This document shows, one piece after another, positions 1 to 64,000 of a DNA stretch of 64,000 nucleotides. The position numbers were made by a program, and so were the translations under genes. The stretch lies in assembly GCA_036867785.1 (NCBI GenBank), contig CP145420.1:558001-622000 (forward strand). The letters run 5' to 3'. The stretch is from Plasmodiophora brassicae. Its lineage: Eukaryota. Every line of letters starts with the position of its first letter. The first letter of the stretch is position 1. The notes below the pieces were generated by a model. The model searched no databases. It was not told the origin of the DNA and was given only the letters and a program-made list of their open reading frames with translations.

Positions 1-154
1 TCCGCGACAGGCGGCCGTCAGTCGCGGTCCGGGTGCAGTCCCGCAGTTCTTCTGCACCGTTGCTGCAGTTCGCGACTCGCGCGGGTCCTGCGCTGCTGGC
101 ACGGCAATCCGGGAACGAACAACGGAGCTGCATAGAATAGACGACGGATGCGCT

Positions 155-2758
155 TTATCGACGACGGCCGGGGCCCTTGCTGTACGTGATCGGGGCGATG
201 ACGGCGCCGACGCGGCAGGTGACCGCGGGGGCGATCAGGTCGGCGTGCCCGCCGGCCGAGTTCCACTCGCGGCCGATCGGCACCTGCAGGCTGCGCTCGT
301 ACTGCTCCCTGGACGTGAACGGGAACGGCACGCTGCCGACCTTGTACTTGGCCGACTTGCGGTCCACCTTCTCGTTGATGATCACGTGCGACATGGACCC
401 GTCCCGGCGGCGATCCAGCAGCGTCTGCTTCTTGCGCTGGAGCTCGTGGGCGCGCTTTGCGGCGCGTTTACGCGACGCCCGGGAAGCCGTGACGCCATCG
501 CCGGCCCACGACCCCCATCCCGGCATGGTTGCCGGGTGCTCTTGCTCCAGGTCGGGCAGCTCCGATTCGGCAACTGCCGCCTTCTCCGCTGCAAACTCCC
601 GTCCTTCATCGCCGGCCGTCGGGAACGCACGGCGAACCAGCTCGCGACGCTCGGCCGACGCACCATCGTCCAGCAGCACGAACTTGTCGTCGTTGTCATC
701 GTCGTCGTCGTCGGCGCTGACGACCTCGGTGTCCAGTACGACGTCATCGTTGGCCGCCTTACGCTCTCGGGCGGCAATTGCCGACGAGTTCACGTTCAGC
801 CACGGGTTGTCGTCGTCCTGCTGTTTCGACACAGACGACACGGGACCGGCTGTTCGGGAACGGAACGCTGCACCAGATGCCACCGCTACCGACTGCAACG
901 ACGTCCCAGTCGCTTCGAAGCGCTTGTCGGTGGGAGCCGCAGGTTCAGTCGACGACGCTGGTGCCAGACCGCCAAACGTACGACGACCAGAAACGGCGGG
1001 TTTCCCCTCGGCAGGCGCTTCTTTGTCGCTATCATTGTCGTCATCGTCCTCTTCGGCAGCACGCTGAAGCTCCTTGAGCATGGCCTCGGCTTCCGCTTTC
1101 TGCTTCGCGGCGGCCTTGACCATGAACTTGAGACCAAAGACGCCACGTTTGCCTTCGACGGGGACGTCGTCCTTGATCTCCTGGGCCAGCGCCTCGATCT
1201 CCGCGTCGTCATCATTGTCGTCGTCCGACGATCCGGCGCCTTTGACGGATCGAATCCGATCGCGAAGCGCCTCCATGTTACGCTGCTGGTCGGCGACCCG
1301 GGCGCGAACCTCAGGGTCGACGACGCCACCGTGCTTCAGCGCTGATTTCATCCACTTGCTCGTGTTCTTGACGCGCAGGCTCATGCGGGCGTTGATACGC
1401 TCGAGTTCGCGTTTCTCCCTCACCTCATCGTCCTCGCCGTCTTCGTCGTCGCCCTCGTGCTTGGCGCGTTGCTTCTTCAGCATCTTCCTGAACTTCTTCG
1501 ACTTGATCTTCTTGATGCGTTTCGCACGAAGCTCGTGGTAGAACATCAGGGCGCGCATACGCGCGATTTCGGCATGGCGCTTCTCGATCTCCTCGGGCGA
1601 CGCCGAGTCATTCGTCGACAGCAACGGGTCGTCGTTCTTGCAGACGGATCGTTCGTCGAGCTTGTACATCTTGAGGAGTGCATCCAGGTCGGTTTCCAGT
1701 GACGTCGTCGGAGTGAATTTGGCCGTCAGCGACGCCGTCGATTCGACGATCTTGTGGTCTTTGAGCGGGAAGGAAACGCGCGCCGCTTCCCGATTCGCTT
1801 TCACCAGGTGGGTCCACTTGTCCAGCTCCTTGCTCGTGCTCGTAAACGCGACGTTCCGTTCCAGACGCTGACGATGGGCGGGTTCCAGTGGTACGTCAGC
1901 GACCTTCTCGTGGCGGTCCGTGGCGAGTTTATCCAGAGAAGCCTTCATGGACGCGAAGGAGGCCGATGAACGCAGAGGATCGACGAGCGCGTCGATGGAC
2001 AACTTCGCGGACCCATCGTGAACGTCGAACTGGTCGCCTTCTGCAACCGATGACATACGCTCCAGAACGACGTCAGCTTTACGGCGAGTACGCGCCTCGT
2101 CACGACGTGACATTGCCTCAACCATCGACATGACCGCCCTGTGCGCGTCCTCGTTATCGTCAGAATCGCCGTCGCCGTTGCTGAGAATACCATCAATATC
2201 ATCCGTGTTCCCAGTGCCATCGTCACCGTCTTCATCGTCATCGTCCTCCTCGGCATCATCGGACTGTTCCCCATCGTCGTCAGGGACACTGTCCAGTTCG
2301 ACATCGCTGCCGACGTCATCTTCCACGATTTCACTGTCATCCGATGCGCCATCGTCAGCAATGGCAGACGGAGCCTCACAAACGTCCTCATCGGACTCGA
2401 TCAAGTCTGACAGGTCCATCAGCGGAAGACCGGTGCGTTTCGATTCCATTTTCATCTCCTTCTCGATGGTGTCATAGTCAGCGCCCTGCCCGTTCAGCAT
2501 GTCCATCTCATCATCGTCGTCGCTTTCAAACGCCATCTCCTCGTCAATCTCCTCATCGGAGAAATCTGACGGCAGGTCGTATCCGAACTCGCATGTCGGC
2601 ACTGCATCGAGCTCCAGCTCCTCATTGGAGGCGGCAGGCGCCTTGGCCTTGGCGGCCTTGCCCTTCGGCCCCTGCTTCTTGTCGTGCCGGGCACCCATCT
2701 GTCGAAGCAGGTCCGTGACGGACTCCGTGACGGACGCCGTCCCGTTGGGGCTCACCAT
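155..2758 (-). CDS. UTP14: U3 snoRNA-associated protein 14 (SSU processome)
   Basis: 867-aa ORF with acidic N-terminus, KRIKKIKSKKFRK, ERINARMSLRVKNTSKW, MPGWGSWAG, VPFPFTSREQYERSLQVPIGREWN. True start may be MGARHDKK at 2698. Confidence 0.93.
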   Translation of the reverse strand: MVSPNGTASVTESVTDLLRQMGARHDKKQGPKGKAAKAKAPAASNEELELDAVPTCEFGYDLPSDFSDEEIDEEMAFESDDDDEMDMLNGQGADYDTIEKEMKMESKRTGLPLMDLSDLIESDEDVCEAPSAIADDGASDDSEIVEDDVGSDVELDSVPDDDGEQSDDAEEDDDDEDGDDGTGNTDDIDGILSNGDGDSDDNEDAHRAVMSMVEAMSRRDEARTRRKADVVLERMSSVAEGDQFDVHDGSAKLSIDALVDPLRSSASFASMKASLDKLATDRHEKVADVPLEPAHRQRLERNVAFTSTSKELDKWTHLVKANREAARVSFPLKDHKIVESTASLTAKFTPTTSLETDLDALLKMYKLDERSVCKNDDPLLSTNDSASPEEIEKRHAEIARMRALMFYHELRAKRIKKIKSKKFRKMLKKQRAKHEGDDEDGEDDEVREKRELERINARMSLRVKNTSKWMKSALKHGGVVDPEVRARVADQQRNMEALRDRIRSVKGAGSSDDDNDDDAEIEALAQEIKDDVPVEGKRGVFGLKFMVKAAAKQKAEAEAMLKELQRAAEEDDDDNDSDKEAPAEGKPAVSGRRTFGGLAPASSTEPAAPTDKRFEATGTSLQSVAVASGAAFRSRTAGPVSSVSKQQDDDNPWLNVNSSAIAARERKAANDDVVLDTEVVSADDDDDDNDDKFVLLDDGASAERRELVRRAFPTAGDEGREFAAEKAAVAESELPDLEQEHPATMPGWGSWAGDGVTASRASRKRAAKRAHELQRKKQTLLDRRRDGSMSHVIINEKVDRKSAKYKVGSVPFPFTSREQYERSLQVPIGREWNSAGGHADLIAPAVTCRVGAVIAPITYSKGPGRRR

Positions 2759-2769
2759 CGTCGGTCACC

Positions 2770-3647
2770 ATGACGAGTGACCACCGCGAAGAGCCGGACA
2801 GCGGCACGAACGACGTGCTGGCGGCGTTGACGAAGACGGTGTCGTCGCTGCAGGCATCGATGAACGCGACCTGCTCGCAGCTTGCGACAAGTATGACGGC
2901 CAGCTTGCAGATGATGGCCGGGATGAATTCGTTCATGGAGCATTACGTGCAGAAATCGCTACGCGTGCAATCCCGTATTGAACCGTCACCCGCCACCATC
3001 TTCATTACAATGTCGAATTGCAGTGCGGTCCCCATGGCTGACGTCTCCGTGTCGTTGGCGTTGAACGATGTTCATGGCGGCGATTCCGTCTCGTTTACGT
3101 TGGAAGGCGATGAAGGGTTTGAAATGAACGGATTGTCTTGGTGCATTCACAAGGTCCAGCTCACGCCAGGCGAGACTCGGCAATTCAGTCTACGCCCAAG
3201 AGGTATGCCACTTGCACAGTACAATGGCGACATCCGCATCACGATGCCCAGTCCAGGGACAGGTAACTCGGCAGCATGCTCGCAGGCCTTGCACCTCGGC
3301 TGAGGCGAATTCCTTCAGGAAGGGACCTTCTGGTGGTTCACTCATTTGGCCTGCACGTTGTCCACCAATGCTCAACGTCGTGGTCGTTGGACTGGATGCC
3401 GGACACGGCCGCTGCTTGTGACGGCCAAGTCAAGGCGTCGTTGTTAAGGTCGTTCTTCCGTGTCCCAGACACAATCGGGGTCGCGCCAGCGTCGTCGTTT
3501 GCCCTGGGAGCTGCCGATTCCAAGTTGACCCTCCTCGTCACCGATCTCTGCGAAGATGGTGCCGCCGTCAGAGTCGCCTGCTTCGGCAGGCTTGACGGGG
3601 TTGATGCAGAGACCATCATCGACGAGTTCCATCGGCTGGCGTTGTAG
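2770..3647 (+). CDS. Hypothetical protein, 2 exons
   Basis: ORF 2770-3303 joined to ORF 3276-3647 by a GTAACT...TTCAG intron (~3263-3318), giving PSPGTG-RDLLVVHSF. No family recognised. Confidence 0.6.
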
Positions 3648-3709
3648 CATCGTTATATATGTTGTCGTTTCTTGATCCTACTGTTGGCGTCTCGAACGCT
3701 ATCGCGCGC

Positions 3710-5418
3710 CTAGTGAACGTGGTCGCCGAGTTTATGAAGTTCGGACGACTGACGAGAGACCTCTATTGTGCCGAACACGCGCTTCGTAACGGTAGCAATA
3801 TCACGTTGCAGGCTCCGGCGAAGCAGAATGCAGGACGCCAGACAGAGCGCGGCAAGCATATAGAATGATGCGTTCCATCCGAACGAGTCGCTGAAAGCAG
3901 CGATCGCGTACTGGCCAACAGCAGCGCCGAGCGCCCCCGTGCCGTCAACAACGCCAGCAACCGTCGCTGTTAGAGCGGCGGTAAGTTCAACGGGATACAG
4001 GACCAGGCAGCAACGCAGGCACCCATTGCGTTCTCGCTCTGCTGCACGGTTGGATGGCTGCCCAAGTCAGCCGATATTGCCGAGGATATCAGCGCCGATG
4101 GACCGTTGATCAGGGCGCCGTTGACTGCGAGCAGTACCGCCAGCATCCCCCACGACGGAGTCGTTGCCGTCAGCATCGCCAGAGCCACCGATGCGAATGC
4201 CATTGAAACAACACACGGCAGGCAGCGCAGGCGTGCTCGGTCAGAGACAAACCCTAACCGAGACCAGGCTCGTAAGCCGATGGTACGATGACGACCACAC
4301 GACCATCCGACAAACCGATCAGGACGCCGCCAGTGATGGCGCCGATGTCGTACCATGACGATAAGAGGGACGCATCCGCATCCGCGAAGTGAAGTTCGCT
4401 GCTCAGCCAGAAGCTGATCCAGAACATGGCCGAGTAGTTGACGTTCCTGGACGTTGGTAAGAACCCGAACGCGACGATACGATATCCGCGTCGTACTTAA
4501 TGCAAGCGTACGCCAGCGAGTACTCCACAACGCCTGCGTCCCGGTTCAGGGGGGAGGCGCGCATGATGGCGCCCCTCTTTACCTGGAATTTGCAGCGCCC
4601 TCCATACCCCAATCCCCTTCGTGGCCATGACAGGCTTGATAATGATCGGGTCCCTTTCATCGGGGTTGCTCGGCGACGCCGACGGCGTCGATCGCAGGTA
4701 CCGCCATACGACGAAGGCGACCCCCATCGTGAACACACTCGGTACCGCCAGCGTCGCCTACGACTCTCGTTGCCCACATGTGTCCGGGACGCCAGCGGTG
4801 TGCCCGTACCTGGATGGAGAGCCCAGACGACTGTGCCGCACCAGTGAACATGCCACCGAGCAGGTTGCCCACGTTGCCATTCACCGACCTGCAACGCAAG
4901 CGCTCCTCTCAACGCACTGGTTCTCGTAGCGACCGCATGCCAGCACCGTACCATACGCCCATGATGCTGCCTCGGGACGCCTCCGGGAAATGGGCGGCCA
5001 TGATCGCGACCGCGTTCGGCCAGACGGTCGACTGCGCCAACCCGTTCAGCGCCATCAGCGCGACGACGACCAGGTGCGCTCCGAGGCTTCCGGCCAGCCC
5101 GATCGCCATCACGATGAACGTGCTGGCCAGTAGCCCGCCCAGCAGCACCGTCTTGGGCGACGTCGCGTCGCCCAGCGCGCCGCTCGCGTACAACCCGGCC
5201 TGGGGCGCGTTTAGCCGACGCCAGCGACGACACGACGATGCGCTACATACCGCATAGGTCAGCATGAAGGTCGTGTCCAGGACGCTGAGCGCATCGGGCG
5301 TCATGTGCCAGTCGGCGACGGCGGCCGACTTCACGTTCGTGTACGCCTTGCGTTCGGCATGGAGGGCGACGTACGCCAGGAAGGTGAGCGCGAAGGCCAG
5401 GGAGGGCGCCGATCGCAT
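3710..5418 (-). CDS. MFS sugar-phosphate/glycerol-3-phosphate transporter (SLC37/GlpT-like), multi-exon
   Basis: Spliced segments LTFLAYVALHAERKAY, GLAQSTVWPNAVAIMAAHF..RGSIMGVW, GNVGNLLG, INGPSALISSAISADLG, ATVAGVVDGTGALGAAVGQY. Stop at 3710-3712. Confidence 0.88.
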
Positions 5419-5593
5419 CACAGATATCGTATCGGCCGAGGACGCGCGCGCTGACCTCCGATCCTTATTTCGATCGGGCCACGTCGGCGGGCGCGCCCGT
5501 CTGTGCCGTGACGCGCGCCTCCGCCCCTTGGTGGACGTCTGGCGGACACCAGCCTCACAGGGAAACGCCCCACACACCCGTCGCAGCCTCGTG

Positions 5594-6105
5594 ATGTCCA
5601 GCAAGGACTCGTCGTCGTCCAGCGACGACAGCACGTCGAAGCGACACCTGGCGTCCGATGACGACGGCGCCGACCTGGCCAGGAAGCACAAGAAGGCGAG
5701 GGCCTGGACGCGGGCCTGGCAGACTGTCCCGACGGCGTCGGGCGAGATGAGGATCCTGGCCTGGGCATCAGGTCTGTGCGATGTGGTCAGCGCTCCCCGA
5801 TCAGCGCCCCGCCCCCTGACGTTTCGATAGCCGAACCCAGGGCAGCCGAGTACCGGCTGTCGTGCCAGGAGTGCTCGAAGAAGTTCGACGATGCCGCCGC
5901 CCTGAAGCGCCACGTGCGCACGCACCTGGGCAAGTCGAGGAACGTTTGCCCGGTGTGCCAGAAGGGCTTCCCGGACGCGTCCAAGCTCAGACGGCACCAG
6001 ACGTCGCTCAAGCACGACGCGCCGAGCCGGCCGTCCATTCTGGAAGAGGAACTATCGCAGATCGCAACGATGAAGAGCGTTAGCACGGCTGTCGTTGCCG
6101 AATAA
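5594..6105 (+). CDS. Two-finger C2H2 zinc-finger protein, YY1/Iec1-like
   Basis: Exon 1 has WTRAWQTVPTASGEMRILAW; intron ~5772-5830; exon 2 has CQECSKKFDDAAALKRHVRTH and CPVCQKGFPDASKLRRHQTSLKH. Confidence 0.75.
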
Positions 6106-6252
6106 AATAGCAATGTACAAACCCAATACCCGGGTGTCGCACAGCAGCGATGTGTATTTCGGCGCGCGCCACCAGTCGCGATATTAGTAGACGGAAGAGA
6201 GTGTACATACTGGATCGCGCGCGCCCATTTCGATTGGCGAAGGACCCTGGCG

Positions 6253-7143
6253 TCAGAAGAACATGCCGAACGGGTGCGGATTGCCCGGGTACTCCTTCGC
6301 CAGCATCGCGACGTACTCGGAGTCGAAATACGAACGGTTGCACTTGCGACGAACGGCCTCGCCGGGATGGCAATCTATTGACAGCGGCAATCAGCGGGCC
6401 TGGAATTCGGCGGAGACGACGCGGACGGGGGCGTACAGTTGCAACGACTCTGCTGCGACGTCGTGTACGAACAGCAGCGAACCCCGATGCGAACAGGCTC
6501 GTCGCACAGCTTGCTCTTGTACTCGCTGCGGCGAAGGCGCTCCCGCAGCTCCGACTCACCTACAGCGACCGCTTTAGGTCTGGCATTGTCACGAACTGGC
6601 GAATGCGGGGTACCATGGGCAAAGTTGCACGCGTCGCCGTACTGGCAATGGTATGCGGGAGGGCCCCAGTTCCGGCACAGTTCCGTCTTGAACAGGTGCT
6701 CGTCGTTGTCCACGCGATTGTCGCGGTCGTTGCCGTTGCTGTCTTCCGATGGCGTCTGCAGTCGGTTGCACATTGCCTGGTTCAGCTTCTACAAACGCCC
6801 TCACAGACCTATACCGACATACCCGTTCATCCCAGACCAGCTCTACTTGATGGCTCTGTGTCGACGGCGGCGACGACGACGGCGAGATGCGGTCCAGTAA
6901 CGCCGTGCCATCTTCCCGCTTGACCGGCAGAGGCGACGGTGGAAACAACTGGTGCGGCCAGATCGACTCCTCGGGCGGCGCCGGCGACCGCGACCAGGTC
7001 GACAGCGGCAGGCCCACGAGGAGCGGCGGCGTCTGCACGATCCCGGACAGCCATGGCCCGCGGTACGACGGCGCCGACGACCGCGTCGCCCGCGTGCTCC
7101 ACGACAGCGCCTGCGGCGTCACACCACTCGCCGACGACGACAT
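6253..7143 (-). CDS. Tandem CCCH zinc-finger RNA-binding protein (TTP/ZFP36-like), multi-exon
   Basis: FKTELCRNW..CQYGDACNFAHG and a second atypical finger YKSKLC..C..CNYCH after splicing three short introns. Confidence 0.8.
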
Positions 7144-7421
7144 TGACGACGTTGGTCTTCTTCGCCCGCGCTCGCTGCCCGAAACTGCACACTTTCGGAA
7201 TGCAGTTCCTCCCGTCGGGCGATATAATTTTAACCCCCCTAAGCCAAACCCGCCCGCGGTGCAGAGCAACGGACGCACTGTACCACTCGGCACTGACGGG
7301 GGCGCCGTGGCCCGTTTTGCGCGGGGCTGCTGTGTCGAAATCATCGCCCATGTCATGTGTGGGTGCTATAAATAGTTGGGGTACTAAACCACATTTCCAG
7401 CTGGCTGCGTTTATCAATGTC

Positions 7422-8438
7422 CTACTGTGGGGCAGCGTCGCTGCCGGCGCTGGCGGCGCTGTTGGCGAGGTTGGCGGCGGTGGCGCCGAGGTGGTCGAGC
7501 AGGTTCTGATGCCGGCGCATCCAGATGACGAGCTTGGCGACCTGAACGTCGGACAGGACCTTGTTGAGGATGTGCTCGCGGAACGACTTGACAACGTTCA
7601 TGGAGTGGGCCATGGAGGCGCGCTGCTGTTCGAGCTCGGCAATGAGAGCGGCGGCGCGCTGGGTCTGCTCGAACGCGGCCTGGAAGCTGTCAAAGTACTT
7701 GACACGCGAGCTGATGATCTCCTGGTACTGCGCCTGGGTCATGCCAATGTCCTCGCAGACCTTGTCGTTGACCTTCGACGTGATCTTTAGCATCAGGTCG
7801 CGGTGCTCGTCGTCCCCGACCATGCTCGACGGGTCGGCCGCCTTGAACATCCACAGAACGATGCTGTTCAGGTGCGCATGGTCCAGGGCCGTGTTCATCG
7901 CCTCTGCCGCCTGCGTGTTCACGGTGACGATCATGTCGGAGACGGACGAATACGCCTGCAGGCACGGGCCGATGGCGCTCTCCATGGAGCCGTCCCCTTG
8001 TGCCAGGGCGTCCAGACCGGCCTGGAGCTTGTCCAGGAGCTCGTCACGTTCCCGCAGCAGGCCCTGGACGTTCGAGCATTTCAACTGCTCTCGCAGCGAT
8101 TCGTTCTCGCGCTCCAGGATCGCCGTTCTACTCTCGAGGTCCTCGACGCGGGACTGTTTCCGCTGTCGGGATCGTCGTGCCGCCTCCCGCTCCCGTTTGC
8201 GACGACGCTCGACCTTCTCTAACGATTCCGGCTGTCGGCGACGTGGCGGCCGGATGCCGATCGGGGCCGACAGGCCCATGTTCGGCCCTGCCGACCTCAT
8301 CATCAGCTCTTGGTTGGCGGCGACCGCCCGTTGCTGCTGTTGCTGCTGCTGGGCGGTCAACGAGGCCACATAGTCATGGGGGAGGCCGCCATGGACGATT
8401 CCGAGCTCGCTGGATATCAGGTCGAACGGGTTCGCCAT
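7422..8438 (-). CDS. bZIP transcription factor
   Basis: Basic region RRRKREREAARRSRQRK plus zipper VEDLESRTAILERENESLREQL, poly-Q and helical C-terminus. ATG at 8438. Confidence 0.85.
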   Translation of the reverse strand: MANPFDLISSELGIVHGGLPHDYVASLTAQQQQQQQRAVAANQELMMRSAGPNMGLSAPIGIRPPRRRQPESLEKVERRRKREREAARRSRQRKQSRVEDLESRTAILERENESLREQLKCSNVQGLLRERDELLDKLQAGLDALAQGDGSMESAIGPCLQAYSSVSDMIVTVNTQAAEAMNTALDHAHLNSIVLWMFKAADPSSMVGDDEHRDLMLKITSKVNDKVCEDIGMTQAQYQEIISSRVKYFDSFQAAFEQTQRAAALIAELEQQRASMAHSMNVVKSFREHILNKVLSDVQVAKLVIWMRRHQNLLDHLGATAANLANSAASAGSDAAPQ

Positions 8439-8667
8439 CGCCGCTGAGTCACGTCGACGTGACCAACGACGAGCGTGACGACGGCGAGCTAATGTGCACA
8501 AGGGCAGAGGCGCGCGCACGCTTGTATGATATTCCAGGTCGATTGGCAGGGGCGCGTGCCCTGCCTAACGGCACTGGGGATCTTCACACCGGGTAACCTG
8601 GGCCGTCACCGATGAAACAATGTTCCCGACCCCAGTATTGGTTTATGCATTGTGTGCGCCGTCTGCC

Positions 8668-10413
8668 TCAGAGGAACACGTGGCTGATGCCGGCGGCGAG
8701 GACATCGTCAATCGTGACCTCTTCGTAGTCGCCATCGTCGGCGTCGCTGTCGTGGACGACCTTGGCCCAGGTCTGCTTGGTCCCATTGGCCTCGGCTGCC
8801 TTGGCCCGCGCTTCCCGTCGTTGCTTCTTCTTCAATCTCCGCTTTTCAGAACGCGATAATCGCAATTGGAAAGGCTCAACTGTCGTGCTGTCAATGTTCT
8901 CAACCGATTGGGATCGCGACGTCAATGCCACGATCTGTCCCGCGTCTGCTTCCGACGTCAGTATTGTCATGCTCTCGGCCGGGGTGGGCCAATCTCCACC
9001 GGTCAGTGAATGGCATCGTGGACGGTGCGCTTCCTCATCTCGTACCCCGCCTTGATTCCAAGGTATTCCCATGTCAAAGACTGGCGTCGAAACACTGCTC
9101 GAACCGTGCATACCGGCAGCAACGTCGCCTGCATCACCTTGGACGGTGGGCGTTTCAGGAACCTTCCGCAAATCAGGGCCTTCACTGCATATCTGGTCCC
9201 GAGCAGTAGATGGGTCAGTCGACGGGTCTGGAATCCTGCCCACCAGGGCGGCGCTCTCGTCGTCGTGTAGAACGGCACAAGCGGCTGGGGTGCCTAGCGC
9301 GACGGGGTTCGTGTCGAGCGGGTGACGTGATGAATCTGGGGCGGCGCCAGCGTGCGACTCCTCGACGGCCACTCTCGGCTCGATGACCGGATCCGCCCCG
9401 TGCTTGCCGCCACGTGTTTCCACATCCAAACGTTTCCACATCCTGGTATCGTCACTACTGGACGCCCTGTCTGCTGGTGGACCCTGTTCATCGTTGCCCG
9501 GCATGTCAGGTTCGCAAGCAGGGCCAGGGGCGGGATCAGACGGGCACAGGTCGCCATCAGCCGTCAATGTCAGCGCAGGTTCACCTCCAGAGCCGCCGCT
9601 CCCGACCACATCCTGCTCAGCGAGGATCGATTCGCACGCCGCATCGACGATACCGCCACAGAAATCGAGCACGAACCGGATCCGGTCGACATCCGGGCAC
9701 GACGTGCGATCCATGACCTCGTGGACCTTGCCGGCCAGCATCATCTCGCGGATGCCCTGGCTTGGTCGGCAACTGCCATAGTGCCTGCCCTCGTGGTACG
9801 ACAGGTGAATCGTTTTCGCACCGGGCGCTGGGGACTTGAGGATCAGAGCTTTCGGGTCCTTCAGCTGGTGGACGACGATAGAGATTTGGTAGTGCTGCAT
9901 AGCGGCCAGCAGCTCTGGCTGGCCGCCCCATTCGCCCATCTTTCGCATGCGGGTGCAGTACTCCTCGAGCGTTTCCTTGCCTATGAACCCGGCGAACGCC
10001 TCGCCGTGCACCTCGATGTACGACGTGATATCGTGGCGAGTCTTCCTCACCGTCACTGGCGGCTTGTGATCCGGGATAATGTTCAGCTGGTCTGCGATGG
10101 CGCTGAACAAACAGCTGCCGTCCCCGGCGACATCCTTGATACGCAGGCGAAGCATGGCCACCTGTCGTTGAATTGCTTTCAGGTCCAGTTCGCGCTGTTC
10201 GGCTGAGAGATCTTCCGCCGCCGACTCTTCCCTTTCGTGCGACGCAGCCTGCTGCTGATCCCGCGCCGTCGTTGGCAGCGTCATATATCGTCGGCGCTGC
10301 CGTTCCTGTTTCTTGCGTTGCTTCTCCTGCCTGTTGGGCGGCTTCTGCTGCCTGTCGGCCTGCTTCTGCTGGGCATAGCCAGCACCGGAGCATTGCTTGT
10401 TGTTGGGTCCCAT
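8668..10413 (-). CDS. OTU-domain deubiquitinase (OTUD3-like)
   Basis: GDGSCLFSAIADQL, WGGQPELLA, IHLSYHEGRHYGS, followed by a CUE/UBA-like segment. Confidence 0.88.
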   Translation of the reverse strand: MGPNNKQCSGAGYAQQKQADRQQKPPNRQEKQRKKQERQRRRYMTLPTTARDQQQAASHEREESAAEDLSAEQRELDLKAIQRQVAMLRLRIKDVAGDGSCLFSAIADQLNIIPDHKPPVTVRKTRHDITSYIEVHGEAFAGFIGKETLEEYCTRMRKMGEWGGQPELLAAMQHYQISIVVHQLKDPKALILKSPAPGAKTIHLSYHEGRHYGSCRPSQGIREMMLAGKVHEVMDRTSCPDVDRIRFVLDFCGGIVDAACESILAEQDVVGSGGSGGEPALTLTADGDLCPSDPAPGPACEPDMPGNDEQGPPADRASSSDDTRMWKRLDVETRGGKHGADPVIEPRVAVEESHAGAAPDSSRHPLDTNPVALGTPAACAVLHDDESAALVGRIPDPSTDPSTARDQICSEGPDLRKVPETPTVQGDAGDVAAGMHGSSSVSTPVFDMGIPWNQGGVRDEEAHRPRCHSLTGGDWPTPAESMTILTSEADAGQIVALTSRSQSVENIDSTTVEPFQLRLSRSEKRRLKKKQRREARAKAAEANGTKQTWAKVVHDSDADDGDYEEVTIDDVLAAGISHVFL

Positions 10414-11104
10414 GACACCGGCTTACTGGGCTACCATGGACACGATGCAGGTCACCTCCGACGGCGATGAATGAGTGGCCGGACCGAGGTCCGATGTTCG
10501 CGTGGGCGAAACGCAGGCGAAAAGGCTATCTATCGCCTTGGCTTTAGATACATGGACTAGGTAGTACAGTGGATCGAACGGGTCTGTGACGGGCTGATTG
10601 TCGGCTTGAGCCCATTGGCGATTCGGCGCCAGCCCCCCCTGGGAGATCAGCCGCCGGATACCCGGGGGCAGGTGGCGCGTGCTGTCGGGCCACGTCACTG
10701 TCTATATCTGCGAAGATGTTCCCCATGCACGTCGTCAGGTTCAGGTCCGACCGCAAAGCGTCCGATGGCGCCGGGCGCGCCACCGACGATCCCACATCGG
10801 GGCCCGACCACGATCACGCGGACAAGACGTCATCCCGTCCCCGTTTCCCCAGCGACGCCGGCGCTCCCAACAACAGCGACAACTCAAAAAACACAGACTC
10901 AGCATAAACCACATTCCTCCCGACAAATGCTCCCGCATGTCGTGTATCGATAGGCCGACATGATTCGCCTGGTCGTTCATCGTTGCTTGGCGGAAGCGTG
11001 ACGGAAGCGGATGAGCCGGGGGAAGCGTGGCAGGAAAATGCGTGACGGGGTTTGTCCGTGGTGTCGGCAGCTCCAAGCCTGTCATTCGGCAAGTGGGGCC
11101 GATC

Positions 11105-14100
11105 ATGTCGATGTATGGCGCCATGGAGGACGGCCCGATATCGATGGGCGGTGTCGATGCCGATGACGATATCTCGCCGAGCGATTCCTGGACGGTCATC
11201 TCGTCGTATTTCGAGATGCACGGCCTCGTCCGGCAGCAGCTGGACTCCTTCAACGAGTCGGATCGCCGAATATCGTGATGACGACGACGGAGTGCCATCT
11301 CACATGTGCGCACGTGTAGGTTCGTCACGAATACGATCCAGTCTGTCGTGTCAGAATCATTCCCCATCGAAGTTTTCGAAGACCCGAGATCCGAGGAGGA
11401 GCGCGGCTCCCGTTCAAAGACGCGGGTATCGTTTGGACAGGTAATGCCCACCTTGCGTACCCGGATACGTTGGGGACTGACATGGTCTGCGCTGTAGATT
11501 TACGTTTCCGATCCTCAAATGCGCGAAGGCGACGGTGCTCCCGAATACCTGTTTCCGTCGACTGCTCGTTTGCGCAATCTGACGTATCGTGCTCCTCTTT
11601 TCGTCGACGTTACCCGCTGCAAAGTGATCGTCGCTGAAGACGCCACCGAAGAGGTTCGATCTATCAGGATATTCGCGATAGCGATGTAGTCTCACGTGAG
11701 ACAGATTGTTGAAGGTACCGAGTCTACGGAGAAAGTGTTCATTGGGAGAATTCCCATCATGTTACGAAGTCAGTACTGTCACCTTGCTCCTGACCCCGAG
11801 CAGGGCGACAAGGCGCTATACGACCTTGGCGAGTGTCCGAAGGACCAGGTAGACGCGGCGCAGATCGCCGTCGAGCAACTCGCGTGCTCATTGCTCGACA
11901 ATTACAGGGAGGGTATTTCATTGTCAATGGTAGCGAAAAGGTTCTTGTCGCCCAGGAACGCATGTCCAGTAACCACGTCTACGTGTTTCACAAGCAGAAG
12001 AAGGACTGGGTCGCGGAGATCCGCTCTGTTGCCGAGGGATCGAACAAGCCTACCGCTACGCTCATTGTGAAGAAGGTGTCATCGGCCGGAAAGGGCAGCG
12101 CGATTAGCGGTCCAGTGCTGCGGGCCACCGTCCCGGGCATCTCTTCCGATATCCCTGTCATGATTGTTTTTCGCGCCCTTGGGATCGTATCCGATCGTGC
12201 CATTCTTGAGCACATCTGCTATGACTTCGGGGATCAGCAGATGATGGAGCTGCTTCGACCCAGTCTTGAAGAGGCCTACTGGATCCAGGATCAGGAGCTT
12301 GCCTTGGATTACATTGGCAAACGTGGCGCTGCCGTCGGTGCTGTACGTGCGAAGCGTATCAAATTCGCGAGGGACCTGCTCCAATCCGACTTCTTGCCGC
12401 ACATTGGAACGGAGGAGTTTTGTGAGACCAAGAAGGCGTACTTCTTTGGCTACATAATTCAGCGGCTGCTTCACACGGTCTTGGGCCGACGAACCGAAGA
12501 CGATCGAGATCACTATGGCAACAAGCGGCTCGACTTAGCTGGCCCGCTCCTGGGACAGCTGTTCCGTCAACTGTTCGACCGCATGCGCAAAGACTGCTCA
12601 CGGTACATCGCCAGGAAGATCAGCGAAGGCAAGGACTTCTCGTTGGATCTTGCCCTGAACCCAAACCACATCACTCATGGGTTGAAGAGCGCGCTGGCGA
12701 CCGGCAACTGGACCGCCAACAAGGGTGGTGGTGCGACCAAGTCCGGAGTTGCCCAGGTTCTTCAGCGCCTCACGTATACGGCGACATTGTCCCACTTGCG
12801 GCGGTTGAACACTCCGATTGGAAGGGATGGAAAAATCGCCAAACCACGACAGCTTCATAACACGCACTGGGGTGTGATTTGCCCTGCTGAAACGCCTGAA
12901 GGCCAGGCGTGTGGCCTCGTCAAGAACCTCGCTTTGATGGCGTATATCAGTGTTCCGAACCCGTCGCAGATCATTACCGACTTCCTGGAGGACTGGAGCA
13001 TGGAGAGTCTAGAGGAGACGCCTGCGGCGGCTATTCCGCATGCGACAAAGGTACGAGGTTGAAGGTGTCCGTCATGGATGTTTCCTGATCAGGAGTTGGC
13101 AGATCTTCGTGAACGGTGCGTGGATTGGCGTTCACCGGGACCCACAGTACTTGGTCAACACGTTGCGTACGTACCGGCGGAGGATGAACCTTCCTCTTGA
13201 CACGAGCATCGTGTGGGATATGCGGGACCAGGAAATTCGCCTGTACTCGGATGCTGGTCGATGTGCGCGCCCATTGTACATTGTTGAAGACCAGCGGTTA
13301 CGGATTCGCAAGGGCCACATCAACGCTCTTGCGGATGAACACGTGAAGTACTCGTGGTCTAACCTGATGACCGACGGCCTTATCGAGTACATCGATACCG
13401 AAGAGGAGGAAACTGTCATGATTGCCATGCACATGCACGAACTGCGTCAGTCTTCATATTCGCGAACGTATACCCACACCGAGATCCATCCTTCCATGAT
13501 CCTTGGAATTTGCGCGTCGGTTATCCCATTCCCAGACCACAACCAGTCTCCGCGTAACACATATCAGAGTGCCATGGGCAAACAGGCGATGGGTATCTAT
13601 GCAACCAACTACCTGCAGCGCATCGACACGCTTGCCCACGTGATGTACTATCCCCAACGCCCTCTTGTAGCGACCCGCGCCATGGAGTACCTCCATTTCA
13701 GTGAACTGCCGTCTGGCATCAACGCTATCGTCGCTATTGGTTGCTATTCCGGCTACAATCAAGAGGTAACGCTAACGACGAACTCATGAACTCGGTCAGT
13801 CCCTCACCTTTGCGTTCGCCACAGGATTCCGTCATCATGTCTCAGTCAGCCATTGACCGTGGTCTCTTCCGGTCTGTCTTCTACCGGTCGTACCACGATG
13901 TCGAAGCTCGGCATTCGTCCGACGTTATCGAAGAGTTCGAGAAGCCCTCTGCTGAGACGACAGCGAGCATGCGGTTCGGGTGCTATGACAAGCTCGACAC
14001 GGACGGGCTAATTGCTCCTGGCACTCGTGTATCGGGCGACGACATTATTATCGGAAAGACGACGCCGCTGCGTGAGGCGCAGGTTGGGTCGATTCGTCAG

Positions 14101-15075
14101 CAGCAACAGACCAGGCGGGATGCATCGACGGCGCTTCGCAGCAGCGAAAGCGGTATCGTCGACAAGGTCATGTTGACCACTGATGACGGGTCGTTGAAAG
14201 CGACCAAGATTCGTGTCCGGTCCGTTCGTATTCCTCAGATCGGGGACAAGTTCTCCAGTCGGCACGGTCAGAAGGGTACCGTGGGGATTACCTACCGACA
14301 GGAAGACCTGCCGTGGACTGTCGAGGGCATCGTCCCTGACATTATCATCAACCCGCACGCTATCCCGAGTCGTATGACTATCGGGCAGCTCATCGAGTGC
14401 CTTCAGGGAAAGTTCTCCGCCATCGAGGGCGGTGAAGGAGATGCGACACCGTTCGAAGAAGGCTTGACTGTCGAGGCCGTCTCGAAAGAGCTTCATCGGT
14501 GCGGTTACCAGGAGCGCGGCAATGAGGTCATGTACAGTGGACACACTGGGCGGAAACTGGCCGCTCAGGTCTTCATTGGTCCAACGTTCTACCAGCGATT
14601 GAAGGTTTGGTCGAACTATGGCATGGTGTTTCTATCGCCGCCTGATTGTGCAACGTAGCACATGGTCGATGACAAGATCCACTCTCGAGCGCGCGGTCCG
14701 CTCCAGATCCTGACGCGCCAACCTGTCGAAGGTCGTTCCAGGTAGGTAGGCGAGTGCGTCATCCAGTGTACCGTGCTGATGTACCTGGCACCTAGGGACG
14801 GCGGTCTTCGGTTCGGAGAGATGGAGCGCGATTGCATGATCGCGCACGGCGCTGCCCAGTTCCTTCGGGAGCGCTTATTCCAGCAGTCCGACAAGTACCG
14901 GTGCCACGTGTGCGACCTGTGTGGCCTGATCGCGATCGCCAACCTGCGCAAGGGCTCCTTCGAATGTCGTAGCTGTCACAATACGACGCAGGTGTCCCAG
15001 GTCTACCTGCCGTATGCGTGCAAGCTGCTGTTCCAGGAGCTCATGGCAATGGCCATCGCTCCGCGAATATTCTAA
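11105..15075 (+). CDS. RPB2: RNA polymerase II second-largest subunit, multi-exon
   Basis: [110 protein letters not shown]. Confidence 0.98.
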
Positions 15076-15227
15076 TCAATGCAGACCGTCCCCATATGCT
15101 CTGTATTATCGTTTGATCGCGGTCGTTTGGATTGTACTCCTCCGGCAGATATTGCGATCACTGGAACGCCGAGACGGTCATCTAACCCGTTAATAACATG
15201 TACGACGTACGAGTATATTAGGAAGGG

Positions 15228-16040
15228 ATGGTCGACGCACTCAGGCTGTCGTGGGCAGTGTCCAGCAGACAGGTCGCGTACGGGTTGCACTGGCTCGCAG
15301 CCTGCATCTGTCTCGGCGTTCTCTTCTGCGAGGCCCACAATCCGGACGATGCCCCCGTTTTCAAGATCGACGCACACCCAACAGCCTGGCCCGTCGTCGT
15401 CATCGTCCTGATGTACTCTGCGGGATGCATCGTCACCGATGACCGGGTGCCGATCTGGAGGGTCCTCGTTCAGCTAGCGTGCTCGTTGATGGCGGTCTTC
15501 TGTCCATGCGGTTTCCTCTTTGCCGGTGCAGAAATGTTTGTATTCATCAGCGACGCGCTCTGCCGACGGCTCAGGTGCTGCAGAAGGCGGGATCACGACC
15601 TTACACAGATCGCGGGCTGGCCGTCGCCGCTGGTCTGATCAGCGCATTCTGTATCGCGATGGGCATGCAGGCTCTTCTGGATCAGAGCGTCCGAGATACG
15701 CTCGACGGAACGTGCTTCGTGTGCCCCGTACGCACACTAGGCGGGGATCTGGCCCACTAGCCGTCGAGGACCAGTACATGTTCTGGTGGTCGAACCCAGC
15801 AGCATTCGACGCTCCTCGGCGCAACGATTTCTGTACCTGCGTATTGCCCGGTGCGACGCTCTCCAACGTCAGCTGCTCATCGTGGCGCTGGCCGTCTTCA
15901 TCTACTCATCCGTTTGTATCATCGCCGAGGAGCAGCTGTCCATCTGGCGGGTCCTTGTCCAGCTGCCGTTCTCCCCTGCTGGCCGTCTTCAGCCCATTCG
16001 GATGTGTCAGGCGTCGACATCGCAAGTCGGCGCCGGAATA
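15228..16040 (+). pseudogene. Degenerate tandem copies of an unknown membrane-protein family
   Basis: Similar hydrophobic segments CIVTDDRVPIWRVLVQL and CIIAEEQLSIWRVLVQL; IAMGMQALLD..DGTCFVCP..MFWWSNP interrupted by stops/frameshifts. Confidence 0.45.
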
Positions 16041-16099
16041 GAGTCCGCGCGAGCGGGGACCGACGGCAGTCGGTCAACGAGTCGGTGTTTGGTCGTGAC

Positions 16100-17355
16100 A
16101 GTTTGACCGACTTTCGCCATGGCCAACAGGAGAGCGAGACAAGATTCCGCGACACCCGATACCCCCCGGCCACCTGGAGGCGGCGCAGGCGGCGCTCGAC
16201 CAGTCGGCGCTGACGCGCACAAATCGCTGCGGTTGTGGCGGAGGCGCTCCGGGCGCAGCGCGCCGAGATCGACGCCATGCTTCGGCAGCAGCGCGATCAG
16301 ATCCTGTCAGAGGTCGCCGCCCGCCAGCCAGTCGTGCCAAAGGCCGAGATCATCGACCCTGCGCGACCACGGCCGCCTCTCGTAGGTTGACGAAGGAGGA
16401 GCTCAACTACAAGATGCACGACACGGAGATGTTGGCGATTGTCCAGTCGTTCGAGAAGTGGCGCCAGCTCCTCGATTTGGCGCGCCACCAGACCCTGGTC
16501 CACAGCGATCACCGGAACCTCGAGTACTTCCTGAGCACGCCGAAACTTTCCAGGCGTCAAGCGCGGTGGTCCGAATCGCTGGGTGAATTCGATTTCCGCA
16601 TCCAACACCGCCCGGGACGCCTTCACGGAAAGGCGGACGCGCTTTCCCGCCGACCCGCGTACCAGCCCTCGCGCGACGGTCGCTTGCTGCCGCCGAATGC
16701 GTTCAATCAATGGCTCCCGATTGGCCTCCTGTCGCAAGGCGCTAATGGTGTGCCCGAGCGGGCCGGGAAGAAAGTGGTCCGGAGACAGCATTGGGAGGGA
16801 GCGCTGGATCGTCTCTTCTTCGGCGCGCGAGGGCTGGTGCACGGGTCGGCGGGAAAGCGCGTCCGCCTTTCCGTGAAGGCGTCCCGGGCGGTGTCGGATG
16901 CGGAAATCGAATTCACCCAACGATTCGGACCACCGCGCTTGACGCCTGGAGAGTTTCGGCGTGCTCAGGAAGTACTCGAGGTCCCGGTGATCGCTGTGGG
17001 CCAGGGTCTGGTGGCGCGCCGAATCGAGGAGCTGGCGCCATTTCTCGAACGACTGGACAATCGCCAACATCTCCTTATCGTGCATCTTGTAGTTGAGCTC
17101 CTCCTTCGTCAACCTACGAGAGTCGAACGCGAGCGGTCGCTGCCGATCGTCCGCGTCCCGCTGGGAGAGAACCATGGCAATAGCGAAGTCCGAGGCGTCT
17201 GTCTCGACCTCGCAGGACCGATCGGGGTTAAAGTGGGCCAGAACTGGGGCCGACGCACCGGATCCTATCATGGTCGACGGGGAGGCGGAACCCCTCTACC
17301 TCGTCAAGAACATCCTGGACCCAAGGTACAGACGGGGGCGCCTTCAGTATTTTCG
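16100..17355. mobile_element. Rearranged Ty3/gypsy (chromovirus) remnant: RNase H in both orientations plus chromodomain fragment
   Basis: Minus strand VETDASDFAIAMVLSQ..LAFDSRRL..NYKMHDKEMLAIV..SDHRDLEYF..RQARW..ADALSR, the same region again on plus at 16387-16675, and MVDGEAEPLYLVKNILDPRYRRGRLQYF on plus at ~17269. Confidence 0.85.
16377..17122. repeat. 299-bp inverted repeat (16377-16675 / 16824-17122) with 148-bp loop
   Basis: Arms are reverse complements with about 11 mismatches counted by eye, mostly transitions. Confidence 0.92.
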
Positions 17356-17359
17356 TCTG

Positions 17360-17900
17360 CGATGCGCTCTTCCGCCGAATCCCTTGCTGCAGAACGCGCG
17401 ACACAACGCGACCGTATTCATGTCGCGTCCTGGCGATCGGTGCGGCCGTTGTCAGCACGGATCCAGCATCGCAATGGGCGTACAAGCCATTGTGGACCCG
17501 AACGTTCGGAATGCGATCGACGGGCCGTGCTTTGTGTGCCCACCGTACGATACGAACAGCGGGTCGCGGCTGGATTCCCAGAGCGTGTTCTGGTGGTCCA
17601 ACCCGTGGCAGACTGCGACTTCTGCACGTCGCTCTGTCCAACGTCACCTGCTGGTCGTCGTGGGACTATGCCGATACCGACCAATGCACCGACGTGAAAC
17701 TGTTCGCCGGCAGCGCCTCCAGTGTACGCTCGCGACGGTTCGTACCCGTGCATTGTCTACGGGGAGCAACGGCGCCAGACCATCATCATCGACGTCGTTG
17801 CCGAGTTCGTGCTAGGCCTACTCTGCGCCATCCAATGCGCCATGTACGGCAGACGGGGCGCACGCCCTGCAGCGGAACGACGTGTTGCCGCACCACTGAG
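17360..17900 (+). pseudogene. Further degenerate copy of the membrane-protein family at 15.2-16.0 kb
   Basis: IAMGVQAIVDPNVRNAIDGPCFVCP..VFWWSNP matches IAMGMQALLDQSVRDTLDGTCFVCP..MFWWSNP at ~15650-15800. Confidence 0.45.
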
Positions 17901-17965
17901 CACCCTTTGTCGAATACGGAATAGGGCCAGCCACCAACACCCAATATCAGTAGGCGCTATTAATT

Positions 17966-19760
17966 TTAGGACGTTAGCTGATCCAGGAGCGTAGCGGTTC
18001 GATCGGCAACCGAGTCGACGAGACGGATCTGCATTCTCGCGGAATGCAGCCGTTCTTCATCGCCCGACAGTCGCCCTTCCACCTCGACGCGGGTCAGCAA
18101 CCGGGACAGCTGCTGCTGCATCGGGGCAATTGTCTGGGCCTGCGGGCACAGTTGAAAACGTTTCATCTCGGAGACCCCGAGTAATGCACCTTTAAACGCC
18201 TGGCATCTTCCGCGTCAATAGAACGTCGAATCGCCAGAAACATGACGAGGTTCAGCGAGGACGATAGGAGGTCCAGGCAGCGTAGCGCCGACGTGGTCAT
18301 CGACGACCCAACAGGTTCGGTGAAATCGGGTTTAAACTTGGCCATCGTCGCCTGTAGGAGGACGAGAACCCTCTCTGTGGGCCTGGCAGCACACGCTCAG
18401 TATGTGCAGGGAATACAACGAACGGGACGCCGCGTATACATCACAGTGGGTCGCGTTGCGATCTGATCTTTCAGGCTGCGAACGGCCAGTGACGCAATGT
18501 GAACGTCGGACGAATCGGACTGGATCAACCCAATGAGAACGTCGGCAGCAAGACCGGCACGTACTGAGCCCAACATCTACGACACATGGTCAGCACACGT
18601 CTTTCCACTACAGGATAATGCATAGAAGCGTGCCTGATTAACGGTGCGGATATTGCTGGACGTTATCGTGAAGGTCAGCACGGACAGGACCGCTTCGCGG
18701 AGTGGCTCCCGTGGAGCGTCCCAATCACACAGATGGGGCGTCAAGGCGGCAATCAAATCCAGGCCAAGTCGACCTGCAATTGACAGCACTTTGGGGACGC
18801 TGTATACCATTGCTGCCCTATGCAACGGTCAGCGTGACGGCAGGGGCGGCGACCGTCGCTAGATCTGCAATACCCGATCGTGTCCCTGTCGACCGCATCG
18901 AAATCGTGGGAGCCGGAACAGAGAAGGTGGGCCACGCCACAGCACAATGCACCTTCGTGCGCCCCATTACGTCTGGCAGCGTAGCTCAGCGTTTTCGCTA
19001 CAGAGAAGGCGGGCGACGAGCGCATCGCGGCCAGGAGAAGATCGCGGCGCTCAGGAGGCAGATAGTGTAAGACGTGAAGCGCCGTCTCAGTCATGGCGTC
19101 GTTCTCAACGAACGGGAGAACGAACGACGATGCGAACTCGACAGCAACGGAGGTCTCCCAGGATGCCAGCTTTGGGCGCACAGCGGCGCCAATATGGGTC
19201 AGCAGTTTGTGCAACCTTGTCGGAGACATACGAGACGTGGTGAACGCTTTTCCGAACGACTGAAACACAGCCGCTGCGCAATGGGTAATGTCGTGGTCAA
19301 TCACCTCGCAGAGTGCCAGGGAGAGTTCGCGAGGGTCGCTGACGGAGACAATGCGCGCGAACGTGGCCTGGTGGGAGTCGTGCACCGCGACATGGGGCGT
19401 CATCGGACCGAGAAGTTGCCAACCTGGCAACGGGGGCGCACGTAACCGATCGCTGCACTGCGGGCATCGCAAGTCAACATACCAAAGTACGCAAGCTGGC
19501 CATCTGTGCACGCTGCAACGCGGTCGAGCGCATTTGCCGCGCCCTGCTGGTGCTCCGTGTCCAGCAGCGCATCTCGCAAGTCGCTGGCCAGCGCATCGAG
19601 GACGTCCTCGTCCGATTCTGGACGCATCGCCGGGCAGTCGCGAACTGCAGCAGCTCACGCACTTTCCGCTGCTGTCGTCTGTCGACGGCCCTGGTCTGCG
19701 ACGCGACGACACTGGCTGGCCCACCCAGCGTCACTCGCCGCGATCCATGGGACCACCATC
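17966..19760 (-). CDS. Hypothetical alpha-helical (ARM/HEAT-like) protein, multi-exon
   Basis: Chain of Leu-rich helical minus-strand ORFs (19400-19627, 18753-19724, 18577-18825, 18163-18345, 17966-18166). Start uncertain. Confidence 0.5.
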
Positions 19761-20009
19761 ACCTCAGTAAACCGTCGCCTGTGTAGTACTGCCTTGGTCC
19801 GGCTTGCTACCTAGTCACCGTGATAGCTCGGGGACCTGGCCGTCGCGTGCCGGTTCATGGACTGCGTCATTCTCGTGCGGTCGGCGTGTGTCCCGCAGTG
19901 TCAGCGGACCTGCGGCGCAGGTGCGGCCACCGGGAGGGCTACAGAGACAGCAACCTGTCACTGACTGGCACAGGGGAGGGGTCCTGACTGTCACCCCACG
20001 ACGGTCGCG

Positions 20010-21566
20010 GTGATACTACGTCGTACTGTATCAACTGGGGGTGGGGGAGGCGTCATGGCGGCCGGTCGTTCGAACGAGAACGCATCTGGCGCTGGGAACC
20101 TGCCACGGCGCGTGTCCAGCCCGCCGGTGAAACCGCAACGTATGATGCCGCCGTCCGTTACGCCCCAGAAGCTTCGCGCCGACCTGATCGCGAAAGACAA
20201 GCAGATCGAGGCGCTCCGTAAGCTCGTGGCCGACCTGTCACCCAAGCGCGCCGGGACAACCACGTCAGCAACTGCGGTGTCGTCCCCGAGGCGCCCGGCC
20301 GCTTCCGGCGACAACGGTGCCGGAATGCAGAAGGTCGAACAGGCCGTTGTCATTCTGCGACGCCACCGCTGGGCGAGCGCGTCCGACCACGGTTACGTCC
20401 AGTCGGTGCTCGACCTGCTGCAAAGCGCCATCGTCGCCTCTCGACAGCCAAGAGCGCTTCCTTCCCAACGCCGCCATTCGATGTCGGGGACGCTGGGGGC
20501 CGAGGACGTTGCCCTGGAGGAGTTCGCCAACGTCGAACAGATAATCAACCTCGAGCAGCAGCTCCAGGAGCGTACAGCAGCGCTGCAGATCGCTCGCGAA
20601 CGTGAACGCGAGGTCGAGGCGCTTGTCGCCCAGCTGGGCGAGGCGTGCCGAACCTCGGAAGCGAGGGCGTCCGAGTTCCAGGCCAAGCACGACTCGTTGC
20701 AGTCGATCCTGCAGAAGGAACGCAGGGAGACGGTGGGTCTGGAACGGCGGCTTCGGGTCGCGGAAGACGCGAAGACGTCGGTGTTGAAGTCACTGGCCGC
20801 CGCTGAAGACCGCCTGGGCCATCTGCAGGCGCAGCTGATGCGGGCCGAGCGCGCCAGTGCCAAGGCGACGGCGTCGACGATCGACGTGCAGGTCCTGGCC
20901 GGGAAGGTGTCGACGCTGACGGGCGAGCTGGCAGAAGCCCGTCAGGAGAACGACGCGCTGTCACACCAGGTCGAGAGGCTGACGAAGGAGGTGCAGCGGT
21001 CGGCGAAGCTGGTCGTCGACAAGGACGAAACGATCCGGAAGATGGCGTGCGCCGCCCACGAGCGCGCCGAAGCCGAACGGGAGACGCTGCTCAACGATAT
21101 CGCTGTTGCCAATGCGGCCGTGTCGACGCTTCAGCTCGAGTTGCGCCTTAACCGTGTGGCCAGCGGTGGCAACCCCGACGAGGACGAGGATGACGACGAG
21201 GACGCACCGTGTCCCGCCATGGGTGCGACTAGTGACAACCTGGAATGGATGAAGGCGTTCGACCAGGGCGGCAGGCCAGGAAGCGTTCTGCGATCCGGCC
21301 CTGAGTGCAGGGTTGCCATGGAGGCCGTCGCGCCACCCTGCCCTGACGTGTCGGACGTGGACGAAGAGGAGATGGACAACGACGACGACGATGACGACGA
21401 AGACCTGGTCGAAGCGCTCGCGAGCATATCGCGTGCGGTCTCGAACAACTCAACGATGGAAGGAGCGCGCCTGGGCTCATTCACGTCATCGACCATGTTC
21501 CTGGTGCGGAGCTGGGGCTCGGTCGTGTCTCGGCGGCGCCTTCCCCGCGATCACACGTTCCTGTAA
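20010..21566 (+). CDS. Coiled-coil protein with acidic tail
   Basis: 518-aa ORF with a long E/R/A/L heptad region; first ATG near 20054. Confidence 0.7.
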   Translation: MILRRTVSTGGGGGVMAAGRSNENASGAGNLPRRVSSPPVKPQRMMPPSVTPQKLRADLIAKDKQIEALRKLVADLSPKRAGTTTSATAVSSPRRPAASGDNGAGMQKVEQAVVILRRHRWASASDHGYVQSVLDLLQSAIVASRQPRALPSQRRHSMSGTLGAEDVALEEFANVEQIINLEQQLQERTAALQIAREREREVEALVAQLGEACRTSEARASEFQAKHDSLQSILQKERRETVGLERRLRVAEDAKTSVLKSLAAAEDRLGHLQAQLMRAERASAKATASTIDVQVLAGKVSTLTGELAEARQENDALSHQVERLTKEVQRSAKLVVDKDETIRKMACAAHERAEAERETLLNDIAVANAAVSTLQLELRLNRVASGGNPDEDEDDDEDAPCPAMGATSDNLEWMKAFDQGGRPGSVLRSGPECRVAMEAVAPPCPDVSDVDEEEMDNDDDDDDEDLVEALASISRAVSNNSTMEGARLGSFTSSTMFLVRSWGSVVSRRRLPRDHTFL

Positions 21567-21626
21567 CGACACCAACCGGGAACGAACCGCCACATACATA
21601 CAGTAATAACTTGTTTATAGTCTGGG

Positions 21627-22622
21627 TTACAGGACCATTGGTTGGTCGTCCTGGTCAGCAGCAGGGCGTTCCATGGCAGCGGTTGCCCGGAGCGACTCAC
21701 TGCTATCGAGGACCGCGGCAATGGCTTGACGCAGGGCATCTGCTGTAGGAGCATCCGGGTGCGTTCGCACGAAGGATACGCCCTTTTCGCAGGATGCCAT
21801 CAGGCGCGGGTCGAGCGGGATGGAGCCGAGGAACGGGACCTGCATCTCCTTGCACATGCCGCGAGCGCCACCGGTCTCTCCAGAGAAGACCGCTGTCTCA
21901 TGCCGACAGCAAGGGCAGACAAACCCGCTCATGTTTTCGACGACGCCGATAATGTTGATGCCCGCCTTCCTGCAGAACGAGATCTCCTTGCGCACGTCCA
22001 GCAACGCCATCTCCTGCGGCGTCGTCACGATGATGGCGCCATCGGGGGCGCTCTCCTTCAGGTACTGTGTCACCGACAGGTGCTCGTCGGATGTGCCAGG
22101 TGGAGCGTCGACGACGAGGAAGTCGAGCGTGCCCCAATCGACGTCGGCCAGGAACTGCTTGATCAAGGCCGTTTTTCGTGGGCCTCGCCACACGACCGCA
22201 TCGGTCTTCGATTGAAGCATGAAGCCGACAGACATGACAGCGATATTGTCTGACGCGTAGACAGGGCTCCACCCAGCGCTCGATCGATGCACTTCATCAT
22301 CACTGACGCCGAACATGAGCGGGACGGACGGCCCGCAGATATCCACATCGAGAACGCCGACCTGGAACCGCTCCGACAGGGTCCAGGCCAGCTGGGCCGC
22401 GAACGTCGACTTGCCGACACCGCCTTTGCCAGACAGAACCAGGATCTTATGCCGGATATCACGCATCCGCTCAGCGACCTGCGCTAGCGCCGGATCCACA
22501 GCACGTCCGGCACCGGACGTGCATGCTGCCTGGTTCGGGCATCCGGCACACGACGCTGCCTTGCCGGCCTGCTCCGAAGACGGCCCCACACAGACATCGT
22601 TCACAGACGCGTCGTCACCCAT
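21627..22622 (-). CDS. NBP35: Cytosolic Fe-S assembly P-loop NTPase
   Basis: N-terminal [67 protein letters not shown] at 22622. Confidence 0.95.
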
Positions 22623-22748
22623 TGGCTCACCTTGAAACTGCGCGACTGCAGCCGTGCGCGTTGCAGGCTGCGATGTGGTAAGTGCGGCCGGGCGGCACAG
22701 TAGCAGCGGAGTCCGCCACGGCGTCCGTGACAGCAGCAGGAATCTACA

Positions 22749-23852
22749 ATGGAGAGAATCGGGTATGCATGTGCAATGCTGAGTGCAGTGACGGGCGATG
22801 GCTGACGTTGTGGAAGGAAACCGCGCAACCAGCGCACGAAGCGTGTGCTGAAGGCGCGCGAGGCGAAGCTGTTGGAGAATGGCAAATGCGCAATGATCAT
22901 TAAGGGGCTGCACACGAGCCAGACGATTTGCCAGGTGCTGACCGACGTTGCTGCGCTGAAGAAACCTCTAATGAAGAAGCTGAACAAGAAGAATGAAACG
23001 AGGCCGTTTGAAGATCAGACGTCCGTTGAGTTCCTGTCGAATGTCAACGACGCGTCTTTGTTCGCGTTCGGGTCGCACTCCAAGAAGCGCCCACATAACC
23101 TGATTCTGGGCAGGAGCTTCGACCACCAAGTTCTTGATATGTTCGAGCTTGGGCTGGACGACAAGACCATGAAACCAATTGATGCATTCAACGCTGCTCG
23201 GCAAGCGGTCTGCCATTTGGGATCGAAGCCGATGTTCTTCTTCGCGGGCGATGAGTTCGAGACCAATCCAGACCTGGCCTTGTTCCGAAACTTCGTGATT
23301 GATTTCTTCCAAGGCGAACCTATTGAGAAGGTCAATCTGGCCGGCCTCGACCGAGTCATCGTATGCGCCGCTTCGGATTCCAAGACGGTCCTGTTCCGGC
23401 ACTACGCGGTGGCCTTGAAGAAGTCGGGGACAAAGATCCCGAAGGTGAAGCTGGAGGAGCTTGGCCCGCGCTTGGACCTTACGGTTCGTCGCACGATGCG
23501 CGCTGCTGAATCGGTCATTAACGCAGCCAACAAGCGGCCCAAGATCGCAAAGTCGAACACTCAGCGCGGTAACGTTGAGAAGGGCCCTCTGGGCCAGACT
23601 CTTGGCCGCGTGCACGTCCAAAGGCAAGATCTGGATGAACTTGCGACGCGCAAGATGAAGGGCCTGAAGAAAACGAAGCCGGCTGAGGCGGCGGACGACA
23701 ATGGCCGCGACGGGGAATACGATGATGAACACGACGAAGAGGACACGAGCGATGCCGACATGGATGAAGGGCAACGGTCCAGTGAAGATGACGTAGACGA
23801 ACAAGGTTCCAGCGTCGACGATGAAGGATCCGGCAGCGAAGAAGAAGCGTAA
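22749..23852 (+). CDS. RPF2: Ribosome production factor 2 (Brix domain)
   Basis: Micro-exon MERI, intron, then [58 protein letters not shown]. Confidence 0.93.
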
Positions 23853-23974
23853 ACAATGTTTTACTATGAAGCTATGTACGTACGATATATCTGAGCAATT
23901 GGAGGTTACGTCTGTGGAACACTTAGGTATGTATATTGCTCGACTGACGTGATCGAGCGCGAGGAAGCAGTAGA

Positions 23975-24691
23975 TTAGATATCGAACAGAACGGATCGGA
24001 TGACGGGCTTCAGGTCATCGAAACACAACGACAGGCGCGAGTTCAGCGTATTGGACAGGAGAATCTTGTTGTTCTGGGCGAGAAGCTCGACACCGCCGGC
24101 GATACCGACAAGACCGTTGGTGTCCAGCTCGAGCGTCACATTATGGGGTTTGCCGACGTCTCGCTTCACGATGTCGCTGTAGAACGATGTTGCTTTGGGC
24201 AGGCATTTCTTGACGATCGCTGCGTCTTCGTTCCGGCATCGGATGACGACGTGATCTTCTCGTAGCCGTACCAGGCCTTGCACGATCAGCGCGATGAGCA
24301 GCTTTTCATAAGCCGGGTCGTTTGGCACAGCAACAAGCCGCTCCAGCGCCGCCGATCGGATCTTCTCTGTGGTCGCCTGTTGGTGTTGCAGGCGTTCTTG
24401 TCGCGATTGCTGAACGGAACCAGAACGAGCACTGTATGACGGAAGTTAAACGGTAGGAACGTAGACGACTTGGTACGACAGCGATTACATTTTCTGGTTT
24501 GCGATCTTCTCTTTACGAAGCTGCACGAACTCATTGGCGATCTGCTGTTTGGCGGCCTCGATCAGGCTGAGCTTGGCGATGTTGAACTCCTGATCCGTCT
24601 TGACCCTGATCTCCTCCGCCTTCTCGCGCGCCTCCTGTTTGATGAACTCGACCATCTGCGAGATTTGCCTGGCCGCCTCGGTCGGATTCAT
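23975..24691 (-). CDS. VMA4: V-type ATPase subunit E
   Basis: QISQMVEFIKQEAREKAEEIRVK..EFNIAK, YEKLLIALIVQGL, GGVEL..NTLNSRL; one intron ~24433-24487. Confidence 0.92.
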
Positions 24692-25570
24692 CGTCGGTAA
24701 ACCCCTCCCGGGCAACAAATCGACCCGCTTCTGCCGACGTCGCCGGATGAGCCGATGGCCGACACGCTCCCCCAAAAAGAGAGACCACGTCACGTCGCTG
24801 CAACAAAAATGAAGGTCGCCTTGATTGATTCCCATCCGGATTGTCACTGGTCTGACGCGGGTACCCGTACCTGTGTATGCTACCTGCCGGCCCGGGCGCA
24901 ATGTTCCTTGATTGGCCACCGCTTACCAACGACCTTGTGCGAGCCGTCTGTCCATACGGTAAGTTCCCTCCAGCAGATCCCGTGGCCGGCGTGGCGTAAT
25001 TCCCGGTGGGCGCAAGTTACCCTCGCTCGCTGGCTCCATGCTCCAATGAAGGAGGCCATTCGCGAGAGTGCGGAACATGCTGTCGGCGCCTTCCGCGATG
25101 ATGACTTCCGTCAACTGGGAAGTGGGCCATGTTAAGCTCGTGCGCGCTAATAATTAACTGGGAGCTTACTTACTGGCTAATGACAGTGTAAACCAACGAC
25201 CATTGACTTGCGAGGATCGGTCAACATTGTTTACAGCGTTCTTGCATCCGAGAACGCCTACAACGAGGGTATGCCAGACCCACCACAGGTCTTCAACCGG
25301 AATCGCTTGGATAACACGCTACCCTTGCCCTAGCCAGGCCACTGGATATTCGCTCCAAATCGACTGGACAATCCAAAGACCCGTTCACCATCACGACGAG
25401 TTTGCCGTCGCGGCAAGTACGGTACCTACGGTAAGTGCAATGCGCGCGGGCGCACGGACCGCCGTGGCAGGCTATATTTAGCCATGCCTAAATCAAGCAG
25501 CGCAACTGCGGCGGTGCTGACTGCTGTGCGGCGACCGACAGTCGGCCTGACCGGATCGGGATCGATGATC

Positions 25571-26275
25571 ATGAAGGGGTACGTTGGCTTCGTGGCCGTC
25601 CTTGTCGCAATGTGTGTCGGTACCGTTGTGTGCGAGAACTTTGTTCAGCGGTTCGTTCGGAAGTCGCCTGAGAAACTCCCGGCGGCGCTTGTCGGCGGCG
25701 AGGAGAAACAGACGCAGTTGGTCGCCAGGAACATGATCCTGGACCGTGTGGAGAAGTACGCCGCGACGAACGCCTTGCACAAGGAAACTAAGGAGGACAT
25801 CCAAGCCAACCGCGACATTCGTGCGGCCTTGAACATGGCCCGCAAGGTGGTCGCCTACGGAATCGTGTATGCCGAGTCGCGAGCTGGCATCCTGAAGGAA
25901 ATGAACGTCGACAACATCAAGAAGAAGATTCAAGACTTCCGCACTGAACTGAAGGCGCTTGATTTGCTCGACACCTTCGTCGACGCCTGCGAACACGACG
26001 ACTCTGTGAAGGCGGGGACCCCCGTCTACCGTCTGCTCGTTCGGTACGGCGAGGCGTACCACGCCGCCAAGCAGACCCTGGAGGAGCGCCTGACGGAATG
26101 TGACGAGTACAATTTCAGGGCGCAACTGAAATGGGGGCTCATCATCGGTGGCATCGTCCTGGTCGCCATTGCGCTGTTCGTCGTGTCCGCATGCGCCTGC
26201 CAACGCGCCCTTCGCAGGAAAAGGGTCGCCCGCGAGCATGACCTGCTGTCTGGTCTGACGCCTTATCAAGTCTGA
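25571..26275 (+). CDS. Signal peptide + helical ectodomain + C-terminal TM protein
   Basis: MKGYVGFVAVLVAMCVGTVVC leader and WGLIIGGIVLVAIALFVVSAC TM followed by a basic tail. Confidence 0.75.
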   Translation: MKGYVGFVAVLVAMCVGTVVCENFVQRFVRKSPEKLPAALVGGEEKQTQLVARNMILDRVEKYAATNALHKETKEDIQANRDIRAALNMARKVVAYGIVYAESRAGILKEMNVDNIKKKIQDFRTELKALDLLDTFVDACEHDDSVKAGTPVYRLLVRYGEAYHAAKQTLEERLTECDEYNFRAQLKWGLIIGGIVLVAIALFVVSACACQRALRRKRVAREHDLLSGLTPYQV

Positions 26276-26462
26276 CTTCGTCTTAGTAAAACCAGCAACG
26301 GGGAAACGCAGCTCTGCTTTTGCAGGCGCCAGGGCACAGGGTGGGGAGCCCTTCTGTGCAGATGGCATCGGTTCTGAGTCGTGCAGTCCCAGTGTCGAGC
26401 ATCGGGAGGCTAGGTCGAGCTCCCCGAGGGCTGGCAGGCGCCGTGTTGACCGGCATCGTGCA

Positions 26463-27104
26463 ATGGAGAACCTGAAAGACAAACTCGGAGGGCAGTTCGA
26501 CTCGAAGAGCCTGGTGAGTGCCGCCCTTACATGTCAGTGATCCATGGCGCTGGCCGGCGCAGGCGCCGCTGATTGACGCGACAGACCTGCACACAATCCT
26601 GGGCCTTGCTGTGAACTCCTACTTGCTGTATGCCTGGCATCAGTACGGCGGGGCGCGCTGCTCGACAATGCTGGCGACCTGGCTGTTTGTCATGGCCGCA
26701 TCAGGCCTGGCTATGACGGTCCTGGCGTTTGGGCTTGTCTTATACAAGAAGCGGCGTCTTCGCTGGTACAAGCAATTGCTAATCGCCGGCGAACGCGAAC
26801 CTCCCGTATCCATCATCTTCACTCTTCTGTAACCTTTGAGAGCCGCGCCGAAATCTGTCGCGCTAATCGAATGACCAGGGAGAATCTGGCCATGAACGTG
26901 CTGTTCTTCGGGTCGTTCTTTATTCTGGCCTGGCTCGTCTTCGGCAACTTGCTGGTCTATAGAACAGCCCCAGACCAGTGCCCTGTGGAGATTATCCAGG
27001 TGTCGAAATACTACGTCACTGCGTACTACTTCACGATCGCGCTGGCCGTCCTGAACGCTGTTCGTCGACACGTCGCAGCGAACGGCTTGCCATGCTTTTA
27101 CTGA
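26463..27104 (+). CDS. Four-TM membrane protein (TMEM272-like), 3 exons
   Basis: MENLKDKLGG (GTGAGT donor), CSTMLATWLFV, FILAWLVFGNLLVY..C. Family call is by motif resemblance only. Confidence 0.6.
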
Positions 27105-27207
27105 TACAATTATATACCTATTCACAGCAGAGGGCGATGTGCTTGCTGTATGCGAATTCGGGGACCTGTGAGGTTCTGCGGTAGGAAGAGGTACAGACGT
27201 GATGCGA

Positions 27208-27824
27208 TCAGCCTCGCCACCATTTGCTCATGCGAGTCATGATGCGATTGCTTTGATCCAGGTCTCGGTTGACAGCGCTGAGGTTGTTCTGCGCCTTGAC
27301 TATGACTTCCCGCTGGGCCTGCAGGTTCTTCAATGTCTCCGCCCCGACCTGCTCGGTCTCTTCCAGCTGGCGCCTGGCGTCATCCACCATCTGTCGCTGA
27401 CGATTTGCACTGGCCTCGAGCACCTAGACGGCAGCCCCGATGAGAATCAAAATCGAAGGGCATGTTGTTGGAGCACGCACATCGCTGGGATCAGAGGAGG
27501 TCGTGCCTTGCCTGGTGGAGCCACCGCCGCCACCGCCCCGAGATGGGCCAACCAGGCTGGCGTGCTTGACGTCCTGCAGACGCTTCTCGACTGTCGATAT
27601 GCGCGTCTGCCATTCGGCGCGCTCGGCACCGGCCAGCGCCCGCATCTCGGCCTTCATCAATCGCACGATGCGCTGCGCCTCGTCGATGCTCGACTCTGCA
27701 ACGGCATCGTCAGAGGGCGGCCAGATTCCGATCCGCACTTCGTATTACGGCCGTCGGCGGCCTGCACGTGGTCGAGGCAGGCGACCAGTTCGGCCTCATG
27801 GCTCGTCAATACGTCCGCCGACAT
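27208..27824 (-). CDS. VTI1-like Qb SNARE, apparently without a TM anchor
   Basis: Habc-like IDEAQRIVRLMKAEMR..WQTRI and SNARE motif ETEQVGAETLKNLQAQREVI..DLDQSNRIMTRMSK, then stop; two introns. Confidence 0.75.
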
Positions 27825-28920
27825 TGTCGCAACGTCGGCGCACTAACCACTCGATCGATGACCACCTGGGTACCGGGTACCACCACTGCAATACTACCCG
27901 ATTCGCTACCAATGTAGTCTTCGTGCCGACTACTAGACAATATTTATTCCACAACGGCATACAGCAACAACTGCTTGTGTGTCAGCAACCGGCGGAGGAC
28001 ATCGTTCACGAATGCAGGGTCGCTTCATCACTTCTTAGAGGTATGTTTAGTCGTCACCGATCGTCTCAGTGGATTGACAGATATGTGATATAATCATTAG
28101 CGACCACGACTCGTGAACGATATCCCCAGCAGGTCGCTGGAATATTCCCCAATTGTTTGCTCTCAGGTCTCATCATTCATCGTCAATACCCGAATGGGAT
28201 CAGAAACTCTAGTCTGAAATTTGATGAAATCATCAACGAGCGCTCTGTACCACGAACGACTACATGGTAGACCGTCTGTAACGACGGACTACCGTGTAGT
28301 CGTTGCTCTCAGACAGCCAAGGGAAACTTGCAGTCATCACATTCCATTCAGTGGTAGAAGAATAGAAAGGTGTTTGTCCTCATCGAGCCTGCCTTGGCCA
28401 TCAAGGTCGTTGGCCACGAACCACTGACCTTGATTCCAAGCAGCGTAATGCGTTGTGACTTGTGAGCTCGGTGCCAGGGTCGCCGTGGCGGACAGCGTGG
28501 CAGACTGCGTGGCGGACTCCGCCCGCAGGGGCGACATTAGGGCGATCCCCCATATCTCAATCAAAGGTTCGCTTGCGCGCGCGGCGCGCCGTATCCGAAC
28601 GCGAGTGGCGCGCGAGCCGGGAGTGTCATGTCAGCGCGTGGAGCTGATCTATGTGGACTCCCGTTTTCGAAGCTCAATTCGGCACTGGTGCAGATTTGCG
28701 CCATTCAGGTTTCCCATGGCGGTCGGATGAACGCAGCAGACCGTGGAACTGCCATGCCGCACCTGCAATGCCGCATCTATGTCAATACAGACGTTCAGAC
28801 ACCGTTTCTAAATTTGGAGGTTGCACAGGCTGGAAGAGTGGGAAGCGACTTGCGTCTCCGGAGTGCGGCCTGCGCCACGGACCGCGAAGTAGATAATTAG
28901 GCATCCAGATCGGACAAACG

Positions 28921-30117
28921 ATGAAGGTCGCCTGCGTACTGACGAGCCTATGTCTCACGGTTGTAGTATCCATGGTGGTGCCCGGGCACGGCACGCCCGA
29001 TCCTGCTCAGAAGCAGCGTGATCGCCGCGAATTCGACGAGGTTGCGCCGTGCGTCGTTTGTGCCAAAGAGAAACCACACTGACAACGTGCATGCATGGCG
29101 CAGATCTGGTCGCATCGTTTTCATCACTTTATCCCTCGCAGAGTACCGTTGTCGCATCACGAACTCATACCGGCAGAGAATCGAGCGTCGGTCATCCCAT
29201 GCGAAGATCTCAGCTGGTGCTACAACAACGACGACGAAATTTTGTGCATAGGGCGTGGAACATTTGGGGAAGTGCTCCAGGGACGATACGGCGAGTTCGA
29301 CGTAGCCGTCAAAGTATTTCCATCTGTCTCCTCTCGTGGCGAGCTCAACGGCTTCACGAACGAGCTAACGATGTTCATGACCTTGGCCCGCCTGCAAAAC
29401 GTGATCCCGTTCGTCGGATTCACCCTGCTACGAGACAGGAGACCCGCCATCGTCATGTCGCTCGCGTCCCGTGGCTGCTTGCGTCGAATGCTCAAGAAAC
29501 GATCCGTTCCATTGTCCACTCGGCTCGAATGGGCCGCCGATGCATGCGACGCGATCGCTGAGATGCACAGTAATGGATACGCACACGGTGACGTTAAGAC
29601 TGGCAACATATTAATCGGATACAATGGCGATGGACTGGACCCGCAAGGTTTCATTGCGGATCTAGGCGCGGCGTGCAAGGTCGAGGACAAATCGCGTTTC
29701 TGGAGGTCGCATATGACGGTAAAAGTTTCAGCAGGAACGGCGTATGCAACTATGTAATAACTGCTGTTGCTTCAGTGTACAGTGAACTATGCTGCCCCTG
29801 AGCAACTCGCCCTCACCGTTGGCAAATCCGACCCGTGGGATGAAGCATGCGACACGTGGAGTCTGGGCGCCGTAGCGATTAGCGCGATCCTACAAAAGGA
29901 ATGGACGCCGTTTCCCGGTAACCAACCCGACGCTCAAGCTTCGTACTACGAGCATGTCTGCGTGAAGAAGAACCGACCGACCCTTCCTCCTGGCAAGGTC
30001 AGCGACACGCTCGACATGGTCATCAACCAATGCCTGTCCTTCATCCCGAGCCAACGCCCACCGGCGAAACTGCTCTCCATTGCATTACGGAGGGAAGCCA
30101 CATTGCCGGGGCACTAG
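28921..30117 (+). CDS. Signal-peptide-bearing TKL-like protein kinase (candidate effector)
   Basis: Exon 1 MKVACVLTSLCLTVVVSMVVPGHG; phase-0 intron 29041-29103; GRGTFGEV, VAVK, HGDVKTGN, IADLG, YAAPE, DTWSLG. Confidence 0.82.
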
Positions 30118-30290
30118 GTTCTGGTTTTGAGCCTCTGCTGAATCTATAAAGTCGACGCTGTACACAGACCGAATGCGGCCGGGACGATTATGAACTATTA
30201 GGGCGGGTGCCATATCGCGCGGCGCCTGTTCGTGCGTACGGACTTCACGGTGTCCGTAGCCTCAATCGTATCGGATAAGGGGATCCAGCC

Positions 30291-30553
30291 ATGGTGAGGA
30301 CGACAGCCCGTCGCGCGTCACGGGACGACCGGTTGCTGAATCATGGTTGCAGGCTGACGTTGAGGAGGCGGCCAAGATGGCGCGTGTCGTGAAAGTCCTG
30401 GGCCGTACGGGTTCGCGAGGTGGCGTTACGCAGGTCCGCGTGGAATTCCTCGAGGGCAACCGCTCCATCGTCCGTAACGTCAAGGGTCCCGTTCGCCTCG
30501 GCGATATCCTGTGCCTGCTCGAATCCGAGCGTGAAGCGCGCCGCCTGCGTTGA
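30291..30553 (+). CDS. RPS28: 40S ribosomal protein S28
   Basis: ATG-only exon, intron 30294-30352, then [39 protein letters not shown]. Confidence 0.97.
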
Positions 30554-30663
30554 TCGTCCATAACCAGCACGTCTCCCTAAATACAACTGCCGATCCATCC
30601 AGGCCTGGTGCAACGCCCGCCCGTACTGGCTCCGTCCCGCCGTTATAGATCTTTATTATCGTC

Positions 30664-32448
30664 ATGCAGGAGCACGCGCCACCCTCCTCAGACCGCAACT
30701 CACACGTCGACCTCTGGGGCTGTCGTCGTGCGGTGTGTGTGGGTGGTGCTGCGCTCTGCAGGGATCGTTCGGGTGGCACCCCGTATCCGACCAGCCAGTC
30801 ACCGACTGCTCGAAGGACAGAGAGCGGGCGCGCGCGCGACCCCCGTCCCTCTTGGCACTGCACAGGTCTTCGAGATCTTCCAGACGGTAGCGCCTCGATG
30901 AGCCGTGCGGTGGCCAAGCGGGGCACCACGAACGCGTTCGGCCCCGATGCGGCTGGCTGTGTGAAACGCCTGCGAACCGAGGCGCCCGCAGCGATCGACG
31001 CAGACGACGAGACGATTCGCGAGCTGGAGGACGGCCGGTCGTCCAGCTGCGCACGTCGAACGATCCTGGCCCAGTTCTGGCAGGAGCAGGTCGTGGCGCC
31101 GCCCGCCGGCGAGTGCGCCACCCAGATCAAGTTCACGGCCAGGTACCGGGCGTTGTCGCCCGCCAACAAGCTGCGCCTGCTCGAGGTGACGCAGCGCGAC
31201 GAGATCGCCGCCGACCTGCTCGTCAACTCGTTCCCGACGATGCCGGTGGCGCTGCAACTCGAGCTCCTGCGCCTGTCGCCGTACCACAAGACGGCGATCG
31301 GCATGCACCTGATGACGATCCAGTTCCCGGTCATGAGCGACGACATGCGCCTGCGGTTCCTGGAGGTGGCCCCCGAGAACATCCTCGTCGCTCTGCTCGA
31401 GAAGCACGTCGACGCCATGAGCGTCCGCGAGGCGCTGATCGCGTCCCGCCAGCTGGACGGGCGGCAGTACGCGCGCCTGCGCCAGGCCACGTTCGACCTC
31501 GTCTGGCGCCGCCGGGACCTCTGCGACACCGACGACCTCATCGACCTGGCGCAGATCGTCCTGCCCGCTGCCGGCCGCGACCTCGTTGCCGAGATCAGGA
31601 GCAGGTTCGTGTCGGGGTCTGGGGAGCGGCAGCGGCCCCCGCCGGCCGCCAGGGTCGTCCCTGGGCCCTGCCCGTTGCCGTCGACGACGCCGCCCGCCCC
31701 CGCCGACGGCGCCATGCACTTCCTGGCGTTGCTGTTCCCCAGGGGCATGGCCGAATGCTATCGGTCGGCGGCGACCCGTGTCCGGCTCGGGCACGGGCCG
31801 CTGGTCGCCATGCCGCTGGTCACCAGCGGCGGCGGCGGCGACGACGACGACACCGTGGAGAAGCGGGCCGCGTTCCGCCTGGACGCGGACGTCGACTGGA
31901 CGGCCGCCCAGTACGGGTTCCTGCAGGTGGTCCTGACGCGCGAGCTGGGCGATGGGGTGGCCGCCGCCGTGACGCTGTCGGACGGTGTGGACAGGACGTT
32001 CGAGGTTGGCGTCGTGGACGACGACTCGCCGATGCTGGACGTGCCGTGGCCGCTGCCGGGCCTGGGCACGCCCAGCACGATCGCGATCCAGGCGCACCTG
32101 CAGGAGGCCGACGACGATGAGAGCGAGGACGTGGAGAGCGGCAGCGAGGACGACGACGATGAGGACGACGGTCGGGCGTCGACGATCGCGGACGTGAGGT
32201 CGGGCGGGGAGTCGCCGACGCGGTTCCTGACGATGTACAAGGTGCTGCAGGCGCTGGTGTCGCTGGGGTGCATCAGCGCCGCCGACCAGATCAAGCTGAT
32301 CCTGGCGTACAGGAAGGCGCACATCAAGCCGCTGCTCGACGTCATCGTGGCGCAGGCCACAGCGGCGCCGTCGTCGCCGACGCAGCCGGACCCGTTCGTC
32401 TTCATGAGAATGCTGCGCGAATGCAGAGGCGTCATACTCGATGACTAG
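30664..32448 (+). CDS. Hypothetical protein
   Basis: 594-aa ORF with strong GC3 coding bias; real start may be MSRAVAKR at ~30898. No family recognised. Confidence 0.65.
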   Translation: MQEHAPPSSDRNSHVDLWGCRRAVCVGGAALCRDRSGGTPYPTSQSPTARRTESGRARDPRPSWHCTGLRDLPDGSASMSRAVAKRGTTNAFGPDAAGCVKRLRTEAPAAIDADDETIRELEDGRSSSCARRTILAQFWQEQVVAPPAGECATQIKFTARYRALSPANKLRLLEVTQRDEIAADLLVNSFPTMPVALQLELLRLSPYHKTAIGMHLMTIQFPVMSDDMRLRFLEVAPENILVALLEKHVDAMSVREALIASRQLDGRQYARLRQATFDLVWRRRDLCDTDDLIDLAQIVLPAAGRDLVAEIRSRFVSGSGERQRPPPAARVVPGPCPLPSTTPPAPADGAMHFLALLFPRGMAECYRSAATRVRLGHGPLVAMPLVTSGGGGDDDDTVEKRAAFRLDADVDWTAAQYGFLQVVLTRELGDGVAAAVTLSDGVDRTFEVGVVDDDSPMLDVPWPLPGLGTPSTIAIQAHLQEADDDESEDVESGSEDDDDEDDGRASTIADVRSGGESPTRFLTMYKVLQALVSLGCISAADQIKLILAYRKAHIKPLLDVIVAQATAAPSSPTQPDPFVFMRMLRECRGVILDD

Positions 32449-32540
32449 ACGCGTGTATTAGATCATCATCATATGCCGCAGACACAGCCCCCGTCTGTTA
32501 ATACAAATATATATCCATCGGGCATCATCATCATCACGTG

Positions 32541-34150
32541 TCAGTCGGCGACCATCCGGATGAGGGCGTGCCGGTGCTTCCCGATGCGAAGTATGAAGGC
32601 GTTCCCGTGCGGCTGCAGGGGTTTGCCCTCCTTGGGCACGCAGCCGTTGACGGTGACGGCGCCCGCCTTGATCAGGCGCCGAGCGCTCGATCGCGTCTCG
32701 TCCGGCAGCGCCCGGCAAACAAGGTCGACGAGCGATACGTTGTACCGGTCGGCCTCAGCCAGCTTCAGTTCGGGGATCCCCGGGATCCCGTTCCGGATCT
32801 CCTCGAACGGCAGCTTGTCGATGTCGCCGTCGAACAGGATCTGCGTCGTACGTTTCGCCTTCTCCACGCCCTGTTCGCCGTGCACCATCCTGGTCCTGCG
32901 GATACGATCGATCAGCACGAGCGCCTTGGCCACGCCAAGCGCGCCTTACACTGATTCAGCCAGAAGTTGTTGCGTCTCAATGGGTCGTAGTGTCGGGTCG
33001 TCGATCTGGGCCAGCGGGACGAGCGAGACCCAACGAAGCATCTTGCGGACGTCGGCGTCGGGCGTGTTCAGTAGGCTCTGGTACAGTTGGAACGGTGTCG
33101 TCTTGTCGGGCGACAGCCAGACGCCGTTGCCGCCGGTGGATTTGCCAATCTTCATACCCGAGCTGGACAGCATCAGCGGAACCGTCAGGCCGTACACGTC
33201 CTGGTCCAGTCGCTTTCGAATCAGGTTGATCCCGGCCGTGATGTTGCCCCATTGGTCGGATCCACCAATCTGCAGCAGGCAGTTGTGCTGGGCGGCCAGG
33301 TACAGGAAGTCGTACGCCTGCAGCGTCTGGTACAGGAACTCGGTCAGCGTCATGCCCGTCTGGTTGTCCAGTCGGGAGCGGACGCTGTCCTTTGTCAGCA
33401 TTTGTTGCAACTGTTGGACGTCAGAACGCGCACACACCCACAGACACACACACCGTATCAGGACGGGCGCCAAGGCGGGAGCCAGACCTTGAAGTGTTTA
33501 GCGATGTTGCGCATGAACTGTATGATATTCATGTTCTCGTACCAGTCGATGTTGTTAACAACCATCGCCCGGTTGGACACGTCTGGACTGCAGTCCAACA
33601 CCCTGGCGACGTCGGCCCTGATGCTATCAACGTTGCGTTCGACCTGATGATCGAGGGAGTCAGACGGTGTGCGACAGGCGAGGCGCATGCTCGCCGTCAG
33701 TACCTGGTCTGGGTCCAGGAACGGACGTTCGCTGTCCCGTCCACTCGGGTCGCCAATGAGCGCCGTCGCACCACCGATAACAACAATGGGCGTGTGCCCG
33801 GCGTCCTGCAGGCGCCGCATGGCCATCAGCACCATCATATTGCCGAGGTGCAGCGATTCGGCGGTCGGGTCGAATCCGGAATAGAAGCACCTCGACTCCG
33901 ATTTCAGCCACCGTTCCAGGTTCAGACGGTTCGCACAATCCTGCAGGCACTCCCGGTTCTCCAGGTCGGCGATCACGCACAGCCCCTCGGGCGGTGCGCG
34001 GCCCAGCATCTCCGGATTCGCGTCGTCGTCGGTGAACAGCGGACTCGGGGTCGCTCTGCATTCCGCGAACGATCGCCTGCATCGCAAACGACGTCCGACG
34101 GCCCTGTGGACCCCGATCCACCTCATCATCATCGTCACCATCGCACGCAA
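32541..34150 (-). CDS. YARS2: Bacterial-type (mitochondrial) tyrosyl-tRNA synthetase, multi-exon
   Basis: YSGFDPTAESLHLGN, IGDPSGR, EFLYQTLQAYDF, QIGGSDQWGNI, KIGKS and a C-terminal S4-like domain. Confidence 0.92.
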
Positions 34151-34600
34151 ACTCTACGCGATCTACCTCACGCCGTCAGGAGAGTCGCAGCCAAATATAC
34201 GACGCTCGAGAACTGGGCGAAAACAACTGGCACGGCTACCATCGCCGTTTCTGCGGGAACGGCCAACTGGAGCGGATGCCCGTCACGGGTTTGGACGTTC
34301 GGTTCGGAAATTTGCTGCGGGCGGCGGGTCATTGTGCCTTGGCGCCCGCGTTGGTGGATGATTGCCTCGGTGGCGAGTAGAGGGATGCCTGCGCAGGCGC
34401 GCTGCGACGCGTGTATTTACAGGCGAAGCGCGCGTGACATTCAACCCAAATGGTGAACTTGCCAGCAGCAGCAACAACGCTAGACGTCCGCGCGATGACG
34501 CAGCAATGCGCCGTCTTGCAACGGATGGTACTGCGACAATGTCGTGCTGTGACTACTCAGTGCGCCCGCAAATGGTTTCCTGCAAGGGCGTCCTGCCAAT

Positions 34601-34622
34601 TGTGTGTGTGTGTGTGTGTGTG
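34601..34622. repeat. (TG)11 microsatellite
   Basis: Uninterrupted TG run. Confidence 0.85.
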
Positions 34623-34992
34623 CACGCAACTAACACGAGCGGTCGTCAGTGGAGGGAGGCGGGACCTCGCTGACGCGGGTCCATATGAGGTGTGCCGACG
34701 CTCAAGTGCGCGTGTACGACGATTTGAGGTACGCCAGCAAGCTATGTAGCGGGCGTCGGAAGCCATCCAGCGCTCACCCCGTGGAACCTTCCCGGGGGTG
34801 GATCATTGGCGCCCTGTGTCGCCACGGGTCGGAATGCCGAATGCGCGCGTTACGGAGTCCGCGAAAATAGGGCAGCCCATTCGTACCGGTAATCAGCTCC
34901 GTTCGGGGTTCCCGCCTCCTGACGCTGTGACGTGTCTGCTTAGCCCCAGCGCGTCCTCTCCCTGCCCCGTGAGTCCTGCCCGCCTCTATCGG

Positions 34993-36191
34993 ATGACGAA
35001 GAACGGCGTCGCCAACGGTACGCGAGGTCTGCCCCGGCAGGCATGCATGTCGTGTGCGCAGAAGAAGATCAGGTGCGACGGCGAGCGGCCCTGCGGGCGT
35101 TGTCGCTCGGCATTGCAGGAATGCCACGATCAGCCGGCCCGCGTGCGCCCGCCGGGCGTCAAGATGCGACGCATCCCGCGGGCCTGCCCCGCTTGCATAC
35201 GCGCCAAAGCCCGATGCGAGTTGCAGAGGCCGTGCGAGCGATGCGTCAAACATGGCAAGGGGCACCTGTGCGACAACCCGCCGAGGGTGCCGCAGCGTCC
35301 GGGGCCGCTAATCCCCGTGAAGAACGCTCTCAACGAATTCATGCCGACGCCCGAGTTCGTCCGCGACTTCTTCCTCCGGTCGCATCGATACTATAGCGTC
35401 GACTACGTTCGCTCTCTTCCGGAGCTCAGACGGTAATCATGGCGGTAACGACGGCCGGCTGTCTCCCTGAACACGTTTGCCAGGATGTCGTTCTATCGGA
35501 CGATTCGGTTGGTCCTATCCGTGGATGATATTGGCCGCGTCCAGGACGATATCGATGGCAGTGCGGGATGGCCGATCGAGTCGTTCCCGAAACAGGAACG
35601 GAGGGTACTGGTACTCATACCCGACAGTGTACCTACCATATCGTTCGTATTTAGCTCAGGTAGGCGCGCCAGTGTCTGCTGTCGCGCTCGGCATCGTATT
35701 CACGCGGAACGCACAGACGGGGACACGATCACATCGTCGGCAACCGTCAATGACGCTGCCGTCAATCTTCTTGGTTTCGTTAGTTCGGTCACGTATGCCG
35801 TCGTCACTGCGGTCTGACACGTGTTCCATGTCCCAGGTTGACGACGACTTTGTTAGCCATTCGTCGAAGCTACAAGATGATCTCCTGGGAATGTTCATGC
35901 CAAAAGTGTTCCGGTGCGTGCAAGTCCATCGTTCGTGGGTCATCGTTCACTGATTGCACGGGCTGTGGTAGTATCTTTCACCCTGACGACCTGCATCATA
36001 TCCTTGAGCAGGCGGCCAGAGAGTGGTTCGGGTGTGAGAACCCCGTGTTCACGCCCGTGCTCAGGTGCATCGATCGGAACGGCCGCTTAGTGAACGTCCA
36101 GGTTTCCTGGCATTCGTTCACACATGTCGAACGCCTGGATCCGCTGGAAGTCTCGCACAATGTGATCATGACGTTTGAAGTGCAGCAATGA
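34993..36191 (+). CDS. Twin Zn(II)2Cys6 transcription factor with C-terminal PAS-like domain
   Basis: ACMSCAQKKIRCDGERPCGRC..C and ACPACIRAKARCELQRPCERC..C; later exons VNDAAVNLLG, IFHPDDL, RCIDRNGRLVNV. Confidence 0.82.
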
Positions 36192-36321
36192 AATCGATTA
36201 GACTATTCGAGGCCGTCAGCGTTGCCTGTCGCGCGCGCCGGGCCCCTCCTGCCCGCGCCTGTCGACGATACGACATCGTGACGGTAACGATTAAGTTGTA
36301 TAGGGTCGCTGGCGCATGCGC

Positions 36322-37232
36322 TTACGAAAGCATGTCGATCTCGGTCTGCCAGTAGGCGGGTGGGCCTCCGTACGTGTTCTCACCCGCTTGCCAGTTGCCG
36401 CCGATGTTGGTGGCGTACAGCCAGGTCGCCCCGATGTCAGTCGCGTTGTGGACCAATGGCCGCAGCCGCGCCTGCGTCACACTGTGGACGACGAGCCAGG
36501 TTTGCACGCCCGCGCGGTCTGCTGCCGCTATCGTCGACGCGATTTGGTCGTACTGCGCCTCGTAGCTCGCCATGTTGTTCTCGTACACGACAAAGATCTC
36601 GTCCGGGCGGAACGCCGCCACGATGCACGGGTTGGGGATCGCGGCGTTGAACGCAATCACTGCGTGCCTGCCCGCGTAGCTGTACACGATCTGGCGAAGC
36701 GACTCGTACTCGCTGACGAACGCGCTGCAGTTCCAGTTACTCGGCGAAGCTTCGTCGAAGAAAATGCCGTCCAGCGTGGGCATCGCGTTGAAATAGGCGG
36801 CCACCTGCGCCTCAATCCTACGATTCAGCAACGGTATCCCATCAGTTGACGTGGCAGCGGGTCGGACGTTTCATAGACATACCTCTGCCACGACTGGCAG
36901 ACGCCAGGCTGATTACAGCCGGGCGCATGGTTGAAGTACCCGGTTGGGACGTACCCCAGGACGATGGTGCCGCGCTGGTTGAACCGCTTCACAGCGCCCA
37001 CGTAGGCTGCCAGGTTCGGGACCAGCTTGTACGATGTTTCGCTGGAGAACATGCCGCAGTTCGGGTTGATCAGGGCCAGGGAGCCGCCCGGGATCGTGTC
37101 GTAGTGCTTCGATGACGGGTCCCAGTAGCTGATCACGCCCAAGCCGGGCGAGTTGCAGCGCTCGCTGCTGTCGTTGTTATGACGGCCGACGACCGCGCCG
37201 AGAAGGACAATGAAGATAACAGCAGGCAGCAT
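36322..37232 (-). CDS. Secreted spherulin-4/GH135 (Sph3-like) protein
   Basis: Signal peptide MLPAVIFIVLLGAVVG, ALINPNCG, VLGYVPTGY, LDGIFFDEA, VVYEN; one intron ~36830-36882. Confidence 0.8.
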
Positions 37233-37554
37233 TTGTGCAGGTTAATTTTGTTATGCCTTAAGGTGCTCGCACTGGATGCCCTGCTGGCATGGACAGGGCA
37301 CGCGAACGCGTACGCGTGCCCACGTTGCGTTGGATCTCGTGTTGTACCCTGCTGTATTTTCATATCGAGAGAGGCCAACCCGTAGGCCCGGAATGTTCGT
37401 AGTGAATGGCGTTCTGTGCTGCAGTCGGCCCGTACGCCCCTTGCGACGAAACGAACTTCACTGGATCGGTATGGCCTATGTTTAGCTGTTCGCCCTACCC
37501 GATCCGCGAGGATCTTGTCCTGCTGCGCAGGTCGAGGACGACAAGGACCAGACA

Positions 37555-38823
37555 ATGGTCGCTGTAACCGCCGTCGTCTTCGTCGCTGCTTGGGCGAGCG
37601 TCGCATCGGCCTCCGTCAAGGATATCAGGGACCTGACGCTGGCAGTGGAGTTACGCGATGGTGATGCCGTGCAGGCGATTCTTAGCGAGCGCATTGGCTG
37701 CTTCCCGGTATCGGTCCTTCGGAGCGCTGTGCACCATGCGGTCGAGAAAGGCGACGGGGACCTGATTGGCATACTCTGCCGACATATCGGGTCAATGGAC
37801 GACCTGGACGTCGGGCAGGGCGGCCAGCCGACCATTCACCTCGTCATCCAGAAGCATGACCTGCGCCTGTTGCAGCGATTCCTCGCTCTGCGTCCGCGAA
37901 TCGACCTGCATGACGGGAACGGCATCACCGCCATGCACGTCGTTGCCGCGGAACCCAACGTGCACAAGTTCGCCTCGATCCTGCTGCGAAACGGCTTCAC
38001 TGACGTGAACCGCATGGCGTTCTTCGACGGGGTCCATGGCGTCACTGCCCTGCACATCGCCAGCCAACGAGGTCGTGGCCAAGTCGTCGACGTTCTGCTG
38101 GGCGAGGCACGCCACCTTGTCGACGTGAACCTTGTGGATGCGCTAGGGCGCAGCGCTCTCCATCTGGCCATCCAGGCTGGGCAAGTGCCCATCGCCAAGG
38201 CATTGGTCAGTGCAGGCGTCGACTGCTTCGTTAGCGACAAGTTCGGCACTACAGCGTACGGTCTCGCCGGGGGACGCATGCCCAGCATCCTGCGCCTGAT
38301 GAAGGTCGTTACCAAGATGCGAACCAAGGTTCGCGATGCATCACCCGGCAATCAGATCTGCAGTACTGACGGCCACGATTCGCCGCGGCCGTCGTCTTCC
38401 AACACATCTAAAAGACGCCGAAAGAAGAAGCAAAGGGGAAGAAAGGCGGACCGAGTCGCCGAAGGAGCTGGGTCGGGATCCCGCCCCGCAGCACATCGTT
38501 CCAGGTCGGTTGCTTCAGTGGATACGATCATTGACCACGCGTGGCCGTGCCGCAACGGAACCGCTGCCGATCAAGGGGTCGTCGTCAACGATGACATCAT
38601 CAGTGCCGGGATCGGGGAGCGCTTGCTGGGCCTGGACCGCTGGGAGGCGTTCGCCCTGAACGCCGACGGGATCGGCGACAGCGCTCGGCGGACCATGCTG
38701 TCCGCCATTCGCGATCTTCGTCGCCGGTATCGTGAGCTGGTCGGCATGCCCGAGCTGGACCTGGCCGAGTCCCGATACGAGGTCGGGCGTGTGCCCCTGC
38801 CGCGAATGGTCCACCAGCAGTAA
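37555..38823 (+). CDS. Secreted ankyrin-repeat protein with basic NLS-like motif
   Basis: MVAVTAVVFVAAWASVASA leader; GITAMH, GVTALHIA, GRSALHLA repeats; KRRRKKKQRGRK. Confidence 0.85.
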   Translation: MVAVTAVVFVAAWASVASASVKDIRDLTLAVELRDGDAVQAILSERIGCFPVSVLRSAVHHAVEKGDGDLIGILCRHIGSMDDLDVGQGGQPTIHLVIQKHDLRLLQRFLALRPRIDLHDGNGITAMHVVAAEPNVHKFASILLRNGFTDVNRMAFFDGVHGVTALHIASQRGRGQVVDVLLGEARHLVDVNLVDALGRSALHLAIQAGQVPIAKALVSAGVDCFVSDKFGTTAYGLAGGRMPSILRLMKVVTKMRTKVRDASPGNQICSTDGHDSPRPSSSNTSKRRRKKKQRGRKADRVAEGAGSGSRPAAHRSRSVASVDTIIDHAWPCRNGTAADQGVVVNDDIISAGIGERLLGLDRWEAFALNADGIGDSARRTMLSAIRDLRRRYRELVGMPELDLAESRYEVGRVPLPRMVHQQ

Positions 38824-39144
38824 AAGATTCCCAGGCGCGCGGGGATATTCCCGTCATTGCATGTTGAGTCACACGGGCGCGCTGGCCGGTCACTGTGCCG
38901 CGACTCGTCGCCGAGCTGAGTCACGACCGAATTCAAACTGACATGACTCGACCGCTGGCCGATCGCAGGCTGCAGCATCGTCAGCGCAGGCGCCAGTCTC
39001 CTAACGTTATACCAGGTGGGACGTCGCCGTAGTCGTGGTAAACCCCCTGTCTGTCCAATCGCCGTTAACTAACAGACCGTCCGCCCTCCCACCAACGTTG
39101 TCGCCCACCTTCCAAGCTTAACAGCACCAGACACGTACGAGCTG

Positions 39145-40980
39145 ATGTCCAGCGATCCCTCGACCCCGACAACAGGCTCCGCACCTCTCGAACACCACGA
39201 GGCGTCGCCCGTCCACCGTAAGCTCTCGAACGCGGCGTACCTGCCGCCTCGTATCTGGACCGATGCCGCCCGCTCGGACGACAACGCCAACGGCGACGTT
39301 TCCGGCAGCGATAGTGAATCGTCCTGGCGTCGTCGACCACGTCGTAGCGCGAGTTCACGATCGGCATTCTCTAGCGCCGCCGTATTCCCGTTCCCGATCG
39401 ACCATGGTCGGCAAGGCGACGCCGCTGCGCTAGGCTCGCCTAAGGGCACTCCCGCCAGCAAGCCGATGCGATCGTTCTCCAGCAAGAAATGGCTGTCGTC
39501 CGAGCGGTTCGATTCGGGGCACTCCACGCCCAGGTCGATGTTCGGCAGCCCGCGCTCCTCGTTTGACTCGTCGGCGCTGATGGCGTCGGGCGATCCGCAG
39601 CAGATGACAGCGATTCGTGCGTTCAACACCAAGATTAACCTGCTGGCACAGCAGGGCAAGCATCGCGAAGTGCTGGCTCTGATCGAGGAGGCGCGTACGT
39701 CGACGGACCGCACGCTGGATGAGACGTTGAACACGCAGACGTTCACGATCCTCGTGAAGGCGTACTGCAACACGGGCAACTTGGAGGCGGCCGAGGAGCT
39801 CGTCGAGGAGATGCGCACGTTCGACGAGCACCAGCGCCCGAACCGGTTCACGCTGAACACGCTTCTGAACGGATACGTGCGACGCGACCAGATGAAGAAG
39901 GCGTCGGACCTGTTCAAGAAGATGGTTGCCAGCGACGACGCGAAACAGCGCCCGGATCACGTCACGTACTCGACCATCATCAAAGGGTTCGCTGCCGCTG
40001 GCGACATGCAGTCCGCCGAGGATCTGTTCCGAACGCTGGTCGACCATGCCGACGAGACCTGCCGGCCGAACATCGTCATGTGCAACACGGTCGTCAAAGG
40101 ATGGTGCTTCAAAGGCGAGATGGATCGGGCGGACGCGCTCCTGAACGAGATGCGCTCCAGCGACAAGCTGTGCTCACCGGACGTCATCACGATGAACACC
40201 ATTATCGACGGTCATGCCAAGAACGGCAACGTGAAGCGCGCCGAGGAGTTCTTCGAGCAGATGCAGGCCACGGGCAGCGACGTACGCCCCAACCAGGTCA
40301 CCATCAACTCCATGATCGACTGCTACACAAAGTCTGGCAACATGGGCAAAGCCGAGGAGCTGTTCTTCAGGCTCGAGGAGAGCACTGACCCGAACCTGTG
40401 CCCATCGCCGGTCACGTACGGCGCCATGATCAACGGGTACGTCAAGGCGGGCGACCTTCGCAAGGCGGAACTGTTGTTCTCCCAGATCAAGAACCACCGC
40501 GACCCGGCGTGTCGCCCGAACCAGGTGAGTTACACGACCATGATCGGCGCGGCGGCGAAAGCCGGCCAGATGGACAAGGCTGAGAAGCTGTTCGAGACGA
40601 TGCTGGCGTCGCCCGACCAGAATTGCCGCCCCAACAACTTCACGTACTCGATCCTGATCGACGGGTACTGTAAGGCGGGCAACATGGCCCGGGCCGAGCA
40701 GCTCCTGCACCAGATGGAGACGGGCAACGACCGGGCGTGCCGACCGAATCGCGTCACGTTCAACACCATGCTGCACGGGTACGGGCGCGCCGGCCAGAAC
40801 GACAAGGCGGAGCAGATGTTCCAGCGCATGCAGCGGCACCCGGACCCGAACTGCAGGCCGAACTCGATCACGTTCCGCACCATGATGCATATGAACCGGT
40901 CGCGCGGCAACGCCTCCCAGGCGCAGAAGTTCGCCGACATGATGAACATCGTCGACAAGCGCACGCATTCGCGTCGCTGA
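39145..40980 (+). CDS. Pentatricopeptide-repeat (PPR) protein
   Basis: About 11 tandem motifs such as VTYGAMINGYVKAGDLRKAELLF..RPN after a Ser/Pro-rich N-terminus. Confidence 0.93.
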   Translation: MSSDPSTPTTGSAPLEHHEASPVHRKLSNAAYLPPRIWTDAARSDDNANGDVSGSDSESSWRRRPRRSASSRSAFSSAAVFPFPIDHGRQGDAAALGSPKGTPASKPMRSFSSKKWLSSERFDSGHSTPRSMFGSPRSSFDSSALMASGDPQQMTAIRAFNTKINLLAQQGKHREVLALIEEARTSTDRTLDETLNTQTFTILVKAYCNTGNLEAAEELVEEMRTFDEHQRPNRFTLNTLLNGYVRRDQMKKASDLFKKMVASDDAKQRPDHVTYSTIIKGFAAAGDMQSAEDLFRTLVDHADETCRPNIVMCNTVVKGWCFKGEMDRADALLNEMRSSDKLCSPDVITMNTIIDGHAKNGNVKRAEEFFEQMQATGSDVRPNQVTINSMIDCYTKSGNMGKAEELFFRLEESTDPNLCPSPVTYGAMINGYVKAGDLRKAELLFSQIKNHRDPACRPNQVSYTTMIGAAAKAGQMDKAEKLFETMLASPDQNCRPNNFTYSILIDGYCKAGNMARAEQLLHQMETGNDRACRPNRVTFNTMLHGYGRAGQNDKAEQMFQRMQRHPDPNCRPNSITFRTMMHMNRSRGNASQAQKFADMMNIVDKRTHSRR

Positions 40981-41498
40981 CCGGCGACCACCACGTCCCT
41001 CCCGGGGGGACCCGTGCAGCCGCCGCAGAAATGAACCAAACACGTTGAACGCTCGACCGCACTCTGGTTGACACGTCGTGTGGGCTCCAGCGTTGGAGAA
41101 ACCTGGCGCAGCCGACCTATTTCGTGTTTGTTGGCATGTAAGTCAGCGGAATCGACGCAGCGGTATTCGTTTAATTTGAGGACGGTTGCGCCGGGACGAC
41201 AGGGTCTGGTCAAGTATTACCCCGGCGGCAGGCACGGTCGTGCTCCTATAACAATGCCCGGCCGCGCCGTGCGCATTGTGGATCAATCAGCAAGCAACGG
41301 CACGAACCGCTGAACGTTTCACAATCGCGCAACTGCGATGGTACATCGTTGGGAGCGAGGACGCTGCTATCGATCGTCGAGGATAACCTTTATTGCAAAC
41401 CCGAGGAAAATGTTCGCTGTACTGGAACAATTGAAACGTGCGTATCAATGGTAGGAATGCCCGTCTACAGGTCATTCCGGAATGCCGCGCCGGCGGCA

Positions 41499-44400
41499 TT
41501 AGATCAGTAGGCTGACTACCACGCCAACCGTCAAGGCACTCCGACCCAGTGAAGCCGCTGCACTGGTGAAATTGCTGTTCCTGATAAGTGTCGATGGCGT
41601 CACTGGCGGCGGAGATGACGTCACGTGCTGTTTCGTCACCGGCGTAAGGGTTGGGGATGGCGTCTGCGCCGACGTTGGAGATGGCGTCAAAGCAGGCGTT
41701 GGAGATGGCGTCGGAGCCGGCGTTGGAGATGGCGTCGGAGCCGGCGTTGGAGATGGCGTCGGAGCCGGCGTTGGAGATGGCGTCGGAGCCGGCGTTGGAG
41801 ACGGCGTCGGAGCCGGCGTTGGAGATGGCGTCGGAGCCGGTGTTGGAGGTGGCACCGGAACCAGGGTTGAGGCTGGCGTCGGAGATAGCGTCGGCGATGG
41901 CGTTGGGTCTGAGGATGGCGCGGGCGTAGGTACCGAGCAAGCGCAAAACCTTCGATCCCAAGACGCCGGAATCACATTACAATAGTTGACCGTCACGTCA
42001 ATGCCGCTGGAGTACCAACATCCGCCATAAGAATCCGTCATCGGTCCTTGGGGCCATGCGTTGTACTGGGTGCAGCTGTGTACACCCACGTGGGCAGCAA
42101 TTTGAGCTACATCTGCAGGCGTTGTACAGGTCAGCAGCTGCTGCCAATCGCAAGTCATTCCGCCACCAAGTGCAGTGCAGGCATCGGTACACGTCTGACC
42201 ACCGGCACCTGCGTACCAGCTTGGCAGGTTGAAAACTGGAGACGGCGGCAACGTTGTCGCTGGCTTCGGCTTCGTGGTCGCCTTCTTCGTCGTTGGCTTC
42301 TTCACTGTAGTGGGCTTTCTCGTCGTCAGCTTCTTCACTGTCGCCGCATGTCCGGTTGTCCCCTTCTTAGCCGACTGCTTAGTGGTCGCGTGGTTCTTCG
42401 CCGTCTGCTTCTTGGTCGTCTGCCTTTTGGTTGACAGCTTCTTCGCAGTTGGCACATGAGTCGTTGTTTGTTTCTTTGTCGGAGCCGGCGTTGGAGATGG
42501 CGTTGGGGCTGGTGATGGGGCCGGCGTAGGTACCGAGCAAGCGCAAAACCTTCGATCCCAAGACGCCGGAATCACATTACAATAGTTGACCGTCACGTCA
42601 ATGCCGCTGGAGTACCAACATCCGCCATAAGAATCCGTCATCGGTCCTTGGGGCCATGCGTTGTACTGGGTGCAGCTGTGTACACCCACGTGGGCAGCAA
42701 TTTGAGCTACATCTGCAGGCGTTGTACAGGTCAGCAGCTGCTGCCAATCGCAAGTCATTCCGCCACCAAGTGCAGTGCAGGCATCGGTACACGTCTGACC
42801 ACCGGCACCTGCGTACCAGCTTGGCAGGTTGAAAACTGGAGACGGCGGCAACGTTGTCGCTGGCTTCGGCTTCGTGGTCGCCTTCTTCGTCGTTGGCTTC
42901 TTCACTGTAGTGGGCTTTCTCGTCGTCAGCTTCTTCACTGTCGCCGCATGTCCGGTTGTCCCCTTCTTAGCCGACTGCTTAGTGGTCGCGTGGTTCTTCG
43001 CCGTCTGCTTCTTGGTCGTCTGCCTTTTGGTTGACAGCTTCTTCGCAGTTGGCACATGAGTCGTTGTTTGTTTCTTTGTCGGAGCCGGCGTTGGAGATGG
43101 CGTTGGGGCTGGTGATGGGGCCGGCGTAGGTACCGAGCAAGCGCAAAACCTTCGATCCCAAGACGCCGGAATCACATTACAATAGTTGACCGTCACGTCA
43201 ATGCCGCTGGAGTACCAACATCCGCCATAAGAATCCGTCATCGGTCCTTGGGGCCATGCGTTGTACTGGGTGCAGCTGTGTACACCCACGTGGGCAGCAA
43301 TTTGAGCTACATCTGCAGGCGTTGTACAGGTCAGCAGCTGCTGCCAATCGCAAGTCATTCCGCCACCAAGTGCAGTGCAGGCATCGGTACACGTCTGACC
43401 ACCGGCACCTGCGTACCAGCTTGGCAGGTTGAAAACTGGAGACGGCGGCAACGTTGTCGCTGGCTTCGGCTTCGTGGTCGCCTTCTTCGTCGTTGGCTTC
43501 TTCACTGTAGTGGGCTTTCTCGTCGTCAGCTTCTTCACTGTCGCCGCATGTCCGGTTGTCCCCTTCTTAGCCGACTGCTTAGTGGTCGCGTGGTTCTTCG
43601 CCGTCTGCTTCTTGGTCGTCTGCCTTTTGGTTGACAGCTTCTTCGCAGTTGGCACATGAGTCGTTGTTTGTTTCTTTGTCGGAGCCGGCGTTGGAGATGG
43701 CGTTGGGGCTGGTGATGGGGCCGGCGTAGGTACCGAGCAAGCGCAAAACCTTCGATCCCAAGACGCCGGAATCACATTACAATAGTTGACCGTCACGTCA
43801 ATGCCGCTGGAGTACCAACATCCGCCATAAGAATCCGTCATCGGTCCTTGGGGCCATGCGTTGTACTGGGTGCAGCTGTGTACACCCACGTGGGCAGCAA
43901 TTTGAGCTACATCTGCAGGCGTTGTACAGGTCAGCAGCTGCTGCCAATCGCAAGTCATTCCGCCACCAAGTGCAGTGCAGGCATCGGTACACGTCTGACC
44001 ACCGGCACCTGCGTACCAGCTTGGCAGGTTGAAAACTGGAGACGGCGGCAACGTTGTCGCTGGCTTCGGCTTCGTGGTCGCCTTCTTCGTCGTTGGCTTC
44101 TTCACTGTAGTGGGCTTTCTCGTCGTCAGCTTCTTCACTGTCGCCGCATGTCCGGTTGTCCCCTTCTTAGCCGACTGCTTAGTGGTCGCGTGGTTCTTCG
44201 CCGTCTGCTTCTTGGTCGTCTGCCTTTTGGTTGACAGCTTCTTCGCAGTTGGCACATGAGTCGTTGTTTGTTTCTTTGTCGGAGCCGGCGTTGGAGATGG
44301 CGTTGGGGCTGGTGATGGGGCCGGCGTAGGTACCGAGCAAGCGCAAAACCTTCGATCCCAAGACGCCGGAATCACATTACAATAGTTGACCGTCACGTCA

Positions 44401-44963
44401 ATGCCGCTGGAGTACCAACATCCGCCATAAGAATCCGTCATCGGTCCTTGGGGCCATGCGTTGTACTGGGTGCAGCTGTGTACACCCACGTGGGCAGCAA
44501 TTTGAGCTACATCTGCAGGCGTTGTACAGGTCAGCAGCTGCTGCCAATCGCAAGTCATTCCGCCACCAAGTGCAGTGCAGGCATCGGTACACGTCTGACC
44601 ACCGGCACCTGCGTACCAGCTTGGCAGGTTGAAAACTGGAGACGGCGGCAACGTTGTCGCTGGCTTCGGCTTCGTGGTCGCCTTCTTCGTCGTTGGCTTC
44701 TTCACTGTAGTGGGCTTTCTCGTGGTCTTCTTCTTCGTCGTTTGCTTCCTGGTCGACAAAATATTTGTCGTGGATTTTCTCGTCGAAATCTTCGCCGTCA
44801 TCGGCTTCCTGTGCGTCGTCACGCCGTGAGTTGTCTCGGGATGTAGCAGCGTCGTTCGCCGACGTTTGGTTGACTCTGCTCCGCTCGCCATTGCCGTCAG
44901 GCATATGGCGCCAAGCACGGCGACCAGCAGAATCGTACGCGCCGTGTTGCTGGGCACCATCAT
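41499..44963 (-). CDS. Secreted/GPI-like mucin-type surface protein with five identical Cys-rich domains
   Basis: Signal peptide [18 protein letters not shown], Lys/Thr-rich linkers, 5x [20 protein letters not shown], (PTPSPTPA)n stalk, hydrophobic C-terminus [12 protein letters not shown]. Confidence 0.85.
41697..41840. repeat. 24-bp coding minisatellite encoding PTPSPTPA
   Basis: About 6 copies of GTTGGAGATGGCGTCGGAGCCGGC. Confidence 0.85.
41923..44723. repeat. Exact 600-bp tandem repeat, ~4.7 copies
   Basis: Lines at 41941, 42541, 43141, 43741 and 44341 are identical and the ORF track repeats with period 600. Confidence 0.97.
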
Positions 44964-45430
44964 CTTCGTCAAGGATGTCCCTGCCAAGTGCCCCGTCACT
45001 CAGGAGCCTGCGACCCAGTTGACTCGGGCGTCCGGTTGTCACCTCTGCCGCTGGTCTAGATGCGTCTGGCGGAACACACACGTTCGCCTGGGTCACCGAC
45101 AACCTCCCTGTCACCACCTGTGTCTGAATCGGTCGGCCCAGCAGGCCAGGACAATTCCTGTTCGAGAACCCACCCGCGACTCGCTGATGCCGAGCTCCGA
45201 CTCTAGAGAAGTCGGGACCGGTCAGATGACGTCGGCGAACGCTCGAACAAATGGGTACGCCGTGATGGACGATCCCATTCTGGGTACACTTAAGCATGTG
45301 AGACTAAGTGCTAAGCAGATTTTAGGCGCCACGCCGCATGAGGTTAGGGGTATGAACAGGAACTCGCAATGCCGCGCGTCACCTGGCGTCTCGTTGTCCA
45401 GCAGACCTGTGACCTGATGGTCAACCAAAG

Positions 45431-45816
45431 CTAGACCATAAGCGCTTCATTACTTCCGCGTTTCCTGCCATGACCAGAGCATGATGCGCCAGCGGTCTCT
45501 GTCATTGCCGGCACCGTCTGATCCACCGCCTGTGGTTCAGGTGCCGAATCGTCCACCTCTTCCTGGAGCACGCTCCGCGTAACCTTGTTGTACCGGCTGT
45601 AGATCACGTTGATGTCTCCAGACGAGTACGTCATGACGTCGGAGGCGGCCGGCTTGCGTCGCACATCACGATTGGACGACAACGACAACGTGCGAGCCGG
45701 ACAGGGCGGCCCAGCGTTTCCGCCTTCTTGATGAGGCCCGCCGATCGCTTCATGTACGTCGCCGACCGCTTCTTCTTGTCATGGATGTGGGCAATTGCGA
45801 CGGCAACCTTGCCCAT
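45431..45816 (-). pseudogene. MADS-box gene with two apparent frameshifts
   Basis: MGKVAVAIAHIHDKKKRSATYMKRSAGLIKKAETLGR continues as LSGSHVVVVVQS and then ..VMTYSSGDINVIYSRY only via two frame changes. Confidence 0.65.
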
Positions 45817-45960
45817 TGTCTAGCGGGCGCGCCCTGGCCCTGATCGGTGAAGGTCGAGCTGCAAACTCGACCACCAGCTTCGAACCGTGCGACTAATTCG
45901 GGACGCGCCGCCCGCCGTGCCAGACTGCTATTTCAGGGGCATATCCCCGCGATCCGTGGA

Positions 45961-45982
45961 CTAGTACACTATAGTGTACTAG
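45961..45982. repeat. 22-bp perfect palindrome, copy 1
   Basis: CTAGTACACTATAGTGTACTAG. Confidence 0.95.
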
Positions 45983-46163
45983 AGGTTTGACTGGACGTAA
46001 AACTTTAGCAAGGACATATTATTAAGTCATTGGCATTGTGATACACTGGTTACGCCATTCTGGATTGGGAGCTGAAAGTTGTGTATAATTCGGCCACCTA
46101 GTTGGCGAGGAACAACGTTGCCAAGTTGAGCATAATTTTCCCGTCACTCCCTATCAAAATAGC

Positions 46164-46189
46164 CTCTAGTACACTATAGTGTACTAGAG
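46164..46189. repeat. Palindrome copy 2 (extends to 26 bp)
   Basis: CTCTAGTACACTATAGTGTACTAGAG. Confidence 0.95.
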
Positions 46190-46823
46190 CCTCAGCGGCA
46201 TTCGTCGCTTAACTCCTCAACAAACGGACCGAAACAAGGAAATGAATCGAGTTCAATGTTAACACGAGCTGCTTGATCGGAGGCGCCGACTACGGCGACG
46301 TCCTGACTTCGCCTACAGCTCGGCTTCGATACGTACGCTGGCATACCTGCCGGCGTTCATATCAACTACCAAGCTGCGAGCATGTAGGTCCATGCGAACC
46401 CACCACATGAAAGTATAGACGAGCCCGTTCTGTGAAGCATGGAACTCACTGGTCTTCCATCATGACCGACGACAACATGCCGTCTGGATGACTGATCACC
46501 TTCCACCCATCCGTGGGGTCCTTCGCGGCTATGGCCTCCGATCTGTTGCTGCGACCCGAGCTGACGATTCTGCTGGAAACCTCTTCCACGTCCACGACCG
46601 CGTCCACGACCGCGAGTGGCCGTTCCGCTCGTTCCACAGCGTCCTGCTGCCATGGGCGAGATGCTGTTCCTGGTGACGACTCTCCAGCAGCGATGCACAG
46701 GTCGAGGAACCGCCATAAATCTATGGGTGGTATTTTGCGACGTGCTCTACCCAGCGCGCCTTAAATGACACGATTAGTCCAAAGTTTCTTGGAGAGGCAG
46801 GCTTCAGGAAACTGTCGCGAAAC

Positions 46824-46857
46824 GGCGCTCTAGTACACTAGAGTGTACTAGAGCGCC
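46824..46857. repeat. Palindrome copy 3 (34 bp, one central mismatch)
   Basis: GGCGCTCTAGTACACTAGAGTGTACTAGAGCGCC. Confidence 0.95.
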
Positions 46858-46868
46858 ATGCTGCATCT

Positions 46869-49628
46869 CTGCCTGTCGGTGCAAAAAGGAAAGGTTTCGT
46901 CGCCACGGCGATTTTGAGAAAATCGCGTTCAAAGGTTGCCCGGGGCTCGGCCATCGCGGAATCTGATTGTCGTCGTCCTTAGCTGACTGGTATGGAACTG
47001 TTACCGAGCGAAGATGTGAGGATCTTTCGTACGCAAAGGCGATATTCAGTGTGACCCGAGGTTCTCGTTCCTTGTGGCAACTCTCTCATCGCGAACATCG
47101 GCGATGCTGCTGCTCTATGCTCATCACCGTCATCGCTGGGCAGGCGCCTTTCCATCTCGGCGCCTTCGTGGTCAACAACGTATCGGTGTGGTAGTCCTCA
47201 TATGCAGTGATGGTTGCCGTCAGTTTCAGTCGATATAGCTGACTACAAGGTGTGTTTTTACTCAGGTTGCCAAGGCTGGCAAGTTCTTTCGCGCCTGGGT
47301 CTTTCTGGCAACTGCTGCTCTGGCGCCATGGAGTAGCACAGTGTCTGGTGCGGGGAACCTGTGGCGATATTTCGAGGGAATCGCTCGTGCCAAGTCATGT
47401 AGGGACTGCATTTTGATCGCATTAAGCATGACGGGCCCTTCATATTTCCGTTTCAGGATGCCCAACTCACCCTCCCCTTTGTCTATCCGTATCTTTCCCC
47501 ATGGCTCGTTCTTGCTGAAGGAATACCGGTACCACAGTTCGCCTGGATGATATACTCCATCGGTTTCCCCGAAGCTGAACCATCGAACTTTCTCGAATTT
47601 GATCGGCTGTCCACGGTAAGCTCCAATGTCTTTGCGATTGAGGACAGTGTACTTCCGTCCAAGGTACTCCTTCCAGGTATAGAAGTTCGGGTAGGAAACA
47701 TTACTGACTCGTGGCTTGTGGCCCACAGTGAAGGCGTCCGAAATGACTTCTGCTACTTCTTCTGGGACATACACCTTGCGTTTACGGAACTGCACGTCGA
47801 CTTTTGAGAAGAATCGGTCACAAGATAAGAACGTATGCCCAACGACTGGAAATTTGAGGTCAACTCGGCGATGAGTGTAGTGGCGACCGCCTCTTAACGT
47901 ATGCTCGTGAGCCCACATCATTACATATTGGTTCTTATTCTGTCCACGGCAATTGTCAGAGATCAGGATGAGGCCACCGCCGCGTCGACTGGGAGGCAAC
48001 GCCGCAGACAACTCATTCTCGAGGGTAGAGATCACTTCATCAGGTCCTCTCAAACCTTCACACTCGTTCCACACATAACAATGATGATCGCAAGTTGGGC
48101 ACCAAGGGCAGTGGATATCGAAAATGAACACTCCCAGTTGATCAACGAATCGGGCTTTCTTCAGTGGCAGGTTCGGCACGTAGAGCGTCCGCTCGAAGTC
48201 GTAGGTCATGGTGGTCCATGTTTGCATGGAATCGGGATTCGGCTCCATGGAAATCTCCTGGTCGTGGCGCATCATAGTATAACCAAACGCGGCGATAGCT
48301 CGATGGCTCTCCAACGTGTTCTGCAGCTTAACGACGTTCTCCAAGTCATTCCTGGCTTTCGCATCGTTCAGGTCTTCTTCCAATACAGCGCATGTCTCAC
48401 ACTGGTCCGTCTTAGCCCTCCTGAAACGAATGTAGCCGAACTGTTTCGCGAAATGTGCGAAGAACGTTTTCTGCTTCATGGGAAGCTGCACGACCGGTTG
48501 ATCGCTTGGAGATCCAGATTGCTGAGCGGACTGATATGCCCACCACTCAGGGAATTCATGTCGAAGAAACCGATCATATAACGCTCTCTCGCTGCCGGAA
48601 GATGGGAGGTAAATGACCGGTGAACTGCAATGGGCACGGCAATAATGGCTTGGCGTTCCTCTAACGAAACAGTGTCACACGAAGCACTGAGATGTAATAA
48701 TACGGTATTACTCTGAATGGACAACACCTTCGATGAATGCTTGCATCTTTCCCAAAACGATTGGGTCGACTTTCCTTTGCTTCCCATGCATGCCACGTGT
48801 ACTGGGTTTCATTTGTCCGGAGAAGTTGGGGTCGGTGAAGCGCTTACGTATCGATACGAGCCGCTTATCGAAGATGTTGAACACAATCATGAACATTTTG
48901 CGACAGACGTTGATTGTGCCGATCGTGTGTTCGACGTTGTACAGAACACGTAGCTTGCCCTTGGAGGATCTGGTCCTTGTCATGTGTCCGCAGAGATACT
49001 CCTGCTGTTGCTGCCAATTCATCGACCCGAACGCTGCTCTCATCGACTGAATCTGACCAGGTTCGATTCTCTCGCTACACTTTCGGGAGCATCCACAAGA
49101 CGTCACCTCAGGGAACGCTTTCCGACGTCTCTGGTTTCGAACCCATGTCGACGGGTTCGCCTGGCGCTTCTTCGGTCTCGTTAACGTTGCGATAGACTCC
49201 AGGTCGACACGGGCAGCACCAGGTTGACCTTCTTCAGCATCAACGTAGTCAATAGGGTCAGGGACAGTGCCAGAGTTGGAGGACATATCGTTATCTCGCC
49301 CCAGGTCGCTGCGACGATCTCGTTTGCTACCGACGTCCGTCATGCAGGAGTCGTTGTCAGCCACACAAGAAGTTCATTTTGCGCGCCTGCTGCCCGGGAA
49401 GCGCCGCCGGTCCCAGCACGCACTCCGCGACCGCCCTTATTTAGTGACGGTGTCCTCTGAGGACTGACTATGGCAAGGGGTTTCCGACCAAATATGAGCA
49501 CTTTCTATGTCCAGCGTAACGAAACAAACTATACCATCAGATTCGCCAGTTCGAGAGCTTTCCGATGATATACTTATCTCAAAATTGACTATGTCGACGA
49601 AACCTTTCCTTTTTGCACCGACGGGCAG
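46869..49628 (-). mobile_element. Sola1-type DNA transposon, apparently complete
   Basis: 34-bp TIRs CTGCC(T/C)GTCGGTGCAAAAAGGAAAGGTTTCGTCG at 46869-46902 and 49595-49628 (1 mismatch); 4-bp TSD ATCT at 46865-46868 and 49629-49632. Confidence 0.88.
47262..49343 (-). CDS. Sola1-like DDD transposase
   Basis: CGCSRKC, VCRKMF, SHYCR, TDQCETC, YDFER, WNECEGLRGPDEVIS, SDNCRGQNKN, VVGHTFLSCDRFF; one intron (~48662-48710) joins the frames. Confidence 0.82.
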
Positions 49629-50276
49629 ATCTATTTTAGGCTACGCAAAAATGTCTCTAGTACACAGCCCTCTCTAAATAGTGTCCGGAGTCCGAAAACG
49701 CCCTAAATACATTAAATAGAGGTCCGGCAGGTACCCTAAATAGGGCTGCATTGCGTTTCGAGCCAGCAGTGGTCGTCGTGAAGTCCAGACGTCTCTGCTT
49801 ATCATGCCCGGCAGGCAGGCATCGACAGGCTTCAACAAGGCGCATTGCATCGAATACGGTCTCAAGATCATAGGCCGAGATCCTGCGACTCATAAGGTGC
49901 GCTCTCTGCGATGCCAGTTCTGTGCCTTCTGTGGGCGCGAGGAGAAGGTTGGTGCGAAGCGCAAGAAGACGGAGAACGTCAAGTACTTTGATAAGTTCAA
50001 AGCGCAATACTACCTCCAGCACATTAGACTACAACACGCCAAGGAGTGGGAGACGTACCGCTTGCTCTCGAATGACGACAAGCTGGCGTACTTCGAGAAC
50101 CGCCAGAATTGTCACGATCAGGCAAGCTGATGCAACGAACGCTTTGACGGACTGGCGAAGTCCGTCGCGGGGTTCTCGGTTTATTCCGGACAGTCCTCAC
50201 ATAATAGTCCCCTTCTAGCGATGGGCCTCTGACGGGTCCGGGATAGAAGGGCAGACGGATGGCCTCTGATGGGTCG

Positions 50277-50520
50277 CAGACGAACGGACAGGCGGATGAG
50301 CAGGCAGACGGGCGGGCAGACGGACGGACAGACGAACGGACAGGCGGATGAGACGGGCGGGCAGACGGACGGACAGACGAACGATGAGCAGGCAGACGGG
50401 CGGGCAGACGGACGGACAGACGGACGAACGGGCAGACGGACGGACAGACGGACGAACGGGCAGACGGACGGATTAGCAGACGGACGGAGAGACGGGCGGG
50501 CGGGCAGACGGACGAACAGG
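50277..50520. repeat. GACG/CAGACGG-rich degenerate microsatellite
   Basis: Repeated gacggacg/gcagacgg/gacgaacg units. Confidence 0.85.
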
Positions 50521-50544
50521 TTTGGTTAGTGACAGCACGTCGCA

Positions 50545-52240
50545 ACCGAGGCCTTGACGTTGTGCAGGAGATGCCGAGGCGGGATCGACACTGGCGGACG
50601 GACGGACGGGTAGAGACAGCAAGCGGTCAGGGAAACACCGGCGGCCTGGGAGGCAAACAGCACGGCGGGACACGCGCACTCTGGAACTTGGACCAGCTGC
50701 GACCGAGGCCTTGACGTTGTGCAGGAGATGCCGAGGCGGGATCGGCACGGACGGACGGGAAGAGACAGCAAGTGGTCAGGGGAACACCGGTGGCCTGAGA
50801 GGCATACAGCACGGCGGGACACGTACTCTGGGACTTGGACCAGGTACGACCAAGGCCTTGACGTTCTGCGGGGGATGCCGAGGCGAGATCGGCACGGACG
50901 GACGGACGGGCGGGAAGAGACAGCAAGCGGTCAGGGGAACACCGGTGGCCTGAGAGGCATACAGCACGGCGGGACACGCACTCTGGGACTTGGACCAGGT
51001 ACGACCGAGGCCTTGACGTTCTGCGGGGGATGCCGAGGCGAGATCGGCACGGACGGACGGACGGGCGGGAAGAGACAGCAAGCGGTCAGGGGAACACCTG
51101 TGGCCTGAGAGGCATACAGCACGGCGGGACACGCACTCTGGGACTTGGACCAGGTACGACCGAGGCCTTGACGTTCTGCGGGGGATGCCGAGGCGAGATC
51201 GGCACGGACGGACGGGAAGAGACAGCAAGCGGTCAGGGGAACACCGGTGGCCTGAGAGGCATACAGCACGGCGGGACACGCACTCTGGGACTTGGACCAG
51301 GTACGACCGAGGCCTTGACGTTCTGCGGGGGATGCCGAGGCGAGATCGGCACGGACGGACGGGAAGAGACAGCAAGCGGTCAGGGGAACACCGGTGGCCT
51401 GAGAGGCATACAGCACGGCGGGACACGCACTCTGGGACTTGGACCAGGTACGACCGAGGCCTTGACGTTCTGCGGGGGATGCCGAGGCGAGATCGGCACG
51501 GACGGACGGACGGGCGGGAAGAGACAGCAAGCGGTCAGGGGAACACCTGTGGCCTGAGAGGCATACAGCACGGCGGGACACGCACTCTGGGACTTGGACC
51601 AGGTACGACCGAGGCCTTGACGTTCTGCGGGGGATGCCGAGGCGAGATCGGCACGGACGGACGGGAAGAGACAGCAAGCGGTCAGGGGAACACCGGTGGC
51701 CTGAGAGGCATACAGCACGGCGGGACACGCACTCTGGGACTTGGACCAGGTACGACCGAGGCCTTGACGTTCTGCGGGGGATGCCGAGGCGAGATCGGCA
51801 CGGACGGACGGGAAGAGACAGCAAGCGGTCAGGGGAACACCGGTGGCCTGAGAGGCATACAGCACGGCGGGACACGCACTCTGGGACTTGGACCAGGTAC
51901 GACCGAGGCCTTGACGTTCTGCGGGGGATGCCGAGGCGAGATCGGCACGGACGGACGGGAAGAGACAGCAAGCGGTCAGGGGAACACCGGTGGCCTGAGA
52001 GGCATACAGCACGGCGGGACACGCACTCTGGGACTTGGACCAGGTACGACCGAGGCCTTGACGTTCTGCGGGAGATGCCGAGGCGAGATCGGCACGGACG
52101 GACGGGAAGAGACAGCAAGCGGTCAGGGGAACACCGGTGGCCTGAGAGGCATACAGCACGGCGGGACACGTACTCTGGGACTTCGACCAGGTACCACCGA
52201 GGCCTTGACGTTCTGCAGGAGATGCCGAGGCGGGATCGAC
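50545..52240. repeat. 147/155-bp tandem satellite, ~11.5 copies
   Basis: Anchor GAGGCCTTGACGTT at 50548, 50705, 50852 (variant), 51007, 51162, 51309, 51456, 51611, 51758, 51905, 52052, 52199. Confidence 0.95.
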
Positions 52241-53759
52241 AGGAGGGTGGTGGGATAGGTAGTCCGTCAAAATGTCACGATCAGGCAAGCTGATGCAACG
52301 AACGCTTTGACGGACTGGCGAAGTCCGTCGCGGGGTTCTCGGTTTATTCCGGACAGTCCTCACAAAATGTCACGATCAGGCAAGCTGATGCAACGAACGC
52401 TTTGACGGACTGGCGAAGTCCGTCGCGGGGTTCTCGGTTTATTCCGGACAGTCCTCACAAGAATGTGCAAAACACCCTTGTCCGATATTGTGCAGCTGAG
52501 GACTCGATCAAGTTCCTGATCCACCGACCAATTGTCGACGATATCGTCGGTGATATCCTGTTCAATCGCACCGACGAGGACGTCGCGATGCCGCGCGAAC
52601 GTGCTTTGGCTCTGTTCCAGCAGCCCTGCCATGACGCAGGGACTATCAACGAGGCGGATGATCCATGTAACATGGATCATCTCTCCGACTTCTCTCTGCA
52701 AGGAATCATGCATTCAGGTCAATTTGACACATTGCACGCGATATGCACTGACCAGTGAGATGATTCCTTTGCCTTCTTGACGGCTTCTTCTCGTTCTACT
52801 AATACATTCCATCTTGTTACCCTGAATAACCTAAATAAGGTTCTGTGGCGAGCAATAAACAAGCTGTTTAGGTAAATAGTGTCCGGACACTATTTAGAGA
52901 GGGCTGCTAGTACACTATAGTGTACTACCCGTATTTTACAAAGAATACGACCCCCCTAATGTTCTCCGCGGACTTTCCGCTCGCTGTCATTTGGGGGTGG
53001 GGGTCTTGTTAAATGTAATATTTGGCAGATATAAAGTTTTGTACGTCAGAGTTTCGTTCGTTGGATTCCTTGCGGCGAGACGAGTTCGAAACTGCCTTTG
53101 TCTCGTTCTTGGCGTTTATCGTTGGCACGCTGCGTTGGGTGACAGTCGGAAGGGAGGGGTTACCCCAGCGCTGTTGAAGTGAACGGCGCGCAGACGGCGC
53201 GCATTTTTGATTGTAGCTAAATGGGGAAGGACTATGGAATTGTTAAAAACAGAGAATGGCTGGTGGAGTGTAAAATACATGTATTTTACACGTAAAAAAC
53301 ATGTTTAAAACAGCAGGGGGTTGCGCCCCCTCGCAGTACGCCTTCATACCATGGTCACGGTCCTGACAACCTGACCAGATTTGATGATCTCTTCGTCACC
53401 AACTGGGTACAAATGTGTGTCCGAAATCGCCTCGGCAAGTGTGCCTGGCTCGGCAATGCCAACGAACCCTGCGAACTCCAGTCGAATTACGTCTTCGTAA
53501 TCGGAATCATCGTCTGGCTCTTCGTCAAAGTCACGTACTACTACTTCCGAACCAAGCGACCCGGTTCAACGTGTGAAAGGGGTCATCTCGCGTATCTTTG
53601 TACGGCGATTCATCTGGGCACTTGAATGCGATCCCAGTTCCTTGCTCGACGTTGCATCCCGATAGTCGAGCGCGTAGCCGGGAGTGCACGCGGTTGCAGG
53701 ACTTGTGATTCCGCTCGCCCCCGACGACGACGACGCGCACGCACAACGAAGGCTCTGGG

Positions 53760-55242
53760 ATGGATCGGGAAACCCTTACGTTACCTGTATTTTACAGTGT
53801 AAAGTTGGTTCCTGAGTGGTGTATTTTACATGTAAAAAACAGGCTTGTAAAAAACACCCCTTTATTACAACAATTCCATAGGAAGGACAACGAAGGCGTT
53901 GCCCGGCGACGCTGCCTGCACACCGTCAAACAGAAGCGGGCCATTGTCCGTTCCGCCACAGCTCGTGGCAACATCAAGGCAACGGCACGTGAGTATGACA
54001 TCAAACCGTGTCAAATTCGTGACTGGCGAAAAAACTTAATGGGTCCGACCGACGAAACGTCGAGCGACAACAACGACGATGAAGGGATCATTCGGTTCGA
54101 ACCGTTCAGCACGCGAACGTCTAAGCGAAGGACGCGGTCTCACGGCAGAACGTCGACACTACCGGCAGACGTGAAGGAGACGATAGAGGAACATGTCAAA
54201 TACTTGGGCAGTTCTGACCTCAACATCAACGTCAAAGCCGTTCACCGGTTTGTCACATCGTAAGTTAACCGTTACGGCCAGTTACACATTACTTATTCGT
54301 GTGTATCCCAGACGGTGTCCTCAGTATGCCGCGTCCATCACGAACGCGCAGGCGTCCGAGCAGAAAATACGACGTTATCTGCATCGGAACGCCAAGCTCG
54401 TCGAGAGACGGTACACTCGGGTCGCCCAGAATACTCGCTACGACGAGGACGTTGTTCGTGACTACCTGTCGTCGGTCAACAACTTCGTCTGGGATCTTGG
54501 AATCATAGATCCGCATCTGCTGCTGAACATGGACGAGACCTCCCTACCGTTTGACCAACCGAAGTCATCGACTCTTGCTCTGAGGGGAGCTCGCACCATT
54601 CGATGCAGGACGACCGGTTCAAGCAGCAGTGCAACTGTGTGCTTAACCGTGTCGATGGCGGGGGACAAGCTCGGCATGTTCATCATTTTCAGAGGTAGCA
54701 CTATGAGTTGGCGTCGTTTTTCTTCGATCTCATTCTGATGGCAGGCGTCCCTGGAGGGCGGATCGAGAAAGAGCTCCGACTGCTCGACGCCCAGAAGCCA
54801 GAAGGGTGATGGTCACCGCTGTATCGTCCAGCAAAAGAACTGGAACGATGAAAGAGGCATGAGGGCTTACGTCGACCTGATCATCCGTCCATGGGTGGGT
54901 GGAAGACGGATGACCTCACTCCTTCTCCTGGACGATATGTCGGCGCACAAATGCCCGCCGGTAATTGACGCTCTGGCCCAACACGGCGTTGAGGTTGACA
55001 TTGTTGAGCCTCGCTACACCGGTCGCGTTCAAGTCCTGGACGTTGGTGTTAACAAGCCCTTCAAGGATCGCGTCCGATGCCTGTGGGAAAACTGGTTGCA
55101 CTCCGAAATGCAACGATGCCCGAACGTAGTTCCAAAGGTCACGCGTCCACTCGTTCGCGAGTGGGCTGTTGCGGCGTGGAACGAGGTCACTGCCGTATCA
55201 ATTACTAACACGTGGAGCGCGGTCGGGTTCAGGGTCAACTGA
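53760..55242 (+). pseudogene. pogo-type transposase (HTH + DDE_1) with a probable frameshift
   Basis: HTH NIKATAREYDIKPCQIRDWRK; LNMDET; TVCLTVSMAGDKL; LLLLDDMSAH; QVLDVGVNKPFKD; apparent extra G giving a stop near 54805. Confidence 0.8.
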
Positions 55243-55309
55243 GCGTATCCCAGAGCGTGCGATGAAACGAGACCAATCCTTTGTTGTTATAAACAGCAAA
55301 TCGCGTTCT

Positions 55310-55708
55310 TTATTCAGTTCGAATGCAGTTTTGCTTGATTACATCGAGGCATAGGCACACGGCCGACCCTCCACGTCTCTGAGACCGCGCTCTGGTATGA
55401 CGAAGCTCGCTATCTTTGCCCAGGCTCTCGACCACAAGCATTTTGTCCAGAAGTTCATCCTGACGCCATAACATTGATTTTGGCAGGAATGCTACTCTGC
55501 AAGAAGGGGTTTCGACTGTATGGACGGCGACCGCCTGCTCCTGGGATACAGGGACCCACTGGCCATTTACCTGGTCGTGTCGCTGGAGGAGCACCGGCAC
55601 GAGACGCAGCACGTCGGACGCTTTCACAGAATGTCCACATCCATCAGGATGACGCTCGCAGGAGCGACCACTGTCTGTGTAGTTCAGACCAACAATCTCA
55701 ACACGCAT
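55310..55708 (-). CDS. Small passenger protein inside the pogo element (HIRAN-like fold suspected)
   Basis: MRVEIVGLNYTDSGRSCERHPDGCGHSV..VLRL..AVAV..CRVAFLPK; convergent with the transposase and inside the TIRs. Confidence 0.6.
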   Translation of the reverse strand: MRVEIVGLNYTDSGRSCERHPDGCGHSVKASDVLRLVPVLLQRHDQVNGQWVPVSQEQAVAVHTVETPSCRVAFLPKSMLWRQDELLDKMLVVESLGKDSELRHTRARSQRRGGSAVCLCLDVIKQNCIRTE

Positions 55709-55962
55709 TGAGCAGCTATAGGTCCACGGCGACAGCAGCGTCCAATCCGCATTACGCATGTTCTGGGGGGGGGGGGGGGGGTCGGGTTCAAGGGGGGGTC
55801 GTATTCTTTGTAAAATACGGTAGACAATCGGCGGGATATACGCTGCCCGAAGCGGCGGCCCTGTGACCATGGGCAGCATGCAGGCATGCTATGAAACCCA
55901 GGACGCGCACGCACGTATGCGGCTCGGACGCTACGTGATACGTCATGAGCAAAGTGACTCAA

Positions 55963-58900
55963 CCCCCGGTGGCGCTCGATTGCCGCTCGACTCCGCTCGA
56001 ATGATCAATCGACAAGATTAATTCCTTTTTGGACCCCGGCAGCAAATCTTATTTTTCTGTGACTTCAGATCATTTTTGTTGGCGGATGCCTCGAGGAACA
56101 GGTGCCAAGAGCTCAGGCGGCAATGGCCGGCGAGGGCCGGATAAGATCAAGCGCAAGCGGTCGTGCTTCCGGAGGCCTTCTAAAAGCGCATCGGCAGCTG
56201 AGGTGTGCGATGCGAATTTGACTCCGCCTAGCTAGGCATCTTCTCATTATGTCTTTCAGAATCCAAATCCGTTTACCGCGCGAAATGTCAGTGCCGGCAA
56301 TGAGGAGTCATCGTCGTCGTCGCCGTCATCGTTGCCTCCACAACCATCGCCGTCACCTGCGTCATCGCCGTCACCATCGGATGCACGACATGTATGTATT
56401 TCACACGTCTACCGTACCTAATGATGCGCTGATTAACTTTCATCGCAGACGTTCGTCAAAGAGTACCTGCACACTCTGATAAAAGAGTTGAAAGAGCAGC
56501 TTCGTCAGGAGAAAGGCGCGCTGTACGATCACCTCAAACGAGGTATTCTACCGCTATCGTCGATGGCGTGAAACTATTTCTGATACGTACTGCTGTGGTC
56601 GTGGAAGGCCACACAACGATCGAACCTGTTAATCCGGTTATAGCCTGTTTCACTTCTGGGCTTAATCCAGAGCACTTCTGGAAACCGGCTCTTCGGTGCT
56701 GGCTTCCGAAGTTATGGTTCCCAGAACTGGACCTGAAATGCCCGAAGTGCCATCAGTTTGGAAAACACCATAAGCATGGTTACGCTTCGAAGTAAGTGAT
56801 ATTGCGGTGTCTCGTCACATCATCTCATACATATTATGTTCAGTCCCGAAGCGCGCTGTGTGGCAGGGCTCCGAAACGACTGGTATCTTTTTACGAGCGT
56901 GCTTCAGTGCGCTTTCTGCCGCCATCGATTCTACGCCACACATCCGGACGTGCTAGGCAATATGCATCAGGCGTTTAGCAACCCAATCCTGCTGCCGTTC
57001 GTCTTGTCCGAGTCGTCCGGTCTAGATTCCGATGTCGCATGGATGATGCCTATTATTTTCAATGATGGAGGAACGGCTGAGTCGTTACATCGGATGATGT
57101 CGGAAGGACACGCCGAGCAGCGTGACCTCTTGCATGCGGTGTACAATGCCGTGTGCGACTTCCGCCTGAAGAAGTCTGTGGGCCTGCCGGACCCGCCAAA
57201 GTTCGATCGGTCGCAGGTCGATGTCTCTGTGCCAGCTGCTTCCTCGTTGCTGTCGATCTACAAGCGTGAGACGCTGCGATATGAGAAGTATATGAATCTT
57301 CATATGTTGACGCTGTCGGCCGAGTCGGCCAAGCTGGACGCATCCCATAAGATGCCGAAGCTTATCTGCAACGTGAACGGCCAGCGCATATTCGATACAG
57401 CAGTCCAGGTACAGCCGGTAAGGCGTTGACGTACAAACTTCCACTAATGTCGTATGCTTTGATAGGTTACCAATGAGCGAAGTCAGATCGTCGCCTTTTA
57501 CCTATGTGCTGGTACAGGGCATGATCAGGTGGACTACTAAGCGTGTGCTATGACGTACTACCTTTTAACGATTGCCCTTGTAGATCGAGCGACCTCTGGC
57601 GCAATGGGTGCAATCTCGGAGCCTGCTCAATCAGAAGTTGCCGTCGTCAATAGGAACGGATAAAGTGAGGCCCCTTCACTGCATCCCCGGTCAAATCAGC
57701 TAACGTCGCTATAGTGCTGTGATGACGAGGCGTTCTTGACGCGACTTTTCAAATACGAACAGCATGTGGGTCGGCGCAGGCTTGAGCCGTTCACGTTGTC
57801 CGGTGGGCAAAGAACGTGCGTGATTGAATCGATCGGCAACGCCGATTCGATTGCCTTTGGAATGCTTCAAAGAGCGCACGAAGCTGGCCGACCACTGGCA
57901 GCTGGAGTTGACAGCGAGTGGGTTACTGTCAGGGGACAACGGCGGAAAGTGGCTACCGTTCAAGTGGCCCTTGAAGGCGATGATGCTGTGTATATTTTCA
58001 GACTTTCAAAGATGGGTGAGATGCCCCGAGGTCTGAAGGACTTCCTGGAGTCGACGAGCATCGTGAAAGTCGGCAAGTCGATTACAATCGACAAGCGACA
58101 CATATGCAACGATTACGGTCTCCGTGTCGACGGGACAGAATCCTGGATAGAGCTGGGGCAGTTCGCCTACCGTCGCGGCGCTGCTCCGAGTTCGTCGAGC
58201 TTGGCCAAGCTCGTCCAGACGATTTTGCAGCAAGAGCTCCCAAAGCCTGAGCTAATCCGTCAATCGAACTGGGAAGCGAACGAGCTTTCGTCCGAGCAGG
58301 TGCGCTATTGTGAAATGTGACAAACTTGTTCTAAATGTTTTCAGGTAATGTACGCCGCTCTGGACGCGCACGCTAGCTTGCAGGTCTACTTGCGCTTGGA
58401 GGCAACCCCAGATCCGACAGTTCGTCTCGCCATTCCGGGGTCATCTCGCGCTTGCAACGGCGCAGGTATTCCTGTTCCTGGCATGGCAGTCGAGCTGCTT
58501 GCACAAGGCACTCATGTCGTCGTTGCTCGAGGACGTATTTCGCAGTCGCAGCCCGCCATTTGGGAGCAGACGAAGGTGACGAAAGGCCGCATTGTTGTCG
58601 ACGTTGTAGAGGTAACTACTTCACGATGTAAGTAATAGCCCGGATATTGACCGTCATAGGTTCTGGCTTCTGCTGCCGAAGCCAAATATCCTAGGAACTC
58701 GAAGAGGACTCTGAGTTCCTTTGGATATTGTCCATTCTCCCTCTTAGTTGACATAACGTCGCTGCGCCCTACAATCCAACCACAAAGTACGTTTTCGTAT
58801 TCAGAAGATGGACATGGTCGTTATAATTATTTGTTTAGACCCACACAACAATGATGGAAGTTCCCTTGATGTGAGCTCCGTCTCGGTCGGGTCAGCCGAA

Positions 58901-61562
58901 GGTAGGCGTCGCTGGGCCCGTGCATTGCACTCTTTTGTGATATGCGTTAGAATCAGGTGGCGAACGAGTGAAACGTGTCCTGCAGGATATATTTCACATC
59001 ATGAAAAGGGTGAAGATCAGGAAGACCCATCCGTTTTACCCCGTATGGGTAATCGCACTAAGCGATGCGTTCTTCGTGTGGAACGAGGACGATGAACAGC
59101 GTGTCAGTTGCAGGCCGCATGTTTCTTTCTCCATTCTCACTATATTTCCTGTAGGTGATTAATAGTCTTATTAGCCGCGGCGAGAATCCGCTCTCCTGGA
59201 GGGTCCATCGCCGTGGCTATTTCCTTGACCGCGTTCGTCGAAGAATTCCTCCTCCAGGCCAGCTGGAAGAGCGTCTGAACCTTGTCTACAAGACGTGTTC
59301 TGGTCTGACAGACCACGACGGTAATTTTCTTCGTTATAAGTAATCAATGCGGGATCATTCATTGAGTTGCAGGCGTTCCCCTTTTCGACGATCGTGCACA
59401 CGCCGAATTTCGGAAAGTTCTGGAGCATGTCCGGAAGGGCTGCTGCAGTGATCCGGACGGGGACGAATACCCGTTTTACACGGCCGTCGGTGAGGATGGC
59501 CACGGACTCACGTTGTATCGGTGCCACCGTGGCACTAACTCCTGCGAGGCCAACCACAACGTCCTGAAAAGGAAGTTCGGGACGATGAACGCAGGCGTCG
59601 CATTGACGCATTGCTTGATGCTGTGGCACATACTGCGCACAAACATTCGCGCAGGAGAATCTTTCGGAGACGGCTCTCCGGTTCTGGGGCATTTCCGACC
59701 CTGGCTTGTATGTAACTGCTATTAGCGATTGCTGCGTTCTAAGTCTGTTTCCAGGTCGACTTCATTAACATGTATGCGACCAACGTATGGGGAGAGCCAC
59801 AGCTCCCTCAGTTTTCATCCGCTCTCGATTGGCAATGGGACGAGTTGCGTCCGTATTGCCAGATGTTGCACTTTGGAGGGGAATGCGACCCTGCACATGC
59901 GTAAATCCCACGATAGTACGTGCAAGTGCACACGCGTACTTTTTAATACTTGACGTCTTATAGGGGCGACCCAAACCCGCTTCTTTCCGACGACAAGCGG
60001 TACTTAGCCAAGTGCCAGGGCTCCACAGTTCCCTACCTTCCTGTGCACACTCCCGAAGAGGCCGATTTGTACCGGAAGGTACTGGCCGACTACGCAGATC
60101 GAAACCGTTCGACTGGAAAGGATTTCCAGGCGTTGGCGTCTCTATGGAACCAGCGGGCGTTGTCCCTTTGGCACCAGGTTAACCTCAACCGTCGGTGTAG
60201 TGAGCAAACCAATTCCTGGCATGATGAAGGATCGGACCAAGACGCGCACCCTAACGTTTTTCTCAAATTTGCTATTCATCTACGGAGGTTGTTGATTGTC
60301 TGACTTCTTGGGATACGCTATCTAACACGGTAACCAGGTATGATGAGCAGTTCCAAGCCGCAGTTATCGACCGCGAGTCCCGACGGGAAGCATCTTCAGA
60401 GACTTCCTCCCTGTTTGATGTTCTGCGCGGGCCGAATTGGCGACATCCGCAGGTACAGTCGTAGAGCTGGACACATTGCGTACTGTTAACTGAATTATTT
60501 TCCGCCGCTTGATCAGTACCGTGAATGTGAGACTGGCAGCGAAGAAGATCAAGACTGCAGGGTTCAGAATCACGTATATGGAACCTCGCAGAGAGTGGAG
60601 CCGGCTCACGGGGACAATCAGCCTGATAATGAATCGCAGGGGGAGAGAGACGCAGAGCGTGTTCAGGTGCGTGCTGGTTGCGCAAGGTTGCCACTACATT
60701 TATGAAGGTGTCGTGCAATGCAGAATACGGCGGCCAGCTCCGATGATTGTCACGATCCAGAAGAGTCTCCTGAGGGCCAATGTGGACCAGAACAGCCTCC
60801 AGAGGGTCAACATGCTCTAGGAAATCCTCCACAGGCTCCACAAGTTCTTCCAGAACGCCCACGTGAGCTGCAGGCGTCCCTGCAGCACAGTAACGTATGA
60901 TTTTAGCCCGCCATTTAACGAAAGCAACGCCCTGACTTGAACGCGTTTCTTCAGGTCGTACATCTACCGGCAATTGCGTTCGACAGCGCCACGCCTTCTG
61001 TGCTTTCAGCAGGACGACCAGCTAGCTCGGCGAAACGATCTAGCGCGTCGTATTCGGAACGGCGTTGCCACGCCCTTAAGTCACGAATGGTTAATCATGA
61101 CGACGACCTTCTTTGTGGCAAGTTAGGCTGCAGTGGACTACGAGGCCATCATCTGTGTAACAATACGGATGAGTCTACGTTTCTGGCACGCAAACGTTGT
61201 AAGGCGATCAAGGCGGCCCGTGACGTTGAAAAGAAAAGGCAGAAGCGCGCTGACAGCTAGCTGTTACTCCCATGCATTGTACTGGCAATACAAGATTGAA
61301 TTCGATCGGGATCTAGTAGGTAGATTTCCCAATAGTACTGGTACCGATCTCTCAGCGCATTATCGACATTGGGTGTCGCGCGCATTGAAGGCTGAGGGTG
61401 GCTGGGGTACTGCACGTGCAAGATGTAGGTCTATTTTGGTCTTTTGTATTCAAATATTTTGGCCGGCGCGCTGCGCGGCGGCCAGTGAAGTTCATTCGAG
61501 CGGCAGCCGGTTGGCCATCCGACCAACAGATTCCCAGATAGCGAGTCGAGCGCCAGCGCGGG
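55963..61562 (+). mobile_element. Putative extent of the Dada-like element
   Basis: Inverted motifs TGGCGCTCGA (55970) / TCGAGCGCCA (61546) and CCGCTCGAATGA (55993) / TCATTCGAGCGG (61492) bracket the gene. No TSD found, so ends are tentative. Confidence 0.5.
56086..61260 (+). CDS. Dada-like DDE transposase with inserted DEDDy 3'-5' exonuclease, many exons
   Basis: Zn-finger-like WLPKLW..KCPKC and LQCAFC; LDASHK; VTNERSQIV; GTDK|CC; exonuclease GVDSEW / IDKRHI / YAALDA; QDIFH (DxxH); YRCHRGTNSCEANH; YLPVHTPEE. Confidence 0.72.
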
Positions 61563-61947
61563 ACCTCCGACTAAAAGCGAACCCGACCTTTAGTCTCCAA
61601 AATTGCGCAACAATGACTGCGGGGCGCGAAAACAAGCTTTGCCACTGGACGGAAAGACGGCTGCGACTAGCGAACATAGGGCATCTCTGCGTTCAAAATG
61701 CTGACGATTCGTACAGTTCCTACGACTTTCTTTCCCTTCTCTTCTTCTGGGACTTTTAGTCTCCTCGAGAACCACAGGAGGCTAAAAGTTAGCCGCTGAT
61801 AGGGGTTCGGTACCTGGTTGCATCCGTTCCGTCCCGTGTCGGAAGTGGCGGCCGATAGTCGAAAAAGTGCGGTCCGAGGAGCTACACAAATGGGGCGGGG
61901 GTGGCCATAGAAGCGGTCGAAGATCGTCGGCCGGGTCGGCGGGTGCC

Positions 61948-63654
61948 ATGCAGCCGCTCGGGTCGCAGAAGCGCATCGGCGAGTATGTCGTTCTGGGGAA
62001 AATTGGTTCGGGGTCGTACGCGACAGTGTGGAAGGGGTCGCATGTGGTCACCGGTGATCCGGTGCGTGGGCCCGTGTGGGGGAACCGGTGTCGATGTCGA
62101 GGCTGACGATGGGGCAGGTCGCGATTAAAGGGTATAACCTGGAGCGACTACGCTTAAAACATATTGTTGAGAGTCTGGATTCGGAGATTGCCATTATGAA
62201 GATGTTCGACCACGTCAACATTGTGAAACTGATCAGCGTGCATCGCACATCGCGGTCATACTTGTGTCATTTTCGTGTACCTCGGCGTTGATCGTTTGCT
62301 TTCAGGCACATCTACCTCGTCATTGAGTACTGTGCGAACGGGGACCTCTCCAGTCATTTGCGACATGGACCGCTTTCTGAGAGTCGCGCACGACATCTGC
62401 TTCGGCAGCTCGCCCGCGGTCTCTCGTTTCTCCACGAGCGAAACATGTTACATCGCGATCTGAAGCCCCAGAACTTATTGTTGACCGATAACGCTACTGT
62501 ATTGAAAATCGCAGACTTTGGTTTCGCGCGATACATGCCATCGGAATCGCTGCAAGCGACAGTCTGCGGGACGCCGTTGTACATGGCGCCTGAAGTGCTG
62601 CGAAATGAAAAGTACGACATCAAGGCCGATTTATGGTCAACCGGTGCGCTCCTGTACGAGATGGTTGTTGGCGTCACACCGTATACCGGGCAGAACCAGG
62701 TGGACCTTCTGAGGAACATCGAGAACAAACCAGTGACGTTCCCCAGGTACACCATGGTTTTCGTATTGGATACCTTGTCGATGACGTTACGTGTTAGTTC
62801 TAGGGTGCTCTCCGAGGAATGCAAGTCGCTCATCCTCGGGTTGTTGCATAGAGATCCCGCAGTCCGTCTTTCCACTCAGGAGCTGTGCGCTCATCCCTTC
62901 CTATTTGGTGACAAGTCAAAAGAAGCTGTCCCGCGACCATCAACTGCGGGTCCTGTTGCTCTTGTAGACGACGCGACGTCATGTCAGTGCAATAATTGCC
63001 ACAACGTTCCTGTTGATTACCAATTCTTTGACCGCAGCAACGGAGTTCGGGGTGACAGCTCCTTTCGCGTTGTCTTCTAGCGGGGCGAAGAACATTGGTC
63101 AACGAACGGCAGTTAGCCGTCCTGCGACGCCTGTCCTGTCCGTTGACGTTGCCGAAACATGCAAGACTGCCCGCGTTATCTGTGAGATTGCCGACGGGTT
63201 TGACGATGACAAGGGCATTGCCCTTTCGCTATATTGCAAAGCAATTCGCTTGATGGTGTCGTCGCGCCTTGCAATTCGGAACATGGCTCAGCCAGCCGTT
63301 CAACTCGATGACGATCTCAGCCAGCGTATTGATGTGCTGTCCAAGCGCGTTGCGCTGCTCAGAGACGACCTGTGTCCCGACGCTGTTCCTCTTCGTGCCG
63401 AGCAAGTGCTATATGAGAAAGGGCTACAGATGGCTCGCGATGCATCGGTGGCGGAGCTGATGGGGGATTCTGCACGCAGCGCTTCCCTGTTTAGGAGGGC
63501 ACATCGTTTGTTTGCTCTGATGGGACAAGAATGCACGGTCGAAGAGGACGCACATGTTCTGCGGGATATCGCGATCGCTATCAGGTCTCGCATGTCTGGC
63601 CATCCGCCAGCTACAGGAACATTAGTCTCGTACCATTCAACAGCAAATGTTTAA
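61948..63654 (+). CDS. ATG1: ATG1/ULK serine/threonine kinase, multi-exon
   Basis: IGSGSYATVWKG, VAIK, EYCANGDL, HRDLKPQNLLL, LKIADFGFAR, TVCGTPLYMAPEV..YDIKADLWS and a C-terminal MIT/EAT-like AEQVLYEKGLQMARDASVAELMG. Confidence 0.88.
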
Positions 63655-63803
63655 TATTTAACGCTGAACGGTTAATATCCAGCAGGGACGCTTAATGCGT
63701 CGTTGAGTGGGAGCGTTCATTGTAGTTTTCATTGGCAATAGAGCTGGACATGATACTGTAATGACTAGGGTGGGTTGAATATCAGCTAACTCGAAAACAC
63801 GAG

Positions 63804-64000
63804 TCAGCGAATATCTTGCGCCGACTTGAGCCCCGTTTCGATCGCCTTGATGACGTTGTCTCTGTACCGCAAGACAACACGCGTGTAGTTGACGATCTCG
63901 GCCCGTGTCTTGTTCTCGAGCAACTCTTCGATGGGCTTCTCACTCAGGCCGTGCAGCAGCTCAGTGAACTTTTCCAGGCGCTCCTGGTGCTGTTCGAAAA
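63804..64000 (-). CDS. 3' end of an Ariadne-like RBR E3 ligase (partial)
   Basis: FEQHQERLEKFTELLHGLSE..RAEIVNYTRVV..IETGL then stop; runs off the window. Confidence 0.55.
   Translation of the reverse strand, partial: FEQHQERLEKFTELLHGLSEKPIEELLENKTRAEIVNYTRVVLRYRDNVIKAIETGLKSAQDIR

What the first reader, a model, noticed from the sequence alone, without database searches (positions are those of the whole stretch)
45961..55823. Four 22-bp palindromes with unique spacers form the scaffold and insertion hotspot of the transposon nest
Seen: CTAGTACACTATAGTGTACTAG occurs at 45961, 46166 and 46830 (one mismatch). A fourth copy is split into 49657-49664, 52907-52927 and 55821-55823. Removing Sola1, hAT and pogo at their TSDs rebuilds a perfect copy 4 and a ~950-bp locus with unrelated spacers of 183, 642 and 41 bp. 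Copies 2 and 3 extend their symmetry with different flanks (26 and 34 bp), and the outer flanks are weakly inverted (ATATCCCCGCGAT vs ATCGGCGGGATAT). None of the recognised elements explains the palindrome. Inference: it could be the terminus of an undescribed non-autonomous element family, a recombinase/resolvase/HUH site delimiting cassettes, or a protein-bound site that attracts transposases.
Basis: partly seen in the sequence, partly recalled or inferred. Interest (0 to 1): 0.8.

Follow-up and report, generated by a model that had tools for sequence, protein, structure and literature searches.

The report
Palindrome-ended jumping DNA targeting ATAT
The four palindromes are the two ends, two at each, of one small mobile DNA element that inserts at ATAT and differs in position between isolates; its design resembles piggyBac transposons, but the enzyme that moves it was not found.

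Summary
The palindromes are real, and the rebuilt copy 4 is confirmed by an uninterrupted copy on contig C8. They are not a cassette scaffold. They are the subterminal repeats, two per end, of a 981-bp non-coding mobile element with three young copies (C11, C8, C4; 20 or fewer mismatches to C8) and one old fragment. The spacers are shared between copies. An empty allele in 2 of 4 runs holds one ATAT, so the target ATAT is duplicated and the ends are CCCCGCGAT...ATCGGCGGG. Depth implies about 2.4 and 6 copies in two runs, with new flanks at the exact tips. The layout matches piggyBac group SG4 (palindrome at bp 17, as in T. ni), but the target is ATAT, not TTAA, and no piggyBac transposase was found (control silent). 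No joints between palindromes or circles were seen. Nested insertions are frequent (6 sites) but not significantly focused on the palindromes (2 of 6, P about 0.09). Verdict: a non-autonomous TIR-type transposon with an unusual strict target; superfamily and enzyme open. Side finding: a hairpin-type excision footprint of the nested Sola-like element.

The parts
45945..55835 (.). Whole non-autonomous element in the window (981 bp when uninterrupted), split by three nested transposons
   Evidence: Intact copy C8:659652-660640 and copy C4:380125-379137 share both ends, with different flanks
45941..45944 (.). Left target-site duplication ATAT
   Evidence: Empty C8 allele holds one ATAT: joint skips 985 bp with 5 ambiguous letters; coordinates
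45945..45953 (+). Left imperfect terminal repeat CCCCGCGAT
   Evidence: 7 of 9 match to the right tip; alignment
45961..45982 (.). Palindrome 1, bp 17-38 from the left tip
46164..46189 (.). Palindrome 2 with extended arms (core 46166-46187), bp 222-243 from the left tip
46596..46697 (+). Interior segment 78% like the 5' region of a long PPR-DYW-like ORF on C15 (label read from the sequence, not scanned); no coding signal in the interior
46824..46857 (.). Palindrome 3 with extended arms (core 46830-46851), bp 76-97 from the right tip
46869..49628 (-).
49657..49664 (.). First 8 bases of palindrome 4 = left TSD of the hAT-like element
49665..52906 (+). Nested hAT-like element (25-bp TIR, 8-bp TSD, internal 147-bp tandem array, own 24-bp palindrome at 52873-52896); no Pfam hit for its two ORFs
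52907..52927 (.). Middle of palindrome 4 (right hAT TSD plus 13 bases, ending in the pogo TA)
52928..55820 (+). Nested pogo-like element (HTH plus DDE_1, 28-bp TIR, TA TSD, own 24-bp palindrome at 53268-53291 built from its TIR motif)
55821..55823 (.). Last bases of palindrome 4; the whole palindrome lies at bp 13-34 from the right tip
55827..55835 (-). Right imperfect terminal repeat (reads CCCGCCGAT on the minus strand)
55836..55839 (.). Right target-site duplication ATAT

Best explanation
Shown: one 981-bp non-coding mobile element, bounded by a single-copy-to-double ATAT, imperfect 9-bp CCC...GGG inverted tips and two copies of a 22-bp palindrome at each end. It has moved recently, because its presence and copy number differ between sequenced samples. 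Inferred: it is a non-autonomous cut-and-paste (DDE) transposon that works like piggyBac. A transposase supplied in trans binds each palindrome as a dimer of DNA-binding domains, pairs the two asymmetric ends, cuts at the CCC/GGG tips and inserts with a 4-base stagger into ATAT, duplicating it. The inner palindromes add binding sites for a larger transpososome. Other transposons land in it because it is TA-rich, non-genic DNA in a GC-rich genome, and the palindromes are also unstable as hairpins. That the element is mobile and the palindromes are its subterminal repeats is about 0.95 likely; the confidence below is for the piggyBac-like DDE mechanism.
For: All 11 genome-wide 22-mer matches (2 mismatches or fewer) lie in three copies with identical ends and unrelated flanks. 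All 6 exact terminal 15-mer matches are these ends. The empty allele in 2 of 4 runs (2 studies) gives a 4-bp ATAT duplication. In run X24 new flanks begin exactly outside ATAT at both tips (180 reads left; 53 and 39 right), depth ratio 6.0 against 2.4 in X23. In the old C4 fragment, 79% identical overall, the tip 9-mer and the half-site 10-mer are kept 19 of 19 (0.79^19 = 0.011). Precedent: piggyBac group SG4 has TIR plus repeats that are both direct and inverted because they are palindromic (PMC5381638, passages); in T. ni piggyBac a CRD dimer binds a 19-bp palindromic repeat at bp 17-33 of asymmetric ends (PMC7351741, passages); here palindrome 1 starts at bp 17. Internal control: the nested pogo-like and hAT-like elements carry their own perfect 24-bp palindromes built from their TIR motifs.
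Against: The target is ATAT, not TTAA; PMC5381638 reads rare non-TTAA sites as mutated single copies. Tip positions 4-6 fit the piggyBac tip motif at only 1 of 3 places on each end. No piggyBac transposase was found: PF13843 gave 0 candidates, although its control rang in 0 of 14 genomes; PF01609 gave 4 matches, all at loci already hit by PF13359. Only one orthologous empty site was seen. The C7 paralogue of the window's flank has 2 letters where ATAT is expected, which alone would fit a 2-bp duplication, and the old copy has AGAT. A constant 4-bp repeat cannot formally be told from a recombinase core or a rolling-circle target. The palindrome arms extend with different flanks, which hints that hairpin structure matters.
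Confidence: 0.6

Rival explanations
1. Rolling-circle or single-strand (HUH) element of Helitron2, Replitron or IS91 type: the palindromes act as hairpins and ATAT is a target tetranucleotide repeated at one end of the element.
For: Strong hairpins at both ends (right 130 bases fold at -27.6 kcal/mol); arms extend with different flanks; one old copy keeps only the right end; a gene-like fragment inside. Hairpins and tetranucleotide targets are general for Rep transposons (PMC10288648; PMC3627910; passages).
Against: The ends are inverted-symmetric; both tips are exact in the new insertions shown; the element starts with C, not the 5'-T of Helitron2; one ATAT pre-exists at the empty site, whereas Replitron-1 carries both direct repeats. 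HUH genes were not searched for in this genome.
Confidence: 0.13
2. Non-autonomous Sola-type DDE element moved by one of the genome's DUF7869 transposases.
For: 10 DUF7869 matches in the genome; the window's Sola-like element is recent (99.96% copy) and makes 4-bp A..T duplications (ATCT, ACTT); Sola2 elements with ATAT, AAAT, ATTT duplications are described (PMC3627910).
Against: The target here is ATAT at every young site seen, while Sola targets vary; the terminal 11-mers differ from two local Sola ends at 7-8 of 11 places, far beyond the Repbase rule of one mismatch (PMC4455052).
Confidence: 0.1
3. Tyrosine-recombinase (Crypton-like) element: ATAT is the crossover core, the tips are core-type sites and the palindromes arm-type sites.
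For: Cryptons carry 4-6 bp terminal direct repeats (PMC3212892); one PF00589 match exists in the genome.
Against: That gene lies among host genes, with no element end or palindrome in 40 kb around it; no circle or strand-switch joint in 4 runs; Cryptons are described as lacking TIRs.
Confidence: 0.08
4. The palindrome is a host protein site or recombination site that delimits exchangeable cassettes and attracts transposases.
For: Palindrome 4 is hit twice in C11 and deleted by 11 bp in C4; palindrome 3 has a 13-bp duplication in C4. The hAT-like element's own palindrome shares the heptamer ATAGTGT with the 22-mer.
Against: The full motif occurs only inside this element; spacers are fixed; only 2 joints were listed, neither between palindromes; 2 of 6 insertion sites in palindromes is not significant.
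Confidence: 0.05

Closest known systems
piggyBac-like elements of structural group SG4 (e.g. piggyBac-5_Ccri; T. ni piggyBac ends)
   Same: CCC...GGG tips, strict palindromic 4-bp target that is duplicated, short TIR plus palindromic subterminal repeats that are both direct and inverted, asymmetric ends, palindrome starting at bp 17
   Different: Target ATAT instead of TTAA; tips imperfect (7 of 9); four perfect 22-bp palindromes; no transposase in the element or found in the genome
Repbase piggyBac side groups said to target ATAT (piggyBacA / piggyBacX; recalled, not verified)
   Same: ATAT duplication, if my recall is right
   Different: Could not be checked: no relevant paper found and the review asked for is not held
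Sola elements
   Same: 4-bp AT-rich duplication; present and recent in this genome
   Different: Variable targets; no terminal similarity
Crypton, Helitron2, Replitron, IS91-type elements
   Same: Short terminal direct repeat or terminal hairpins
   Different: This element has inverted-symmetric, exact ends; no linked recombinase; no circles seen

Membership tests
piggyBac | TTAA target-site duplication | tested here: not met
   ATAT at 3 of 3 young copies and at the empty allele
piggyBac | Strict palindromic 4-bp target, duplicated on insertion | tested here: met
   One ATAT at the empty C8 allele, new flanks outside ATAT; C7 paralogue and old copy deviate
piggyBac | Tip motif C[CAT][CAT][TGA][TAG][TGA] (PMC5381638) | tested here: inconclusive
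   CCC met at both ends; positions 4-6 fit 1 of 3 at each end
piggyBac | Short TIR plus palindromic subterminal repeats (SG4) | tested here: met
piggyBac | DDE_Tnp_1_7 transposase in the element or an autonomous partner | tested here: inconclusive
   Element non-coding; PF13843 0 candidates in the genome, control silent
piggyBac | Seamless excision through hairpins on the element ends | not testable with these tools
   An empty allele cannot be told from a never-filled one
Sola | 4-bp AT-rich TSD | tested here: met
   PMC3627910 passage
Sola | Terminal 11 bases match a known member with at most 1 mismatch (Repbase rule) | tested here: not met
   7-8 mismatches to the two local Sola-like ends compared; not compared with Repbase
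Crypton | 4-6 bp terminal direct repeat without TIRs | tested here: not met
   Direct repeat present, but the ends are inverted-symmetric
Crypton | Linked tyrosine recombinase or circular intermediate | tested here: not met
   1 PF00589 match, unlinked; no circle joint in 4 runs at 3 reads or more
Helitron2 / Replitron / IS91-type | Terminal hairpins | tested here: met
Helitron2 / Replitron / IS91-type | 5'-T with asymmetric TIRs, or fuzzy / one-ended insertions | tested here: not met
   Starts with C; both tips exact in the loose ends shown, 80 more not shown
Helitron2 / Replitron / IS91-type | HUH transposase sharing these ends | not tested
   No HUH family search of the genome was run
Cassette array (integron- or CRISPR-like) | Spacers vary or are exchanged between copies | tested here: not met

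The most novel reading that the evidence does not exclude
The element is moved by a still active transposase that current Pfam models miss: a piggyBac-related or unclassified DDE lineage that has switched its strict target from TTAA to ATAT and binds perfect 22-bp palindromes. Finding it would give a natural tetranucleotide-specific, possibly seamless, vector with a new target.
Probability: 0.2. Interest if true: 0.7.

Novelty: new variant of a known kind. Interest (0 to 1): 0.36.

Why it matters
Palindromic subterminal repeats in non-autonomous DNA transposons are known, so the scaffold idea reduces to an ordinary design. What remains of interest is the strict ATAT target with piggyBac-like ends and no recognised enzyme, in a rhizarian-type genome whose DNA transposons are barely annotated. 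TTAA recognition in piggyBac is structurally tied to seamless excision, so a natural ATAT-specific relative would test that link and could be a tool. The element is also a usable presence/absence marker between isolates. The nested Sola-like element's apparent footprint would, if confirmed, show that this poorly studied group excises through hairpins on the flanking DNA.

Tried and rejected
Autonomous partner: the 22-mer, tip 15-mer (24 of the 26 one-mismatch hits inspected), half-site 10-mer (27 hits: 19 in the three copies, 1 in the old copy, 7 isolated; reversed control 23) and a DNA search found none. Family searches of the genome: PF13843 0 (control silent), PF13359 23, PF00589 1, PF25273 10, PF07282 1 below cut-off, PF01609 4. 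Twenty 10-kb stretches around PF25273 and PF13359 matches and 505,601 fetched bases showed no further ATAT-CC...GG-ATAT element that fits; that scan would not list the C8 copy itself only through an indexing choice, so it is weak. Two internal loose ends, first read as possible autonomous interiors, proved to be ends of other repeats. 64 ORFs around C8 and C4 gave host genes and LTR retrotransposons, plus one HTH_Tnp_Tc3_2 hit below cut-off, and no candidate partner. Interior coding: no frame shows synonymous bias against the old copy, no convincing Pfam hit, no Atlas hit; Rfam 1 match far below its gathering score. Public collections: exact 22-mer 0 in metagenomes and 0 in prokaryote genomes; the 20-mer with one free base gave 2 viral and 10 metagenome loci, each a single site with unrelated flanks, so they are rejected as relatives. 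A 2-bp AT duplication, suggested by the C7 paralogue, was rejected after the orthologous empty allele. The sigma-70 scan is not relevant to a eukaryote. Literature searches found no description of this element or of an ATAT-specific family; one search found no paper with the term Sola1 among its 15 listed. The supplement of PMC5381638, which lists TSDs and repeats per element, could not be read and may bear on the ATAT claim.
Full report
1. Observation. The 22-mer CTAGTACACTATAGTGTACTAG is at 45961 and 46166 exactly, at 46830 and 52907 with one mismatch, and at no place in 100 shuffles. The genome (25.3 Mb, 20 contigs) holds 11 matches at up to 2 mismatches, at three loci only: 4 in the window, 4 on C8, 3 on C4; the reversed control gives 0. 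The C8 locus is uninterrupted, with spacers of 183, 641 and 41 bp, and matches the window's element at 977 of 989 aligned positions once the nested elements are skipped.

2. What it is. The three loci share sequence from ATAT-CCCCGCGAT to ATCGGCGGG-ATAT and nothing outside. C8 differs from C11 by 12 mismatches over 923 bp and from C4 by 20 mismatches, plus a 13-bp duplication at palindrome 3 and an 11-bp deletion in palindrome 4 of C4. So this is one young mobile element, and the spacers are its fixed interior. Reads of four public runs were laid on the C8 locus. In 2 of 4 runs (X10, X11; two studies; contigs) a joint skips 985 bp with 5 ambiguous letters, leaving a single ATAT: the element is 981 bp and ATAT is duplicated. 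In the two raw-read runs that empty allele was not seen; depth inside over depth outside is 2.4 (X23) and 6.0 (X24). X24 has at least two right flanks not in this assembly and mixed left flanks, all starting just outside ATAT; 80 further loose ends were not shown. Only two joints were listed, neither between palindromes, and none went back or changed strand. An old fragment (C4:655306-655734, 79% identical) keeps the right tip and a half-site at 19 of 19 bases and has lost the left end.

Against the 4-bp reading: the C7 paralogue of the window's flank (92% and 78% identical on the two sides) has two letters where ATAT is expected, and the old fragment has AGAT. Only one orthologous empty site was seen.

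3. Anatomy. The palindromes lie at bp 17-38 and 222-243 from the left tip and at bp 13-34 and 76-97 from the right tip: two per end, spaced asymmetrically. The interior shows no coding signal and no RNA family. About 100 bp resemble the 5' region of a long PPR-DYW-like ORF on C15; the direction of copying is unknown. The nested pogo-like and hAT-like elements each hold a perfect 24-bp palindrome made of their own TIR motif, so palindromic subterminal sites are a normal feature of ordinary DNA transposons here.

4. How it most likely works. Shown: mobility, exact ends, one-to-two ATAT, four conserved palindromes. Inferred: transposition in trans by a DDE enzyme in the manner of piggyBac. Dimers of its DNA-binding domain would hold the palindromes, the catalytic dimer would cut at the CCC/GGG tips, and a 4-base staggered attack on ATAT would give the duplication. 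PMC5381638 (passages) describes a piggyBac group with TIRs plus repeats that are direct and inverted at once because they are palindromic. PMC7351741 (passages) shows a CRD dimer on a 19-bp palindromic repeat at bp 17-33 and a need for asymmetric ends. I put this mechanism at 0.6. The rivals are HUH rolling-circle (0.13), Sola (0.10), tyrosine recombinase (0.08) and host or cassette site (0.05). A constant 4-bp repeat cannot by itself separate a duplication from a recombinase core or a rolling-circle target; the inverted symmetry and the two exact tips tilt it to DDE.

5. The missing enzyme. No longer element with these ends exists in this assembly. PF13843 gave no candidate, but its control rang nowhere, so absence is not shown. 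The one tyrosine-recombinase match is unlinked, no TnpB/Fanzor match passed its cut-off, and local Sola-like, hAT-like, pogo-like and Harbinger-like ends differ from the tips at 6-9 of 11 places. HUH families were not searched. The partner may be in other isolates, lost, or unrecognised.

6. Hotspot claim. Six nested-insertion sites are visible: element positions 81, 303 and 320 in other runs (ends of other repeats), and the Sola-like, hAT-like and pogo-like insertions of the window. Two of 6 fall in palindromes, which cover 9% of the element (P about 0.09); 23 of its 60 TA dinucleotides lie in them. The element has 61 TA per kb against 22 in the first 41 kb of the window. The C4 copy sits among LTR retrotransposons and the window's copy in another repeat. 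TA-rich neutral DNA explains the nest; a special pull of the palindromes is not shown, though the lesions in C4 suggest that they are unstable.

7. Comparison and novelty. It works like a piggyBac SG4 element but fails the TTAA test, so it is not filed as a piggyBac. I recall Repbase side groups with ATAT targets; this is unverified. Sola2 elements with ATAT among variable targets are described (PMC3627910, passages). Crypton (PMC3212892), Replitron (PMC10288648) and Repbase rules (PMC4455052) were read as passages. A genome paper for the presumed species (PMC11191646, passages) has 0 occurrences of piggyBac or palindrome in its main text. Searches found no description of this element; the library lacks most subscription papers and Repbase. 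Single sites of a similar palindrome in 12 viral and metagenome loci have unrelated flanks.

8. Side finding. In X24, 39 of 251 reads (27 start places) carry a 4-bp insertion exactly at the Sola-like element's site. The result equals the doubled TSD with the innermost base of each copy complemented, the kind of base exchange that the hairpin model gives for Ac/Ds (PMC2921059, passages). This suggests excision through hairpins on the flanking DNA.

9. Verdict. Observation confirmed; interpretation partly supported. A recently mobile non-autonomous TIR-type transposon with a strict ATAT target, piggyBac-like in design, enzyme unknown. New variant of a known kind; interest 0.36.

Noticed in passing
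L012:5576 (window 46865-46868), run X24: 4-bp insertion in 39 of 251 reads at the Sola-like element's site equals a hairpin-type excision footprint; suggests flank-hairpin excision for this group.
   Followed up: partly
window 46869-49628 and G000:C14:1020065-1022826: The Sola-like element has a 99.96% identical copy with TSD ACTT, so it is very recent.
   Followed up: partly
window 52873-52896 and 53268-53291: The hAT-like and pogo-like elements carry their own perfect 24-bp palindromes; the hAT one shares the heptamer ATAGTGT with the 22-mer it inserted into.
   Followed up: partly
window 56433-60300: Broken multi-ORF unit with DUF6729 and a 3'-5' exonuclease domain; Atlas neighbours under 0.9 carry CxC4/CxC5 domains, a lead to a KDZ-like transposon.
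   Followed up: partly
G000:C12:1015155-1016822: The only tyrosine-recombinase match of the genome, among host genes; possibly a domesticated Crypton-like gene.
   Followed up: partly
G000:C15:611000-631000: Inverted duplication of a chitin-synthase-like gene around a 1041-aa PPR-DYW-like ORF, with many rearranged fragments; labels read from the sequence.
   Followed up: no
window 41499-44999: 1166-aa secreted-looking ORF with 200-aa Cys-rich and Thr/Lys-rich repeats and a Pro-Thr tail.
   Followed up: no
window 16374-17125: 305-bp inverted repeat at 96%, with related stretches on C4 and C14.
   Followed up: no
L126-L135: Repeat family with 13 matches, mostly near contig ends, ending at a TA; one end lies inside the element in run X24.
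   Followed up: partly
L067, L068, L176-L185: Single operator-like palindromes with the same 9-bp arms in unrelated viral and metagenome contigs, often with further extended symmetry.
   Followed up: partly
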